The notes: a model not told the origin generated them from the sequence alone. A stretch of DNA of 64,000 nt from Trinickia sp. (GCF_035492435.1 NZ_DATJJF010000094.1:18576-82575); one strand, 5' to 3'. Positions 1 through 64,000 are shown, counted from the first letter of the stretch. Translations and numbers: made by a program.

Positions 1-513
1 CGACGGCTGAATGCCTTCCGTCGGCTCGTCGAGAATCAGCACGCTCGGGTTGGTCAAGAGCGCGCGGCCGATCGCCAACTGCTGTTGCTGCCCTCCTGAC
101 AGGTTGCCCGCGATACGCGCGCGCATCGTCTTCAAAACGGGAAAGATCTTGTAGACCTCGTCGAATGAAAATTGCCGGCCATCGCGGCGTACGCTGCGCT
201 CGCCTGCGTACGCGCCCACTTCGAGGTTTTCTTCGACGCTGAGGTGCGAGAAGATGTCACGCCCCTGCGGTACGTAGCCAAGCCCCGCGAGCGCGCGCCG
301 ATGCGCGGGCGCTCGCGTGATGTCCGCGCCGCCCAGCGAAATCTCGCCATTGCGGATCGGCAAGAGACCGATGAGGCATTTGAGCAGCGTCGTCTTGCCC
401 ACGCCATTGCGGCCGAGCACGACCGTGCACGCGCCGTCGGCGATGCTGAGCGACACGTCGCGCAGCGTATGACTGCTGCCGTAATACTGATTGATTCCCT
501 GAACGCGCAGCAT
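1..513 (-). CDS. urtE: Urea/branched-chain-type ABC transporter ATP-binding protein UrtE/LivF-like (C-terminus runs off the window start)
   Basis: Reverse-strand translation from the ATG at 513 gives MLRVQGINQYYGSSHTLRDVSLSIADGACTVVLGRNGVGKTTLL (Walker A) ... NLSGGQQQQLAIGRAL (ABC signature) ... ILDEPTEGIQPS. The start lies 6 nt after the urtD stop. The frame stays open to position 1. Confidence 0.85.
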   Translation of the reverse strand, partial: MLRVQGINQYYGSSHTLRDVSLSIADGACTVVLGRNGVGKTTLLKCLIGLLPIRNGEISLGGADITRAPAHRRALAGLGYVPQGRDIFSHLSVEENLEVGAYAGERSVRRDGRQFSFDEVYKIFPVLKTMRARIAGNLSGGQQQQLAIGRALLTNPSVLILDEPTEGIQPS

Positions 514-518
514 GACGG

Positions 519-1340
519 TCACCGCCCCAAATAGACTTGAATCACGCGCGGATCGTTGCGCACGGTATCCATCGAACCTTCGCCGAGCAGCTTGCCTTCG
601 TGCAGCACACTGACGAGATCGGCAATCTCGTCGACGAACTCCATGTCATGCTCGATGACGACGACGGCACGCTCGGGCGACTTCAATCGCGCAATAAGCT
701 CGGCCGTGCGTGCCGTTTCGTGATCGGTCATGCCGGCCACGGGCTCGTCGAGCAGAATCACGCGCGGATCGGCAACGAGCAGCATGCCGATCTCGAGCCA
801 TTGCTTCTGGCCGTGCGAGAGCGTTCCGGCGAGTCGGTCGGCATGCTCAGTGAGATTGATCGTCTCGAGGACTTCATCGATTCTCGCCCGATGCCTCGGA
901 TTCAAGCGCGAGCGCAGCATCTCGCCATATCCTCGGCCGTTTCGCGCGGCAAGCTCCAGGTTCTCCCGCACAACGAGCGCCTCAAACACGCTCGGCTTCT
1001 GAAATTTTCGGCCGATACCGAGGCGTGCAATGGCCGTCTCGTCGCGCGAGGCCAGATCAATGGTCTTGTCGAGAAAGACTTCACCGCTTGTCGGCTTGGT
1101 CTTGCCCGTGATGACGTCCATCAACGTCGTCTTGCCCGCGCCGTTGGGTCCGATGATGGCGCGTACTTCACCATAACGAAACTCCATCGACAGATTCGTG
1201 ATGGCGGCGAACCCCGAGAACGTGACGTGCAGTCCGCTGATGTACACCGCGGTGCCATGTCGTGCCACGGCGGCACGCGCAGGCGCCGCGGTCGATCCCC
1301 CGGTTGTCGGCATCTGCGCCATTTGATTCGGAGTACTCAT
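519..1340 (-). CDS. urtD: Urea ABC transporter ATP-binding protein UrtD/LivG-like
   Basis: Track ORF 519..1805 trimmed to the ATG at 1340 (MSTPNQMAQ...). Contains GPNGAGKTT (Walker A), LSHGQKQWLEIG (signature) and ILLDEPVAG (Walker B). ATGA overlap with the urtC stop. Confidence 0.9.
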   Translation of the reverse strand: MSTPNQMAQMPTTGGSTAAPARAAVARHGTAVYISGLHVTFSGFAAITNLSMEFRYGEVRAIIGPNGAGKTTLMDVITGKTKPTSGEVFLDKTIDLASRDETAIARLGIGRKFQKPSVFEALVVRENLELAARNGRGYGEMLRSRLNPRHRARIDEVLETINLTEHADRLAGTLSHGQKQWLEIGMLLVADPRVILLDEPVAGMTDHETARTAELIARLKSPERAVVVIEHDMEFVDEIADLVSVLHEGKLLGEGSMDTVRNDPRVIQVYLGR

Positions 1341-2497
1341 GATCGCCCCGCTCCTTTCGCCGAATCGCCGGCCGATTTCATGGCGCCCCAAAGCCCATTG
1401 CCGAAGCGCACGACGATGACCAGCGTCACGCCTGCGAGAATGAACGGCCAAACTTCGGGCCATTGAGCCGTCAGCCAGAACTTGAGACCGTTCACGACGA
1501 TGGCGCCGAGGATCGCACCTACCAGCGTGCCTCGGCCGCCGATCGCAACCCATACGGCGATTTCGACCGATAGTTGCGGCGAGACGATCGTCGGGTTGAC
1601 GATGCCGACCTGCGGGACGTAGAGCATCCCGGCCAACGCGGCAAGCACGGCCGACAAGCACCACGCGACGAGCTTGATGACGGGCGTCCGGTAGCCGAGA
1701 AAGCGCATGCGCGCTTCGTCGTCGCGCACCGCGACGAGCGCGCGGCCAAAACTCGATTTCACGATGAAGCGCACGACGAGGTAGGCCAACGCGAGCACCA
1801 GGCACGAGGCGACAGCAAGGCCAACCTGTGTCGAGACGTCGGCAAGCCTGAAGCCGGCGATGCTGGTGAAGCCTGTCATGCCGTTATTGCCGCCAAGCCC
1901 GACATCGTTGATGAAAAGCAGCAGCATCAGCGCGTAGGTAAGCGCTTGCGTGATGATCGACAGATAGACGCCGTTGATCCGTGAGCGGAACGTCACGAAA
2001 CCGAACACAGCCGCCACCACTGCTGCGACGACGATCGTGATGACGACGGTCACGTCGAGGCGGGAAAACATGCGCCAGGCGTGCGGAAAATCGCTCGCGC
2101 CCATGAACTGCAAAAAATCGGGCAGCACGTGCGTTTGATCGTAGGCACCGTTGAGCAGATAGATGCCCATCAGATAGCCGCCTATGCCGAAGAAGATGCC
2201 GTGCCCGAGACTCAGGATGCCCGCATAACCCCATACGAGATCGAGCGCGAGTGCGAGCAATGCGAAGCAGAGGATCTGCCCGATGAGGTTGATGCCAAAC
2301 AACGAAAGATGCAGCGCGTTGGACGGCGCAATCGCGTAATGCGCGAGCGGCAGATAGCAGGCAAGCGCAAGCATTGCCGGAACGATCGCGCCATCGACGA
2401 GGCGGCTCACGCGCGCAAGTGCGCTACCGAAAGCAGGCACGGCGCCGATGGCCGATGCGCCGGCCGGCCGTTGGGATGAGTCAGGTAACGTCGTCAT
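1337..2497 (-). CDS. urtC: Urea ABC transporter permease UrtC/LivM-like
   Basis: Track ORF 1337..3211 trimmed to the ATG at 2497 (MTTLPDSSQRP...). Polytopic hydrophobic protein with LivM-like blocks (LDLVWGYAGILSLGHG, GGNNGMTGF). ATGA overlap with the urtB stop. Confidence 0.85.
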   Translation of the reverse strand: MTTLPDSSQRPAGASAIGAVPAFGSALARVSRLVDGAIVPAMLALACYLPLAHYAIAPSNALHLSLFGINLIGQILCFALLALALDLVWGYAGILSLGHGIFFGIGGYLMGIYLLNGAYDQTHVLPDFLQFMGASDFPHAWRMFSRLDVTVVITIVVAAVVAAVFGFVTFRSRINGVYLSIITQALTYALMLLLFINDVGLGGNNGMTGFTSIAGFRLADVSTQVGLAVASCLVLALAYLVVRFIVKSSFGRALVAVRDDEARMRFLGYRTPVIKLVAWCLSAVLAALAGMLYVPQVGIVNPTIVSPQLSVEIAVWVAIGGRGTLVGAILGAIVVNGLKFWLTAQWPEVWPFILAGVTLVIVVRFGNGLWGAMKSAGDSAKGAGRS

Positions 2498-4185
2498 GTG
2501 CGGGTCTTCAATGCGAAAAGGCCTTGCGGGCGGCGCTGGATGATCGCGACGATGATGAGAAGCACCGCCACCTTCGCCGCGACTGCGCCGTAAAACGGTT
2601 CGATGAATTGATTGATCTCTCCGAGCGCGAGCGAGGAAACGAGCGTGCCCGCGAGGCTGCCTGCGCCGCCAAGCACAACCACCATGAAGGAATCGACGAC
2701 GAAGCCGGTGCCCATCGAGGGATTGACGCTCGTGATTTGCGTCAGCACGACGCCCGCGAGTCCGGCCAGTCCTGCGCCGAGGCCAAACGCGAGGCGGTCG
2801 ACGCGTTCGGCGGGCACGCCGAGCGCGCGTGCCATGTCGCGCAACTGTGTCGTCGCGCGCATGAGCAAGCCCAGCTTGGTATATCGAATCAGCGCGAACG
2901 TGCCGCCAAAAATCACTGCAGCAAAGGCAATCGCAAACACCCGGTTGTAGGTGACGAAGAAGCCCGGCAAGACTTGCATACCGCCGTTGAGGAACGCGGG
3001 CGTCACGAATTCGACGTTCTGCGAGCCAAAGAGCACTTGCACGAGCTTGATCAGTGCAATGCTGACGGCCCAGGTCGCGAGCAATGTCTCGAGCGGCCGC
3101 CGATAGAGGAAGCGGATCACGCAGTATTCGAGCACCATGCCGCAGACGGCGCAGATCACGAACGCAACCGGAATCGCGATGAATACATAGGCGTCGAAGA
3201 GCGCGGGACAATGTGCCTGCAAGAAGCGCTCGACGAGGTACGTCGCATACGCGCCGAACATGATGAACTCGCCATGGGCCAGATTAATCACGCCCATGAG
3301 CCCGAAGACGATCGAGAGCCCCAGCGCCGTGATCAGCAGCACACCCGCATAGCTCACGCCACTGAAGAGCACGGAAACGCCGCGCCCGAATGAAAGCCAC
3401 GTGTCGATGCTGCGGATTGCCGATTGCGCGGCCTCTTGCACTTGCGGATCATGCGCTGCGTCCTGCTGGACGAAGTTTTGCAGCGCCGTGAGTGCCGTCT
3501 CGCTGGGCACCTCGGCGACGGCGTGGATCGCTGCGAGCTGTTCCGATTTCACGCTGCTGCTGAGGCCTCGCTTGGCGAGCGCAAGACGCAGCGTTGCCGC
3601 AATTCCGGCATCGTGCTCGCGCTTCACCGCCGCATCCACGAGTCGCGGATCGAGCAGCGCAAAAAATTTGTCGATCTGAGCCGCTGCGGCCACGCGCGTG
3701 TCATGGTCATCGCTCGACAAGTCGATTTCGGCGGCGGCCACGGCAAGCTTGCGCATCATGGCAATGCCGGGCACGTATGCGGACGGTGCAGCGCTGCCCT
3801 GCCCCGCCGAGGCAGCAACGGGGGCAAGCGTTGCCGCATCGACGGGTGTGGCGCCTTGCAGCATGGCCGCACCACCCGTCGTGCACGCGAGGCTGCCACC
3901 GCGCAGCGCGTCGACAACGCGCCGCGCCCAGTGTTGGGCGTCTCTATTCCCCGACGCGCCGATCGATTCGATCGCCGTCACGCCCGCCAACGGGTTGCCC
4001 GCTACCGGGCTGTCGCCATCGGCGCAAAACATGGCGATGGCGGCGCTGCGTGCCGCTATCGCACCGCCACTCTCATCCGCGTTGGCGACACCCGATCCGA
4101 TAGAGGCCAAACCGACGAAGCATGCGAGACACGACAACGCAAAGCGCCATGCCCTGACGATCGTCCGACAAGGAGTCCTAACCAT
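2494..4185 (-). CDS. urtB: Urea ABC transporter permease UrtB/LivH-like with a long N-terminal signal-anchored extension
   Basis: 563-aa ORF. The C-terminal ~300 aa are LivH-like (GLSIVFGLMGVINLAHGEF..., LGLLMRATTQLRDMARALGV). The N-terminal ~240 aa are Ala-rich after a signal-like segment. The start codon was not independently verified. Confidence 0.8.
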   Translation of the reverse strand: MVRTPCRTIVRAWRFALSCLACFVGLASIGSGVANADESGGAIAARSAAIAMFCADGDSPVAGNPLAGVTAIESIGASGNRDAQHWARRVVDALRGGSLACTTGGAAMLQGATPVDAATLAPVAASAGQGSAAPSAYVPGIAMMRKLAVAAAEIDLSSDDHDTRVAAAAQIDKFFALLDPRLVDAAVKREHDAGIAATLRLALAKRGLSSSVKSEQLAAIHAVAEVPSETALTALQNFVQQDAAHDPQVQEAAQSAIRSIDTWLSFGRGVSVLFSGVSYAGVLLITALGLSIVFGLMGVINLAHGEFIMFGAYATYLVERFLQAHCPALFDAYVFIAIPVAFVICAVCGMVLEYCVIRFLYRRPLETLLATWAVSIALIKLVQVLFGSQNVEFVTPAFLNGGMQVLPGFFVTYNRVFAIAFAAVIFGGTFALIRYTKLGLLMRATTQLRDMARALGVPAERVDRLAFGLGAGLAGLAGVVLTQITSVNPSMGTGFVVDSFMVVVLGGAGSLAGTLVSSLALGEINQFIEPFYGAVAAKVAVLLIIVAIIQRRPQGLFALKTRT

Positions 4186-4344
4186 TAGCTTTCCGTAACT
4201 GACTTGTTGCTGAAAACCGCGCCGCGAAGCGGTAGCGATCGGCGAGCCAACGCATGGCGAGAATGCTGCGAGCCGTTCGCGTCGCTCGATTCGTGCGACT
4301 CGTTCGATTCGCCAGATAGGCTCACCATGCGTGTGCCCCGCACG

Positions 4345-5592
4345 TCATGCCTTGCTGATGAATGGGCTGAACGGCACCGGCTTTTCGATATCTTTCGACT
4401 TCCACAGGATGTCAAAGCCCTGATTGGCGTTGATCGAGCCGATCATGTCGCCGCGCCAGAGGTACTGATTGGATGCGTCCATCTTCACGGTATAGCCGGC
4501 CGGATCGACCATCGACTGTCCCGCAAGCGCCGCGCGCACCGCGTCCGGTTTTGTCGATTTGGCTTTCTCGGCTGCCTGCGCCCACATATGGATGCCGAGG
4601 TAGGTGGACACCATCGGATCAATGATCATGTCGGGTCGGTGCTTCAAGTTGTGCGCCGTGACATAGTTCTTCCAGTCGAGCTTGATCTGCCGGTTTTGCG
4701 GCGTATCCACATTCTGGAAGTAGCACCAGCAACTCAGATGGCCGACGAGCGGCCGCGTGTCGAGGCCTTCCAGGTCGCTGTCGACAACATCGAGCCCGAG
4801 GATGGGGATATCGGTCGCGCGGATGCCTTGGTTGACCGCCTCCTTGAACAGCGCCGGAATGGAATCGCCGACGACGGTCATGACGACGATCGCTTGTCCG
4901 CCCGGCTGAGCAGCGAAGTCCTTGATGTCGCGCACAATCGTTTGGAAGTTCGAGTAGCCGAAGGGCACGTAATGCTCGCGCCAGGCCGACTCCGGAATGC
5001 CCTTCGTCTTAAGGTAGCCCTTGAGCATCTTGTTGATCGTGCGCGGCCACACATAGTCGCTGCCGATCATGTAGAAGCGTTTCGCCTCGCCGCCTTGCTC
5101 GCTCATCAGGTAATCGATGGCGGGCAGCACGGAGCTGCTCGGGGGCGAGTTCAGATAAACGACATTCTTCGACTCCTCTTCGCCTTCGAAGTGAAGCGGA
5201 TAGAAAAGAAGATTGTCTTGCGCCTCGACCACAGGCAGGATCGACTTGCGCGACACCGAGGTCCAGCCGCCGAAGATGGCCGAAACGTGATCGCGCAGAA
5301 TCAGTTGTTTCGAGAGCTGGGCGTACATCGGCCAATCCGAGGCGGGGTCGACCACCACACCTTGCACCGGCCGCCCCATGACGCCGCCCTTCGCATTGAT
5401 CTGGTCGAACGTCATCAGCGCCATGTCCTTGAGCAACGATTCGCCGTTGGCCATCGTGCCCGACTGCGAGAACAAAAGGCCCAGCTTGATCGGATCCGCG
5501 CCGCCGGCCGCGAACGCCGCCTTGGGCAGTGTCGAGCCGGCAGCCGTGATCACCCCCGAACCGAGCGCCGACAAAAAGGTACGCCTTTTCAT
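4345..5592 (-). CDS. urtA: Periplasmic urea/short-chain-amide binding protein (UrtA/FmdD family)
   Basis: Track ORF trimmed to the ATG at 5592 (MKRRTFLSALGSGVITAAGSTLPKAAFA, twin-arginine-like signal), preceded by GGAG. Type I periplasmic binding fold blocks are present (IKLGLLFSQSGTMA, GGWTSVSRKS, LFYPLHFEGEE). Confidence 0.85.
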   Translation of the reverse strand: MKRRTFLSALGSGVITAAGSTLPKAAFAAGGADPIKLGLLFSQSGTMANGESLLKDMALMTFDQINAKGGVMGRPVQGVVVDPASDWPMYAQLSKQLILRDHVSAIFGGWTSVSRKSILPVVEAQDNLLFYPLHFEGEEESKNVVYLNSPPSSSVLPAIDYLMSEQGGEAKRFYMIGSDYVWPRTINKMLKGYLKTKGIPESAWREHYVPFGYSNFQTIVRDIKDFAAQPGGQAIVVMTVVGDSIPALFKEAVNQGIRATDIPILGLDVVDSDLEGLDTRPLVGHLSCWCYFQNVDTPQNRQIKLDWKNYVTAHNLKHRPDMIIDPMVSTYLGIHMWAQAAEKAKSTKPDAVRAALAGQSMVDPAGYTVKMDASNQYLWRGDMIGSINANQGFDILWKSKDIEKPVPFSPFISKA

Positions 5593-5626
5593 TAAATTGA
5601 CTCCGCAATGAACAAAACCGCGAAAC

Positions 5627-5668
5627 AAAAAAAGCCCGAAACCAGACGAGCTGGTTTCGGGCTTTTTT
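5627..5668 (-). terminator. Intrinsic-terminator-like hairpin inside the urtA 5' leader (candidate attenuator and AmiR target)
   Basis: The minus-strand RNA reads AAAAAA-GCCCGAAACCAG-CUCGU-CUGGUUUCGGGC-UUUUUUU: a perfect 12-bp stem (5634..5662) followed by a 7-U run. It sits about 35 nt upstream of the urtA ATG and downstream of the predicted sigma-54 promoter. No plus-strand gene ends here. Confidence 0.7.
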
Positions 5669-5756
5669 GGCCGGTGTCATCAAGAACGCCTTTGTCCTCA
5701 ACGACGAGAAGAGATGCCGGGGCGACTCGATCGTCGGCGCGCAGCACGGCTTGATA

Positions 5757-5773
5757 CGCAATGAGCGTGCCAG
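5757..5773 (-). promoter_or_regulatory. Sigma-54 (RpoN) -24/-12 promoter for the urt operon
   Basis: The minus strand reads CTGGCACGCTCATTGCG, i.e. TGGCACG-N4-TTGC. This matches the canonical TGGCACG-N4-TTGCW element in every position except W. It lies about 165 nt upstream of the urtA ATG. Confidence 0.65.
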
Positions 5774-6006
5774 CGTGAATCGAGCCTGCCACATCGATGG
5801 TGATAGCGAAGATCGGAGCGCGTTGGAAGCTCCCTTTGAAGCTCTTTCGCACACGGCAAGAGAGCGTCTCGCCCCATGCAACCGCTTGCCACGCGGACGA
5901 TCCGCAAGGCATTATGAATAAGCGGCTTGGACGGCACATCGCTCGGGCTTCAAACGATGCATGCGGCACACTTCAAGTGCATCACCGCACCAACTCAGAC
6001 CATCCC

Positions 6007-7194
6007 ATGATTCGACAGGACACAGACTGCACAAGCGGTCCCATCAAGATCGGCGTGCTCTATTCTTCCAGCGGCGCCACGGCAGCGGCCGAGCGGACAC
6101 AACTGCAAGCGACCCTGCTGGCAGCGGAAGAAATCAACCGCGCGGGTGGCGTACTGGGGCGCGAGATCGAACTGGTTTGCCTCGATCCGCAGTGCGAGCC
6201 GCGTCGTTATGCCGATCTTGCCGAGCAACTGATTCTCGAGCACCGAGTGCGAATCGTCGTGGGCTGCTACATGTCGAGCACGCGCAAGGCCGTCATACCA
6301 ACGATCGAGCGGCACAACGCGTTGCTCTTTTACGCCACGCCTTACGAAGGGTTCGAATACAGCCGCAATGTCATCTACACCGGCGCGGCACCGAATCAGA
6401 ACACGTTGCCACTCGCAGGCTTCATGCTGACGCACTATGGCTCGCGCGTGTGCATGGTCGGCTCGGACTACGTCTGCCCCTACGAGTCCAATCGGGTGAT
6501 GAGCGATCTCATTCTCGAGCGCGGCGGAGAGAAGGTCGACGAAACGTATTTGCCGCTCGACGCGCGGTGGGAAAACTACCTTGACGTTGCGAAGCGCATT
6601 CGCCAGCTCTCACCGGACTTCATCTTTTCGACCGTCGTCGGCGAGGGGATTTCGCTTCTTTATCGCGCATTCCAATACGTCGGCCTCGATCCCTATCGGA
6701 CACCGATCGCGAGCCATACCACGAGCGAGGCGGAGGTCGCCCTCATGGGCAGCGACGTCGCCGAAGGCCACATCACCTCGGCCGCGTATTTCCAAAGTAT
6801 TGAAACGGAGGCGAACCGCGCCGCGCTTGCGCGCTATCAGGCACGCTTCGGCGACGACTCGCCGGCGAACATGTGCTGGGAAGCGGCTTACTTTCAGATG
6901 CACCTGCTCGCCGATGCCATACGGCGCGTGCGCACGGATGATCCGACACTCCTACAGCGCGTCCTGCCAGGCCTCGAGTTCGATGCACCGCAGGGCCGCG
7001 TGCGAATCGACGAGCACAACAACCACACCTACCTGCATCCGCTGATTGGCCGTGTGAACGGCGCGGGCCAATTCGACATCATCGGCCGTGCGCCCGAGCG
7101 CGTAAAAGCCGATCCGTACGTCGTCTCGCATACGACGCCGCGCTGGACTGCGCAGGCCGTCGCGCACTCCGTGCCGTACGGAGTGCAACGATGA
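6007..7194 (+). CDS. amiC: AmiC-like cytoplasmic amide-sensing binding protein (negative regulator partner of AmiR)
   Basis: Track ORF 5797..7194 trimmed to the ATG at 6007 (MIRQDTDCTSGPIKIGVLYSSSGATA...), giving 395 aa with no signal peptide. Type I PBP blocks are present (GCYMSSTRKAVIP, LFYATPYEGFEYS, YTGAAPNQN). The stop overlaps the amiR start. Alternative start at 5914. Confidence 0.8.
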   Translation: MIRQDTDCTSGPIKIGVLYSSSGATAAAERTQLQATLLAAEEINRAGGVLGREIELVCLDPQCEPRRYADLAEQLILEHRVRIVVGCYMSSTRKAVIPTIERHNALLFYATPYEGFEYSRNVIYTGAAPNQNTLPLAGFMLTHYGSRVCMVGSDYVCPYESNRVMSDLILERGGEKVDETYLPLDARWENYLDVAKRIRQLSPDFIFSTVVGEGISLLYRAFQYVGLDPYRTPIASHTTSEAEVALMGSDVAEGHITSAAYFQSIETEANRAALARYQARFGDDSPANMCWEAAYFQMHLLADAIRRVRTDDPTLLQRVLPGLEFDAPQGRVRIDEHNNHTYLHPLIGRVNGAGQFDIIGRAPERVKADPYVVSHTTPRWTAQAVAHSVPYGVQR

Positions 7195-7793
7195 AGCGCT
7201 CCGCGGCAACGCCCGCGATTCTGCGCGATCTGCGCTCACTCAAAGTCGTCGTTATTCATCCACGCGATCAGGATGGCGATGAGCTGCTCGCACAGCTGCA
7301 GCGAATCGGGTGCGCGGTCGATGTGTTCTGGCCACGTGTTGATGCGCTGCCCGCCGATACCGGGCTCGTCCTCATGGCGGTACGGCCCGAAACGCTGTCG
7401 ACGCACTACCCTTGGCTCGACACCCCATCGGCACCGCCCGTCATTCCGGTCGTTACCTACGAAAACCCAGTCACAATCGAAGCGGTGTTGCAACTCAACG
7501 CGTTTGCGACGATCCCCTCGCCAGTCCGTTCGTTCGGACTCCTAACGGCCATCGCCGTCGCACTGTCGCAGTCCAAAACGAGTCGTGCCCGCGAGCGTTA
7601 CATCGAACGGCTCGAGCAAAAGCAGGCCAAGGTGCGCGTAATCCAGCAGGCCAAGCAGATCGTGATGACCTCGCGCGGCGTTTCCGAGGACGAGGCGTAT
7701 CAGTTGCTGCGCTCTCAGGCGATGGTCAAGCGCGAACAGATCGAGACGGTGGCCGGGCAGATCGTCAAAGCACACGAGACCTTGAGCTTCTGA
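7191..7793 (+). CDS. amiR: AmiR-like ANTAR-domain transcription antiterminator (pseudo-receiver plus ANTAR)
   Basis: 200 aa. The N-terminus QLQRIGCAVDVFWP resembles P. aeruginosa AmiR QLIRIGCSVRQCWP (from memory). A C-terminal coiled-coil plus ANTAR helix bundle is present (IQQAKQIVMTSRGVSEDEAYQLLRSQAMVKREQIETVAGQIV). Confidence 0.85.
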   Translation: MKRSAATPAILRDLRSLKVVVIHPRDQDGDELLAQLQRIGCAVDVFWPRVDALPADTGLVLMAVRPETLSTHYPWLDTPSAPPVIPVVTYENPVTIEAVLQLNAFATIPSPVRSFGLLTAIAVALSQSKTSRARERYIERLEQKQAKVRVIQQAKQIVMTSRGVSEDEAYQLLRSQAMVKREQIETVAGQIVKAHETLSF

Positions 7794-7810
7794 GCCTGCC
7801 ACGTCCCATG

Positions 7811-7830
7811 TCGGCTGCAGCGGCAGCCGA
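7811..7830. terminator. Hairpin between convergent amiR and the DUF4148 gene
   Basis: TCGGCTGC-AGCG-GCAGCCGA: an 8-bp stem with a tetraloop. Only weak T/A runs flank it. Confidence 0.4.
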
Positions 7831-7841
7831 ATCATCGTTTA

Positions 7842-8207
7842 TCAATGGCCGGTGTAGATGGACTTGACGACAGGCGGTTCCGAGCCACCCGACACCGCAC
7901 CGCCCGCTGCGGCGCTTTGCTCAGCCACACCACCCACCGAGGTGCTCGCGAGCGTTTCACCTGATGCGGCGACCTTCGCTTCAGCTGCCTGGATGTCGGC
8001 CGGATAATGGATATCCTTCGTGCTGGGGCGATAGCCCGCCTGTTCGAGGCGAATCAGATCAGCACGAACTTCTGCGCGAGTCAGGGGGCCGTTGTTCGTT
8101 TGTGTCAACGTTTGTGCCGACGCTTGATTCGAAGTTTGCGCGACGGCGAAAAGAGGCGTAGCCAGCGCACATGACAGAGCAACAGTCTTGATCAACGATT
8201 TCATCAT
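7842..8207 (-). CDS. DUF4148-family small secreted protein
   Basis: 121 aa with signal peptide MMKSLIKTVALSCALATPLFAVAQ, followed by LTRAEVRADLIRLEQAGYRP, the typical Burkholderia-type DUF4148 motif. Confidence 0.75.
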   Translation of the reverse strand: MMKSLIKTVALSCALATPLFAVAQTSNQASAQTLTQTNNGPLTRAEVRADLIRLEQAGYRPSTKDIHYPADIQAAEAKVAASGETLASTSVGGVAEQSAAAGGAVSGGSEPPVVKSIYTGH

Positions 8208-8535
8208 TTCTCCCTCTCAGAACGTGACGCCGGACGCCATAGCGAGCCGGCTCCTTCGCTCGCCAAACATCAACTGAGCGTAACGACAGTCTGCGATTCG
8301 GGCGCTGACTTCAAGCTGTCATCTAGATTACATCTTCGTAATTTGCGCAGCGGGCTCGAGCTCTCGCGCCCTATGACGTCCAGCACATCGCACGCCGGCA
8401 CTCTGGGATAACAGCTTTGTAATGGTGAGGTAACGGCTCGGTAAGCGCCTTGCCCGCAGACTTCCGGGGTCAATCGCGCATTGGGGGCTCCCGCCCTCGA
8501 CGCGCGCCTGCAGAACTCAGCCGCAAGGACCCGTC

Positions 8536-11500
8536 ATGTGGATCGTCAGACTCGCGCTGAGCAGACCCTACACGTTCATCGTCGTAGCCCTGCTCCTGTT
8601 CATTCTCGGGCCGCTCGCCATCATGCGGACGCCCACCGATATCTTCCCGAACATCGACATTCCGGTCGTCAGTATCGTCTGGTCGTACAACGGGTTCTCC
8701 GCCCAGGACATGGCGCAACGGATCACGACGCCTTATGAGCGCTCGCTCACAACCGACGTGGACGACATCGAGCACATCGAGTCGCAATCGTTGGCGGGCG
8801 TCTCGGTCATCAAAGTCTTCTTCCATCCGGGCGCCGACATCAATCGTGCCGTCGCACAGGCCGCATCGAACTCCGCTTCGATGCTGAAAAACCTGCCGCC
8901 GGGTACGCTGCCGCCGAACATCATCGTCTATAGCGCCTCCACGGTGCCGATTCTGCAGCTCGGCTTATCGAGCAAGACGTTGTCGGAACAACAGCTGTAC
9001 GACCTCGGCAACAGCTTCATTCGCACACAGCTCGCGACTGTGCAAGGCGCGGCCGTGCCTTTGCCGTTCGGCGGCAAGGTGCGCCAGGTCATGGTCCAGC
9101 TCGATCCGCGCAAGATGCAGGCGAAGGGCTTGGCTCCGATCGACGTGGTCAACGCCGTCAATGTGCAGAACCTGACGTTGCCGGGCGGTACCGCGAAGAT
9201 CGGTACGCGCGAATACAACGTCGAAATGAACGGCAGTACGCAAAAGCTCGAGGAGCTCAACGATCTGCCGATCAAGGTCGTCAACGGTACGGTCGTGTAC
9301 GTGCGTGACGTCGCTCACGTCATCGATGGCTATGAACCGCAGCAGAATATCGTGCGCGCTGACGGCAAGCGTGCCGCGCTCTTGACGGTGGAAAAATCCG
9401 GAAGCGCTTCGACGCTCACGATCATTCAGCAGATCAAGGACATCCTGCCGCATGTCGCCGCGGGCCTGCCTTCGTCACTGAAGATCACTCAGATGGGCGA
9501 CCAATCCGTGTTCGTGAAATCGGCGATCATGGGCGTGGTGCGTGAAGCGCTGATCGCCGCGTGCCTGACAGCGTCGATGATCCTGCTCTTCCTCGGCAGC
9601 TGGCGTGCGACACTCATCATTGCCGTGTCGATCCCGCTTGCGGTGCTCACGTCGATGATCTTGCTCTCGGCGCTCGGGCAGACGATCAACATCATGACGC
9701 TTGGCGGTCTCGCGCTCGCGGTCGGTGTGCTCGTCGACGATGCGACGGTGGCCATCGAGAACATATCGCACCACCTCGAGAACGGCGAGCCGCTGCATGA
9801 GGCCATTCTCGTCGGCGCGGGGGAAATCGCAACACCGACCTTCGTCTCGACGATGTCGATCTGTATCGTGTTCGTCCCGATGTTCATGCTCTCGGGCGTG
9901 GCGCGCTATCTGTTCGTGCCGATGGCCGAAGCGGTCGTCTTCGCGATGTGCGCATCGTATTTCTTCTCGCGTACGCTGATTCCAACGCTCGCGATGTACT
10001 TGCTGCGCGAGAAGACGCCGCATGAAGGTGCCCCGACGGGACGTTTTGCCGCCGTTATCCGCTTTCAGCACGCGTTCGAACGACGCTTCACCGTCTTGCG
10101 TAACGGCTATCGTGGTGTGCTCGAAGGCGCGATCACGAATCGAGGCCGCTTCATTCCGATCTTTCTCTTGCTGTGCTTGGGATCGCTCGCATTGGTGCCA
10201 TTCCTCGGTCGCGACTTTTTCCCGGCCACGGACGCCGGTGAAATTCGCTTGCACCTGCGCGCGCCGACGGGCACACGCGTCGAGCAGACGGCCCGCATCA
10301 CCGACGAAGTCGAGAACAAGATCCGCAGCGTGATTCCCGCTAACGAACTCGGTTTGGTCCTCGACAACATCGGCCTGCCCGTTTCCGGCATCAACCTCAC
10401 GTATGACTCCTCGCAGCCGATCGGTACATGGGACGCGGACGTCATGATCTCGCTGAAGGAGAATCACAAGCCCACCGCGCAATACGTCGCGAAGCTGCGC
10501 AACGTGTTGACGGCCTCGTTCCCCGGCGTCACGTTCTCGTTCCTGCCGGCCGATATCGTGAGCCAGATCCTCAACTTCGGCCTGCCATCACCGATCGACG
10601 TACAGATCGTCGGCAACAAGCTCGACCAGAACCGCGTGGTGGCGAATCGCTTGCTCGCGCAAATGCGTAGCGTGCGAGGCCTTGTCGATGCCCGCATCCA
10701 GCAGCCGGGTGATGAGCCGACAATCAACATCGACATCGATCGCACGAAGGCGATGCTGGCTGGCCTCACGCAGCATGACGTCGCGCAGAACCTGCTGATC
10801 GCGCTGTCGGGCAGCTCGCAAACGACGCCAAACTTCTGGCTCAACCCGCAAAACGGCGTGACGTACCCGTTGATGGCGGAGGTGCCGCAGTACGACATTC
10901 ACTCGCTGCAAACCCTCGCCAATATTCCTTTGACGACGTATGGCACCTCGGTCCCGCAAAATCAGATCGGCACGCTCGGTACGATGTCGCGCTCGTCGCA
11001 GCAGGCGGCCGTCTCGCACTACAACGTGCAGACCGTGCTCGATATCTACGCGTCCGCGCAAAGCCGTGATCTCGGCGGTGTTGCCTCCGATGTCCAGCGG
11101 CTCGTGGATCAGGCGCGGGCTCAACTGCCACCGGGCTCGTCGATCATCCTGCGCGGGCAAGCGCAGTCGATGCACGATTCGTTCGTCGGCTTGGGCGGCG
11201 GCCTTGTCTTCGCCGTCTTGCTCATCTATTTCCTGATGGTCATCAACTTCCAGTCGTGGATCGATCCGCTGATTATCGTGAGTGGCCTGTCGGCCTCGTT
11301 CGCGGGCATTGCGTGGATGCTGTTTGCCACACACACGACGCTGTCCGTGCCCGCGCTCACCGGCACCATTCTCTGTATGGGTATCGCGACAGCGAACAGC
11401 ATTCTCGTCGTCAACGCAGGCCGGGACCTGCTTGCCAACGGCAACGCACCGCTGGTTGCGGCACTTGAGGCCGGCTTCAGTCGGTTCCGGCCAGTGATGA

Positions 11501-11727
11501 TGACCGCGCTTGCGATGCTGATCGGCATGTTGCCGATGGCACTCGGCCTCGGCGACGGCGGCGAGCAAAACGCACCGCTCGGGCGCGCCGTGATCGGTGG
11601 GCTTTCGTTCGGCACGATGTCCACGCTCATGTTCGTGCCCGTGGTTTTCGGCACGGTGCACACATGGCTCGCGAAGCGTCAATCGCGTCATGCCGCCGCT
11701 CAGTCGCGGCCGGCCGGCGCCAACTGA
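8536..11727 (+). CDS. RND efflux pump inner-membrane permease (AcrB/HAE-type)
   Basis: 1063 aa with 12-TM RND architecture. The TM4 block is LALAVGVLVDDATVAIENI (paired Asp as in AcrB D407/D408, not the HME D-x5-D-x6-E pattern). AAGGA lies upstream of the ATG. Confidence 0.9.
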   Translation: MWIVRLALSRPYTFIVVALLLFILGPLAIMRTPTDIFPNIDIPVVSIVWSYNGFSAQDMAQRITTPYERSLTTDVDDIEHIESQSLAGVSVIKVFFHPGADINRAVAQAASNSASMLKNLPPGTLPPNIIVYSASTVPILQLGLSSKTLSEQQLYDLGNSFIRTQLATVQGAAVPLPFGGKVRQVMVQLDPRKMQAKGLAPIDVVNAVNVQNLTLPGGTAKIGTREYNVEMNGSTQKLEELNDLPIKVVNGTVVYVRDVAHVIDGYEPQQNIVRADGKRAALLTVEKSGSASTLTIIQQIKDILPHVAAGLPSSLKITQMGDQSVFVKSAIMGVVREALIAACLTASMILLFLGSWRATLIIAVSIPLAVLTSMILLSALGQTINIMTLGGLALAVGVLVDDATVAIENISHHLENGEPLHEAILVGAGEIATPTFVSTMSICIVFVPMFMLSGVARYLFVPMAEAVVFAMCASYFFSRTLIPTLAMYLLREKTPHEGAPTGRFAAVIRFQHAFERRFTVLRNGYRGVLEGAITNRGRFIPIFLLLCLGSLALVPFLGRDFFPATDAGEIRLHLRAPTGTRVEQTARITDEVENKIRSVIPANELGLVLDNIGLPVSGINLTYDSSQPIGTWDADVMISLKENHKPTAQYVAKLRNVLTASFPGVTFSFLPADIVSQILNFGLPSPIDVQIVGNKLDQNRVVANRLLAQMRSVRGLVDARIQQPGDEPTINIDIDRTKAMLAGLTQHDVAQNLLIALSGSSQTTPNFWLNPQNGVTYPLMAEVPQYDIHSLQTLANIPLTTYGTSVPQNQIGTLGTMSRSSQQAAVSHYNVQTVLDIYASAQSRDLGGVASDVQRLVDQARAQLPPGSSIILRGQAQSMHDSFVGLGGGLVFAVLLIYFLMVINFQSWIDPLIIVSGLSASFAGIAWMLFATHTTLSVPALTGTILCMGIATANSILVVNAGRDLLANGNAPLVAALEAGFSRFRPVMMTALAMLIGMLPMALGLGDGGEQNAPLGRAVIGGLSFGTMSTLMFVPVVFGTVHTWLAKRQSRHAAAQSRPAGAN

Positions 11728-11751
11728 ACTCCGTCTGCAGGAAGACCAGTT

Positions 11752-13032
11752 ATGAATACGCCTAACAATACCCAGTCCAATCGCGACAATGTCATCGATG
11801 CCGACACCGCCTCCGAGGCGCATGAGGCTCGCCACAGTGGCCATGACCACTCTGCTGCCGCCGCACCCCCAGCGATGAAGCGCACCCGGCGCGGTGCGCT
11901 GCCGATCGCGCTCGCCTGCATGGCCGCCGCGCTGCTCGTGGTCGGCATCATTCCGCGTTTGCACGCGAGCACTGAAGTCACGCAGCAGGTTGAGGCGCAA
12001 AGCGCCCTTGATGTACAGATCGTGCAAGCGAAGAAAGCTCCCGCTTCACAAGATCTCTTGTTGCCAGGCGCGGTGATGCCGTACATCGATGCGTCCATCT
12101 ATGCGCGTACAAGCGGCTACCTCGTGCACTGGTATGCCGACATCGGCACCAGAGTGAAGGCCGGCCAGACCCTTGCCGTCATCCAGACGCCTGAACTCGA
12201 TGCCCAGCTGACTCAGGCGCGCGCGGACGAGGCGACGGCGCAGGCAAACTTCCAATACGCCAAGACCACGTCGGATCGCTGGCAGCAGATGCTGCAAACG
12301 CAATCGGTCGCGCAGCAGGACGCCGATACGAAATTGAGCGACATGCAAGCGAAAAAGGCGATGCTGGACTCGGCACGGGCCAACGTTGCCCGCCTCACCG
12401 AGCTCGTCTCATACGAGAAGGTCGTCGCACCGTTCGACGGCCTCATCACGAAGCGCAATATCGACATCGGCTCCTTGGTGACGGCAGGCGGCGCGCCCGG
12501 CGTCAACACACCGACGAACGGCAGCGAGCTTTTCCATATCCAGCAGACTTCGACGTTGCGCGTTTTCGCCGATGTCCCGCAGGACGACGCCGGCATGATC
12601 ACCCCGGATACGCCGGTCTATCTGACGACGCAACAGTACCCGGGCCGGCGTTTCGCCGCGAAGCTTGCCCGCACGACCGACGCGATCGACCCGTCGAGCC
12701 GGACGCTGCGCGTGGAAGTCGATGTCGACAACCAGGACAGTACGCTCATGCCCGGTGCCTATGCCCAGGCACACCTTGCGCTCGTCTCGTCGCACCCGCA
12801 GATCGAGCTACCGGTGAGCGCCCTGCTCTTCCGCCCGAACGGCGTGGTTGTCGCCGTTGCCGGCGAGGATGGCAAGGCACATATCAAGACCGTGACCATC
12901 GGCCGCGATTTCGGCACGTTCGTGGAAGTTGCGACCGGCCTCACCCCGACGGATCGCGTGATCGACAACCCGGGCGACTCCATCAGCGAAGGCGAGTCGG
13001 TTCAGGTGATCACGCCCGACGCTCACGCATGA
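11752..13032 (+). CDS. RND efflux periplasmic adaptor (MFP/HlyD family)
   Basis: 426 aa with an N-terminal TM anchor. It has lipoyl/hairpin/beta-barrel-type blocks (VKAGQTLAVIQTPELDAQL, VVAPFDGLITKRNIDIGSLV). Confidence 0.85.
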   Translation: MNTPNNTQSNRDNVIDADTASEAHEARHSGHDHSAAAAPPAMKRTRRGALPIALACMAAALLVVGIIPRLHASTEVTQQVEAQSALDVQIVQAKKAPASQDLLLPGAVMPYIDASIYARTSGYLVHWYADIGTRVKAGQTLAVIQTPELDAQLTQARADEATAQANFQYAKTTSDRWQQMLQTQSVAQQDADTKLSDMQAKKAMLDSARANVARLTELVSYEKVVAPFDGLITKRNIDIGSLVTAGGAPGVNTPTNGSELFHIQQTSTLRVFADVPQDDAGMITPDTPVYLTTQQYPGRRFAAKLARTTDAIDPSSRTLRVEVDVDNQDSTLMPGAYAQAHLALVSSHPQIELPVSALLFRPNGVVVAVAGEDGKAHIKTVTIGRDFGTFVEVATGLTPTDRVIDNPGDSISEGESVQVITPDAHA

Positions 13033-14549
13033 AGCGCGACCGACGGAGACTGACCATGAGCCATCCTCATTTTGACGTGCCATTTCTGCGCAAAACTGTG
13101 GCCGCCTGTGTCGCCTGCGCGTGCGCGGCGTGTTCGACGCTCCCCGACTACAAAAAGCCGACGCTCGACATGCCGCAGCACTATGCGAACGCCGCGGCGA
13201 CGGATTCGAAGTGGAGCACCGCCACACCAGGCGATGCCCTCTCGCGCGGACAGTGGTGGACGATATTCGACGATCCCGAACTCAATAGTCTCGAAGCGCG
13301 TATCGACGTTTCGAACCAATCGGTCCAGAAAGCCGTGTCGATGGTGGAGCAAGCGCGTGCGATGGTTCAATATCAGCGCGCGGGATTCTTGCCGACCATC
13401 ACGGCAGGCTCCGCCGTTTCGCGCGCGCGCCTTTACTCGCAAAACGTAGCGGGCCACGCCACGGCCGGCAAAACCTATCCCGACTTTTCGGTGGGGGTGA
13501 CGGCGAGTTGGGAGCCCGATTTGTTTGGCCGAGTCAAGGACGCTGTCGTCAACGCACGCGATACGGCTCAGGCTTCTCAGGGCGATCTTGAATCGGTGCG
13601 GCTATCGATGGCCAGCGACCTGGCCCTCGACTACTTCAACTTGCGCGCGCTCGATATCCAGAAGAAGCTGCTCGACGATACGGTCAAGGCTTACACTGAC
13701 GCGTTCAATATCGTCGAGCAGGAATTCAAGGACGGTGCAGTCGACGGATCGGTGGTTGCGGCGGCGCAAACGCAACTCGAAACCGCGCGCACGCAAGACA
13801 CGGACATCGACGTTTTTCGCGCACAGTTCGAGCATGCCATCGCCACGTTGATCGGTGTGCCGGCCTCCTCTTTCTCGCTGACGCCCAGCGTAACGCCGGT
13901 CGCCGTACCCGATATCCCTGTTGGCGTTCCCTCGCAATTGCTCGAACGCCGGCCTGATATCGCGGCAGCCGAGCGCCGTGTTGCAGCGGCCAACGCGCAA
14001 ATCGGCCTGGCCCATGCCGCCTACTACCCGAACCTCAGGTTGTCGCCAACGGCCGGCCTGGAGAGCTCGTACTACGGGCCCTGGTTCACAGCAGGCAGCC
14101 TGTTCTGGGGGCTTGGCGCACAGCTTGCCGGGACGATCTTCGACGGGGGGCAGCGCAACGCCATGGTCAACAACGCGAATGCGCAGTACGAGGGAACGGT
14201 TGCCGATTACCGGCAGACGGTCCTGGTCGCATTCCAACAGGTGGAAGACAATCTCTCGGCCTTGCATACATTGGCCGACGAGGCGCAGACGCAGCGGCGC
14301 GCCACCGAGGCGGCCCAACTATCGCTAAAGCTCACGACGAACCGATTCCAAGCCGGCGCGGTGAGCTACCTCGATGTAGTAACAGCCCAGAGCATCGCGT
14401 TGATGAACGAGCGCAACGAGGATCAGATCCAGGCTCGGCGTGTCGATGCTGCGGTCTCGCTCATCAAGGCACTGGGGGGCGGCTGGAGCAGTGCGTCGCT
14501 CAAGGAGACGGAGACACCGGCATCCAAGGAGCAGATGACGAGCCGCTAA
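13029..14549 (+). CDS. Efflux outer-membrane factor lipoprotein (NodT/OprM family)
   Basis: 506 aa with a Cys-containing signal region (VAACVACACAACSTL) and NodT-type repeats (WWTIFDDPELNSLE, RRPDIAAAERRVAAANAQIG). ATGA overlap with the adaptor stop. Alternative start at 13056. Confidence 0.85.
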   Translation: MKRDRRRLTMSHPHFDVPFLRKTVAACVACACAACSTLPDYKKPTLDMPQHYANAAATDSKWSTATPGDALSRGQWWTIFDDPELNSLEARIDVSNQSVQKAVSMVEQARAMVQYQRAGFLPTITAGSAVSRARLYSQNVAGHATAGKTYPDFSVGVTASWEPDLFGRVKDAVVNARDTAQASQGDLESVRLSMASDLALDYFNLRALDIQKKLLDDTVKAYTDAFNIVEQEFKDGAVDGSVVAAAQTQLETARTQDTDIDVFRAQFEHAIATLIGVPASSFSLTPSVTPVAVPDIPVGVPSQLLERRPDIAAAERRVAAANAQIGLAHAAYYPNLRLSPTAGLESSYYGPWFTAGSLFWGLGAQLAGTIFDGGQRNAMVNNANAQYEGTVADYRQTVLVAFQQVEDNLSALHTLADEAQTQRRATEAAQLSLKLTTNRFQAGAVSYLDVVTAQSIALMNERNEDQIQARRVDAAVSLIKALGGGWSSASLKETETPASKEQMTSR

Positions 14550-14583
14550 GCGCGAAGGCGCCCCCAATGCATCCGTCGATGCT

Positions 14584-16005
14584 TTACAGCCTGCACGGAA
14601 AGGTGAGGATGAAGCGCGTGCTCACGGCATCGCTTTCGGCATGGACGGTGCCGCCGTGCAGCTCCATGATCGTGCGCACGATCGCAAGCCCGAGACCGGC
14701 CGAGCCGGCCGATTTCGAATCGCTCTTGCGTGCCGGGTCTGCACGATAAAAGCGGTCGAAGATGCGCTCGAGCAACGCCGCATCGATCGCGGTGCCTTCA
14801 TTGGCCACTGTGATGCGAGTCGCCTTTGCCATTTGTGTTGCCCGCAAGACGATGGCCTTTCCCGGCGGCGTGTAGCGCATCGCATTCGCGAGCAGATTGT
14901 TGACGGCACGCCGGAAAAGCTCGACGTCGGCTTGCAGCTTGGCTGTGCCGTCGACCTCGACATGCAGGCGGATATTCGCCTCCTCGGCTACGCCTTCGAA
15001 GTATTGGGCAATCCGGGTGAGCTCGGCATTCGCGTCAAGCACACGCAAGCGCGTCACGAACTGCGGATGCTCGGCACGTGCAAGAAAGAGCACGCTTTCG
15101 ATCATGCGCGACAGTCGTTCGCACTCCTCAAGATTCGACGCAAGCAGCGTTTGATATTCGTCGACCGTGCGCTCGCGCGCGAGCGCGACTTCCGTCGCCC
15201 CGCGCAGATTGCCGAGCGGCGTGCGCATGTCATGCGCGAGATCGGCCGTGTGCTGTGAAAGCCGCTCGAAGCCGCGATGGAGCCGATCGAGCATGGCATT
15301 CAACGATTCGATCAATGCGCGCAGCTCGGAAGGTACCTTCTGCACTTCGATGCGCGTATCGAGTCGATCGACTGTGATCGTTGCCGCGCTGGCCGCGATC
15401 TCGCGCAGCGGGCGCAGCGCCACGCTCGAGAGCATCCAACCGAGCACGAACGCGAGCAACATGCCGACGAGCCCGAACGCGTAAAGACGATCGCGGTAAT
15501 GAACGAGCAAAAGCCGCCGGTAGGTCATGTCGCGCGAGACGATTGCCGTCACCGTCGTACCGTCGCGCAATCTCAGCTCCGACGCGATGCCGTGCATGGG
15601 CCCGCCGCTGGCGTCCTGCCACCGGGCGAGCGCATTCGCCGTGATGCGCTCGCCATAGGGCACGCGTTGCATCCACACCGGCAGCGATGCTCCATCTCCG
15701 AGGCGCTCGGCATTGTGCTGGATGAGGAGGTGCCGATCGGCGTCAAGAATACGCAACGCCATTTCGCGGTGACCGAGCACTTGACTGACAAGACGCGCGG
15801 CATGCTCGCGCAGATCCGGCACGGAGGAGAGTTCATCCGCAAGACGCCGCACGTGCCGCGAAATCAGCACGATGTCGTTATCGTCCTCCTGCATCACCTG
15901 CCGCTCGAGCGCGTAATACAGCATGCTTCCGACTAGCGCGAAGACCACAAACGTGATTGCGCCGAAAGCGATCGCAAGCGTGGCAGAGAGCGAACGCCCC
16001 CTCAT
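14584..16005 (-). CDS. Heavy-metal-type sensor histidine kinase (CusS/CopS/IrlS family)
   Basis: 473 aa with two TM segments, a HAMP domain, H-box HTADLAHDMRTPLGNL and the family block LLASNLEECERLSRMIESVLFLARAE. The HATPase C-terminus has GLGLAIVRTIMELHGG. Confidence 0.85.
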   Translation of the reverse strand: MRGRSLSATLAIAFGAITFVVFALVGSMLYYALERQVMQEDDNDIVLISRHVRRLADELSSVPDLREHAARLVSQVLGHREMALRILDADRHLLIQHNAERLGDGASLPVWMQRVPYGERITANALARWQDASGGPMHGIASELRLRDGTTVTAIVSRDMTYRRLLLVHYRDRLYAFGLVGMLLAFVLGWMLSSVALRPLREIAASAATITVDRLDTRIEVQKVPSELRALIESLNAMLDRLHRGFERLSQHTADLAHDMRTPLGNLRGATEVALARERTVDEYQTLLASNLEECERLSRMIESVLFLARAEHPQFVTRLRVLDANAELTRIAQYFEGVAEEANIRLHVEVDGTAKLQADVELFRRAVNNLLANAMRYTPPGKAIVLRATQMAKATRITVANEGTAIDAALLERIFDRFYRADPARKSDSKSAGSAGLGLAIVRTIMELHGGTVHAESDAVSTRFILTFPCRL

Positions 16006-16685
16006 CAGAGCTCCTCTTTCGGCTCGATCACGTAGCCGACGCCACGCACCGTCTGAATCAGCTTGATGGGGCTGCCTTCGTCGATCTTCACACGCAAGCG
16101 GCGTATCGCCACCTCGACAACGTTCGTATCGCTATCGAAGTTCATGTCCCACACATACGAGGCGATCTGTGTGCGGCTCATGACCTCGCCCTGATGGTCC
16201 ACTAGCAGCTGCAGCAGCGAAAACTCCCGCGGCGTGAGATCGATGCGCCTCGAGCCGCGGCGCACGCGCCGGCGGCTGACGTCGATTTCGAGATCGGCTA
16301 CCCGAAGCACCTCGGTTTCACGCGGCGGCCCGCGGCGCGCCAGCGTGCGCACGCGTGCAAGCAGCTCGACGAATGCGAACGGCTTGACGAGGTAATCGTC
16401 GGCACCGAGCTCGAGCCCATGCACCCGATCGTGCACATCGTCGCGTGCCGTCAGAAACAGAACGGGCGTGGTCGAACGTTTGTCACGCAATGCTTTCAGT
16501 ACGGACCATCCGTCCATCGTCGGCAGCATGACATCCAGCACGATCACGTCATAGTGCTCTTCCTGCGCCAGCATCAGGCCCTCGGCCCCATCCGCCGCGA
16601 TATCGACGGAATACCCCGATTCCTGCAGTCCCTTTTTCAAATACGCGCCCGTTTTGGGCTCGTCTTCTATCACCAGTATCCGCAT
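16005..16685 (-). CDS. OmpR-family heavy-metal response regulator (CusR/CopR/IrlR family)
   Basis: Track ORF 16005..16928 trimmed to the ATG at 16685 ([20 protein letters not shown]...). The block [29 protein letters not shown] is nearly identical to the E. coli CusR block as remembered. The stop overlaps the kinase start. Confidence 0.9.
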
Positions 16686-16790
16686 GGATGCGCTCGCAAC
16701 GCATTGAATCAACCCCGATTCTAAGCCGAACGGGCTCCTTGGCGAAAATTGTGCGGTCCGCTCTCCGACAATCGAATCGTCCTTGATTAG

Positions 16791-16820
16791 TAGTCCGAAG
16801 TAGTCCGAAGTAGTCCGAAC
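16791..16820. repeat. Three tandem 10-bp repeats (TAGTCCGAAG x2, TAGTCCGAAC) upstream of the response-regulator gene
   Basis: Read directly: tagtccgaag tagtccgaag tagtccgaac. Located 106-135 nt upstream of the regulator ATG, in the spacer after the MBL-hydrolase gene stop. Confidence 0.9.
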
Positions 16821-16863
16821 TAAGCTACTCAACACGAGAGGCGCTCGGGCCGCCAGCAGATCG

Positions 16864-17724
16864 TCAAAGCAAATCGAGAGGAATCTTGAGGTAGCGGATA
16901 CCGTTCGACTCGGGACGAGGCAACGCACCGGCTCGAATGTTGACCTGGATCGACGGCAGGATCAGCGTCGGCATCGAAAGCGTTGCGTCCCGACGTGTAC
17001 GCATCTCCACGAAATCGGACTCGGACACACCATCGTGCAAGTGGATGTTCGTGCGACGTTGCTCTGCGACCGTCGTCTCCCAGCACACGTTGCGCGATGG
17101 CGGCGGATAGTCGTGACACATGAAAAGCCGCGTTTCTTGCGGCAACGAGAGCAGCTTTCGCACCGAATGATAAAGGGCGTGTGCATCGCCGCCCGGAAAA
17201 TCGCAGCGCGCAGAACCCACGTCGGGCATGAACAACGTGTCGCCCACGAAGGTGGCATTGCCGATCACATACGCCATGTCGGCCGGCGTATGCCCTGGCA
17301 CGTGGATGGCGCGTGCCGCGAGCGCGCCGACAGTAAATGTCTCGTCGGGAGCAAAGAGGTGATCGAACTGCGCGCCGTCTGCCGCCGCATCCACCTCGAC
17401 ATTGAATACGCCTTGAAATGTGCGCTGCACCGTTCGGATCTGCTCGCCAATCGCGATGCGGCCCCCAAACGTCCGCTTCAAATACTGCGCAGCGGATAAA
17501 TGGTCAGCATGCGCATGCGTCTCGAGCAGCCATTCGACGGTGAGGTGTTGCTCACGTACGAACGCGATCACGCGATCGGCCGAGCACGTTGCCGTGCGCG
17601 CCGACTTTGGGTCGAAATCAAGCACGGAATCGATAATTGCGCAGACCGAGCCGGCTCCCGCATGCACCACGTAAGTCAATGTGGAGGTGACCGAATCGAA
17701 AAAGGGTTCTACCAGAGGCTGCAT
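16864..17724 (-). CDS. MBL-fold metallo-hydrolase, probably a persulfide-dioxygenase (ETHE1-like) type
   Basis: Track ORF trimmed to the ATG at 17724 ([20 protein letters not shown]...). Contains the HxHxDH motif THAHADH, then GHTPADMAY, and [20 protein letters not shown]. The subfamily assignment comes from remembered sequence patterns only. Confidence 0.7.
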
Positions 17725-17890
17725 GGGAACTCCATTCAATCGATGGAACGGCGTCACTCACTATATACCCCGCATACCGTTGCGCACGCCCTCTTCCAGC
17801 GAGATGCGATTGCAAACGGCATATCGTCTGAACTAAGATCGCAGCGCAAACAACTTCCCTCACAGCGGAACCGGAAGTACCCGATTAAAA

Positions 17891-18496
17891 ATGGAAAAGT
17901 CCACGGTCGAATCATTTGAAGCGTCTTCTCCCACAACGCTTCCTTCTCGCGTCGAGGCATCACAGACTGGTATCTCGCTTCGCGCGTCGACGCTTGCTGA
18001 CCGGGACTTCCTGATGGGCGTTTTCGAGAGCACGCGAATCGACGAATTTCGCGCCTCAGGCCTCGATGAGCAAACGATCCGGGATTTGCTCGCGCACCAG
18101 TTTTCAATGCAGGACACGTACTACCGGCGTCATTATCCGAACGCTCGTTTCGATGTCGTGCTGAACGGAGAAAGGGCCATTGGCCGCCTGTACCACGAAT
18201 GGAATTCCAATAGCGGCGAAGCGTTAATCATCGATATCTCGCTCTTGTCGGCCTATCGCGGCGCAGGCATCGGCACCCGGCTCATGAAAGCGGTCGTGGC
18301 CGAAGCGGCGCGGCGGGAGATGGCTGTGAGGATTCAGACCGAATTCAACAACCCCGCGCGCGCACTTTACCGCCGGCTCGGGTTCGAGCGAATCGGCGAC
18401 AACGGCGTTTACGAACAGCTGCGCCGGGCAGCCGCGCCGTTCGCCAATGAGGAAGTCACACCCGTTGCGGGGCTTTCGGGCAACGCGAACGAATAG
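17891..18496 (+). CDS. GNAT-family N-acetyltransferase
   Basis: 201 aa. The acetyl-CoA binding block is YRGAGIGTRLMKAVVAEAARR ... ARALYRRLGFERIG. Confidence 0.75.
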   Translation: MEKSTVESFEASSPTTLPSRVEASQTGISLRASTLADRDFLMGVFESTRIDEFRASGLDEQTIRDLLAHQFSMQDTYYRRHYPNARFDVVLNGERAIGRLYHEWNSNSGEALIIDISLLSAYRGAGIGTRLMKAVVAEAARREMAVRIQTEFNNPARALYRRLGFERIGDNGVYEQLRRAAAPFANEEVTPVAGLSGNANE

Positions 18497-18511
18497 AGAT
18501 TCGCGCCCGTG

Positions 18512-18937
18512 CTACGCGGAAACGGCGCGTAGACCGTAATGATTAGCCATCGCTGATCCAGCTTGGGGAGGCCTTGCCGCATCGCTAAGCCATGACACCG
18601 TCCACTGCATGTACTCGTCCATGCTTTGCCACCCCAGTCCCACGTTATCGGCCACCGTGTCGATGGCGATGTCGCTGGCATGGCGCCAGTACGCGAGCGC
18701 TTGCTTCAAGCTCGCTTGCGTCTGTGCGCCCGACAGATTCACGAGCCTCTCGAACGAGGGTGTGCACACCGTCTCCTCAGCAATCGCCCGTTGCTCGGCG
18801 AACGTGGTCTTCACCGTCTCGAGATTGAGCTCAGTCAACTGCGCGAACCCTTCGTACGTCCTCCGGGCGATGTCGCCCGCGGGTACCACCACTGTCCTGC
18901 CGATATGGCCGGCGCGTTCGATTGCGAGTGAACTCAT
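18512..18937 (-). CDS. Phasin-family (PHA granule-associated) protein
   Basis: Track ORF trimmed to the ATG at 18937 (MSSLAIERAG...), preceded by GGAGGAGG. The helical profile is phasin-like (FAQLTELNLETVKTTFAEQRA...SLKQALAYWRHASDIA). Confidence 0.55.
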   Translation of the reverse strand: MSSLAIERAGHIGRTVVVPAGDIARRTYEGFAQLTELNLETVKTTFAEQRAIAEETVCTPSFERLVNLSGAQTQASLKQALAYWRHASDIAIDTVADNVGLGWQSMDEYMQWTVSWLSDAARPPQAGSAMANHYGLRAVSA

Positions 18938-19159
18938 CGTCCTCCTCCGTTCAATGCTTGGGAACTGGGTGACCCCGCCGGGCACGGCCTTATCCGTTGT
19001 ACCCACTGGCCGCAGAAACACGGGGAGCTGACCCAGGGATGTATCGCCGATGCGGGCTAGCGCGCGCGACGGGTTTCGGATTAGCGGCGCCTAACGCCCC
19101 CCTGAGTGCTCTCTCGAAGCTCCTCGAAACTGCTGTCCAGCCTTTACGCGGCCATGTCC

Positions 19160-19654
19160 TCACGCTTCCTGCGCTTGTGGATTGCCGACCGTCTGAGCAA
19201 ATTTCGACAACTTCAGATCGGTCGCCTTTTCCTCTTCCAAAGTCTCGCTTAGCAATCTCACGGCCTCATCGCGGCCAAGTAGCTTGCCGATCGCGCAGAG
19301 CGTCCCGTACGCGGCGATTTCGTAGTGCTCCACTTTCTGAGCCGCGCCGACGAGGCCTGCGTCGAGCACCGGCCCCTTTCCCATCTCATCGATCATCTCC
19401 TGCCCTTCCTCGATGAGTCCTTCCATCGCTGCACACTTCATCCTCTTCAAACGGAGTCCGCAAACTTCGACGACCTTGTCGATCCGTTCTATCTGGCCCT
19501 CCGTTTCATGCAAGTGTGTCTCGAATGCCTTCGACAATTCTTCGTTGCTGGCCGCTCGCGATAGTCTGGCGAGTGCGCGCGTCAACTGCTTTTCAGCGCT
19601 GTAAATGTCCGAAAGATCGTGCAGGAATAAGTCTCCCAGCGACTTGCGTGCCAT
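19160..19654 (-). CDS. Ferritin-like DUF892 protein (YciE/YciF family)
   Basis: Track ORF trimmed to the ATG at 19654. MARKSLGDLFLHDLSDIYSAEKQL...HLHETEGQIERI...AAQKVEHYEIAAYGTL is typical of YciE/YciF stress proteins. Confidence 0.8.
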   Translation of the reverse strand: MARKSLGDLFLHDLSDIYSAEKQLTRALARLSRAASNEELSKAFETHLHETEGQIERIDKVVEVCGLRLKRMKCAAMEGLIEEGQEMIDEMGKGPVLDAGLVGAAQKVEHYEIAAYGTLCAIGKLLGRDEAVRLLSETLEEEKATDLKLSKFAQTVGNPQAQEA

Positions 19655-19822
19655 GGTGATCTCCTTCTCTGTCAATTCGATGAGGTTTCTCGTCGAGCGC
19701 GAGGCTCGCATTGAAATCCGCAACGTGCGTGCCTCGAAACGCCGTCAACGAGGCCGGCTCTCGACTAAAGGAGGGCTAGCAAGAGGCGTCAAGCTTGACG
19801 CCGGGCAGGTAAGAGCCACGAT

Positions 19823-20407
19823 CTACCAGAGCGCGGAAATTGCCGCGATACCTTGAGCGCCCATCGCTCGAGCTGCTTCAGAATGCGATGGCGACATCCC
19901 CCCAAGCGCATAGACGGGCACCTGTGCGTGTGCCAAGAGCTCGCCGAAGCGTTGCCATCCCAGCGTCGGGGCACCAGGATGACTCGCCGTCGGCAGTACA
20001 GGCGAGAGCGTGACGAAATCGGCCCCGACCCGTGCTGCCTGCGCCAACTGATCCTCGCTATGGCAAGCCGCTGAAAGCAGCTTGGACTCCGGCACCATTC
20101 TTCTCGAGCACTGCATGAGCCGCTCGCTGCTCAAGTGCAGACCGTCTGCGTACACGTCCGGCGCGTCGGAGGTAGGTCCGTTGAGAATCAGCCGGGCGCC
20201 GCGCGCGTGACACTGATTGAGCACTCGCGCTGCAAGCAAGTCGAATCGGCCCGCATCAAGCTGCTTCGCGCGCAGTTGCACTAACGCAATGCCGCGCACC
20301 AATGCGTGATCGAGCCGCATGACGAAGGTGTCGAACCCGCCATCGACATCCGCGACGGGTTCGGGCGTGATCAACAGGAGTTCGGGAAGGTGTTTATCGG
20401 TGCGCAT
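19823..20407 (-). CDS. Thiamine-phosphate synthase family protein (ThiE/TenI-like)
   Basis: 194 aa. Contains VQLRAKQLD, LILNG, ADGLHLSS and ADFVTLSPVLPTASHPGAPTLGW...VYALGGM, which follow the ThiE TIM-barrel pattern. The true substrate is unknown. Confidence 0.65.
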   Translation of the reverse strand: MRTDKHLPELLLITPEPVADVDGGFDTFVMRLDHALVRGIALVQLRAKQLDAGRFDLLAARVLNQCHARGARLILNGPTSDAPDVYADGLHLSSERLMQCSRRMVPESKLLSAACHSEDQLAQAARVGADFVTLSPVLPTASHPGAPTLGWQRFGELLAHAQVPVYALGGMSPSHSEAARAMGAQGIAAISALW

Positions 20408-20489
20408 TCGCCGAGACTACCGAAACTACCGAAGGACAACAACGAGCGCGCGTTTCGACTTGCCGCTCCATCTCATGACAGCGTCGATC

Positions 20490-21176
20490 TCAATGGCTGT
20501 CGGGCTTGCGCACCATCGGCGCAGGCCCCTTTTTCCGCCACAGTTTCCAGATCGCCGCCAAAGTAACGGGCACGATGGCAGCCCCAATACCCACGAGCAC
20601 GATCAGGTTCAAGTACTGCCGCACGAACGGAATGTTGCCGAAGAAGTAGCCGGCCAGCACGAGCAACAGCACCCACAGCGCCGCGCCCACTATGTTGAAG
20701 AACTGAAAACGGCTCAAGCTCATTCCCGAGACACCTGCCACGAACGGTGCAAACGTACGCACGACCGGAATAAACCGGGCGAGGACGAGAGTCTTGCCGC
20801 CGTGCCGCTCATAGAAGTCGTGCGTCTTTTGCAATGCGGCGCGATCAAGAAAGCGCTCGAGGAGAGGAACATGCGTATTGAAAACCTTCGGCCCGATTGC
20901 TCGCCCGATCACGTAATTGAGACTGTTGCCGCCAATCGCCGCGGCCAGCAGCAGGACGATGAGCCCCGGCAAATTCATTTGCCCCGCCGCACAAAAAGCG
21001 CCACCGATGAAGAGCAGCGAGTCACCCGGCAGGAACGGCAGGATGACGAGTCCCGTCTCGCAAAAGACGATCAGAAAAAGAACCGCATACACCCATTCGC
21101 CGTATTGTTTGACGAAGTCACCGAGAAATGTGTCGATGTGAAGAACCAGTCCGGCGAAATGAAGTAGCGTGTCCAA
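20490..21176 (-). CDS. DedA-family inner membrane protein
   Basis: The DedA core is CETGLVILPFLPGDSLLFIGGAF...LVLARFIPVVRTFAPFVAG. I chose the TTG at 21176 ((M)DTLLHFAGLVLHIDTFLG) because the extra 40 aa of the ATG-21296 version are not DedA-like. The start is uncertain. Confidence 0.75.
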   Translation of the reverse strand: MDTLLHFAGLVLHIDTFLGDFVKQYGEWVYAVLFLIVFCETGLVILPFLPGDSLLFIGGAFCAAGQMNLPGLIVLLLAAAIGGNSLNYVIGRAIGPKVFNTHVPLLERFLDRAALQKTHDFYERHGGKTLVLARFIPVVRTFAPFVAGVSGMSLSRFQFFNIVGAALWVLLLVLAGYFFGNIPFVRQYLNLIVLVGIGAAIVPVTLAAIWKLWRKKGPAPMVRKPDSH

Positions 21177-21316
21177 GGCGTACCTTTTTAGTAGAGTGCC
21201 CTTCCATCGAAGCGGCGGGACGATCGAATAGTCGCGCCATGATACCGAAAGTGTTCGACCCAATTCGCGAAATGACGGCTTGGATTGGCGCTGCATCCAC
21301 TCGCTATAATCGCGCC

Positions 21317-23527
21317 ATGTCTGAGTTTCCCGAATCGTCGGCTAACGCCGCAGACGCCCAACAGGGAGTCTCCCAACCGGAAGGAAGTTCGCCTGAGCCA
21401 ATGGGGGCTGCTGAGCTGCGCTCGCCCTCCGCCATGGCCCCGCGAGCCCGTTCGGCCCCGCGTGCCATCCAGCCGCTGCCCGACCAGCTGATCAGTCAAA
21501 TCGCTGCCGGCGAAGTTGTCGAACGTCCGGCCTCGGTTGTGAAGGAGCTGCTGGAAAACGCAATTGACGCCGGCGCGACAACACTGCGCATCTTGCTCGA
21601 TGCCGGTGGCGTCAAGCGCATCTCCATTACCGACGACGGGTGCGGCATCCCGGCCGCCGAGCTGCCGCTCGCGTTGCTGCGCCATGCGACGAGCAAAATC
21701 CGCTCGCTTGCTGAGCTCGAGTCCGTCGCCACGCTTGGGTTTCGCGGGGAGGCAATCGCATCGATCGCTTCAGTCGCCGAGATGCACATCACAAGCCGCA
21801 CGGCCGATGCCGCGCACGCCACGCGCATCGATGCGCAGACCGGCGCGCTGACGCCCGCGGCCGGCGGCGTCGGCACGACGATCGAAGTTCGCGAGCTTTA
21901 CTTCAGCACGCCCGCTCGCCGCAAGTTCCTGAAGAGCGAGCAGACCGAGCTTGGCCACTGCATCGAAATGATTCGTCGCGTCGCGCTCGCGCGCCCCGAC
22001 GTGGCGATCTCGGTCCTCCACAACGGACGCGCGCTCGAGCATTGGAACGCGAGCGAGCCGGTTCAACGCGTGACGAAAATTCTCGGCGAAGCTTTCGCGC
22101 AGGGGCATTTGCCGCTCGACGAAGCGGCTGGGCCGCTCGCGGTCTACGGCTGCGCCGGCCTGCCGACGGCAAGCCGCGGCCGCGCCGACCAGCAATACTT
22201 TTTCGTCAACGGCCGCTTTGTGCGCGACAAGCTGCTCACGCACGCCGTACGGGCTGCCTATGAAGACGTGCTGCACGGCGACCGCTATCCGTCCTACGTG
22301 CTCTTCCTCGACTTGCCGCCCGAGGCAGTCGACGTGAACGTGCACCCGTCCAAAATCGAAGTCCGCTTCCGCGACTCGCGTGCAGTGCACCAGTTCGTGT
22401 TCCATGCGCTGCAACGCGCACTCGCCCGTCATGCGGGCGCGTCGCCGGCAACGACGGCAGGCGCTCACGCGGCGCATCTCGAGGCCCCCCTCACGCCGGG
22501 GGCCGCTGCGGCAACCGGTGTGACGTCGCTGGGCGCCACCGAGCGGGGCGCGCCAGGCCAGCCGATTGCGCCTCGCTCAGGGACGACATGGATGCGCGAC
22601 GCGCGGATGACGCAGGGGCGTCTGCCCATCGCGGAACCTCTCGCACTTTACGACGCCCTCTTCGGCCGCAAGGACGTGAACGGAGGCCAGGAATCGCTTC
22701 GCGCCGAGGGGCAAAGCCTGGGCGCAGCGCCGTCCCTCGATGGCACGTATAGCGCGACCGATTCGGAGAGCGTGGGGCGTTCTTCGAATGCGACGATGTA
22801 CTTCGCTCGAGACGCCGCGGATGCGATGACGGGCGACGTCGCTCGCACCAACAGCGATACCGGGCTGCAAACCCGCGACGGCCTGCTGCCGAGATCGGCA
22901 GAAACGACGTCGGCCGCCCTGCACGCGAACGGCCCGGATGATGAGCACCCGCTCGGCTTCGCAGTCGGCCAGATTCACGGCATCTACGTGCTCGCGCAAA
23001 ATGCGCGCGGTCTGGTCGTCGTCGACATGCACGCAGCCCATGAGCGCATCCTCTACGAACAGTTCAAGCGAGCGCTTGCGCAGCGATCCGTGGCCGTTCA
23101 GCCGCTGCTGCTGCCGATATCGATGCCGGCCAATGCCGTGGAGATCGGCACGGCCGAGGAGGAGCGGGACACCCTCGCCGCGCTGGGGTTCGATCTTGCC
23201 GTGCTCTCGCCGACTTCACTCGCCATTCGCGCCGTGCCGGCGCTGCTCAAAGACGCGGACCTGCTGGCGCTCGCGCGAGCCGTGCTCGCCGATCTCCACG
23301 CATACGGCGGCTCGCGCATCCTGACCGAGCGTCAGCACGAGCTGCTCGGCACGCTGGCCTGCCATCACGCGGTTCGGGCGAACCGGCGTCTGACGATCGA
23401 TGAAATGAATGCCCTGCTGCGTCAGATGGAGGCAACCGAGCGTGCGGACCAATGCAATCACGGGCGGCCGACGTGGTATCAACTGAGCATCGCCGATCTC
23501 GATCGGCTGTTCATGCGTGGGCAGTGA
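21317..23527 (+). CDS. mutL: DNA mismatch repair endonuclease MutL
   Basis: Track ORF trimmed to the ATG at 21317. Contains [38 protein letters not shown] (GHKL ATPase), a long low-complexity linker, and a C-terminal dimerization/endonuclease domain ([20 protein letters not shown]). In-frame alternative starts lie 28 and 39 codons downstream. Confidence 0.9.
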
Positions 23528-23537
23528 GCGTAACAGC

Positions 23538-24503
23538 ATGACCCGCACCGCCATCGCCTGCCTGCTCGGCCCCACCGCTTCGGGCAAGACCGCTGCCGCG
23601 CTCGCGTTCGCCGCGCGGCACCCCGTGGAGATCGTGAGCGTCGACTCCGCACTCGTCTATCGCGGCATGGACATCGGCACGGCCAAGCCCACGCACAGCG
23701 AACGCGCGGCCGTGCCGCATCATTTGATCGACATCGTCGAGCCGACGCAAAACTATTCCGCCGCGGAGTTCCGCGCCGACGCGCTGCGGCTCGTCGGCGA
23801 GATTCTCGGGCGCGGGCGGGTGCCACTTTTTGTCGGCGGCACGATGCTCTACTACAAGGCACTTACGCAAGGCCTGCACGATCTGCCTTCGGCCGATGCC
23901 ACCGTACGCGCGCAACTCGAAGCCGACGCGGCCCGCGAAGGATGGCCGGCGCTGCACGCTCGCCTCGCCCAAGTGGACCCAGCCACTGCCGCCCGGCTTG
24001 CGCCGAACGACGCACAGCGGATTCAGCGTGCGCTCGAAATTTTCATGCTGACCGGCCGGCCGATGTCGGCGCTGCTTGCCGATACCCGCGAGGTGCAGGA
24101 TGCGGCTCACGACGCGGCCATGCCGTACCGCTTCCATCCCATCGCGCTCGAACCCTCTGATCGTGCCGTGCTGCACGAGCGCATTGCACAGCGCTTCGAC
24201 GCCATGCTGGCGGCGGGCTTCATCGACGAGGTGACGCGTCTGCGCGCGCGTGGCGATCTCCATCCCGGCTTGCCGTCGATGCGCTGCGTCGGCTACCGGC
24301 AGGCCTGGAACTACCTCGATGGAGAGATCGACTACCCGACGATGCGCGACACGGGCATCTTCGCAACACGCCAGCTCTGCAAAAGGCAGCTGACGTGGCT
24401 GCGATCGATGCCGGAGCGCGTCGTGATCGACTGCTGCTCGGAAAACGCTACGCAGCAAGCGGTGCAGGCCATCGAGGATGCGATGGCGACCCATACCGAT
24501 TGA
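23538..24503 (+). CDS. miaA: tRNA dimethylallyltransferase MiaA
   Basis: Trimmed to the ATG at 23538. Contains [14 protein letters not shown] (P-loop), [19 protein letters not shown] and VPHHLID. Confidence 0.92.
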
Positions 24504-24701
24504 CGGAGCTTGTCGTACAGCAGGCCCCGGCGCGCAACTTCGACGAAATCGTTTCGAGCGGGTTACTCGCCTTGGTCACCGCCTTGTATCCATTGCATAG
24601 GATGGATAGCCCGGAGACTGTGGCCCGATAACACGCAAAAACGCGCTCGTTGAGCATCTCGGTTTTATTTGAGCAGCCCTACGCCAAGGAAAAGCGCCTC
24701 A

Positions 24702-24771
24702 CCCCTACCCGTACAAGTAATCGTACAGGTAGGGGCGCATGTGATACACTTGTACTTGTTTTAGTACAAGT
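24702..24771 (+). promoter_or_regulatory. Candidate yefM-yoeB operator: two palindromes built on GTAC cores
   Basis: Site 1 is CCCCTACC-cGTACaagtaatcGTACa-GGTAGGGG (24702..24735). Site 2 is ACTTGTAC-ttgtttta-GTACAAGT (24748..24771). Both lie 20-90 nt upstream of the yefM ATG. The E. coli yefM-yoeB operator is also a pair of palindromes with TGTACA cores. Confidence 0.6.
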
Positions 24772-24790
24772 TTCCTTTCGAGGAGGGCAT

Positions 24791-25051
24791 ATGCGCACAA
24801 TCCCGTTTAGCGACGCACGAGCCAATCTTAAGCGCGTTATCGATCAGGTCGTCGATGACGTGGACGTTACGCTCATCACCCGGCGCGACGCACCCAATGC
24901 GATTGTCATGTCCCAAGAGCATTACGACAGCTTGATGGAAACGGTACATCTGCTGCGCTCTCCGGCTAACGTTGCCCATCTAGAGCGATCGATCGCGCAG
25001 TTGCGTGCAGGCAAGGTCAAGCCCCGCAAGCTGGTCGAAGACGGCGAATGA
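24791..25051 (+). CDS. yefM: Type II antitoxin, Phd/YefM family
   Basis: Trimmed to the ATG at 24791 after AGGAGGG. MRTIPFSDARANLKRVIDQVVDDVDVTLITRRDAPNAIVMSQEHYDSLMETVHLLRSPANVAHLERSI is a classic YefM sequence. Confidence 0.9.
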   Translation: MRTIPFSDARANLKRVIDQVVDDVDVTLITRRDAPNAIVMSQEHYDSLMETVHLLRSPANVAHLERSIAQLRAGKVKPRKLVEDGE

Positions 25052-25311
25052 GCGCCCTGAACATCATGTGGACCGCTGAGGCGTGGGACGATTATGTCTA
25101 CTGGCAGGGGCAGGACAAGAAGACGCTCAGACGCATCAACCAACTCGTTAAAGACGTTCAGCGCGCGCCATTCGAGGGCATCGGTAAACCCGAGCCCCTA
25201 AAGGCGAACCTGACAGGTCTGTGGTCGCGCCGCATTGATGATACGAATCGACTGGTCTATGAGATCACCGGTACGCAGATAAATATCGTCTCGTGCCGTT
25301 ACCACTACTGA
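25048..25311 (+). CDS. yoeB: Type II toxin, YoeB/Txe mRNA interferase
   Basis: 87 aa. Contains WTAEAWDDYVYWQGQDKKTLRRINQLVKDVQRAPFEGIGKPEPLK...WSRRIDDTNRLVY...CRYHY. ATGA overlap with yefM. Confidence 0.9.
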   Translation: MSALNIMWTAEAWDDYVYWQGQDKKTLRRINQLVKDVQRAPFEGIGKPEPLKANLTGLWSRRIDDTNRLVYEITGTQINIVSCRYHY

Positions 25312-25342
25312 GCACCGATGACGCCACGGAAAACGGTGAAAA

Positions 25343-25370
25343 GCCCATGTTCTGATATCAGAACATGGGC
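25343..25370. repeat. 28-bp perfect palindrome just after yoeB (possible terminator stem or protein site)
   Basis: GCCCATGTTCTGAT|ATCAGAACATGGGC read directly. No flanking T-run. Confidence 0.8.
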
Positions 25371-25455
25371 ACAGGGCGTTAGGCGACAGTGACAGCGCTT
25401 ACTTCTTCCTCCTCAAGATCAAGGCTGCCTTTATCCCCGGTAATCCGTGAAGCAC

Positions 25456-25496
25456 AAAAAAACCGCTTGAGCCCAAACCCAAGCGGTTTCTTTTTT
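25456..25496. terminator. Bidirectional intrinsic terminator between the TA cassette and purM
   Basis: AAAAAAA-AAACCGCTTG-(10-nt loop)-CAAGCGGTTT-CTTTTTT. An A-run lies before the stem and a T-run after it, so it can serve both convergent transcripts. Confidence 0.75.
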
Positions 25497-25530
25497 AGCT
25501 AAGGCGCCGATAAAAGCGCCCGCCCTTTAC

Positions 25531-26607
25531 TCAAACCACGATCGTCTGCGCCTCGCCTTCGCGCCGCTCGCGCACCTGACCGATCTTCCAGACTTGCTCG
25601 CCGGCTGCCTCGAGCTCCTGGACCGCGACGTCAGCATCGGCTGCGGCCACAATCACCGCCATGCCGATGCCGCAGTTGAACACGCGGTGCATCTCCGCGT
25701 CGGCTACGCCACCGTGCTGCTGCAACCAGGTGAAAAGCGGCGGCATCGGCCACGCGGCGTGGTCGAGTTCGGCCGTGAGGCCGTCACGCAGCACGCGCGG
25801 AATGTTTTCGACGAGCCCGCCGCCCGTGATATGCGCCATGCCCTTGACCGAGATTTTCTGCATGAGCGCGAGCAGCGGCTTCACATAGATCCGCGTCGGT
25901 GCCATCAAGGCATCGGCCAGCGTCCGGCCATGGAAGTCGGCCGTGAGGTCGGGATTCGCGCGCTCGATGATCTTGCGTACGAGCGAGAAGCCGTTCGAGT
26001 GAATGCCGCTCGATGCCAGCCCGAGCACGACGTCGCCAGCCGCGATCGTGCTGCCGTCGATGATCTTGCTCTTTTCGACAGCGCCAACCGCGAAGCCCGC
26101 CAGATCGTACTCGCCGTCGGGATACATGCCCGGCATCTCGGCCGTCTCGCCGCCGATGAGCGCGCACCCGGCAAACTCGCAGCCCTGGGCGATGCCCTTA
26201 ACGACGGTGGCGGCCGTGCCGACGTCGAGCTTGCCGCAAGCAAAATAGTCGAGGAAGAACAGTGGCTCGGCACCCTGTACGAGGATGTCGTTGACGCTCA
26301 TCGCCACGAGATCCTGGCCTACCGTGTCGTGCTTGTTCAGATGAAACGCGAGCTTGAGCTTCGTGCCGACGCCGTCGGTGCCGGATACGAGCACGGGCTC
26401 TCGGTATTTCTTCGGCACTTCGAAAAGCGCGCCGAATCCGCCGATGCCGCCAAGCACGCCGTCGCGCAGCGTCTTTTTAGCGAAGGGCTTAATTGCGTCG
26501 ACGAGCGCGTCGCCCGCGTCAATATCGACGCCCGCGTCGCGATACGACAGGCCTTGAGCCGAGTGTTCTGGATGCTGGCCATCCGCAGCGGATTTCGGGT
26601 CGTTCAT
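25531..26607 (-). CDS. purM: Phosphoribosylformylglycinamidine cyclo-ligase (AIR synthetase)
   Basis: 358 aa. Contains [41 protein letters not shown] and HITGGGL. Confidence 0.95.
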
Positions 26608-26699
26608 GGGGGAGTGCGTGAAGGTCGGTAAAATGCGATTTTACCCGATGCCGGCCGCAGGCTCGAAATCGGTTCTCCGATCAACCAGGGGAAGCGCCT

Positions 26700-27773
26700 T
26701 TGTCGCAACCGTCTCCGCTCCTCACGCCCTACCAGCGCCAGGCTCTCTTCTGGAGCATGGTTGCGCTCGGGCTCGGCATTTTGCTTTGGCTCTTGCGGGA
26801 TGTACTCACGCCGTTTCTACTCGGCGCGATCATCGCCTACATCCTGCAGCCCGGGGTCGCTTGGTTCGTGCAGCGTCGCGTGCCACGCGGTTTGGCCGCA
26901 CTCGTCATGATGCTCGTCTTCATCATCGTCGTCTCGTTGCTGGCATTGCTCCTCATCGTCGTCGTGCAGCGGGAGGCCCCGCTACTGCAACAACAGGTTC
27001 CCGAGCTGATCTCGCGCCTGCACAACTGGGCACACCCGAAACTGGCCTATTTGGGCTTGAGCGACTTCGATTTCTCGAGCGTGCGCGACATGCTGACGAG
27101 CCAAGCCCAAAGCAGCGCGCAGGAGGTGGTCGTGGCGGCCTGGAAATCGCTGCAAACGAGCAGCAACGTCGTGATTACGCTGGTCGGCACTCTCATCATG
27201 GTGCCGCTCGTCGTCTTTTATCTGCTTTACGACTGGAACGCGATGCTCGCGCGCGTCGTGTCCTTCGTGCCGCGACGGTGGCTCCCGAAGACAACCAAGC
27301 TCGCCAGCGAAATGGATTACTCGCTTTCGCAGTATTTGCGCGGGCAGTTGCTCGTGATGTGCTTGCTCGCAGGCTACTACGGCATCTCGCTCACCATCGC
27401 CGGCTTCGAGATCGCACTGCCCGTCGGCATCTTCACGGGCCTCGCCGTTTTCGTGCCCTATATCGGCTTCGCCACAGGCCTCATCCTGGCCTTGCTTGCA
27501 GCGCTGCTGCAGTTCGGCAGTTTCTACGGCTTCATTGCGGTTACCATCATCTACGGTGCCGGTCAGATTCTCGAAAGCTTCATCCTCACGCCGCGGCTTG
27601 TCGGCGAACGGATCGGCCTTCATCCCCTCACCGTGATCTTCGCGCTGCTCGCCTTCGGACAGCTCTTTGGCTTCTTCGGCGTGCTGCTCGCGCTGCCCGT
27701 CAGCGCGATACTTTCGACCGCCTTGCGGGAAGTGCGCCGTAGCTATCTCGCCAGCGGGCTTTATAAGAATTGA
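26700..27773 (+). CDS. AI-2E family transporter (PerM/YdiK-like permease)
   Basis: 357 aa with a TTG start after AGGGGA. Polytopic membrane protein with typical AI-2E blocks (LTPFLLGAIIAYIL, PYIGFATGLILA, LTPRLVGERIGLHPL). Confidence 0.8.
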   Translation: MSQPSPLLTPYQRQALFWSMVALGLGILLWLLRDVLTPFLLGAIIAYILQPGVAWFVQRRVPRGLAALVMMLVFIIVVSLLALLLIVVVQREAPLLQQQVPELISRLHNWAHPKLAYLGLSDFDFSSVRDMLTSQAQSSAQEVVVAAWKSLQTSSNVVITLVGTLIMVPLVVFYLLYDWNAMLARVVSFVPRRWLPKTTKLASEMDYSLSQYLRGQLLVMCLLAGYYGISLTIAGFEIALPVGIFTGLAVFVPYIGFATGLILALLAALLQFGSFYGFIAVTIIYGAGQILESFILTPRLVGERIGLHPLTVIFALLAFGQLFGFFGVLLALPVSAILSTALREVRRSYLASGLYKN

Positions 27774-28534
27774 CAACCCTACACCCACCCGTGTCCGTGC
27801 AACGCCAATTGACGCTCGATCTCGGCACGCCGCCGCCTTCGACGTTCGACAATTTTTTCGTCGGTGACAACTCGGAGCTCGTCGCGCGGCTCGTCGCGCT
27901 TGAAAGCGCCCTCGCCGCAGGCCCGCTCGCTGACCGCACCTTCTATGTCTGGGGTGAGCCCGGCAGCGGCCGCAGCCACCTGCTCGCGGCGCTCGCGCAT
28001 AGCGCGGGGCCTGGCCGGGCGCGCTATCTGAACCCGCAAAGCGGGCTTGCCGCCTTCGCGTTCGACGCCGAAGTGCCGATCTACGCAGTCGACAACTGCG
28101 ACAAGCTATCGAGCGCCCAGCAGCTTGCGCTGTTCAACCTTTTCAACGAAGTGCGCGCGCACCCGTGCGCGGCGCTTGTCGCGACGGGCAATGCCGCACC
28201 GATCGCGCTCGCCGTGCGCGAGGACTTGCGCACGCGCCTCGGCTGGGGGCTTGTCTTCCATCTCGCCCCCTTACCCGACGAGCGCAAGGCCGCCGTCCTC
28301 AAGCACGCGGCGAAGGAGCGCGGCATCGCGCTCGCCGAGGATGTGCCCGCCTACCTGCTCACGCACTTCCGACGCGACATGCCGAGCCTCATGGCGCTGC
28401 TCGACGCGTTGGACCGTTTTTCCCTCGAGCAAAAGCGCGCAATCACGCTTCCGCTTTTGCGCACGATGCTCGCCCTGCCGGCGGGCGACACGCCTTCGGA
28501 CGGCCCGCCGGCTGCCGTCGGCCGCTTCAAGTAA
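27770..28534 (+). CDS. hda: DnaA regulatory inactivator Hda
   Basis: Contains QLTLDLGTPPPSTFDNFFVG, WGEPGSGRSHLL (degenerate P-loop) and FHLAPLPDERK. The TTG start at 27770 is from the track; GTG at 27791 or 27797 is an equally plausible start. Confidence 0.8.
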   Translation: MTTLHPPVSVQRQLTLDLGTPPPSTFDNFFVGDNSELVARLVALESALAAGPLADRTFYVWGEPGSGRSHLLAALAHSAGPGRARYLNPQSGLAAFAFDAEVPIYAVDNCDKLSSAQQLALFNLFNEVRAHPCAALVATGNAAPIALAVREDLRTRLGWGLVFHLAPLPDERKAAVLKHAAKERGIALAEDVPAYLLTHFRRDMPSLMALLDALDRFSLEQKRAITLPLLRTMLALPAGDTPSDGPPAAVGRFK

Positions 28535-28545
28535 AATGCGCCCTC

Positions 28546-29232
28546 ATGACGAATCTCGCTCTCTTCGATCTCGATCACACGCTCATCCCCACTGACAGCG
28601 ACCACGAATGGGGTCGCTTCATGGTCAAGCTCGGCATTGTCGACGGTGACACCTTCCTGCGCGATGTCGAACGTTTCTATGCCGACTACAAGGCCGGCCA
28701 GCTCGACATCCATGCGTATCTCGAAACGGTGCTGGCTCCGCTCGCGAAATACTCGCGCACGGAGCTTGCGGCTTGGCATGACCAGTTCATGCACGAGGTG
28801 ATCCGGCCGACCCTCGCACCGGCCGCGCTCGAGCTCGTGCGCAGCCATCAGGAAAAGGGCGACCTTTGCTGCATCGTCACGGCAACGAACGAGTTCGTCA
28901 CACGGCCGATTGCCAAGGCTTTTGAAGTCGAGATGCTGATCGCCTGCGAAGTCGAAACGATCGACGGAGCGCCGCACTCGCCTTTCACGGGTCGGGGCAC
29001 GGGCATCCCGAGCTACCGCGAAGGTAAGATCGTGCGGGTGGAGGCTTGGCTCGCCTCACTCGGCAAGTCCCTCGACGACTTCCCGAAGACCTTGTTTTAT
29101 AGCGATTCGCACAACGACATTCCGCTGCTCGAGAAAGTCACCGATCCGATCGCGACCAACCCCGATGCCACGCTGCGTGCCCACGCCAAGGCGAAAGGCT
29201 GGCGCATCCTCGATCTTTTTGAACCGTCGTGA
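28546..29232 (+). CDS. HAD-IB family hydrolase (SerB-like phosphatase fold)
   Basis: Track ORF 28165..29232 trimmed to the ATG at 28546. MTNLALFDLDHTLIPTDSD (DxDxT motif), IVTATNEF and FYSDSHNDIPLLE (motif IV). Confidence 0.8.
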   Translation: MTNLALFDLDHTLIPTDSDHEWGRFMVKLGIVDGDTFLRDVERFYADYKAGQLDIHAYLETVLAPLAKYSRTELAAWHDQFMHEVIRPTLAPAALELVRSHQEKGDLCCIVTATNEFVTRPIAKAFEVEMLIACEVETIDGAPHSPFTGRGTGIPSYREGKIVRVEAWLASLGKSLDDFPKTLFYSDSHNDIPLLEKVTDPIATNPDATLRAHAKAKGWRILDLFEPS

Positions 29233-30827
29233 TCACGAAACTCATTCGCAAGCTATTAGGCGGCCGTAGCACGGCCGCCCCCGATGCACCCGACGCCCCG
29301 CTCGCCGCCGAAACGCGGCAAGCGGCCGAGCCTGACACGCATGCCGCGAGCACCGAAACGGGCGTTGCCAAGCCGCGCCGCAAGATCATGCGCCCCCCGA
29401 AGGCCGCCGCGGTGTCCGGGCCGGATGCGCCTGTCATTCTGGCGTCCGATGTGCACGGGATCGATCCCAACCTTATTTCCCGCAACGCGGTGCGCGTCAC
29501 CGACACGCTGCAGCAGGCGGGCTTCAGGGCCTTCATCGTCGGCGGCGCCGTGCGCGATCTGGTGCTCGGTATTGCGCCGAAAGACTTCGATGTCGCCACC
29601 GATGCGACGCCCGACCAGGTCCAGCGGCTCTTTCGGCGTGCGCGGATAATTGGCCGGCGCTTTCAGATCGTTCACGTCCAGTTCGGACAAGAGATCATCG
29701 AAGTCTCGACGTTCCGTGCGCTCGTGGATCCGCCGCCCGCAGAGGCCGCGCCCCCCCGGCGCCTGCGCCGCGACGAACTCGATCGCCGCACGCACGCAGT
29801 CGACGCAAGCGGTCGCGTGTTGCGCGACAACGTGTGGGGCGAACAGCACGAGGATGCAACGCGGCGCGACTTCACGGTCAATGCGATGTACTACGACCCG
29901 GCGACGCAAACCGTGCTCGATTACCACGACGGCATGGCCGACATGCGCGCGCGCACGCTGCGCATGATCGGAGACCCGGCCACGCGCTACCGGGAAGACC
30001 CGGTGCGCATGCTGCGTGTCGTGCGCTTCGCGGCAAAGCTCGGCTTCGAGATCGAGGAAACGAGCCGTGCGCCGATCCAGCCGCTTGCCGATCTGATTCA
30101 CAACGTGCCGGCCGCGCGGCTCTTCGATGAAATACTGAAGCTGCTGCTCTCGGGCCAGGCGCTCGCATGCCTTCAACAACTGCGCAAGGAAGGCCTGCAT
30201 CACGGGCTGCTGCCGCTGCTTGACGTCGTGCTCGAGCAGCCGCACGGCGAATCGTTTATCACGCTCGCGCTCAACAATACCGACGCGCGCGTGCGGGCCG
30301 GCAAGCCCGTCTCGCCCGGGTTTCTTTTCGCAACGCTGCTCTGGCACGACGTGCAGCAGCGCACGCAGGGCTACGAGCGCGATGGCGAGTACCCCGTGCC
30401 TGCCCTGCATCGTGCGATGGACGACGTCATCGACACGCAAACCGAGAAGCTCGCCATTCACAAGCGCTATTCGGCCGACATGCGCGAGATCTGGGGGCTG
30501 CAATCGCGCCTCGAGAAGCGGTCTGGCCGCGGCGCGCTAAAGCTCATCGAACACCAAAGATTTAGAGCAGGTTATGATTTCCTCCTGCTGCGCTGCGAAT
30601 CGGGTGAGCTCGAATCGTCAGTGGGGCAATGGTGGACGGCCTTTATCGAAGGCGATGCGGGGGCGCGTGAAGCGCTGCTCGCGGTCGGGGGCAACGAGCG
30701 CACGCCGCGCAAGCGCCGTCGGCGCGGCGGTGGCGGTGGCCGCGGCCGCAAGACGGGCGATGGTGAGGCGTCGGCTGCAAATTCCGTCGACGGAGCCGCT
30801 GCCACGCCCGACGTGCGCGAGGATTGA
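29229..30827 (+). CDS. pcnB: Poly(A) polymerase I
   Basis: Contains AFIVGGAVRDLVLGIAPKDFDVATDATPDQV and RFQIVHV, plus an Arg-rich C-terminus. The GTG start overlaps the upstream stop. The N-terminal ~70 aa are low complexity, so the start is uncertain. Confidence 0.88.
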   Translation: MITKLIRKLLGGRSTAAPDAPDAPLAAETRQAAEPDTHAASTETGVAKPRRKIMRPPKAAAVSGPDAPVILASDVHGIDPNLISRNAVRVTDTLQQAGFRAFIVGGAVRDLVLGIAPKDFDVATDATPDQVQRLFRRARIIGRRFQIVHVQFGQEIIEVSTFRALVDPPPAEAAPPRRLRRDELDRRTHAVDASGRVLRDNVWGEQHEDATRRDFTVNAMYYDPATQTVLDYHDGMADMRARTLRMIGDPATRYREDPVRMLRVVRFAAKLGFEIEETSRAPIQPLADLIHNVPAARLFDEILKLLLSGQALACLQQLRKEGLHHGLLPLLDVVLEQPHGESFITLALNNTDARVRAGKPVSPGFLFATLLWHDVQQRTQGYERDGEYPVPALHRAMDDVIDTQTEKLAIHKRYSADMREIWGLQSRLEKRSGRGALKLIEHQRFRAGYDFLLLRCESGELESSVGQWWTAFIEGDAGAREALLAVGGNERTPRKRRRRGGGGGRGRKTGDGEASAANSVDGAAATPDVRED

Positions 30828-30889
30828 CGCGGCGGCGTTCGTCGCCAAACCTAGTGGGTCAAAGTCGTGAAGTCGCAGGAAGCCATGTC

Positions 30890-31546
30890 ATGACGGTTGC
30901 TTATCTCGGCCTTGGCGCGAATCTCGGGGACGCCCGCCAATCCCTGAAGGATGCGGTCGTCTGCCTCGCGCAGCAGCACTGCGTCACCGTGCTCGCGAAG
31001 TCGGGCCTTTATCGCACGGAACCGATCGATTCGCAGGGCGACGACTACTACAATCTCGTCGTCAAGGTTGAAACCGCGCTATCGGCAAGGTCGCTCCTTG
31101 CGCTCTGTCATCGCATCGAGCAACAGTTCGGTCGCGAGCGGCCGTTCCGCAATGCGCCCCGTACGCTCGACATCGACATCGTGCTGTTCGGCGACGCGCA
31201 GATCGCCGAACCCGACCTTATCATCCCGCATCCGCGCGCCGCGGAGCGCGCATTCGTCCTGGTCCCCCTCGTCGAAATCGACGCCGACGTTGAAATTCCC
31301 AGCGTGGGCCGCGCCGCCCTCCTCATCGCAGGCGTTGCGCACCAGCGGATCGAGAAAGTGCAGACTTGCCGCTGCGCGTTGCTCGACGTGCTGCGCGAAC
31401 AGCGTGCGCAGCGCGCCGAGGAGCGCGCTCACGCAGGCGAGGCTGACCCGAAAGCCCCCGAAGAGCAGTCGGTCGACGCAGCCGATTCCGCCATCTGCGG
31501 CACCTCGCCGTCGCCGCATAGTCCGGTCAAGACCGACTGCCGATGA
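30890..31546 (+). CDS. folK: 2-amino-4-hydroxy-6-hydroxymethyldihydropteridine diphosphokinase, with a ~55-aa charged C-terminal tail
   Basis: Trimmed to the ATG at 30890. Contains MTVAYLGLGANLGD, LYRTEPI, RTLDIDIVLFGD and IPHPRAAERAFVLVPL. Confidence 0.88.
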   Translation: MTVAYLGLGANLGDARQSLKDAVVCLAQQHCVTVLAKSGLYRTEPIDSQGDDYYNLVVKVETALSARSLLALCHRIEQQFGRERPFRNAPRTLDIDIVLFGDAQIAEPDLIIPHPRAAERAFVLVPLVEIDADVEIPSVGRAALLIAGVAHQRIEKVQTCRCALLDVLREQRAQRAEERAHAGEADPKAPEEQSVDAADSAICGTSPSPHSPVKTDCR

Positions 31547-31561
31547 CCGCAGCCTTTTACT

Positions 31562-32194
31562 ATGATCGCCGCCAATCGGCACGCGCCTTACCGTTACCTC
31601 GCCATTGAAGGTCCGATCGGCGTAGGAAAGACATCGCTCGCTGAGCGGCTCGGTGAATGGTGGTCGATGCGCACGCTGCTCGAGCGGCCGCTGGACAATC
31701 CGTTTCTCGAACGCTTTTATAGCGACATGCCGCGTTACGCGCTGCCCACACAGCTCCATTTCGCGCTGCAACGAGCGGAGCAGCAGCGTGAGGCCGCCAA
31801 GGCGCTCGCAAGCGGGGCGATGCTTGTCGCCGACTTCATCACGCAGAAAAACGATCTCTTCGCGCGTCTCACCCTGCCCGACGACGAATTGCAGCTCTAT
31901 CAGGCGCTTGCCGCACAGGTATTTACGGCGGCACCCGTGACGGCGCCCGAATTCGTCATCTATCTGCGAGCGAGCCCGCCGACGCTCATGGCACGCATTC
32001 AAGGACGCGCCCGCCCGGCGGAACAACGCATCACTGACACCTATCTGCGCAAGCTCAGCGACGCATACGACGAATTCTTCTGCCACTATGACGAGAGCCC
32101 GGTGCTGACGGTCAACACGGACCCTCTCAATCCGCTCGATTCCGTCGCGGATCTCGCACTCATTGCCGAACGCGTCGAAATGACGCGGCCATAG
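31562..32194 (+). CDS. Deoxynucleoside kinase family protein
   Basis: 210 aa. Contains YLAIEGPIGVGKTSLA (P-loop) and ERPLDNPFLERFY, matching the dNK/dCK-dGK fold pattern. Confidence 0.75.
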   Translation: MIAANRHAPYRYLAIEGPIGVGKTSLAERLGEWWSMRTLLERPLDNPFLERFYSDMPRYALPTQLHFALQRAEQQREAAKALASGAMLVADFITQKNDLFARLTLPDDELQLYQALAAQVFTAAPVTAPEFVIYLRASPPTLMARIQGRARPAEQRITDTYLRKLSDAYDEFFCHYDESPVLTVNTDPLNPLDSVADLALIAERVEMTRP

Positions 32195-32281
32195 CGCAAG
32201 CTTCGTCAAAGCGCAGTAATATTCGACGCGGCCGGCATTGCTGCGCCGCGTCGATTCTTTTCCAAAAAAACGGAACTTCCG

Positions 32282-33097
32282 ATGACTTATCTGCAGGAAT
32301 CCAGCCGGCCGAAAGTGACCGTGCCGAAGCTTCAGGCAATGCGTGAAGCCGGCGAAAAAATTGTGATGCTGACCTGTTACGACGCGAGCTTCTCGGCGCT
32401 GCTCGACCGCTCTGGCGTCGACGTGCTGCTGATCGGCGATTCGCTCGGCAATGTTTTGCAAGGCCATGCGACGACGCTGCCCGTCACGCTCGACGATGTC
32501 GCCTATCACACGGCTTGCGTCGCACGCGCGCAGCCGCGCGGGCTAATCTTGACCGATCTTCCGTTCGGCACCTACGGCACGCCCGAGGACGCCTTTGCCA
32601 GCGCGGTCAAGGTCATGCGCGCGGGGGCGCAGATGGTCAAGCTCGAAGGCGGCGAATGGCTTGCAGATACGATCCGCTTTCTTGTCGAACGCTCCGTGCC
32701 CGTGTGTGCACACGTCGGGCTGACCCCGCAATCGGTCCACGCGTTTGGCGGCTTCAAAGTACAGGGCAGAACTGAAGCCGCGGCCGCACAACTCATGCGC
32801 GACTCGCGTGCGGTGCAAGACGCGGGCGCGCAGCTGATCGTGCTCGAGGCGATTCCGTCGGCGGTAGCGGCAGGTGTCACGAGCGAGTTGCGGATTCCGA
32901 CCATCGGCATCGGTGCAGGCCTCGATTGTTCGGGCCAGGTACTGGTGTTGCACGACATGCTGGGCATCTTCCCCGGCAAGCCCGCTCGCTTCGTGAAAAA
33001 TTACATGAACGGTGCGCCGAGCATCCAGGCGGCGGTCGAGAATTTCGTCAAGGAAGTCAGGGAAGGCAGCTTTCCCAGGCCTGAGCACGAGTTTTAA
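32282..33097 (+). CDS. panB: 3-methyl-2-oxobutanoate hydroxymethyltransferase
   Basis: 271 aa. Contains [29 protein letters not shown] and PTIGIGAG. Confidence 0.95.
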
Positions 33098-33271
33098 GCA
33101 ACCGTCCGGAACCGGCCTTCAGGCCGGAGCTCGCTGCACCTGGAAAGGCGTCGTGGTGCTGGGCGCCCGGCGCGCCGTCCGCCCCCCTCACGTGACGGGG
33201 CGCTCCATGCGATTTCCCCCGACATCCGGTGCAAGGGCAGCAGCGACAGCGCCGCCCTGAAGGCGAAAGGT

Positions 33272-35332
33272 TCAAGCGGTGCCAGCGCCGGGGGCAACGC
33301 TTTTTTCCGCCGGCGAAATCGAAATAATCCGCGCAGGCAATGCGCCGCGCAGCGCGTTGCAAACGACGAGTGCCTCGGCGCACCGCACGTCGGCGAGCGT
33401 CAGCACGCGTTCGCGCGCAGCGAACATAGTGTCCTCGAGCAGCACCTGGCGCATGACGCCCGGCAGCAATCCGGATTCGAGCGGTGGCGTCCACCACTGG
33501 CCGTCGAGGCGAACAAACACGTTTGAGCGCCCCCCTTCTGTGAGTTCGCCGCGGTCGTTGAAAAACAGCATGTCAAAGCCGCCCCGCGCTTCTGCCTCGC
33601 GCCAGCCGCGGTCATAGTCGGCCCGATGCGTCGTCTTATGGTTCAGCAGGAAATCTCCCGAGCGCGTCGGTGCGAAACCATGTTCGGGCGCAAGCAAAAC
33701 GCCAACCTCCGTCCCGTTGTCGAGCCATGTGAATGTGCCGGTTGCGGCTTTAGCGGCATGGGCGAAATGGCCCCCGGCGCTCGCTCGATCCACTTGCGCT
33801 GCCGCATCGATGAGCGTCTTGACCGGTCCTAGCGGCCCCGTCGAAATCTCGAGCGCGCCGTCTTTCGCGAGCGCGAGCCGGACCCGATGATCGCCCGTTT
33901 CCGGCAACTGCGCGCACTGCTCAGCGATGCGCGCACGCACTGCTGCTTCGTCAAAGAGGAACCCCAGCTGTGCGGCGCTGCGTTGGAGACGCGTGAGGTG
34001 TCGCTCCACGTGAGCCCCCCCCGCTGCGCGGCACGCCCGCATCGTCTCGAAAAGCTGGAAGCCGGGATCAGCTCCCGTCAAGAACTTCGCCTTCAAGCGG
34101 CATTCCGCATACTCGTCAGCGGCGATGCTGTCGAGCACGATCCCGCCACCGACGCCCATCATGCCGCGTCGCAGCCCGGTTGCCGAATCGCGTGCCGAGA
34201 GCGTCAGCGTGCGGATGGCGACGGAGAGACAAAAGTCGCCGCAGGGCGCTCGGTTCGCATGATCGCCCTGCCCGGCTTCGAGCCGATTGCCTCCCGGCGC
34301 AGCGTCATACCAGCCGATCGTGCCCGTGTAGAGCCCGCGTGGTGTCGTCTCGATATCGTCGATGAGCTGCATCGTGCGATGCTTCGGTGCGCCCGTAATC
34401 GAGCCGCAGGGGAAAAGCGCCCGCAACAAGTCTGCGAACGAGACACCTGGCACCGCCTCGGCCTCGATCGTCGACGTCATGGCCCAGATGGACGGATAAG
34501 CCTCCACCGAGAACAACGCCGGCACGCGCACAGAGCCCGTCTTGGCGACCCGCGCGACGTCGTTGCGCAGCAGATCGACGATCATCAGATTCTCTGCGCG
34601 ATTTTTCGGATCGTTGCGCAGGAAAGCCTCGGCGCACGCATCTTCCTCTGGGGTACGACCGCGGGCTGTCGTGCCCTTCATCGGCCGCGTGCGCAGGTGT
34701 TCTCCGCTCTTTTCGACGAAAAGCTCGGGCGAGCACGACACGATCCACTCGTCGTGCGACAACGCGATCAATGCGCCGTACTGCACCGGTTGTCGTGCGC
34801 GAAGCCTCCGATAGAGGCCGATGGGCGAGCCGAACGCCTCGAACGCCAGCCGGTAGGTGTAGTTGATCTGATATGACTCGCCTGCGACGAGCGCTTCGTG
34901 CACGGCTGAAATGGCTGCATCGAACTCGTCCGGCGTTACGCTCTCGACGATGTTCGCCGCACCGGCAACTGACGGTAAGTTTGCGCCGCCCTCCCGATCG
35001 GAGAGCCACGCGTCGACCTCCTGACGGGTGAGCTTTTCGCAGCGCGCAAACAACAAAAAGCGCAACGAGCCGGCGCCATGCTGCCCGCGCTCTTTTGCGC
35101 CAACGCCTTTTAAATGGAGATTGCGGCCAAACTCATAGTCGCCGAGCACCACGGCGTGGAGCCCCGCCGCAACGTCGGCAGCGGCCGCTTCGCAGACCTC
35201 GTCGAGTTGCGTGCCTTCGGTTGCCGCGTAGGCGCGTACCAACTCGGTATACAAGCGGCTCGTGCGGTGTGCGGTGTTTGCGTCGCAATCGTCGAGCAAC
35301 GCAAACACCGCATTGGAAACATCAGGCTTCAT
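33272..35332 (-). CDS. pabB: Fused aminodeoxychorismate synthase component I (PabB) and class-IV aminotransferase-fold ADC lyase (PabC-like)
   Basis: 686 aa. The N-terminal ~460 aa are chorismate-binding (SYQINYTYR, RPMKGTTARG, NRAENLMIVDLLRND, GSITGAPK, GIGGGIV-like). The C-terminal ~220 aa are PabC/IlvE-fold (FDMLFFNDRGELTEGGRSNVF, LLPGVMR). Confidence 0.85.
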   Translation of the reverse strand: MKPDVSNAVFALLDDCDANTAHRTSRLYTELVRAYAATEGTQLDEVCEAAAADVAAGLHAVVLGDYEFGRNLHLKGVGAKERGQHGAGSLRFLLFARCEKLTRQEVDAWLSDREGGANLPSVAGAANIVESVTPDEFDAAISAVHEALVAGESYQINYTYRLAFEAFGSPIGLYRRLRARQPVQYGALIALSHDEWIVSCSPELFVEKSGEHLRTRPMKGTTARGRTPEEDACAEAFLRNDPKNRAENLMIVDLLRNDVARVAKTGSVRVPALFSVEAYPSIWAMTSTIEAEAVPGVSFADLLRALFPCGSITGAPKHRTMQLIDDIETTPRGLYTGTIGWYDAAPGGNRLEAGQGDHANRAPCGDFCLSVAIRTLTLSARDSATGLRRGMMGVGGGIVLDSIAADEYAECRLKAKFLTGADPGFQLFETMRACRAAGGAHVERHLTRLQRSAAQLGFLFDEAAVRARIAEQCAQLPETGDHRVRLALAKDGALEISTGPLGPVKTLIDAAAQVDRASAGGHFAHAAKAATGTFTWLDNGTEVGVLLAPEHGFAPTRSGDFLLNHKTTHRADYDRGWREAEARGGFDMLFFNDRGELTEGGRSNVFVRLDGQWWTPPLESGLLPGVMRQVLLEDTMFAARERVLTLADVRCAEALVVCNALRGALPARIISISPAEKSVAPGAGTA

Positions 35333-35503
35333 TCACTCTATGCCCGCGGATTGACCAGATCGACCGCTGACCCGCTCGTTCACTTCGAACTTGCCGGTGT
35401 GGACTTCGAACGCTGCCGGCTGCGCATGACACGCGCGCCCCCCTTTGCTCATTGCCCCTTGTTCCTTGCAAGCGAGCTCGGATGGGTCCGCGCGTCCGTT
35501 GCC

Positions 35504-36634
35504 TTAATCGAAAAAGCTCTTCACCCTGTCGAACCAGCTTTTGCTCTGGGGGCTATGACGCGGCCCCCCCTCCACCAACGACTTTTCGAATTGCTTGAGC
35601 AAATCGCGTTGCGTATCGGTCAGCTTCACGGGCGTCTCGACTTGCACATGCACGTAGAGATCGCCAGCAACGCTCGAGCGCAGGCCCTTGATGCCCTTGC
35701 TGCGCAAACGGAACGTCTTGCCCGACTGCGTACCCTCCGGCACCGTGAAGCTCGCGCGGCCCGCCAGTGTCGGCACTTCGATCTCACCACCGAGCGCCGC
35801 CGTCGTAAACGGAATCGGCATCTGGCAATGCAGATCGTCACCGTCGCGCTCGAAGACCGTGTGCGGCTTGATATGGATTTCGACGTACAGATCGCCCGGC
35901 GGCCCGCCGTTGACACCCGGCTCGCCGTTGCCCGACGAACGGATGCGCATGCCGTCGTCGATGCCCGCGGGAATCTTCACTTCGAGCGTCTTGGTTTCCT
36001 TGACCTTGCCTGCGCCGTGGCAGTGCAAACACGGATCAGGAATATACGTGCCGCTACCATGGCACTTCGGGCAGGTTTGCTGAATGCTGAAAAATCCCTG
36101 CGACATGCGCACGGCACCGGAGCCGTGGCAGGTCGGGCAGCTCTCGGCCTTCGTGCCAGGCTTGGCGCCTGAGCCGTGACAGATGTCGCACGAGACCCAG
36201 CTCGGCACCCGGATCTGCGTCTCGCAACCGTGTGCCGCCTGCTCCAGCGTAATTTCCATGCTGTAGCGCAAATCGGCACCGCGGAAAACCTGCGGTCCCG
36301 CACGGCGGCCACCGCCGCCCGCCGCCTGGCCGAAAATATCGCCGAAGATGTCGCCGAATGCATCGGCAAATCCACCGAAGCCTTGCGCCCCCGCGCCTGC
36401 CATGCTCGGGTCCACACCCGCGTGCCCGTATTGGTCGTAGGCCGCGCGCTTTTGCGGTTCCGACAGCATCTCATAGGCCTCTTTGGCCTCCTTGAAATGC
36501 TCTTCCGCGTTCTTATTGTCCGGATTGCGGTCGGGGTGGTACTTCATCGCGAGCTTGCGATACGCCTTCTTTATCTCGTCATCGCCCGCGTTTTTCGCGA
36601 CGCCCAGAACCTCGTAGTAATCCCGTTTTGCCAT
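35504..36634 (-). CDS. dnaJ: Molecular chaperone DnaJ
   Basis: 376 aa with a J-domain (DYYEVLGV...YHPDRNP), a G/F region and four CxxCxGxG zinc motifs. Confidence 0.97.
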
Positions 36635-36870
36635 CGGTTCACCGCCGGCCGCGCCTCATGCGCCGCCGCTCCTTTCGCATGCTGTAAAGTCTCGCGACTC
36701 GTTCGGCATGCCCCGTCCCAGTCTTCAAAAATGACCCGAACGGGCATGCCGCCCAAAAAGCAAATGTGCCCGGAGAACCCGAAAGTCCGCCAGGCGTAGT
36801 ACCGGCCGGCCGCCCATGAGGGAGGGCCGACCATCATTGCGCTCGAGCCGAAGCCCCGCTTTCGCGAAGC

Positions 36871-38829
36871 TCAGTCCCTCTTCACTTCCTTGAAATCGGC
36901 ATCGACGACGTCGTCCTCAGGCTTGCTCGCGCTTGCACCCGCGCTTGCGCCGCCAGCCGTTGCACCCGCACCGCCGGCCGCACCAGCCGCATTCTGGGCC
37001 TGCATGTCGGCGTACATCTTTTCACCGAGCTTTTGCGAAGCCGTCGCGACTGCTTCGATCTTGGCCTCAATTTCCGCCTTGTCGCTCGCGCCGCTCTTGA
37101 GCGTCTCCTCGAGCGCCTTCAGCGCCGATTCGATCGTCTCTTTTTCGCTTGCATCAACCTTATCACCATATTCGGTGAGCGCCTTCTTCGTGCTGTGCAC
37201 GAGCGCATCGCCCTGATTGCGCGCATCAGCGAGCTCACGCAGGCGATGGTCCTCAGCCGCATTCAGCTCCGCGTCCTTGACCATCTTCTCGATCTCGGCT
37301 TCGGACAAGCCCGAGTTCGCCTTGATCACGATCTTGTTTTCCTTGCCCGTTCCCTTGTCCTTCGCGTGCACGTGCAGGATACCGTTCGCGTCGATGTCGA
37401 ACGCCACTTCGATCTGCGGAACACCGCGCGGTGCGGGCGGGATGCCCTCGAGGTTGAACTCGCCGAGCAGCTTGTTGCCCGTCGCCATTTCGCGCTCGCC
37501 CTGATACACCTTGATCGTCACGGCGCCTTGATTGTCGTCTGCCGTCGAGAACGTCTGGGCGTGCTTCGTCGGGATCGTGGTGTTCTTGTTGATCATCTTC
37601 GTCATCACGCCGCCGAGCGTCTCGATGCCGAGCGAGAGCGGCGTCACGTCGAGCAGCAGCACGTCCTTGCGGTCGCCCGAGAGCACCTGGCCCTGGATCG
37701 CGGCGCCCACGGCAACCGCTTCGTCCGGGTTCACATCGCGCCGCGGCTCCTTGCCGAAGAACTCCTTCACCGTGTCCTGCACCTTCGGCATGCGCGTCAT
37801 GCCGCCGACGAGGATCACGTCGTCGATGTCGGTGCCCTTCACGCCCGCATCCTTCATCGCGATGCGGCACGGCTCAACGGTGCGTTGGATCAGATCTTCA
37901 ACGAGCGCTTCGAGCTTTGCGCGCGTGAGCTTCAAGTTCAGGTGCTTGGGACCTGTCGCGTCGGCCGTGATGTACGGCAGGTTGATCTCGGTCTGCTGGC
38001 TCGACGAAAGCTCGATCTTCGCCTTCTCGGCCGCTTCCTTCAGGCGCTGCAGCGCGAGCACGTCCTTCGAGAGGTCGACGCCCTGCTCCTTCTTGAACTC
38101 GCCGATGATGTAATCGATGATGCGCTGGTCGAAATCCTCACCGCCAAGGAACGTGTCGCCGTTCGTCGACAGCACTTCGAACTGCATCTCGCCGTCAACG
38201 TCGGCGATTTCGATGATCGAGACGTCGAACGTGCCGCCGCCCAAGTCATAGACGGCAATCTTGCGGTCGCCCTTTTCAGCCTTGTCGAGGCCGAACGCAA
38301 GCGCGGCCGCCGTCGGCTCGTTGATGATCCGCTTGACTTCGAGGCCCGCAATGCGGCCGGCATCCTTCGTTGCCTGGCGCTGGCTGTCGTTGAAGTAGGC
38401 GGGCACCGTAATCACGGCTTCCGTGACGGGCTCGCCGAGATAGTCCTCGGCCGTCTTCTTCATCTTGCGCAGCACTTCCGCCGAAACCTGCGGCGGAGCG
38501 AGCTTCTTGTCGCGTGCTTCGACCCAGGCGTCGCCATTATCGGCCTTTACAATCTTGTAAGGCATGAGACCGATATCTTTTTGCACTTCCTTTTCTTCGA
38601 AGCGGCGACCGATGAGACGCTTGACCGCGAACAGCGTGTTGGTCGGGTTCGTCACCGACTGACGCTTGGCCGGCGCGCCGACGAGAATCTCGTTGTCGTC
38701 CATGTAGGCGATGATCGAAGGCGTCGTACGGGCGCCTTCCGAGTTCTCGATCACTTTGACTTGGTTGCCTTCCATCAGCGCCACGCACGAATTCGTGGTG
38801 CCGAGGTCAATGCCGATGATTTTGCCCAT
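36871..38829 (-). CDS. dnaK: Molecular chaperone DnaK (Hsp70)
   Basis: Track ORF trimmed to the ATG at 38829 ([17 protein letters not shown]) after AGGAGA. Canonical Hsp70 blocks run throughout. Confidence 0.97.
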
Positions 38830-38913
38830 TTTTCCTAATCTCCTGACTTTTGATCCCGTCTGGGCGCCGGCGCTGGTCCAGCGCTGACCGCCCATCAATT
38901 CAAACCTGCACCC

Positions 38914-38942
38914 AACATGAGTGCCTTCGCGCCGTTTTCAAG
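38914..38942 (-). promoter_or_regulatory. Possible sigma-32 promoter for dnaK (imperfect -10)
   Basis: The minus strand reads GGGCTTGAAAA-CGGCGCGAAGGCA-CTCATGTT. The -35 CTTGAA is exact. The -10 matches only the CAT-T part of CCCCATNT. It lies about 85-110 nt upstream of the dnaK ATG. Confidence 0.4.
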
Positions 38943-39430
38943 CCCTCGGGCCGATGCGCTCGCCAATTTTCTTTAATGGGCCCAATCGGCACCCCGCTCG
39001 CCGTCACCGGCCGCCCGAGCCTTCACGCAGGCGACGTCGACTACAGCTGGGGGAAGCCATGCCGCGCCACCCGTTGCGCGTCCGAGCCGCTTGCCCCAGA
39101 AGGCACGCGGCCAGCGCCTATGAGGTAAAAAGCGGCACGCTCCTTACCGGCACTCGCAGACGTTTGCGTGGAACAGCCAGCCCCCAACGAGCGAATCACC
39201 GGGCCAGCACACACATCGCCGTCTTCGCGACCTCGCATTTGAAGCAGCGCACGCTCCCCAGAAGGAGCAAGGCGAGCTCATCGCCGGTGGACGCAAGCGC
39301 CGCATCAAAGCTCACGGCTTCACGCTCGTCTCTTCTTCATCTCAAAAAAAGAGAGGGTGGCGTCGACCTATGCGTGTTCACGCTTGGCTCGCACCGGCCA
39401 CGCGGGCCACGGGCGAGCGCAATGGCCAAC

Positions 39431-40015
39431 TTACTTCGGCTGCGCAACGGTGACGAGCGCGGGCCGCAATACGCGCTCGGCAATCACATAGCCCTTTTGC
39501 AGCACTGACACTACGGTATTGGGCTCCTGATCAGCCGGCACCATCGAGATCGCTTGGTGCTGATGCGGGTCGAACTTTTGGCCGACCGGGTTGATCGCCA
39601 CGACTTTGCCTTTGTCGAGCGCATTCGATAGCTGACGCAGCGTCAGCTCGACACCTTCACGCAGCTTCGCAACGTCGCCCGACGAATCGGCTAGCGCCGC
39701 CTCGAGGCTGTCGATCACTGGCAGCAGATGCTCGGCGAAGCTTTCGATGGCGAATTTGCGCGCCTTGAGTACATCCTCTTGCGCACGCCGACGCACGTTT
39801 TCGGTTTCCGCCTTGGCGCGCAAAAAGCTTTCGCTGAGCTCGACTACTTTCGCCTGAGCTTCGGCGAGCTCCGCTTGCGCCGACGGTTCCTGCTGCGATT
39901 GGGGCTCAGTGGCAGCAGCCGCGACCTGCTCCGCGACGTTCTCGGCAATGGGTTGCGCGGTGTCTCCGGCAGACGGTGGGGTCTGGCTGGCCGGGTTGTC
40001 TTGCGTATGTTCCAT
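39431..40015 (-). CDS. grpE: Nucleotide exchange factor GrpE
   Basis: Track ORF trimmed to the ATG at 40015 ([10 protein letters not shown]...). Contains [30 protein letters not shown] and [10 protein letters not shown]. Confidence 0.92.
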
Positions 40016-40092
40016 GTCGCTGAATCGTCCAAAAAGTGAAATCGCCACGGCGAGTGTTGCATCAACGCAACTTGCCGTCGCACGTCACGGCC

Positions 40093-40120
40093 AAATGGGG
40101 TCACCCATGACGGTTTCAAG
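40093..40120 (-). promoter_or_regulatory. Consensus sigma-32 (RpoH) heat-shock promoter for grpE
   Basis: The minus strand reads CCCCCTTGAAA-CCGTCATGGGTGA-CCCCATTT, i.e. CTTGAA-N14-CCCCATTT. Both hexamer regions match the E. coli-type sigma-32 consensus. It lies about 80-105 nt upstream of the grpE ATG. Confidence 0.8.
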
Positions 40121-40487
40121 GGGGCCTATCCCGCGTTTTTTGCACCGACTGCGGGCATGGGAAACGAACGGTAACACGGGTTACGGTGAAGGTACCCGAT
40201 TGGCATTGAGCGCTATTATCGCTTGCCCTAAACTGGGCTCACCGGCTCAGCAACATTCGGCCCGATACGTTGACAGTAGCCAAGAACGCGGCAACCGCCG
40301 TTTTCGCGTCGTGCTTGTCCGTATCGCCGTCCTCCGTAGGGGAGTACAGTGAAACTCACCTTTGCAATCGCGGTGGTCGCGCTGGTACTCGTCGCGGGGA
40401 CCACGACCATCTGCCTATCTGGCGCTGTGAGTGATACGACTACCGAATATGGCGTCGTGCGCGCCACATTCGAGCAGTTGCAGTTGT

Positions 40488-40898
40488 CTACTCCCCACCG
40501 CCTGAAAATTTGTCAATGACGCGCCTGTCGCGCTTGGTCGGCCTGCCCTGCAGCGTAGCCGCAGGCTCCCGGAACGTCTTGCGCCGCTCTGCTTCGACGG
40601 CCCGCCTAGCTTGGCTTTCGGGCGTCTCGGCGTAAAGCGTCTGCGCAACGGCGGCCGGGCCGCGCACGTCGCACGTGCCCAACACCCTGACTTCCCAGTA
40701 CATGCGGTCGATCTCAATTTCGACGAGATCGCCCACGCGCACCTCCTTCGCTGGCTTGACGGTTGCTTTGTCGATTCGCACGCGGCCTTTTTCCACCGCA
40801 TCAGCGGCAAGCGAGCGAGTCTTGAAAAAACGAGCAGCCCAGAGCCATTTGTCGATGCGCAAGCGCGCACCGGGTTCGGTCGAAATCTTGTAGTTCAT
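40488..40898 (-). CDS. hslR: Heat shock protein 15 (HslR), S4-domain ribosome-associated RNA-binding protein
   Basis: 136 aa. Contains LRIDKWLWAARFFKTRSLAADAVEKGRVRI and a basic C-terminal tail. Confidence 0.88.
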   Translation of the reverse strand: MNYKISTEPGARLRIDKWLWAARFFKTRSLAADAVEKGRVRIDKATVKPAKEVRVGDLVEIEIDRMYWEVRVLGTCDVRGPAAVAQTLYAETPESQARRAVEAERRKTFREPAATLQGRPTKRDRRVIDKFSGGGE

Positions 40899-40962
40899 CG
40901 TAAAACGGATTCCGGTTCAAAACCCCGGGGACTTCCTTCGGGCCGCCCCCAGCCTCCGACGC

Positions 40963-42030
40963 TCATACCGCCACACCGGGCGCTGTATGCTTGTGTGCGG
41001 GCCATCCCTGCAAATGCTGCATGACAATTTCAGCCAAGGCGGCGATCCATGCCGGCGATGCGTTCAAACACGCAATGCGTTGAAACTCCTTACCGCCCGC
41101 ATGCAGAAACTCATCGCGTACTTCGAGGCCGATCTCTTCAATCGTCTCGATGCAATCGGCTGTGAAGCCCGGACAGAATACATCCGCGCGACGCACGCCA
41201 GCCGCACCGAGCTCGCGCAAGGTCGGCGCCGTGTACGGCTGCAGCCACTCAGCCCGCCCGAACCGCGACTGAAATGTCACCAGGCACTGCGCCGGGCCAA
41301 GCGCGAGCTCGGCCATCAGCAGCGCGGCGGTCTGCCGGCACTGATCGTGGTAAGGATCACCGAGATCCAGCGTGCGCTTCGGTACGCCGTGGAAGCTCAA
41401 GACGAGCTTGTCGCCGCCGCCGAAATCGGGGCGGCCGTGCGCCGCCCAATGCTGCCGTACCTGCTCGGCCAGTGCGCGGATATACAACGGATGGTCTGCG
41501 TAGTGCCGCACAGTGCGGACTTCCGGCTGGTTTCGCATCCGGCCAAGGGCGACAAACGCAGCATCGAAGGCCGTGGCCGTCGTCGAGGAAGAGTATTGCG
41601 GGTACATCGGCATCAGCAAGATGCGCTCGGCGCCCGCAAGCTTCAACTGGCTCAACATCGCGCCGATGCTCGGCGTGCCATAGCGCATCGCGTACTCGAC
41701 AATGAGCGGATAACCGTTCTCATGCAGCATGGCACGCAGGGCTTCCGTCTGTTTCTCTGTGTGAACGCGCAGCGGCGAGCCTTCCGGCATCCAGATGGAC
41801 GCGTACTTTTTCGCCGATTCGCGGCTGCGCGTCGGAAGAATCAGCCCCTGCAAAATGGGCTGCCAGACGAGCGCCGGAATTTCGACGACACGCGGATCGG
41901 ACAGGAATTCCGCGAGATAACGGCGCACCGCACGCGGCGTGGGTGAATCGGGTGTGCCTAGGTTGATCAACAGCACTGCGATGCGGTGCGAGACGGCAGG
42001 CTGCGACGGCGGTTCGAGATCAAAACGCAT
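40963..42030 (-). CDS. hemH: Ferrochelatase
   Basis: 355 aa. Contains [38 protein letters not shown] and SRFG...WLQPYT. Confidence 0.95.
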
Positions 42031-42204
42031 GAGCGATGATTAGGGCCGGAAGTGCCGATCGGCCTCAGTTCAAGTGAAAGCCATTATAGCGACGCGGCCG
42101 AATCGGGGCGTTGGCCATTCAGCCAATGGCAATGCCTCGCAGCGGCAGGCATCATGCGAACGGCTGCATCGCGCCTTGCACGAACGTTGCGGCAGCACGC
42201 CTGG

Positions 42205-43224
42205 TTATTGCTGACTGAGCGCGGTGGACAAGAGACGCGCGGTGATATCGACGATCGGAATGACGCGGCTATAGGCCATGCGTGTGGGACCGATCACCCC
42301 GAGTGTGCCGACGATCGTGCCGTTGACTTCATAGGGGGCCGTGACCACGCTCATCTGCTCGATCGGCACCAGATGCGATTCGCCGCCAATGAAGATTTGC
42401 ACGCCTTGAGCGTGGCTTGAGACATCCAGCAATTGCAGGAGGCTAGTCTTTTGGTCGAATACGTCGAAAAGCCTGCGCAGCCGGGCCATATCGGACGACA
42501 GATCCGCCACCTCAAGCAAGTTGCGCTCGCCCGAAATCAGCACCGTCTCGCCCATTTCGGTTTCGTCAGTGCTCGCCGCCACCGCCGCCTGCATCAGCGC
42601 GGTCATGTCGCCGCGCAGCTGGTCGATTTCGTCGCGCAACCGACGGCGAACATCGTCGAAGGAAAGTCCACCGAAATGCGCATTGATGTAGTTAGACGCC
42701 TCGATGAGCTGCGACGGAGTGTAGTCGCGCTGCGTCGCCATGATGCGATTTTGCACGTCGCCTTCGGGCGTCACGATGATGAGCAAAATGCGCTTGGCGG
42801 ACAAGCGCATGAACTCGATCTGCTTGAAGATGTGGCTGCGGCGCGGCGTCAGCACCACGCCCGCGAACTGGGACAGGCTCGAAAGCACGCCTGCCGCCGC
42901 GGCAACCAGCTTTTGTGGCTCACCGGGCTGAAGCGTCCGCTCCACGGCACGGGTGACGGCCTCTTCGTCGGCGACGGATTCGACACTCAGCAACGTATCC
43001 ACGAAAAGGCGGTAGCCGCGCGGCGTCGGCACCCTGCCCGCCGAAGTATGCGGGCTCGCCACCAGTCCGAGCTCTTCGAGGTCCGACATCACGTTGCGAA
43101 TCGTGGCCGGGCTCAGCTCGAGGCCCGAATACCGCGACAGCGTGCGCGAGCCGACCGGCTGACCTTCCGCGATGTATCGCTCGATCAGAGTTTTCAGAAG
43201 AGTCTGTGCGCGTTGTTCTAACAT
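42205..43224 (-). CDS. hrcA: Heat-inducible transcriptional repressor HrcA
   Basis: 339 aa. Contains [47 protein letters not shown] and HTSAGRVPT. Confidence 0.95.
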
Positions 43225-43498
43225 GACGCAGAAATTTTAGCCGAACGCCGATAGCCCCGCGGCAGCACTCCCGCGCGCACCGGCTGCATCCGTTCCGGCG
43301 GTGAGCCGCCGCGATCGGCGTCGTGCACCGCGGCTCTACGCCGGAGGACGACTCGTCATCGGCACGTCGTCATTCTAGCGACAAATCAGCCCGGGCGGGC
43401 CAGCTTGTAAAGAGCCGCTCGTGGGCGGCTCGCGTGGGAGCCCGGGTAGGCGTCGAGTCACGGTTCTTTTCGAACCGCACCTATGGTGTAATGCCGGC

Positions 43499-44419
43499 AT
43501 GGAAATTGGCAGCCAATTCAAGACGGTTGCGCTCATCGGGCGCAACAACACCCCCGGCATCGGTGAGCCGCTGACGGCGCTCGCCTCGTGCATTGCCAAG
43601 CGCGGCTTCGAGGTTATCTTCGAGGCGCAAACGGCGCGCGAGATCGGCGTCACGGACTATCCTGCGATGACGCCCTCCGACATCGGCGCACGCGCCGATG
43701 TCGCGGTCGTGCTCGGCGGCGACGGCACGATGCTCGGCATCGGCCGGCAGCTCGCACCGTACCGTACGCCGCTCATCGGCGTGAACCAGGGGCGGCTTGG
43801 CTTCATCACCGACATTCCGATCGCGGAGATGCAGCAGCGGATACCCGAAATGCTGGCGGGCAGCTATGAGCGCGAGGAGCGCATGCTGCTCGAGTCGCGC
43901 ATCGTCCGCGATGGCGAGCCGATTTACCACGCACTTGCGTTCAACGATGTCGTCGTGAATCGCAGCGGCTATTCGGGAATGGCCGAGCTGCGCGTCTGCG
44001 TTGACGGGCGCTTCATGTACAACCAGCGCTCCGACGGTCTCATCGTTGCCACGCCGACGGGCTCGACGGCCTACGCGCTGTCCTCCCAGGGCCCCATCCT
44101 GCATCCGCAATTGCAGGGCATTGTGCTCGTGCCGATCGCGCCGCATGCGCTCTCGAACCGTCCCATCGTGCTGCCGGATGATCGCAACGTCAGCATTCAG
44201 ATCATCGGCGGGCGCATGATCAACGTGAACTTCGACATGCAGTCGTTCACCGCGCTTCAGCTCAACGATACGATCGAGGTGCGCCGCTCACGCCATACCG
44301 TGCCGTTTCTGCATCCGATCGGCTATAGCTATTACGCCACCCTGCGGCAAAAGCTTCATTGGAACGAGCACCCGGCAAACGTCGGCCAAGATGAAGATGG
44401 CGATGACGAATCGCTGTAG
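43499..44419 (+). CDS. nadK: NAD kinase
   Basis: Track ORF trimmed to the ATG at 43499 ([14 protein letters not shown]...). Contains [21 protein letters not shown] and [12 protein letters not shown]. Confidence 0.92.
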
Positions 44420-44531
44420 CCTGACGAGCTGCCGCCCGGCTCGGGCGTGCGGCTTGCCCGCGCAAAACCGCTTCTGTCCAGTCAGCCGGCCTTGCATGGC
44501 CGCCCCTAGAACCTGACGTTAAAACGCTCCC

Positions 44532-46202
44532 ATGCTCCGCCACCTTTCGATACGCGACTTCGTCATCGTCGCCGCGCTCGACCTCGAATTCGATCGCGGC
44601 TTCACGGTTTTCTCGGGTGAAACCGGCGCCGGCAAGTCGATCCTGATCGACGCCCTGGCGCTCACGCTCGGTGCACGCGCCGATGCCGACGTCGTGCGCA
44701 CGGGCGCGAGCCGCGCCGACATTACGGCCGAATTTTCGGTGAGCGCTGAGCTCGCGCGCTGGCTCGACGAGCAAGCGCTGACAACCGGCGAGCCAGACGG
44801 CGGCGAAGCGAGTACCGTGCTGCTTCGCCGCGTCGTCGATGCAGGCGGCCGCTCGCGCGCGTTCATCAACGGGACCGCGGCGACGCTCGCTCAGCTGCGC
44901 GAAGTCGGCGAAATGCTCGTCGACATTCACGGCCAGCACGCGCACCAGTTGCTGATGCGACCCGATGCCCAACGTGCGCTCTTTGACGCCCACGCGGGCC
45001 TCGTGGCCGCTGCGGCCAACGTCGCGCGTGCGCACCGCACTTGGCGTGATGCCACCCAGGCGCTCGAGCTTGCCAAAGCGCGCGATCGCGAAATCCAGCT
45101 CGAACGGGAACGCCTTGTCTGGCAGCTCGCCGAGCTGGACAAGCTTGCGCCGCAGCCTGGCGAATGGGAAGAAGTCAGCACCGAGCACCGTCGGCTCGCG
45201 CATTCAGCCAATCTGATCGAAGGCGTACGCGGTGCGCTCGACGCGCTCGCCGAAGCCGACGATGCGATCCTCGGCCAGTTGGGCGCGATCGCATCCAAGG
45301 TTCGCGACCTCGCAGAGATCGACCCGGCGCTCGGCGACGCGCTGGCTTCGATCGAACCGGCCGAAATCCAGTTGCGCGAGGCGGCCTACTCGCTGACGCA
45401 TTATGCGCAACGGCTTGAACTCGACCCGGATCGCTTGAGCGAAGTCGAAACGCGCCTGGACGCCCTGCATTCGCTGGCCCGCAAGTTCCGGCTGCAACCC
45501 GAAACGCTGCCGGCTGAGCACGAAGCGCGGCGCACGCAGCTCGCTGCGCTCGACGCCGCGGCCGACCTCGACAAGCTGGCCGCCACAGTCAGTGCCGCCC
45601 ACGAAGCCTATCTACTCGAGGCGAAACAGCTCTCAAAAGGACGCGCGAAGGCGGCCAAGGCGCTCGGCACCGCCGTCACGGCCGGCATGCAAGAGTTGTC
45701 GATGGCGGGCGGCAGCTTCGAGGTGGCGCTCGTGCCGCTTGCCGAAGGCGGTGCGCACGGGCTCGAACAGGTCGAGTTCCGCGTCGCCGGGCACGCCGGC
45801 GTACCGACAAAGCCGCTCGCCAAAGTAGCCTCGGGGGGTGAGCTCGCGCGAATCAGCTTGGCGCTCGCCGTTATCGCGAGCACAGCCAGCCTGACCCCGA
45901 CACTGATCTTCGACGAGGTCGACACGGGGATTGGCGGGGGCGTCGCCGAGGTCGTCGGCCGGCTGTTGCATCAGCTCGGGCGCGACCGGCAGGTGCTCTG
46001 CGTCACGCACCTGCCCCAGGTTGCCGCGCGCGGCGATCACCACTTCCAGGTGGCGAAGACGAGCGCAGCCGACGGCAGCACGCTGTCCGCTGTCACCGCG
46101 CTCAATCAAGTGAACCGCGTGGAGGAGGTGGCGCGCATGCTCGGCGGGCTCGAGATTACGGCCACCACGCGCCGCCATGCGAAGGAGATGCTGGCCGCAT
46201 AG
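44532..46202 (+). CDS. recN: DNA repair protein RecN
   Basis: 556 aa. Contains MLRHLSIRDFVIV, FSGETGAGKSI (Walker A), a long coiled coil, ASGGELARISLA (signature) and LIFDEVDTGIGG. Confidence 0.95.
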   Translation: MLRHLSIRDFVIVAALDLEFDRGFTVFSGETGAGKSILIDALALTLGARADADVVRTGASRADITAEFSVSAELARWLDEQALTTGEPDGGEASTVLLRRVVDAGGRSRAFINGTAATLAQLREVGEMLVDIHGQHAHQLLMRPDAQRALFDAHAGLVAAAANVARAHRTWRDATQALELAKARDREIQLERERLVWQLAELDKLAPQPGEWEEVSTEHRRLAHSANLIEGVRGALDALAEADDAILGQLGAIASKVRDLAEIDPALGDALASIEPAEIQLREAAYSLTHYAQRLELDPDRLSEVETRLDALHSLARKFRLQPETLPAEHEARRTQLAALDAAADLDKLAATVSAAHEAYLLEAKQLSKGRAKAAKALGTAVTAGMQELSMAGGSFEVALVPLAEGGAHGLEQVEFRVAGHAGVPTKPLAKVASGGELARISLALAVIASTASLTPTLIFDEVDTGIGGGVAEVVGRLLHQLGRDRQVLCVTHLPQVAARGDHHFQVAKTSAADGSTLSAVTALNQVNRVEEVARMLGGLEITATTRRHAKEMLAA

Positions 46203-46206
46203 CGGA

Positions 46207-46230
46207 CGCTAGGACTGATCAGTCCTAGCG
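46207..46230. terminator. 24-bp perfect palindrome immediately after recN (terminator-like stem, no T-run)
   Basis: CGCTAGGACTGA|TCAGTCCTAGCG begins 5 nt after the recN stop. Confidence 0.45.
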
Positions 46231-46774
46231 GAGCCCGGATCAGCCCAAAATCCGGCCCATAAACACTAGCGTTCCCGGCTAAGCTCGCAAGAACGATCAA
46301 GGCCTCTTTCCGCGAAACGCAAAAGGGTACGCTTCCGGTTGCCATCAACCCGGCTGGCAATCCGACAGCACATCTTCGTGCTCACCGGCGGCACCGGCCG
46401 GTGACTCCTTTCGCACACCTCCATGAGCAAGCCAGATAGGGCGCTCGAGCGCCGCTATGGCCTGCCCTATCTCGCAGCACTCGCCCCTTCACCACGCACA
46501 ACGTCGCGCGCGTTTCGGCACAGTTCCCAAGCCGCCTTGACGCGACCGGTCACCGGGCATTTCTTCAATTTCATTAGCGCTTGGGCATCCGCTTAACCTG
46601 GACAGCATTCGGGACCGAACAACTCTCTGCGACCGCGAGGTTGTTGACGGCGAAACCAATCATGAAAAAAATCTATAGGACTCTTGAAAGGTTAAAAAAA
46701 AATTAATTGAATAGACCAACTTGTTTTAGCGTGGCACGCCCATGGTGGCACCTCTTCTGTGGAGAACTTGATTC

Positions 46775-47440
46775 ATGAACAACAAGCACCAGAAGTCGGA
46801 CAGAAGCGAAGATGACGCTGTGCCGGCGCTCGAAGGGCTGACACGTCGATCGTTCCTGTCGCGCGTCGGTGCGACAGGTGTCGCGATCGGAGCAGGACAA
46901 CTTCCTTCTCTCGCGCACGCAGAGTCCGACAACACGAACCAAGGCGATACGCCTACCGACGTCGCTACGGATGGTGCCAAGGTGCACGTCCGATTGAACG
47001 TCAACAAGACGAATTACGAGCTGGATATCGATCCTCGCACGACGTTGCTCGATTGCCTGCGCGAGCATTTGCAGCTGACGGGCACGAAGAAAGGCTGCGA
47101 CCACGGTCAGTGCGGCGCTTGTACCGTTCATGTCGACGGAAAACGCGTGAATTCGTGCCTGAGTCTTGCCGCCACCCATGAGGGCGAAGCGATCACGACA
47201 ATCGAAGGCATCGGGCAACCGGGCGCCCTGCATCCGATGCAGGCAGCCTTCCTCGAACATGACGGTTTTCAGTGCGGATACTGCACGTCGGGCCAAATCA
47301 TGTCTGCCGTTGCACTGCTCAACGAGCCCTACGGTCATAGCGACGAGGAAGTCAAGGAAGCCATGAGCGGCAATATCTGCCGTTGCGGTGCGTACTCGAA
47401 CATCGTCTCCGCGATCCAGCAAGTTCGTCGGAAAGACTAA
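46775..47440 (+). CDS. paoA: Periplasmic aldehyde oxidoreductase [2Fe-2S] subunit (PaoA-like) with a Tat signal
   Basis: 221 aa. Tat motif TRRSFLSRVGATGVAIGAG...AHA. Two 2Fe-2S cysteine clusters are present (CDHGQCGACTV; CGYCTSGQI...CRCGAY). GGAGA lies upstream. Confidence 0.85.
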   Translation: MNNKHQKSDRSEDDAVPALEGLTRRSFLSRVGATGVAIGAGQLPSLAHAESDNTNQGDTPTDVATDGAKVHVRLNVNKTNYELDIDPRTTLLDCLREHLQLTGTKKGCDHGQCGACTVHVDGKRVNSCLSLAATHEGEAITTIEGIGQPGALHPMQAAFLEHDGFQCGYCTSGQIMSAVALLNEPYGHSDEEVKEAMSGNICRCGAYSNIVSAIQQVRRKD

Positions 47441-47453
47441 GCGGAGCGTACGA

Positions 47454-48458
47454 ATGGAAACCTTTCAACTCAAGCGCGCCTCTGACGTCAATCAGGCTCT
47501 CGATCTCGCGAAGACTGCCGCCGGCGGGCAAAATGGCTCGTCGGTACGTTTCCTGGCGGGCGGCACGACGCTGCTCGACTTAATGAAGCTTGGCGTAGAG
47601 CAGCCGGCGCAGGTGATCGACATCCATCGCCTGCCGCTCGCCGAGGTCGAGAAAATCGCCACGGGCGGTGTCAAGATCGGCGCTACCGTACGGAATTCGG
47701 ACCTGGCGAATCATCCGCTGATCAAGACGCACTACCCCGTTCTGAGCGAGGCATTGCTTTCCGGCGCATCGGCCCAGTTGCGAAACATGGCGACGACAGG
47801 CGGCAACCTCTTGCAGCGTACCCGCTGCGTGTACTTTCGCGATCCCGAAACGCCATGCAACAAGCGTGAGCCCGGCAGCGGTTGTTCAGCGATCGACGGG
47901 TTCAATCGAAACCTCGCCATTCTCGGAACCAGCGACCACTGCATCGCCACCAATCCTTCCGACATGAGCGTTGCGATGACTGCGCTCGAGGCCACGATTC
48001 ATACCGTCGGTGAGCAGGGAACGCGAAGCATTGCAATCGATGACTTTTTCCTTTTGCCGGGAAGCACGCCTGAACGTGAAACCACGCTCAACCCTGGTGA
48101 ATTGATCACTCACGTGACGCTCCCCGCGCCTGTCCCCCGCGCTCGTAGCACCTATCTGAAACTCCGCGACCGCGCGTCGTACGAATTTGCGTTGGCTTCA
48201 GCCGCGGTTGTCGTGGCGGTGAGCGCGGGCAGGATCGATTACATCCGCATCGCGATGGGCGGCGTCGGTGTCAAACCGTGGCGCGCGAAAGAGGCAGAAG
48301 CCGTGTTGCAAGGCCGCACGCCTGACGCCGCAGCGTTCCAAGCAGCGGCCGAGGCGGCGCTCCAGTCAGCGCGTCCGCAAAGCCAGAACGGCTACAAGGT
48401 CGAACTCGCGAAACGCTGCATCCAGCACGCACTCAAGCTTGCCACACAGAACGCGTGA
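47454..48458 (+). CDS. paoB: Aldehyde oxidoreductase FAD-binding subunit (PaoB/CoxM-like)
   Basis: Track ORF trimmed to the ATG at 47454 (METFQLKRAS...). Contains FLAGGTTLLDLMK (FAD-binding 5 domain), NMATTGGNL and the Cys-rich CVYFRDPETPCNKREPGSGC (PaoB-type 4Fe-4S region). Confidence 0.82.
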   Translation: METFQLKRASDVNQALDLAKTAAGGQNGSSVRFLAGGTTLLDLMKLGVEQPAQVIDIHRLPLAEVEKIATGGVKIGATVRNSDLANHPLIKTHYPVLSEALLSGASAQLRNMATTGGNLLQRTRCVYFRDPETPCNKREPGSGCSAIDGFNRNLAILGTSDHCIATNPSDMSVAMTALEATIHTVGEQGTRSIAIDDFFLLPGSTPERETTLNPGELITHVTLPAPVPRARSTYLKLRDRASYEFALASAAVVVAVSAGRIDYIRIAMGGVGVKPWRAKEAEAVLQGRTPDAAAFQAAAEAALQSARPQSQNGYKVELAKRCIQHALKLATQNA

Positions 48459-48484
48459 CGCAGCGGTCGTGACGCGGAGGAAAT

Positions 48485-50725
48485 ATGCAATCAGCTACGA
48501 AGAAAACACAACAGTTCATCGGCGGCGAATTCACCCGAATTGACGGGCCGTTCAAAGTCAGTGGCACAGCGAAGTACACCTCGGATTTCAACTTGCCCGG
48601 TCAGCTTTACGCCGTGCCGGTTTGCGCGACGGTCGCCAAGGGGCGCATCACGCGTTTGGATACCGCCGCCGCGTTGAAAATGCCCGGTGTCCGGGCAGTC
48701 TTCACGCGCGAGAACTTTGGAAAGTTCTATCGCGCCGGCTTTTCGATGGACGCGCGAATCGACGAAAAACGTCCACCGTTCGAAGACGACAACATTTACT
48801 ACTACGGCCAATATATCGGGTTAGTGGTTGCCGATACGTTCGAAGAGGCAACTGCAGCGTCTCAAGCCGTGAATGTGACGTATACGTCGAGCCGACCGGA
48901 CGTACGCACGGCCATGTCGGCTGAGGTGACGCCGTCGGTCGAAACCCAGCGCGGCGACGCGGCTGCCGCATTCGCGGCTTCGCCCGAGGCGTTGACGGTG
49001 GACCAGACCTACACGACGCCGATCGAAACGCACAACCCGATCGAATTGCATGCGACGTTGGCCGCATTCGATGGCATGAACTATACGTTGTACGAAACGT
49101 CGCAGGCGGTCATCAACCATCGCCACGTCATTGCGCTGATGCTCGGCGTGTCGGAAGACCGGGTGCGCGTCATTATGAAATACCTGGGCTCCGGGTTCGG
49201 CGGCAAGCTGTTTCCGTGGTCACACTCGTTGCTCGCCGCCGCTGCGGCCCGCAATCTCCGGCGCCCCATCAAGCTGGTACTCACCCGCGAGATGATGTTC
49301 CACAACGTCGGTCACCGTACCAACACGCAGCAGCGCATGCGCTTGTCGGCAACGGCCGAGGGGCGTCTGACGTCGCTCCAGCACGACTACGTGTACCAGA
49401 CGTCCAGCCAGGAAACGCGCAAGGAAAACTGCAGCGAGACAACGGGCTATCTCTACAGCACCCCTAACCTGCGCTCGACTTCGGCGTATGCCCGCCGGGA
49501 CATCGCGCCCAGTACTTCGATGCGTGGCCCCGGTGCCGTTCCTGGCTTGTTTGCCATCGAGTCGGCCGTCGACGAACTCGCCATCAAGCTGAACGTCGAC
49601 CCCGTCCAATTGCGCTTGATCAATGAGCCCAAGATCGACGAAAGCCTGAACGTGCCGTTTTCTTCGCGGCATTTGAAGGAGTGCCTCACGATCGGTGCGG
49701 AGAAATTCGGCTGGGAGAAACGCACGAAAGCGGTTGGCTCCATGCGTCGCGACGGTCTGGTGATTGGCTGGGGTGTCGCAGCCGGCTCATGGGCCGCGCG
49801 GCGATTGGCGACAGAGGCAATCGTCGAATTGCACAGTAACGGGACCGCACGCGTATTGACGGCGACCCAGGACATTGGAACGGGTACGTACACGGTATTG
49901 GCGCAATTGGTGGCCGATGTGACCGGCATCGCACTCGACAAGATCTCGGTGGTGATCGGCGATACGCGCTTGCCGCCGGGGCCGATGTCCGGCGGCTCGA
50001 TGGCTACCGCATCGTTGGTTCCGGCCGTGAGGCAGGCAGCACAGGCGGCGGTGCAGGAGCTATTGGCGATAGCGTCTCAGGCGGGTGCTTCGCCCTTTAA
50101 CGGGCAAGCGATGGATGCGCTTGGCTTCGATAATGGGATGGTCTATCGAAAGAGCACGTCGCCCGGCGCGGGCGTGCCGTTCCAGCGGATCCTCGGACCG
50201 GCAGACATCAACATGGTGGTCGGAAGGGGGCGGTCCGGTGCGAGTCAGGACGATCCTGACGCCAAGCAGGTGTCGATTCACTCATACGGTGCCCATTTCG
50301 TCGAGGTCACGTGGCAGCCGGAGACAGCACGGTTGAGAGTCAGCCGCGTGGTTAGCGTGATCGATGGCGGTCAGATCATCAATGCGCGCACGGCTCAGAA
50401 CCAGATCGAAGGTGCCGTTGTGATGGGCCTCGGTATGGCGCTGTTCGAGGAAACGCACTACGACAGCCGTTCCGGTGCACCGATCAACCGCAGTCTCGCG
50501 GACTATGTGATGACGACGCATGCCGATTCGCCAAAGATCGACGTGACGTTCCTCGACTATCCGGATTACGCGTTGAATCCGCTCGGCGCGCGCGGGGTTG
50601 GCGAGATTGGGATGGCCGGTGTTGCGCCTGCCATTACAAACGCCGTGTATCACGCGACGGGCGTGCGCGTACGCAATCTACCCGTTCGGCTTGAAGACCT
50701 TCTGACGTCTCAGGTGTCTGCTTAG
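48485..50725 (+). CDS. paoC: Aldehyde oxidoreductase molybdopterin-binding large subunit (PaoC/xanthine dehydrogenase family)
   Basis: 746 aa. The a/b-hammerhead and MoCo-binding domains carry blocks GSGFGGK, QDIGTGTYT and GVGEIGMAGVAPAI. Confidence 0.85.
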   Translation: MQSATKKTQQFIGGEFTRIDGPFKVSGTAKYTSDFNLPGQLYAVPVCATVAKGRITRLDTAAALKMPGVRAVFTRENFGKFYRAGFSMDARIDEKRPPFEDDNIYYYGQYIGLVVADTFEEATAASQAVNVTYTSSRPDVRTAMSAEVTPSVETQRGDAAAAFAASPEALTVDQTYTTPIETHNPIELHATLAAFDGMNYTLYETSQAVINHRHVIALMLGVSEDRVRVIMKYLGSGFGGKLFPWSHSLLAAAAARNLRRPIKLVLTREMMFHNVGHRTNTQQRMRLSATAEGRLTSLQHDYVYQTSSQETRKENCSETTGYLYSTPNLRSTSAYARRDIAPSTSMRGPGAVPGLFAIESAVDELAIKLNVDPVQLRLINEPKIDESLNVPFSSRHLKECLTIGAEKFGWEKRTKAVGSMRRDGLVIGWGVAAGSWAARRLATEAIVELHSNGTARVLTATQDIGTGTYTVLAQLVADVTGIALDKISVVIGDTRLPPGPMSGGSMATASLVPAVRQAAQAAVQELLAIASQAGASPFNGQAMDALGFDNGMVYRKSTSPGAGVPFQRILGPADINMVVGRGRSGASQDDPDAKQVSIHSYGAHFVEVTWQPETARLRVSRVVSVIDGGQIINARTAQNQIEGAVVMGLGMALFEETHYDSRSGAPINRSLADYVMTTHADSPKIDVTFLDYPDYALNPLGARGVGEIGMAGVAPAITNAVYHATGVRVRNLPVRLEDLLTSQVSA

Positions 50726-50805
50726 TATCCCCGGCGACTTGTTGAAGAGAGCACGGCTGGGAGGTGTCCAGTCGTGCGCTTCGGCGCCGACGCCGAGTTC
50801 TTACT

Positions 50806-50824
50806 GCGGCCGAATTTCGGCCGC
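50806..50824. terminator. Hairpin between convergent paoC and glnE
   Basis: GCGGCCGAA-T-TTCGGCCGC, a near-perfect 19-bp palindrome with no strong T-run. Confidence 0.4.
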
Positions 50825-50844
50825 CTCCCCTTCGCCCCATCGCG

Positions 50845-53628
50845 TCAGCCGAAAATACGCCGCCACAGCGTCGTGACAACCTCGCGTTCTGCGGCGATGT
50901 TTTCGGGCAGCACGCGCGCCGTCTCCACACCGTCGAGCCGCAGTCGATGCTGCAGCTTGCGGAAAGTCCGATAGGCGCCGCCCACAGTCTCCGCCTCGTC
51001 CGCGCTCATGAGCCCGAAGCGCGACACCTCCCGCAACAACGCAATGTTGCCCGTATTGCGGATGAGCTCCGGATGCCGGGCCGCATGCAGCAAAACCCAA
51101 TACTGAACGAGGAACTCGATGTCGACCATACCGCCGCGGTCGTGCTTGAGATCGAACAGCTGCGTGGGATTGCGATGCCCCGAGGCAGCGCGCTCGCGCA
51201 TCGCCACGATCTCGGCGGCGAGCGTTGCCGCCTCGCGCTGCGTGGTCAGCACCTCATTGCGGATCGACTCGAACTGAGTGCCGATCGCGGCATCGCCTGC
51301 GCAAAAGCGTGCACGCGTCAGTGCCTGATGCTCCCAGACCCACGCCGTATTGGCGGCGTCGCCTTTGCGCAACTGGTAGCGGCGAAAGGCGTCGAGATCG
51401 GTGATGAGCAACCCCGACTCCCCGTTCGGCCGCAAACGCAGGTCGACATCGAAAAGCGTACCGGCGGCCGTCGCCGTCGTGAGCCAGGTGACGAGGCGCC
51501 GCGCGAACGTCGCATACACTTCGGCCGCCATCGGGTCGGGATCGTCGTAAAGGAAAATCAGATCGAGATCCGACGCGTAGCCGAGCTCCTTGCCGCCGAG
51601 TTTGCCGTACGCGATGATGGCAAAGCTCGGCCTATCCCGATGGCGCTTCGCCACTTGCTGCCAGACGGCTTCCATCGTCACCTCGAGCACCGAGTCGGCG
51701 AGCTCGGAGAGGCGGTCGCTCACCTGCTCGACCTTCAGCTTGCCGGCGAGGTCGAGCAGCAGGATACGGAACACCTCGGCGTGGTGCGCGTGCCGCAGCA
51801 GGTCCATCTGCTGTTCCACCCCATCCGCGGCCGCAAGCCGCGTGCGCAACGCCGTCTTGAACCCGGGCCAGTCGAACGGGGTAGCGATTGCATCGTCGTC
51901 AAGCAACTCGTCGAGCAGTTGCGGGTGACGCGTCAAGTAGCCGGCCGCCCAGCGCGACGCAGCCAGCACCCCCATCACGCGCTCGAGCGCCGCCGGGAAC
52001 TCGTCGAGCAACGCCAGATAAGCGCTGCGCCGGCTTACCGCCTCGAGCAGATCGAACAGCCGGGCGAGCGTCGGAGCGCGCTTGGTCGGCGGCTCAAGCG
52101 TTGCTGCGGCATCGAGCGCGCGCCGCGCGATTGTGTCGAACCGCTCGCGGCTGCGTTCGGGCAAGCCCTGATAGCGCGTCGAGCGACGCACGGCGACCAG
52201 GCGTTCGACGACTTCACGCGCCTCCTCGCCGAAGCCGTGCCCGGTAAGCCGGGCGGCCAGCGAGGCGCTCGCCGTTTCGTCCTCCAGCTCGGGGCTCCAA
52301 ACCTCGGCCGCCGAGCCGTCCTCCCGCGCCTTGTCGGCAAAGATTTCGTCGAACTGCGCCTGGACAAAATCGCGATGGGCATCGAGCCTGGCAGCAAGCG
52401 CGGCGTAGTCGACAAACCCGAGCGACGCGGCTAGCCGTGCACGCTCATCGGCATCGACGGGCACGGCATGCGTTTGCGCATCTTGCCGATATTGAAGGCG
52501 GTGCTCCAGCACGCGCAAAAAGCGGTAGGCTTCTCCGAGCTGGTCGCACAGGGAGGGCGCGATGAGGCCGCGCGTCGCCGCATGCCGCAGCACGCTAAGC
52601 GTCGGCCGGATGCGAAAGTCGGCGTCCTGACCGCCGCGAATCAGCTGGAACACTTGCGCGGAGAACTCGATCTCCCGGATGCCTCCGCGGCCGAGCTTGA
52701 TGTCGTCGGCCTTCTCCGGGCGCATCGTAGCGCGCCGCCGCCCCTCCTCGCCGATCTGCCGATGCAGCGATCGAATCGCGCCGATCACGCCGAAATCGAG
52801 ATAGCGCCGGTACACGAACGGCTTCACGAGCGCTTCGAGCTGATCGGCCAAGCGCACGGCCGCCGGGCTTTCACCCTCGGAGACGAGCCGGCCCTTGATC
52901 CAGGCATAGCGCTCCCATTCACGCCCCTGCACATAAAAATACTCTTCGAGCATGCCTAGGCTGCAAGCAAGCGGGCCTGCGTCGCCGTTGGGCCGCAAAC
53001 GCATGTCGACGCGAAAGACATACCCGTCGGCGGTCGGCTCCGCGAGCGCGCCGATGAGCCTGCGCCCGAGACGTGCGAAGAACTCCTGCGTAGCAATCGG
53101 CGAACGGGTGCCGCCCGCCGTTTCGCCGTCGTCCTCGTACACGAAAATCAAGTCGATGTCGGACGAGACGTTGAGCTCGCGCCCACCCAGCTTGCCCATG
53201 CCGACCACGCCAAGCGTCAGCCGCTCGCCACCCGGGCCGCGCGGCTCGCCGAAAGCCGCTTCGAGCTCCGCCGAAAGCACCGCGAGTGCCTGCTGGATGG
53301 CGACTTCTGCAAGATCGGTCATCGCCGACGTCACTTCGGTCAGATCGGCGTGCCCGGCTAGATCGCGCTCCATGACCGTGCAAAACACTTCCGTGCGCAA
53401 ATGCCGTAGCACACGGCGCAGTGACGTTTCGCCAAGCATGGCTGCGGGGGGCAGCCCGTCCGCCGCACGCGCTTCATTTGCAAGCACATCGAAGCGCGCA
53501 CCTATGCCCTCGCGCGTGACGGGCACCTCAGCCCATTCGGCGATGCGTTCGGCCAGACCAGGCCGTGCGGCGATTGCGCGCGCGACATAAGAGGAGTAAT
53601 CGGAACTCAGCAGGAGCGGTGCAGTCAT
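50845..53628 (-). CDS. glnE: Bifunctional glutamine synthetase adenylyltransferase/adenylyl-removing enzyme
   Basis: 927 aa with two nucleotidyltransferase modules (GMGKLGGRELNVSSDIDLIFVY and AYGKLGGKELGYASDLDLIFLY). Confidence 0.95.
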   Translation of the reverse strand: MTAPLLLSSDYSSYVARAIAARPGLAERIAEWAEVPVTREGIGARFDVLANEARAADGLPPAAMLGETSLRRVLRHLRTEVFCTVMERDLAGHADLTEVTSAMTDLAEVAIQQALAVLSAELEAAFGEPRGPGGERLTLGVVGMGKLGGRELNVSSDIDLIFVYEDDGETAGGTRSPIATQEFFARLGRRLIGALAEPTADGYVFRVDMRLRPNGDAGPLACSLGMLEEYFYVQGREWERYAWIKGRLVSEGESPAAVRLADQLEALVKPFVYRRYLDFGVIGAIRSLHRQIGEEGRRRATMRPEKADDIKLGRGGIREIEFSAQVFQLIRGGQDADFRIRPTLSVLRHAATRGLIAPSLCDQLGEAYRFLRVLEHRLQYRQDAQTHAVPVDADERARLAASLGFVDYAALAARLDAHRDFVQAQFDEIFADKAREDGSAAEVWSPELEDETASASLAARLTGHGFGEEAREVVERLVAVRRSTRYQGLPERSRERFDTIARRALDAAATLEPPTKRAPTLARLFDLLEAVSRRSAYLALLDEFPAALERVMGVLAASRWAAGYLTRHPQLLDELLDDDAIATPFDWPGFKTALRTRLAAADGVEQQMDLLRHAHHAEVFRILLLDLAGKLKVEQVSDRLSELADSVLEVTMEAVWQQVAKRHRDRPSFAIIAYGKLGGKELGYASDLDLIFLYDDPDPMAAEVYATFARRLVTWLTTATAAGTLFDVDLRLRPNGESGLLITDLDAFRRYQLRKGDAANTAWVWEHQALTRARFCAGDAAIGTQFESIRNEVLTTQREAATLAAEIVAMRERAASGHRNPTQLFDLKHDRGGMVDIEFLVQYWVLLHAARHPELIRNTGNIALLREVSRFGLMSADEAETVGGAYRTFRKLQHRLRLDGVETARVLPENIAAEREVVTTLWRRIFG

Positions 53629-53827
53629 GAACAGATCGTGTTCGGCATGATCGCCCGAAGGCGGGCAAAAATCGTCTCACCACGCGGGATGCGCGAGCAC
53701 AGGTGCAAGCGCCGCGGAAATGTCGGCGGATCGCCGTCGAGGCCCCGCGCCTGTGATACATTCGTCGTCAAGACGCCAAACTACCACACCCGGCACTGCA
53801 CACCGGTTCACGCCCTTTCTCCGCAGC

Positions 53828-56800
53828 ATGTCCGACAGCAAGGAATCCGTCGAAGAAGCCGTTGCCGGACCCACGCGCCACGCCTCCCTACTGCTTCGCC
53901 GCACGTTCAGGATCGTGCTGGCGTTTGCCATTGGGGCGTACTTCGTGGCCGCGGCCGCGTTGCTCGGCTTGCGCTACGTGCTGCTGCCCCGCATCGACGA
54001 GTTCCGTCCCCGCATCGAAGCGGCCGTCTCGCAGACGATTCATGCCGACCTTCGCATCGCAAAGCTGGCACCGCATTGGTCGAGGCTCGAGCCAGGCATC
54101 GACGTGAGCGGTCTCACGATTCGTGACCGCGATGGCCAACTCGCGCTGTCCGTACCCCACGCAACCGCCACCGTGTCGTGGCGCTCGCTCGCGCTCGGCA
54201 AGCCCGTGCTGGCAAGCCTGATTGTCGATGAGCCGCAGGTACTCGCAACACGCGCGCCGGATGGCTCGCTGACAGTCGCCGGCGTGCCCGTGCCGACCGT
54301 GCACCGAGGCGGCGACGCGACATTTTCCGACTGGCTGCTCTCGCAGCAGGCGATCGTGCTGCGCGGGGCCACATTGCGCTGGCGCGACGGTTTGCGCCAA
54401 GCGCCCGAGCTGACGTTGCACAACATCCACGCCGCAATCTTCAATCGCGGCTTCGAGCACCGTGTCGCACTGCAAGCGCCTGCCGAGGGCACGTTGCTCA
54501 AAGGCCCGCTGGACTTTCGCGCGCGCTTCCGGCATACGTTGCTCGCCGAGCTGGGCAAGCCGGAAAACTGGAGCGGCGAGGCGTATGTCTCGACGGGCCC
54601 CGTCGATCTGTCGACGCTCGGCCGGTATGTCGCTGTGCCGATGAAGCTTTACGCAGGACGCATCGATAACGCGATCTGGGTCAACTTCTCCGACGGCTAC
54701 ATCCGCTCGGCGCACGGCGAGCTGGACGGAAACGATGTGTCGCTGCGCGTGCGTACAACGCAGCCGAGGCTCGACTTGAAGATCGCGCGCTTTGGCTGGG
54801 CTGCGCAGATCGAGCCGCAGCGCGACTATCGGATCACGCTCTCGAACCTGCTTGCCGAGATGGGCCAGCCGCCGCTCGCCGACGGCACGCCCGTGACGCG
54901 GACGCTGGCGTTCTCGACGCTTTCGGGCCGCTATCGGCCGCCGAGCGTTGAAAACGGACAGTTAATCAGTGTGTCGGGCGACCGTGTGGATCTCGGCGTA
55001 CTGGCCGAGTTCAGCCGCGCGCTGCCCTTGCCCGAGGAATTCCTCGACGAGCTGGTGCGCTTTGACCCGCGCGGCCTCATGGCCGACTACACGATCGAAG
55101 TCGAGCGTGCGCGGCCCGAGACGGAGCCCGCAGCGCGCGAGCAGCGCGTCTTGGGTACGGCGCCCATCGTGCGCTACCGCTTCAAAGGCGACCTCGAGGG
55201 CATCAGCCTTGCCGCGCAGGAGCCGCCGCCGGGGCTTTCACGCCTGGGCCACCCGCGCGCCGGGCTGCCCGGCTTCGAAAACCTTTGGGGAACGGTCGAC
55301 GCCAACGAGACGGGCGGTGCTGTAACGATCGATACCGCCAACGCGGCGCTCACGTTTCCCGGCGAGTTCGACGACCCGCGGCTGGCGTTCGACCGGCTCG
55401 CCGGACGCGCGCAATGGTCGGTCACGCCCGCACCCGGGCAGCCACACAAGGCATTTGCCGTCACCGTGCCCGAGCTTCATATCGAAAATGGCGATTTGGC
55501 CGGCAGCGTCGTCGCTCGGTACACGAACCCGGGCCATGGCCGCGGGACACTCGATTTGAATGCCACGTTACCGCGGGCGAAGGTGGCGACGCTGACGCGC
55601 TACTTTCCGACGAGCATCGACGAGCATCTGCGCCACTACCTGGGCTACGGCCTGCAGGGCGGTATCACGCGTAATGCCACCATCGAGGTCCATGGCGACC
55701 TGGAGACATTTCCCTACTCGCAAGATCCCCACGCGGGCGTTTTTCGCATCGTCGCGCCGTTTTCAGGTGGCAAGTACGATCCGTCGCCCTATCCGCCCAA
55801 GAAGCTCAGAAACGGCGAGCCGGATGTCTGGCCGCCACTCGTCGATATCGATGGGGTTTTCAAGCTCAAGGAAAACGTCCTGCGCTTCGACATCGACCGG
55901 GCGCGCTACAAGCGCGTCGCGCTTAAGCACGTCAGCGGGCACATCGCCGATCTCGGCAATCACGCATCGAGCCTCATCATTGCTGGCCAAGCACACGGCC
56001 CGCTGGCCGATCTGCTCGATTACGTGAACGAGAGCGCAGCAGGCAGCATGACCGATCACGTTACCGAAAAGCTCCGCGCGAGCGGGCCGGCGACGCTCGA
56101 TCTCACGCTCACGGTGCCGCGCAGGCAGGGATCGCACACGGGCGTGGCAGGCACTGTAGGCTTCCAAGGCAACACGCTGGGCCACGCAGGGTGGCCGCCC
56201 ATCGAAGACCTCACGGGGCGCCTCAACTTTACCGAGCACACCCTCGCGCTCGAAGACGCAGCGGGGCGCTGGCTCGGCGGCAAGGTACGTGCCGACGGTA
56301 AGCTCGCGGCCAATGGCAGTTATGCGCTCGGCGTTTCAGGCCAATTATCGGCGGCGCGTGCGCGTGAGCTCGATCAGAACAGCGTCGCCGGCAGACTGCT
56401 TGGACACCTGTCCGGCGAGGCGCCCTTCTCGCTCGACATTCGTGGAAACAAGAGCGGCGTGCCGCAGATCGCTGCCCGCTCCGACCTGACAGGTCTCGCG
56501 CTCGATTTGCCGGCCCCCCTCGGCAAATCGAGCGGCACGCCGATGCCCTTCTCGCTGACGGTTGAGCCGCTCAAAGGTGAGACCGCCGAGGGAGCGCTGG
56601 GAGCGCAGACAGCTCGTGCGAACCTGCAGTTCGGCCCCATTGCCGCCTCCTATCTGCTGCGCCGCGAGGTCGCAGGTCCTGATGCGGCGACGTCTGCGCC
56701 CCCCTTCCACGTGGTAAAGGGCGCAATCGCAGTGGACCAGGCGCCGCAGCTGCCAGCCGCAGGCGTCACCGCCACCGGTGCGCTGGAATCGTTCGACGTC

Positions 56801-58054
56801 GACGCGTGGCGAACCCTCGTGGCCGAGCTGCGCGACCCACTCGCCGCCCATGCGCCGGAGGTGAGCACCGGCGAGCACACCGAGACGGCCGGCACGCTCA
56901 GTCAATTCGTGCCGAGCAGCTACGGCCTGCACTTCGACACGCTCAAACTGCTCGAGCGCAACTGGACCCACGTCGGCATCGACGCACAACGCACAAACGG
57001 CGACTGGGAGGCGCACATCGCTGCCGACCAGTTGACGGGCAGCTTGTCGTGGCAGCCGGGCGCTGCGGGCAACGCGGGAGGACAGCTCACAGCCCGGTTC
57101 TCCAAAGCCGAGGTTCCAGTGACGGTCGGACATGCGCTGGTCGGCCAATTGTCCTCGCCCACGACGCGGCATATGCCGGCCATCGATCTCGCCATCGACG
57201 ATTTCATCGTGCGCGGACGCAGCCTTGGCCGACTGGCCGTGGCCGCGCACAATGTCGACGAGAACGGTGTGCCAGTCTGGCAGGTCGACAAGTTCGAAGT
57301 CACCAACCCTGCCGCGCACCTCCTTGCGACGGCGAACTGGCGCACAGCGCCCCGTTTCGGAACGGACGTGCCAGCGGACACGCCACGGCGCACGGCGATC
57401 GACTTCAAGCTCGATATCTCGGACGCGGGCGCGGTGCTCGAACAGTTCGGCCTGCCGCGCACCGTGAAAGGCGGCGCTGGCTCCCTCAGCGGACGCATAG
57501 GCTGGCGCGGCGAGCCCACCGCGATTGACTACCCGACGCTGTGGGGCCATATGGCACTCGATCTGCGGCACGGGCAGTTCCTCAGGGTCGACCCCGGCGT
57601 CGCAAAGCTGCTCGGCGTGCTGAGCCTGCAAAGTCTCTCACGCGTCGTCACGCTGAACTTCAAGGATGTGATCGGCGAGGGCTTGCCGTTCGAACGGACG
57701 ACGGGCACAGGGCAAATCAAGGACGGCGTCGGTCGCACCGACAACTTCCAGATCGTGACAGCGCCAGCGCGCGCCGATCTGTCTGGCACAGTCGATCTCG
57801 CGGCCGAAACCCAGGATATGCAGGTCGTCATTACGCCGACGATCAGTGCCGGCTCGGCCGTGATTGCCGCGACGATCGTCAATCCCCTGCTCGGCCTCGG
57901 CGCGTTCGTGGCGAACCTGGCCCTTTCTCAGTCGATCTCGCACGCGTTCGCGACGCAGTACGCGATCACTGGGTCGTGGTCGCGTCCGCGTATCGAGCGA
58001 CTCTCAGCCGATCAGGGTAAGATGAGTGTTCCGACCGAGGGCACCGGCCACTGA
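53828..58054 (+). CDS. yhdP: YhdP-family (AsmA-like, TIGR02099-type) large envelope protein
   Basis: Track ORF trimmed to the ATG at 53828. About 1400 aa with a single N-terminal TM (IVLAFAIGAYFVAAAALLGL), then a long beta-rich periplasmic region and a conserved C-terminal block (GVLSLQSLSRVVTLNFKDV...Y.ITGSW..P). Typical synteny with the C-N hydrolase gene and tldD. Confidence 0.8.
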   Translation: MSDSKESVEEAVAGPTRHASLLLRRTFRIVLAFAIGAYFVAAAALLGLRYVLLPRIDEFRPRIEAAVSQTIHADLRIAKLAPHWSRLEPGIDVSGLTIRDRDGQLALSVPHATATVSWRSLALGKPVLASLIVDEPQVLATRAPDGSLTVAGVPVPTVHRGGDATFSDWLLSQQAIVLRGATLRWRDGLRQAPELTLHNIHAAIFNRGFEHRVALQAPAEGTLLKGPLDFRARFRHTLLAELGKPENWSGEAYVSTGPVDLSTLGRYVAVPMKLYAGRIDNAIWVNFSDGYIRSAHGELDGNDVSLRVRTTQPRLDLKIARFGWAAQIEPQRDYRITLSNLLAEMGQPPLADGTPVTRTLAFSTLSGRYRPPSVENGQLISVSGDRVDLGVLAEFSRALPLPEEFLDELVRFDPRGLMADYTIEVERARPETEPAAREQRVLGTAPIVRYRFKGDLEGISLAAQEPPPGLSRLGHPRAGLPGFENLWGTVDANETGGAVTIDTANAALTFPGEFDDPRLAFDRLAGRAQWSVTPAPGQPHKAFAVTVPELHIENGDLAGSVVARYTNPGHGRGTLDLNATLPRAKVATLTRYFPTSIDEHLRHYLGYGLQGGITRNATIEVHGDLETFPYSQDPHAGVFRIVAPFSGGKYDPSPYPPKKLRNGEPDVWPPLVDIDGVFKLKENVLRFDIDRARYKRVALKHVSGHIADLGNHASSLIIAGQAHGPLADLLDYVNESAAGSMTDHVTEKLRASGPATLDLTLTVPRRQGSHTGVAGTVGFQGNTLGHAGWPPIEDLTGRLNFTEHTLALEDAAGRWLGGKVRADGKLAANGSYALGVSGQLSAARARELDQNSVAGRLLGHLSGEAPFSLDIRGNKSGVPQIAARSDLTGLALDLPAPLGKSSGTPMPFSLTVEPLKGETAEGALGAQTARANLQFGPIAASYLLRREVAGPDAATSAPPFHVVKGAIAVDQAPQLPAAGVTATGALESFDVDAWRTLVAELRDPLAAHAPEVSTGEHTETAGTLSQFVPSSYGLHFDTLKLLERNWTHVGIDAQRTNGDWEAHIAADQLTGSLSWQPGAAGNAGGQLTARFSKAEVPVTVGHALVGQLSSPTTRHMPAIDLAIDDFIVRGRSLGRLAVAAHNVDENGVPVWQVDKFEVTNPAAHLLATANWRTAPRFGTDVPADTPRRTAIDFKLDISDAGAVLEQFGLPRTVKGGAGSLSGRIGWRGEPTAIDYPTLWGHMALDLRHGQFLRVDPGVAKLLGVLSLQSLSRVVTLNFKDVIGEGLPFERTTGTGQIKDGVGRTDNFQIVTAPARADLSGTVDLAAETQDMQVVITPTISAGSAVIAATIVNPLLGLGAFVANLALSQSISHAFATQYAITGSWSRPRIERLSADQGKMSVPTEGTGH

Positions 58055-58206
58055 TACGAATGAAAGTCGGCCGGCCTGTGGCACCGCCGCGCCGGGCTCG
58101 TCCCTCCCGGCGGTCGTCACCGGTCCATCGGTCACATGGTTCATTTGCCGACCGGAGTGGGCGCTATGCCCGCTCCGGTCCATGCACAGCTCGCACACGG
58201 ATATCC

Positions 58207-59058
58207 ATGAGCGATCGACACATCACACCCGCGTCAGCAATGCCCTTTCGCGTGGCCGCACTGCAGATGGTGAGCGCGCCCTCACGCGAGCGCAACCTCG
58301 AGGATGCCGCGCGCCTCATCGCCGAGGCCGCGAGCGATGGCGCAGAACTCGTGCTGTTGCCCGAGTATTTCTGCTTCATGGGGTTCAAAGAGACCGACAA
58401 GCTCAGCGTGCGCGAGCCGTATGGCGACGGCCCGATCCAGCGCTTTTTGGCCGATGCGGCGCGACGCCACGGCGTGTGGTTGATCGGCGGCACCCTGCCG
58501 CTCGCCGTCGACGGCCCCTCGCCCGACCCCGAGCGCGTCCTCAACACGACGCTTGTCTTCGACCCGCAAGGTCAAGAGGCGGCAAGGTACGACAAGATTC
58601 ACCTCTTCAACTTCGAGAAAGGCAGCGAATCGTTCGACGAAGCGCGCACGATCCGGCCCGGTGGCGACGTGCGCACGTTCGAGGCACCTTTCGGACGCGT
58701 GGGCCTGTCGGTCTGCTACGATCTTCGCTTTCCCGAGCTGTACCGACGCATGGGCGATGTTGCGCTGATCGTCGTGCCGTCGGCCTTCACATACACGACG
58801 GGGCGTGCGCATTGGGAGATGCTCCTGCGCGCCCGCGCCGTCGAAAACCAGTGCTACGTGCTCGCCGCAGCGCAAGGCGGCACGCATGAAAACGGCCGTC
58901 GCACCTGGGGACACAGCATGCTGATCGACCCCTGGGGCGAGATCGTGGCGCAACGCACGGCTGACGGCTCGGGTGTCGTCACAGGCGACATCGACCGCAA
59001 GCGCATCGAAGAAGTGCGCCGTAGCCTGCCAGCGTGGCGGCATCGCGTGCTGTCTTGA
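58207..59058 (+). CDS. Carbon-nitrogen hydrolase (nitrilase superfamily) protein
   Basis: Track ORF trimmed to the ATG at 58207. The catalytic E-K-C pattern is LLPEYF, YDKIHLF and [12 protein letters not shown]. Confidence 0.85.
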
Positions 59059-59164
59059 GGAGCTCGTCGGCTATCGCTCATGCCCACACGACCCATTCCA
59101 TGAAAACGTCGAAGGCGTACGTCGCTTTTCACTCACCGCATTCAGTTTCTACCGATCGATCCGC

Positions 59165-60631
59165 ATGAACATCATCGAACCCGGCATCCGCAATCTCGTC
59201 ACGGCAAAAGACGCACTGCTCACCCCCTACGGCCTTGACGAAGCGCTACTTGCCCGCACGCTCGCCGACATCTTCACGCACCGCGTCGACTACGCGGACC
59301 TGTACTTCCAGGCAACGCGCAGCGAAGCGTGGAGCCTCGAGGAAGGCATCGTCAAATCAGGCAGCTTCAGCATCGACCAAGGTGTCGGGGTGCGCGCCGT
59401 CGCGGGTGACCGGACGGCGTTTGCCTACTCCGACGATCTTTCCCCCGAGGCGCTGCGCCAGGCGGCGGAGGCCACGCGCTCGATCGCCAAGGCGGGCGGC
59501 GGCAAGCAAAAGATCAAAGTGGCGAGCGTGCTCAAGGGCGTGGGCGGACGCGATCTTTATCTGCCGGCTGACCCGCTCGCTTCGCTCGACGCAACAGCGA
59601 AAGTGAAGCTGCTCGAGCGGGTCGAGCAAATGGCGCGCGGCCGCGATCCGCGCATCACGCAGGTCATGGCGGGCTTGGCCGGCGAGTACGACATCGTGCT
59701 CGTCGCGCGCAGCGACGGTGCGCTTGCCGCCGATGTACGGCCGCTCGTGCGCGTCTCGGTGACGGTCATCGCCGAGCAAAACGGGCGGCGCGAGATCGGC
59801 TCGGGCGGCGGCGGCGGCCGCTTCGACTATGGCTACTTCACCGACGAAGTGCTCGCGCGCTATGTCGACGACGCCGTGAAAGCGGCGCTCGTCAACCTCG
59901 ATTCGCGGCCCGCGCCGGCCGGTACGATGACGGTCGTGCTCGGGCCGGGCTGGCCCGGCGTGTTGCTGCACGAAGCCATCGGCCACGGCCTCGAAGGCGA
60001 TTTCAACCGCAAGGGATCCTCGGCATTCGCCGGACGCATCGGCGAGCGCGTCGCGGCCAAGGGCGTGACGGTCGTTGACGACGGCACGTTGCCGAACCGG
60101 CGCGGCTCGCTCAACATCGACGACGAAGGCAATCCGACGCAATGCACGACGCTGATCGAGGACGGCGTGCTGAAGGGATACCTGCAGGATTCGCTCAACG
60201 CGCGCCTCATGAAGATGCCGGTGACGGGCAATGCCCGCCGCGAATCGTATGCCGCGCTGCCGATGCCCCGCATGACGAACACCTACATGCTCAACGGTGA
60301 CAAGGATCCGGCCGAGATCATCGCCTCGGTGAAGAACGGCCTTTATGCGGTCAATTTCGGCGGTGGGCAGGTCGACATCCCGAACGGCAAGTTCGTGTTC
60401 TCGGCCTCCGAGGCCTACATGATCGAAAACGGCAAGGTGACCTACCCCGTCAAGGGCGCGACGCTCATCGGCAGCGGCCCCGAGTCGCTCAAATACGTGA
60501 CGATGATCGGCAATGACATGTCACTCGATACGGGCGTCGGCGTCTGCGGCAAAGAGGGCCAGAGTGTGCCGGTCGGCGTCGGTCAACCGACGCTGAGGAT
60601 CGAAAAGATGACGGTGGGCGGCACGGTGTAA
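59165..60631 (+). CDS. tldD: Metalloprotease TldD
   Basis: Track ORF trimmed to the ATG at 59165 ([10 protein letters not shown]...). Contains [11 protein letters not shown] (zinc motif), RRESY and [12 protein letters not shown]. Confidence 0.93.
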
Positions 60632-60751
60632 CGCTGGGCCGCACGCGCGGAGGCGCCCGAAATCTGCACGAGGGACGAGGGCGCGTCACGCAAGACATCC
60701 GCATCATTCGATGTTTTTGTGCGGCCATTTCGCATTTTTTGGATGGGCGAC

Positions 60752-60780
60752 TTGTCAGTCGTGCCTGATCGAGGTATAAA
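60752..60780 (+). promoter_or_regulatory. Sigma-70-like promoter for the aroG leader transcript
   Basis: TTGTCA-17 nt-TATAAA, matching 5/6 positions in each hexamer with optimal spacing. It lies about 20 nt upstream of the leader ORF. Confidence 0.6.
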
Positions 60781-60798
60781 GCGATATACCATTTCCTG

Positions 60799-60885
60799 AT
60801 GCGAATCACCACTGCCATGTCCACGAAGTTTTATTTTTACTTCTTTTGGCATCTCAGTCCGCCGGCGGATCGAGAGGGGTGTTAG
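60799..60885 (+). CDS. Candidate aromatic-amino-acid leader peptide (MRITTAMSTKFYFYFFWHLSPPADREGC)
   Basis: The codons atg cga atc acc act gcc atg tcc acg aag TTT TAT TTT TAC TTC TTT TGG cat ctc agt ccg ccg gcg gat cga gag ggg tgt tag were read directly. Seven consecutive Phe/Tyr/Trp codons occur. An alternative start is the ATG at 60817. No obvious Shine-Dalgarno sequence. The ORF is too short for the supplied track. Confidence 0.6.
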   Translation: MRITTAMSTKFYFYFFWHLSPPADREGC

Positions 60886-60912
60886 CGCGTTGAGCGAACC
60901 CGAATTCCGAAG

Positions 60913-60943
60913 AAACCGCCGGCAAAGCCCGGCGGTTTTTTTT
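60913..60943 (+). terminator. Intrinsic terminator (attenuator) between the leader peptide and aroG
   Basis: AAACCGCCGG-CAAAGC-CCGGCGGTTT followed by TTTTT: a 10-bp stem with 7 G-C pairs and a run of 8 T in total. It lies 85 nt upstream of the aroG ATG and about 280 nt downstream of the tldD stop. Confidence 0.75.
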
Positions 60944-61027
60944 CGCCTGCGGCTGTCGACAATGCCCTCAGTGGCCAACGCGGCCCATGCCACGAAGCCG
61001 TACTGAATCGATATGGAGAAACGCAGC

Positions 61028-62101
61028 ATGCCCCCGCACAATACGGACGATGTCCGCATCCGCGAATTGAAAGAGCTGATTCCACCCGCCCATCTGATCC
61101 GCGAGTTTCCGTGCACGGAAGCGATGTCGGACCTTATCTTCAACGCACGCCAGTCGCTGCACCGGATTCTGCATGGCATGGAAGACCGGCTCATCGTCAT
61201 CATCGGCCCCTGCTCGATCCACGATCCCAAGGCGGCGCTCGAGTATGCGGGCCGGCTCGTCGAGCAGCGAAAGCGCTTCGCGGGCGAGCTCGAGATCGTG
61301 ATGCGGGTCTACTTCGAAAAACCGCGGACGACCGTCGGCTGGAAGGGACTCATCAACGATCCTCATCTCGACAACAGCTTCAAGATCAACGACGGCCTGC
61401 GCGCGGCGCGCGAACTGCTCGTCGGCATCAACGAGCTCGGTCTGCCGGCCGGCACTGAGTTCCTCGACATGATCAGCCCGCAGTACATCGCCGATCTCGT
61501 CTCGTGGGGCGCCATCGGCGCGCGGACAACCGAATCGCAAGTGCACCGCGAGCTCGCGTCAGGCTTGTCGTGCCCGGTGGGCTTCAAGAACGGGACGGAC
61601 GGCAACGTCAAGATCGCCGTCGATGCCATCAAGGCCGCGTCGCAGCCGCATCATTTCCTTTCGGTGACCAAGGGCGGACATTCGGCGATCGTCTCAACCG
61701 CCGGCAACGAAGACTGCCACGTGATTCTGCGCGGCGGTACGCAGCCGAACTACGATGCCGAAAGCGTCAATGCGGCGTGTTCCGCCGTGGGCAAGGCAGG
61801 ACTCGCCGCGCGGCTCATGATCGACGCGAGCCATGCGAACAGCTCCAAGAAGCATGAGAACCAGATTCCGGTGTGTGCCGATATCGGGCGGCAAATCGCC
61901 GGCGGCGACGAGCGCATCGTGGGCGTCATGGTGGAGTCGCATCTGAACGCGGGACGCCAGGACTTGCAGGAAGGCTGCGCGCTGAACTACGGGCAAAGCA
62001 TTACCGACGCCTGCATCGGCTGGGATGACAGTATTGGCCTGCTTGAGGGTCTCGCGCAAAGCGTGAAACAGCGTCGTGTCGCGCGGGGTAGTGGCAATTA
62101 A
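61028..62101 (+). CDS. aroG: Class I 3-deoxy-7-phosphoheptulonate (DAHP) synthase, AroG-like
   Basis: Long blocks are identical to E. coli AroG as remembered (IVMRVYFEKPRTTVGWKGLINDPH; GARTTESQVHRELASGLSCPVGFKNGTDG; SITDACIGW). The ATG at 61028 is preferred over 61013 because GGAG lies 9 nt upstream and the N-terminus then aligns with AroG (MPPHNTDDVRIRELKEL). Confidence 0.93.
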   Translation: MPPHNTDDVRIRELKELIPPAHLIREFPCTEAMSDLIFNARQSLHRILHGMEDRLIVIIGPCSIHDPKAALEYAGRLVEQRKRFAGELEIVMRVYFEKPRTTVGWKGLINDPHLDNSFKINDGLRAARELLVGINELGLPAGTEFLDMISPQYIADLVSWGAIGARTTESQVHRELASGLSCPVGFKNGTDGNVKIAVDAIKAASQPHHFLSVTKGGHSAIVSTAGNEDCHVILRGGTQPNYDAESVNAACSAVGKAGLAARLMIDASHANSSKKHENQIPVCADIGRQIAGGDERIVGVMVESHLNAGRQDLQEGCALNYGQSITDACIGWDDSIGLLEGLAQSVKQRRVARGSGN

Positions 62102-62223
62102 CAGGTAGCGCATCGAACTGGAGTTGGCCCGGCGCTGGCGTATTGATGGCTATTCCGGGCCTTTCTTGTTGTTGCGGTACTGCTTTGCGATTTCGCGGGC
62201 GGGTGCAGTTTGTCCCGACTCAT
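62098..62223 (-). pseudogene. Probable remnant of the HEPN (DUF86) toxin gene partnered with the upstream MNT gene
   Basis: A 41-codon ORF (MSRDKLHPPAKSQ...) starts in an ATGA overlap with the MNT stop, which is the usual MNT-HEPN junction. It is far shorter than the ~110-130 aa expected, lacks an Rx4-6H motif, and runs into the aroG stop codon. A shifted frame reads APAREIAKQYRNNK, weakly DUF86-like. Confidence 0.35.
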
Positions 62224-62510
62224 ACCGACACCGCCTCATTAATTACTGTCGCCCGGCAAGAGACGGGCAACGCCTTCGGCGTCAAAACGTCCACATTAAT
62301 ACCGAGAAGACGCGCCAAGGCGGCTTGAATGATGCCGGTATCGAGCAAGGAGGTGTCAAGGGTCGGATCGACAAGAGTGTCTAGGTCGCTGCCATCCCGA
62401 TCCTCACCTCGCGTAACTGAGCCAAAGACACGCGGGTTCGTCGCCCTGTTGGAAGCAACGATCCTGCGAATCTCTGCGCGGTGGCGACTTAACACTTCGG
62501 ATGGCTTCAC
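62220..62510 (-). CDS. Nucleotidyltransferase-domain protein (MNT-type antitoxin of HEPN-MNT modules)
   Basis: 96 aa. FGSVTRGEDRDGSDLDTLVD is the minimal-nucleotidyltransferase GS...D.D motif. Confidence 0.8.
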   Translation of the reverse strand: MKPSEVLSRHRAEIRRIVASNRATNPRVFGSVTRGEDRDGSDLDTLVDPTLDTSLLDTGIIQAALARLLGINVDVLTPKALPVSCRATVINEAVSV

Positions 62511-62662
62511 GGACTTCGCCTGAATTTGGCTCTATTTCGGTACGCCCTGTGCACCATGTCAAGCACGTTTTACAACGGCGTTTTTTCTCAATCAGCCGGA
62601 CGAATCGAAGCACGAGCGAGGCCCAGCAACGCCCGCTGATCCCATGCGTATCTGGCATCCGA

Positions 62663-63214
62663 TCAAAGCCGTCGCCCGCGCTGCCAGAGCACGTCGGCCC
62701 CGCCCCCTGCGCGATTGAGCACGCGCGCGAGGACAAAAAGCAAGTCGGACAGGCGGTTGACGTATTGGCGCGGCGTGGCCTCGAGCGCTTGTTGGTGCCC
62801 CAATGCCACGATGGACCGTTCGGCGCGGCGGCACACGGTGCGGCAGACATGGGCCAACGCCGCCGCACGGGTGCCGCCCGGCAGGATGAATTCCGCAAGT
62901 GGGGGCAAATCGGCGTTGTAATGGGCGAGCCACTCGTCGATTCGCGCGAGATGTGCGTCGCCGATCATCGTTCGGCCCGGCATGCAAAGCTCGCTGCCAA
63001 GATCGAACAGATCGTGCTGCACGACGGTAAGGGCCTCGCTGACATCGTCGGGCAGGCTTTCGCACAGCAGTAAGCCAATCTGCGAGTTCAGTTCGTCAAC
63101 CTCACCTATCGCGGCGATTCGCACATCGTCCTTGCGCACGCGGCTGCCGTCACCGAGGCCGGTCGTGCCCTCATCGCCGGTACGCGTTGCGATTTTGCTC
63201 AAGCGGTGGCCCAT
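62663..63214 (-). CDS. PduO-type ATP:cob(I)alamin adenosyltransferase
   Basis: 183 aa. The N-terminal KIATRTGDEGTTGLGDGSRV matches the TRTGD.G.T motif. Also contains FILPGG and ARTVCRRAER-like CRTVCRRAER. Confidence 0.88.
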   Translation of the reverse strand: MGHRLSKIATRTGDEGTTGLGDGSRVRKDDVRIAAIGEVDELNSQIGLLLCESLPDDVSEALTVVQHDLFDLGSELCMPGRTMIGDAHLARIDEWLAHYNADLPPLAEFILPGGTRAAALAHVCRTVCRRAERSIVALGHQQALEATPRQYVNRLSDLLFVLARVLNRAGGGADVLWQRGRRL

Positions 63215-63736
63215 TGTGTTGTCCTCATTTCGTTCATCCGGCTGTGCGGCAGTTGGCTCGAAAGATCAAAGGCTCAAAAGCTCGCCGGTTTACCGACGCT
63301 AGCCGAAGGATCGGCGTTCCGGCTCAACTGCAATGCAATGCACCGCACCGCAGCACTCTGAAATTATAGAAGCCCCCTCGCCCGCCAGCGGCCACCGCCG
63401 ATCGAGCCACCGATAGACGAAAGCCGCAGGCCCGCCGACGCTTTGCGCTGATCCTTTGCGCCGGGCTTTGCGCCCGTTCGCGGCGTCGGATATCAGCGCT
63501 AGAATAAAGCTGCTTCTCAATGGCATGAGGCCATCGGCCCGGCATATTGCTCACCGAACCCGATCATCCGCACGCGCTGTCCTCGTCGCCCACACGCGCT
63601 TGGCGCTAAAGCCGTCGACGGAATGCGCGAGTAGGACGCTGCGCTCGGTAGCGCAACCCGACTCCGGGCGCGATCTTTTCCTATACTGCGCCAAGCAAGC
63701 ATCATCGACGCATGACGGGCACCTGAGGAGACAGCG

Positions 63737-64000
63737 ATGCAAGCCGTTGCCCAAGACAACGAAGCGACTGACCAAGCAACGCGCGCCCGGCTTCGCGCCG
63801 ATCGCCAGCGCGAAGTCGTACAGGCGCTGATGGCGACACTGCCCGCCCAGTGTCTGCTTCATCGCGACGAAGACACCGCGCCCTACGAATGCGACGGCAT
63901 GAGCGCCTACCGGCAACTGCCCCTCGCCGTCGCGCTGCCTGAGACGGAATCGCAAGTGCAGCGGATCGTACAGATCTGCCGGCGCCTGGGCGTGCCCATC
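63737..64000 (+). CDS. glcD: Glycolate oxidase subunit GlcD / FAD-linked oxidase (N-terminal fragment, runs off the window end)
   Basis: The ATG at 63737 follows GAGGAG. MQAVAQDNEATDQ...TAPYECDGMSAYRQLPLAVALPETESQVQRIVQICRRLGVPI matches the GlcD N-terminus and the start of the FAD-binding domain. Confidence 0.75.
   Translation, partial: MQAVAQDNEATDQATRARLRADRQREVVQALMATLPAQCLLHRDEDTAPYECDGMSAYRQLPLAVALPETESQVQRIVQICRRLGVPI

Follow-up and report, generated by a model that had tools for sequence, protein, structure and literature searches.

A candidate leader-peptide attenuator with Phe, Tyr and Trp codons upstream of the DAHP synthase gene aroG in alpha-, beta- and gamma-proteobacteria

The intergenic region upstream of aroG in Trinickia sp. 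very probably contains a classical ribosome-mediated leader-peptide transcription attenuator, which would sense the charging of tRNA-Phe, tRNA-Tyr and tRNA-Trp together. The region was analysed within a 64,000-nt stretch of DNA (hereafter the window), and all features given below lie on its plus strand. A leader-peptide attenuator of DAHP synthase had been proposed at this site in an initial annotation, and the proposal is supported by conserved parts, alternative pairings and covariation; joint sensing of the three amino acids is suggested by the codon content of the leader. The regulated gene, aroG (61028..62101), encodes a class I-alpha DAHP synthase (3-deoxy-7-phosphoheptulonate synthase), whose product scored 592.8 bits against NCBIfam NF006723 (AroG equivalog, cut-off 568), and is preceded by the Shine-Dalgarno sequence GGAG (61015..61018), GGAGAA before the ATG being conserved in relatives. 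It lies 396 nt from tldD, which is transcribed in the same direction. A predicted promoter for the leader and aroG was found where a near-consensus TTGTCA-17-TATAAA promoter had been annotated, with the -35 hexamer TTGTCA at 60752..60757, a 17-nt spacer and the -10 hexamer TATAAA at 60775..60780, and in the alignment TTGYCA and TATAAA were kept at identical spacing in 12 genomes of Burkholderia and close relatives. The promoter (60752..60780) was absent from the output of the consensus promoter/terminator scanner because the scanner requires a T at position 6 of the -10 hexamer, and TATAAA is without this usually invariant final T. From this promoter the leader-aroG mRNA would be expected to start near 60787.

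A 28-codon ORF had initially been annotated at 60799..60885; this frame is present and encodes MRITTAMSTKFYFYFFWHLSPPADREGC, but its first ATG (60799), which adds MRITTA, is unconserved, and the start kept in the aligned relatives is the second in-frame ATG at 60817. The true leader ORF therefore probably runs from 60817 to 60885 and comprises 22 codons, encoding MSTKFYFYFFWHLSPPADREGC and ending with the stop codon TAG at 60883..60885. Within it, the seven consecutive aromatic codons reported earlier were located at 60829..60849 (TTT TAT TTT TAC TTC TTT TGG; 4 Phe, 2 Tyr and 1 Trp, FYFYFFW), and an aromatic run is conserved upstream of aroG orthologues. In none of its six frames does the 64-kb window hold another run of at least four F/Y/W codons in succession besides FYFYFFW, and at the aromatic codon frequency of the window (4.7%) about 7e-5 runs of at least seven such codons would be expected by chance. 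Three of the four Phe codons of the run are TTT, whereas three neighbouring genes use TTT and TTC at 5:27. Across the family, leaders hold 5–9 aromatic codons, usually including one Trp codon, with a mean content of about 3.4 F, 2.7 Y and 0.9 W.

A Shine-Dalgarno sequence was found before the leader ATG in none of the family members, so that its absence in the window, which had been listed as a weak point of the initial annotation, holds as an observation and is a family-wide trait, not a defect of this copy. As a consequence, the evidence pointing to translation of the leader is the conservation of the ATG together with synonymous variation of the aromatic codons. A -10-like box ending 7–8 nt ahead of the leader ATG was seen in alpha-proteobacteria, Xanthomonadales and several betaproteobacterial MAGs and suggests leaderless translation in these lineages. 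Compared with NCBIfam, six leader peptides representing four clades had no hit at E-values up to 10. By exact look-up of ten leader peptides in a collection of 15 billion proteins, two were present, without a name; in one cluster holding an exact leader peptide the other members were termed 'hypothetical protein'.

Of 80 genomes, 42 carry before aroG a leader unit consisting of a short ORF, an F/Y/W run, CUGGCGG and a terminator AACCGCCAG-loop-CUGGCGGUUUU. In these loci at least 5 of 9 successive codons of the ORF are aromatic, a hairpin and a T-run follow, and the distance from the leader ATG to the end of the T-run is 116–149 nt. Carriers include Burkholderia and close relatives, Oxalobacteraceae, Polaromonas, Parasutterella, Xanthomonadales, Bradyrhizobium and Devosia; the unit thus spans alpha-, beta- and gamma-proteobacteria, and the alignment of regions upstream of aroG that had been suggested as a check showed the ORF, the aromatic run and the stems to be conserved well beyond Burkholderiaceae. 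Metagenome sequences were then searched blind with the pattern CTGGCGG-N30-60-AACCGCCAG-N3-8-CTGGCGGTTTT, which holds no codon or gene information, and 120 sites were obtained. At least 5 of 9 codons just 5' of the site were aromatic at 104 of 114 independent sites, compared with 7 of 2085 control windows (0.3%), and aroG lay downstream on the same strand at 101 of 106 sites, its alignments beginning 9–218 nt past the T-run; the association of the unit was exclusively with aroG.

The strong hairpin with T-run annotated at 60913..60943 was found in place. Its left arm AAACCGCCGG (60913..60922, region 3) and right arm CCGGCGGTTT (60929..60938) enclose the loop CAAAGC, and eight T's follow at 60936..60943 (region 4, 60929..60943); the structure has a folding energy of -19.8 kcal/mol and lies 84 nt before the aroG ATG (61028). 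It was missing from the scanner output, which we infer to be an artefact of the stem and tail rules of the scanner, direct folding being unambiguous. Among 38 aligned sequences, 95.5% of cells of the terminator were paired and four pairs showed compensatory changes. An alternative partner for the left arm lies inside the ORF: the region 2 core GCCGGCGG (60861..60868), whose GGCGG is located 14 nt past the last aromatic codon, is able to pair with CCGCCGGC at 60916..60923. Such pairing of an ORF element with the left terminator arm had been suggested as an antiterminator, and it is borne out by 88.4% of cells paired in the 38 sequences, compared with 13–50% when the 3' partner was slid by 1–3 columns, and by three-way co-ordinated changes; in the shuffle control the same percentage was reached by 18 of 500 shuffles. 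The MAFFT alignment had placed region 2 of the Parasutterella sequence (L049) off by 2 nt, so that the pair counts of the antiterminator are slightly conservative. The initial annotation had left the full 1:2/2:3/3:4 scheme unfinished; to the pairings it described can now be added a 1:2 hairpin at 60852..60875 (UCUC-A-GUCCG, loop CCGG, CGGAU-C-GAGA), a putative anti-antiterminator and possibly a pause hairpin. This hairpin is present in minimum-free-energy folds (-10.9 kcal/mol when folded alone) and corresponds to the RNAalifold consensus of Burkholderia and close relatives, among which its pairs are invariant and show no covariation. A 12-nt self-complementary element had also been noted at 60858..60869; the palindrome TCCGCCGGCGGA is present there, but relatives carry CCGCTGGCGGA, which is not self-complementary, and the palindrome, found in this window alone, was discarded as a functional feature, its self-complementarity being incidental.

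The CUGGCGG in the leader ORF is identical to the right arm of the terminator, and changes in it are accompanied by changes in both terminator arms. At the matching positions of leader element, left arm and right arm, in this order, the window and Polaromonas (L069) read C, G and C instead of the U, A and U of the other sequences; Parasutterella has the same C/G/C triple once its leader element is moved by 2 nt in the alignment, and one further sequence (L010) represents a G-U intermediate of the co-ordinated U-to-C change. In a Formosimonas MAG (L030), another position is altered in all three elements, giving AGCGG in the leader and CCGCU and AGCGG in the arms. This covariation of the leader motif with both terminator arms supports the antiterminator; the core helices are nearly invariant, so that the covariation comes from few positions in a handful of lineages.

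Window RNA ending before region 4 folded into the 2:3 helix whether or not a ribosome was placed over the aromatic codons, and full-length window RNA folded as 1:2 plus 3:4. With a modelled ribosome on the middle aromatic codon the 2:3 helix formed in 36 of 38 sequences; the minimum-free-energy fold was without this helix in Parasutterella and in one other sequence (L075); when the leader was folded alone, region 2 was paired upstream in 37 of 38, with a partner that differs between clades, and the terminator formed in 36 of 38 full-length RNA folds. Applied clade by clade, RNAalifold gave all three structures in the Burkholderia group, in Xanthomonadales and in Bradyrhizobium; in Oxalobacteraceae it gave 1:2 and the terminator, region 3 pairing with a second GCGG copy, not with the GGCGG core. 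A ribosome modelled at the leader stop codon covered the region 2 core in 16 of 38 members, in the window by a single nucleotide, so that termination in the replete state would often have to proceed by 1:2 refolding and kinetics, a route that thermodynamic folding cannot show.

In the proposed mechanism, transcription would begin at the conserved promoter and a ribosome would read the 22-codon leader from 60817. If an aromatic aminoacyl-tRNA were scarce, the ribosome would stall within 60829..60849, mask region 1 (60852..60861) and leave region 2 (60861..60868 and its 3' flank) free to pair with region 3 (60916..60923) once this had been transcribed; the terminator stem (60913..60922 with 60929..60938) would thereby be blocked and RNA polymerase would enter aroG. 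With charged aromatic tRNAs, the ribosome would pass region 2 and reach the UAG at 60883, region 2 would be occluded or paired back with region 1, 3:4 would fold and transcription would end at the T-run near 60943. On a wider scale, and tentatively, since we hold it somewhat short of probable, this 'aroG leader' could be an old regulatory module that alpha-, beta- and gamma-proteobacteria have in common or have passed to one another. In these bacteria it would be the chief means by which transcription governs the flow of carbon into the shikimate pathway, it would combine the charging signals of Phe, Tyr and Trp in one mixed-codon leader, and in many lineages it would be leaderless, its mRNA starting at the ATG or immediately beside it.

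Four other explanations were considered, and antitermination of a riboswitch-like or TRAP-like kind, in which binding of a protein or small-molecule ligand to the leader RNA takes the place of ribosome stalling as the trigger, survives best among them while being very unlikely. A leader without a Shine-Dalgarno sequence and RNA elements strongly conserved in sequence would both fit such a trigger, but columns beyond the ATG, the aromatic run and three short switch elements are poorly conserved and form no aptamer-like structure. Moreover, the aromatic codons of relatives differ synonymously (TTT/TTC, TAT/TAC) and vary in order, yet they always share the frame of a nearby ATG and precede a stop codon, and the 8–17 nt between the last aromatic codon and region 2 fit the footprint of a ribosome. 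The comparison with Rfam leader families that had been advised also returned no family: in a scan of 60400..61300 at E-values up to 10, the best match was Leu_leader with 17.4 bits (gathering score 50), covering the terminator only, and a scan of 14 related loci at gathering thresholds gave nothing at the attenuator, its sole match being an unrelated tandem glycine riboswitch.

Even less probable is that the ORF specifies a conserved aromatic micro-protein acting in its own right, in which case the hairpin would end a small gene and aroG would be promoted separately. The ATG and the aromatic run are conserved, and leader peptides acting in trans are known, as for peTrpL of Sinorhizobium (PMC7298713); against this, the F/Y/W order, the N-terminus, the C-terminus and the length of the leader peptide all vary freely, and no protein family matches it. 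CUGGCGG occurs in reading frames 2, 1 and 0 in 30, 4 and 4 sequences, respectively; kept in all three frames, it is constrained as RNA and not as peptide, and it duplicates a terminator arm and co-varies with the terminator. A conserved PLADREG arrest motif in the peptide was dismissed for the same reason, the underlying nucleotides being kept in three reading frames. Finally, a short stretch of variable length separates the terminator from aroG, and the alignment shows no promoter conserved there. A constitutive partial terminator, or a sensor of growth rate or translation coupling that lowers aroG without aromatic specificity, is as improbable as the micro-protein. Any slowdown of translation could favour read-through, and the stop-codon ribosome reaches region 2 only in the minority of members given above, but it is codons for F, Y and W, exactly the products of the pathway opened by aroG, that are specifically enriched, and this was seen at nearly all independent blind sites and hardly ever in control windows. 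Least probable of all is the explanation that the hairpin is the 3' end of a long tldD transcript, with an inactive promoter at 60752..60780 and an accidental aromatic ORF: the co-directional genes and the silence of the scanner on the promoter would agree with it, but tldD has its own conserved intrinsic terminator (GTGCGG-CCATTT-CGCAT and T-run, 60719..60741; listed as terminator-like by the scanner and kept in 11 relatives as GCGGA-TTTC-CCGC-ATTTTT) just 5' of the -35 hexamer, both promoter hexamers are conserved, the codon run is hardly expected by chance, the element tracked aroG rather than the upstream gene in the blind metagenome scan, and in 22 genomes with the attenuator tldD is absent from the 3 kb analysed upstream of aroG, which removes the 'tldD 3' UTR' scenario that the initial annotation had named as a refutation.

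The leader-peptide attenuator of aroG can be compared with several known systems. The E. coli pheL-pheA and pheM-pheST attenuators sense Phe only, control the terminal Phe branch or Phe-tRNA synthetase, are known from gamma-proteobacteria alone and carry a Shine-Dalgarno sequence. They share with the model proposed for the aroG leader the 1:2/2:3/3:4 arrangement, a short leader rich in Phe codons, an intrinsic terminator and a gene connected with the aromatic pathway, whereas the aroG leader has no Shine-Dalgarno sequence and precedes the common entry enzyme instead of the Phe branch or the synthetase. Mixed end-product codons are found in the E. coli thr (Thr and Ile) and ilvGMEDA (Leu, Val and Ile) leaders, in which shortage of any one amino acid relieves termination; these resemble the aroG leader in mixing codons but belong to other pathways and have no sequence relation to it. 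The initial annotation had known of no aroG leader peptide described in beta-proteobacteria, and a full-text literature search that included peptide strings likewise found no prior description of an aroG leader, although an earlier computational prediction is possible; it returned the Corynebacterium glutamicum aroR, the Acholeplasma uORFC-13-1 and old suggestions of aroF/aroH attenuation alone. The aroG leader would be a new member of the class of classical leader-peptide attenuation, with C. glutamicum aroR-aroF as its closest precedent.

Phe limitation at aroR-aroF is reported to lead to ribosome stalling that raises transcription, and Tyr supply to have no effect (Neshat et al. 2014, summarised in PMC11802643). 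By this account aroR is also a leader peptide with aromatic codons (Phe-Tyr-Phe) before a DAHP synthase gene; it comes from another phylum and has three aromatic codons where the aroG leader has 5–9, usually with one Trp, and the conserved CUGGCGG/CCGCCAG sequences across three proteobacterial classes distinguish the aroG leader from it. Attenuation at aroF and aroH of E. coli and Shewanella was suggested long ago (PMC2659441). The uORFC-13-1 before Acholeplasma aroF is a computationally predicted uORF with Phe codons followed by an intrinsic terminator (Brewer et al. 2021, PMC8632094); it differs from the aroG leader in occurring in Mollicutes (24 representatives) and in having a ribosome-binding site, a U-run that codes for at least one Phe and an unrelated sequence.

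At DAHP synthase, carbon is committed to the synthesis of all three aromatic amino acids, and in E. coli its genes are under the TyrR and TrpR repressors; to our knowledge, little has been described on the control of these genes in Burkholderia, Oxalobacteraceae, Xanthomonadales and Bradyrhizobium. Comparative regulon work places TyrR/TrpR control of DAHP synthase genes in gamma-proteobacterial lineages only (PMC5343134). If the attenuator operates as proposed, it would fill this gap for bacteria of plant-associated, clinical and industrial importance, account for a conserved element before aroG that carries no annotation and add one more family to Rfam and to leader-peptide annotation, and its deletion would be a direct route to de-regulation in strains for aromatic production. 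It would also provide a clean natural leader that mixes the codons of three end products, and one translated without a Shine-Dalgarno sequence and possibly leaderless, which bears on transcription-translation coupling in attenuation. In the alpha-proteobacterium Sinorhizobium meliloti, trpL is a ribosome-dependent attenuator that contains Trp codons only and controls trpE(G), and the terminated leader RNA (rnTrpL) and the peptide have extra roles in trans (PMC7968998, PMC7298713). By analogy with rnTrpL and peTrpL, the terminated leader RNA (about 130–155 nt) or the aromatic peptide of the aroG leader may also act in trans.

The element upstream of aroG is real and conserved in many lineages, and is very probably, as predicted from its sequence, a leader-peptide transcription attenuator. 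All parts proposed in the initial annotation were located in the window sequence, on the forward strand: a promoter with −35 TTGTCA (60752..60757) and, 17 nt later, −10 TATAAA (60775..60780); a leader ORF, drawn in the ORF listing at 60799..60885; the aromatic codons TTT TAT TTT TAC TTC TTT TGG (60829..60849); a palindrome, TCCGCCGGCGGA (60858..60869); and a terminator, AAACCGCCGG-CAAAGC-CCGGCGGTTT followed by eight T's (60913..60943), folding at −19.8 kcal/mol. The promoter (60752..60780) and the terminator were both unlisted by a simple consensus promoter/terminator scanner, the former because the rule demands T as the final −10 base; we take the latter omission to be a rule artefact. The gene upstream is TldD (NF008006, 666 bits). 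aroG (61028..62101, +; Shine–Dalgarno GGAG at 61015) was assigned as an AroG equivalog (NF006723, 592.8 bits versus a cut-off of 568), and its product is 87–90% identical to AroG of Paraburkholderia, Caballeronia and Burkholderia. Across all six reading frames of the window (64 kb, 62.8% G+C), FYFYFFW is the sole run of at least four consecutive aromatic codons; the chance expectation of runs of at least seven is about 7e-5. Three of the four leader Phe codons (60829..60846) are the rare TTT; pooled over tldD, aroG and the neighbouring hydrolase gene, TTT:TTC was 5:27 and TAT:TAC 8:20, and slow decoding of these rare codons may make the sensor sharper. Downstream of aroG lie two minus-strand ORFs, whose translations resemble by eye a small nucleotidyltransferase (62220..62510, 96 aa) and a PduO-type cob(I)alamin adenosyltransferase (62663..63214, 183 aa).

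For the distribution of the element, one genome per GTDB species was scanned with the AroG protein, giving 80 loci (90% to 64% identity), and a locus was scored positive if, in the 500 nt before aroG, a hairpin and T-run followed a short ORF in which some 9-codon window held 5 or more aromatic codons. The ORF and aromatic run, whose conservation the initial annotation had left to be checked, were kept in 42/80 aroG loci from three proteobacterial classes. The run reads MSAKFYFYFFWHLRPLADREG in Burkholderia, Paraburkholderia and Caballeronia, FYFHFYFSY or FFTAYFYF in Oxalobacteraceae, KFYFAYFWF in Polaromonas, FFFYYFSFYF in Parasutterella, FYFWYYGF, RFYWYYF or YYFWFYGY in Xanthomonadales and, in the alpha-proteobacteria, SYFWYFSY in Bradyrhizobium and AYSYWYF in Devosia; the loci from Rhodocyclaceae, Methylophilaceae, Chitinimonas and Enterobacterales among the 80 were without the element. 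Aromatic-codon changes among relatives were synonymous (TTT/TTC, TAT/TAC), and the length from ATG to T-run end was 116–149 nt in every case. The 28-codon ORF of the initial annotation was kept, but not its start: Burkholderia and close relatives share the second ATG, at 60817, and the ATG at 60799 is not conserved. In a MAG labelled Anaerolineae (L056), the aromatic leader before aroG, MSRYFSFFSWYGYF..., leads into a longer, quite different hairpin, GAGAAGGGCGCAGAGC...GCTCCGCGCCCTTCTC, whose T-run is poor; the switch may be present here in divergent form. Some 1 kb past aroG, Stenotrophomonas maltophilia (L064) has a tandem glycine riboswitch (4974..5180, −; RF00504, 45.5 and 40.1 bits), an ordinary one unrelated to the element.

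The terminator sequence itself is conserved across alpha-, beta- and gamma-proteobacteria as AA(A/G)CCGCCAG-loop-CUGGCGG(U/C)UUUU. Its right arm, CUGGCGG, also occurs inside the leader ORF, where, being identical, it can pair with the terminator left arm; the GGCGG core begins 8–17 nt past the last aromatic codon in the 38 aligned leaders. This leader motif would encode P-L-A in most members and W-R in Massilia and one Lysobacteraceae MAG; Polaromonas and two MAGs of betaproteobacteria have G-G, and a further betaproteobacterial MAG (L019) has A-G-G; Devosia has W-Q, with GGCAG as core. Since it is read in frames 2, 1 and 0 in 30, 4 and 4 sequences, respectively, the constraint is on the RNA and not on the peptide. 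The arms are CCGCCAG and CUGGCGG in relatives, CCGCCGG and CCGGCGG in the window, where the leader element shows the matching U-to-C change (Leu to Pro); the palindrome is an incidental product of that change. The same three-way state was found in Polaromonas (L069) and, once realigned, in Parasutterella (L049); L010 has arms G and C with the leader still U, a G-U intermediate, and a Formosimonas MAG (L030) has another position changed in all three elements. In the alignment (n=38), 95.5% of cells were paired in the terminator (3:4), with 4 pairs changed on both sides (slid controls 21–60%). For the antiterminator core (2:3), the pairing of leader element with left arm put forward in the initial annotation, the value was 88.4% (inner five pairs 95–100%; slid controls 13–50%), which together with the three-way changes bears that pairing out. 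Covariation statistics were modest because the helices are highly conserved; the case for the predicted antiterminator is built on the co-ordinated three-way changes and reading-frame independence.

The folding suggested in the initial annotation, run on leader-only, truncated and full-length window RNAs, predicted a 1:2 hairpin (UCUC-A-GUCCG / CGGAU-C-GAGA, 60852..60875, −10.9 kcal/mol), a 2:3 pairing (GCCGGCGG:CCGCCGGC with a second short helix, in RNA ending before region 4, i.e. before the terminator right arm and T-run) and 1:2 plus terminator, respectively, so that the window RNA would have a complete 1:2 / 2:3 / 3:4 scheme. RNAalifold found the three states separately in the Burkholderia group, Xanthomonadales and Bradyrhizobium; in Oxalobacteraceae it gave 1:2 plus terminator, with region 3 (the left arm) paired with a second GCGG copy and not with the GGCGG core. 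Region 2 has different 1:2 partners in different clades, codons 3–6 (CCGUCGCCA) pairing with UGGCGGCGG in Bradyrhizobium. A ribosome footprint was then modelled on the 38 sequences by thermodynamic folding, which is blind to timing. With the ribosome on the middle aromatic codon 2:3 formed in 36/38 sequences, and on the last in 29/38; region 2 was paired upstream in 37/38 leader-only folds, and the terminator was predicted in 36/38 full-length RNAs. The leader stop codon lies 6 to 37 nt past the region-2 core, and a ribosome modelled there covers the core in 16/38 members only, so replete-state termination must often hinge on 1:2 refolding and timing.

That the hairpin at 60913..60943 merely ends the 3′ UTR of a long tldD transcript, a scenario raised in the initial annotation, is highly improbable: tldD has its own hairpin and T-run (GTGCGG-CCATTT-CGCAT plus T6, 60719..60741, +) directly 5′ of the leader promoter, kept in relatives as GCGGA-TTTC-CCGC-ATTTTT, and the element precedes aroG in 22 genomes without tldD in the fetched 3 kb upstream, so this reading was set aside. 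For the attenuator, 12 genomes from Burkholderia and its close relatives keep TTGYCA-17-TATAAA, and in this group the leader 5′ UTR would be about 29 nt and U-rich. The initial annotation had counted the missing Shine–Dalgarno sequence as a weak point; it was absent before the leader ATG of every family member inspected. Within 40 nt before the ATG, candidate −35/−10 pairs ending 7–8 nt from it (e.g. GTGACA-17-TATATG-GCCTGCC-ATG) occur in Bradyrhizobium (L053, L055, L060, L061, L070, L079), Devosia (L039, L051), Xanthomonadales (L042, L062, L064, L075) and several betaproteobacterial MAGs, so that their leader mRNAs would be leaderless.

Metagenome contigs were searched with CTGGCGG-N30-60-AACCGCCAG-N3-8-CTGGCGGTTTT, a pattern holding no codon or gene information, and at least 120 sites matched. 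At least 5 of the 9 codons directly before the first CTGGCGG were aromatic in 104/114 of the matches listed with enough upstream sequence, against 7/2085 control windows from the same contigs, and a same-strand aroG homologue followed in 101/106 of those listed with at least 300 nt downstream. Two seeming exceptions among the matches listed, with 1154 nt between site and aroG, are tandem aroG-aroG pairs; on these contigs (L087, 1504..3776; L190, 2872..5147; as oriented) two aroG paralogues stand in tandem behind the attenuator. Five listed sites (L089, L095, L109, L143, L200) have two tandem hairpins sharing the aroG-terminator arms AACCGCCAG / CTGGCGGTT, with neither aromatic ORF nor aroG; the hairpin sequence evidently has other uses too, perhaps as an ordinary terminator or repeat.

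Comparison with the Rfam 15 families, also suggested at the outset, gave no match at the element in the window or 14 relatives, and no NCBIfam model matched the leader peptides. On exact look-up of ten leader peptides in a protein collection 2/10 were present, both unnamed, the other members of one matched cluster being 'hypothetical protein'. No proteobacterial aroG leader peptide was found described in full-text searches of the literature, in keeping with what the initial annotation had believed of beta-proteobacteria, though an earlier computational prediction may exist. Among precedents, the closest are the C. glutamicum aroR-aroF attenuator, whose leader (Phe-Tyr-Phe) responds to Phe (PMC11802643), uORFC-13-1, a motif predicted ahead of Acholeplasma aroF (PMC8632094), and attenuation suggested long ago for E. 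coli aroF and aroH (as cited in PMC2659441); comparative regulon work places DAHP synthase genes under TyrR/TrpR in gamma-proteobacteria only (PMC5343134). As far as checked, the aroG leader is undescribed and outside all catalogued families. It is predicted to operate as the trp, phe and thr attenuators do, with which it shares the cluster of end-product codons, the intrinsic terminator and the competing antiterminator; two less usual traits would be leader translation without a Shine–Dalgarno sequence and, at the enzyme that opens the pathway, mixed F/Y/W sensing. When the 80 AroG proteins were placed in a rough neighbour-joining tree, attenuator-bearing genes fell mostly in one large clade mixing beta-proteobacteria, Xanthomonadales and alpha-proteobacteria, which suggests, as a lead only, that aroG and its leader may travel together, via old descent or transfer.
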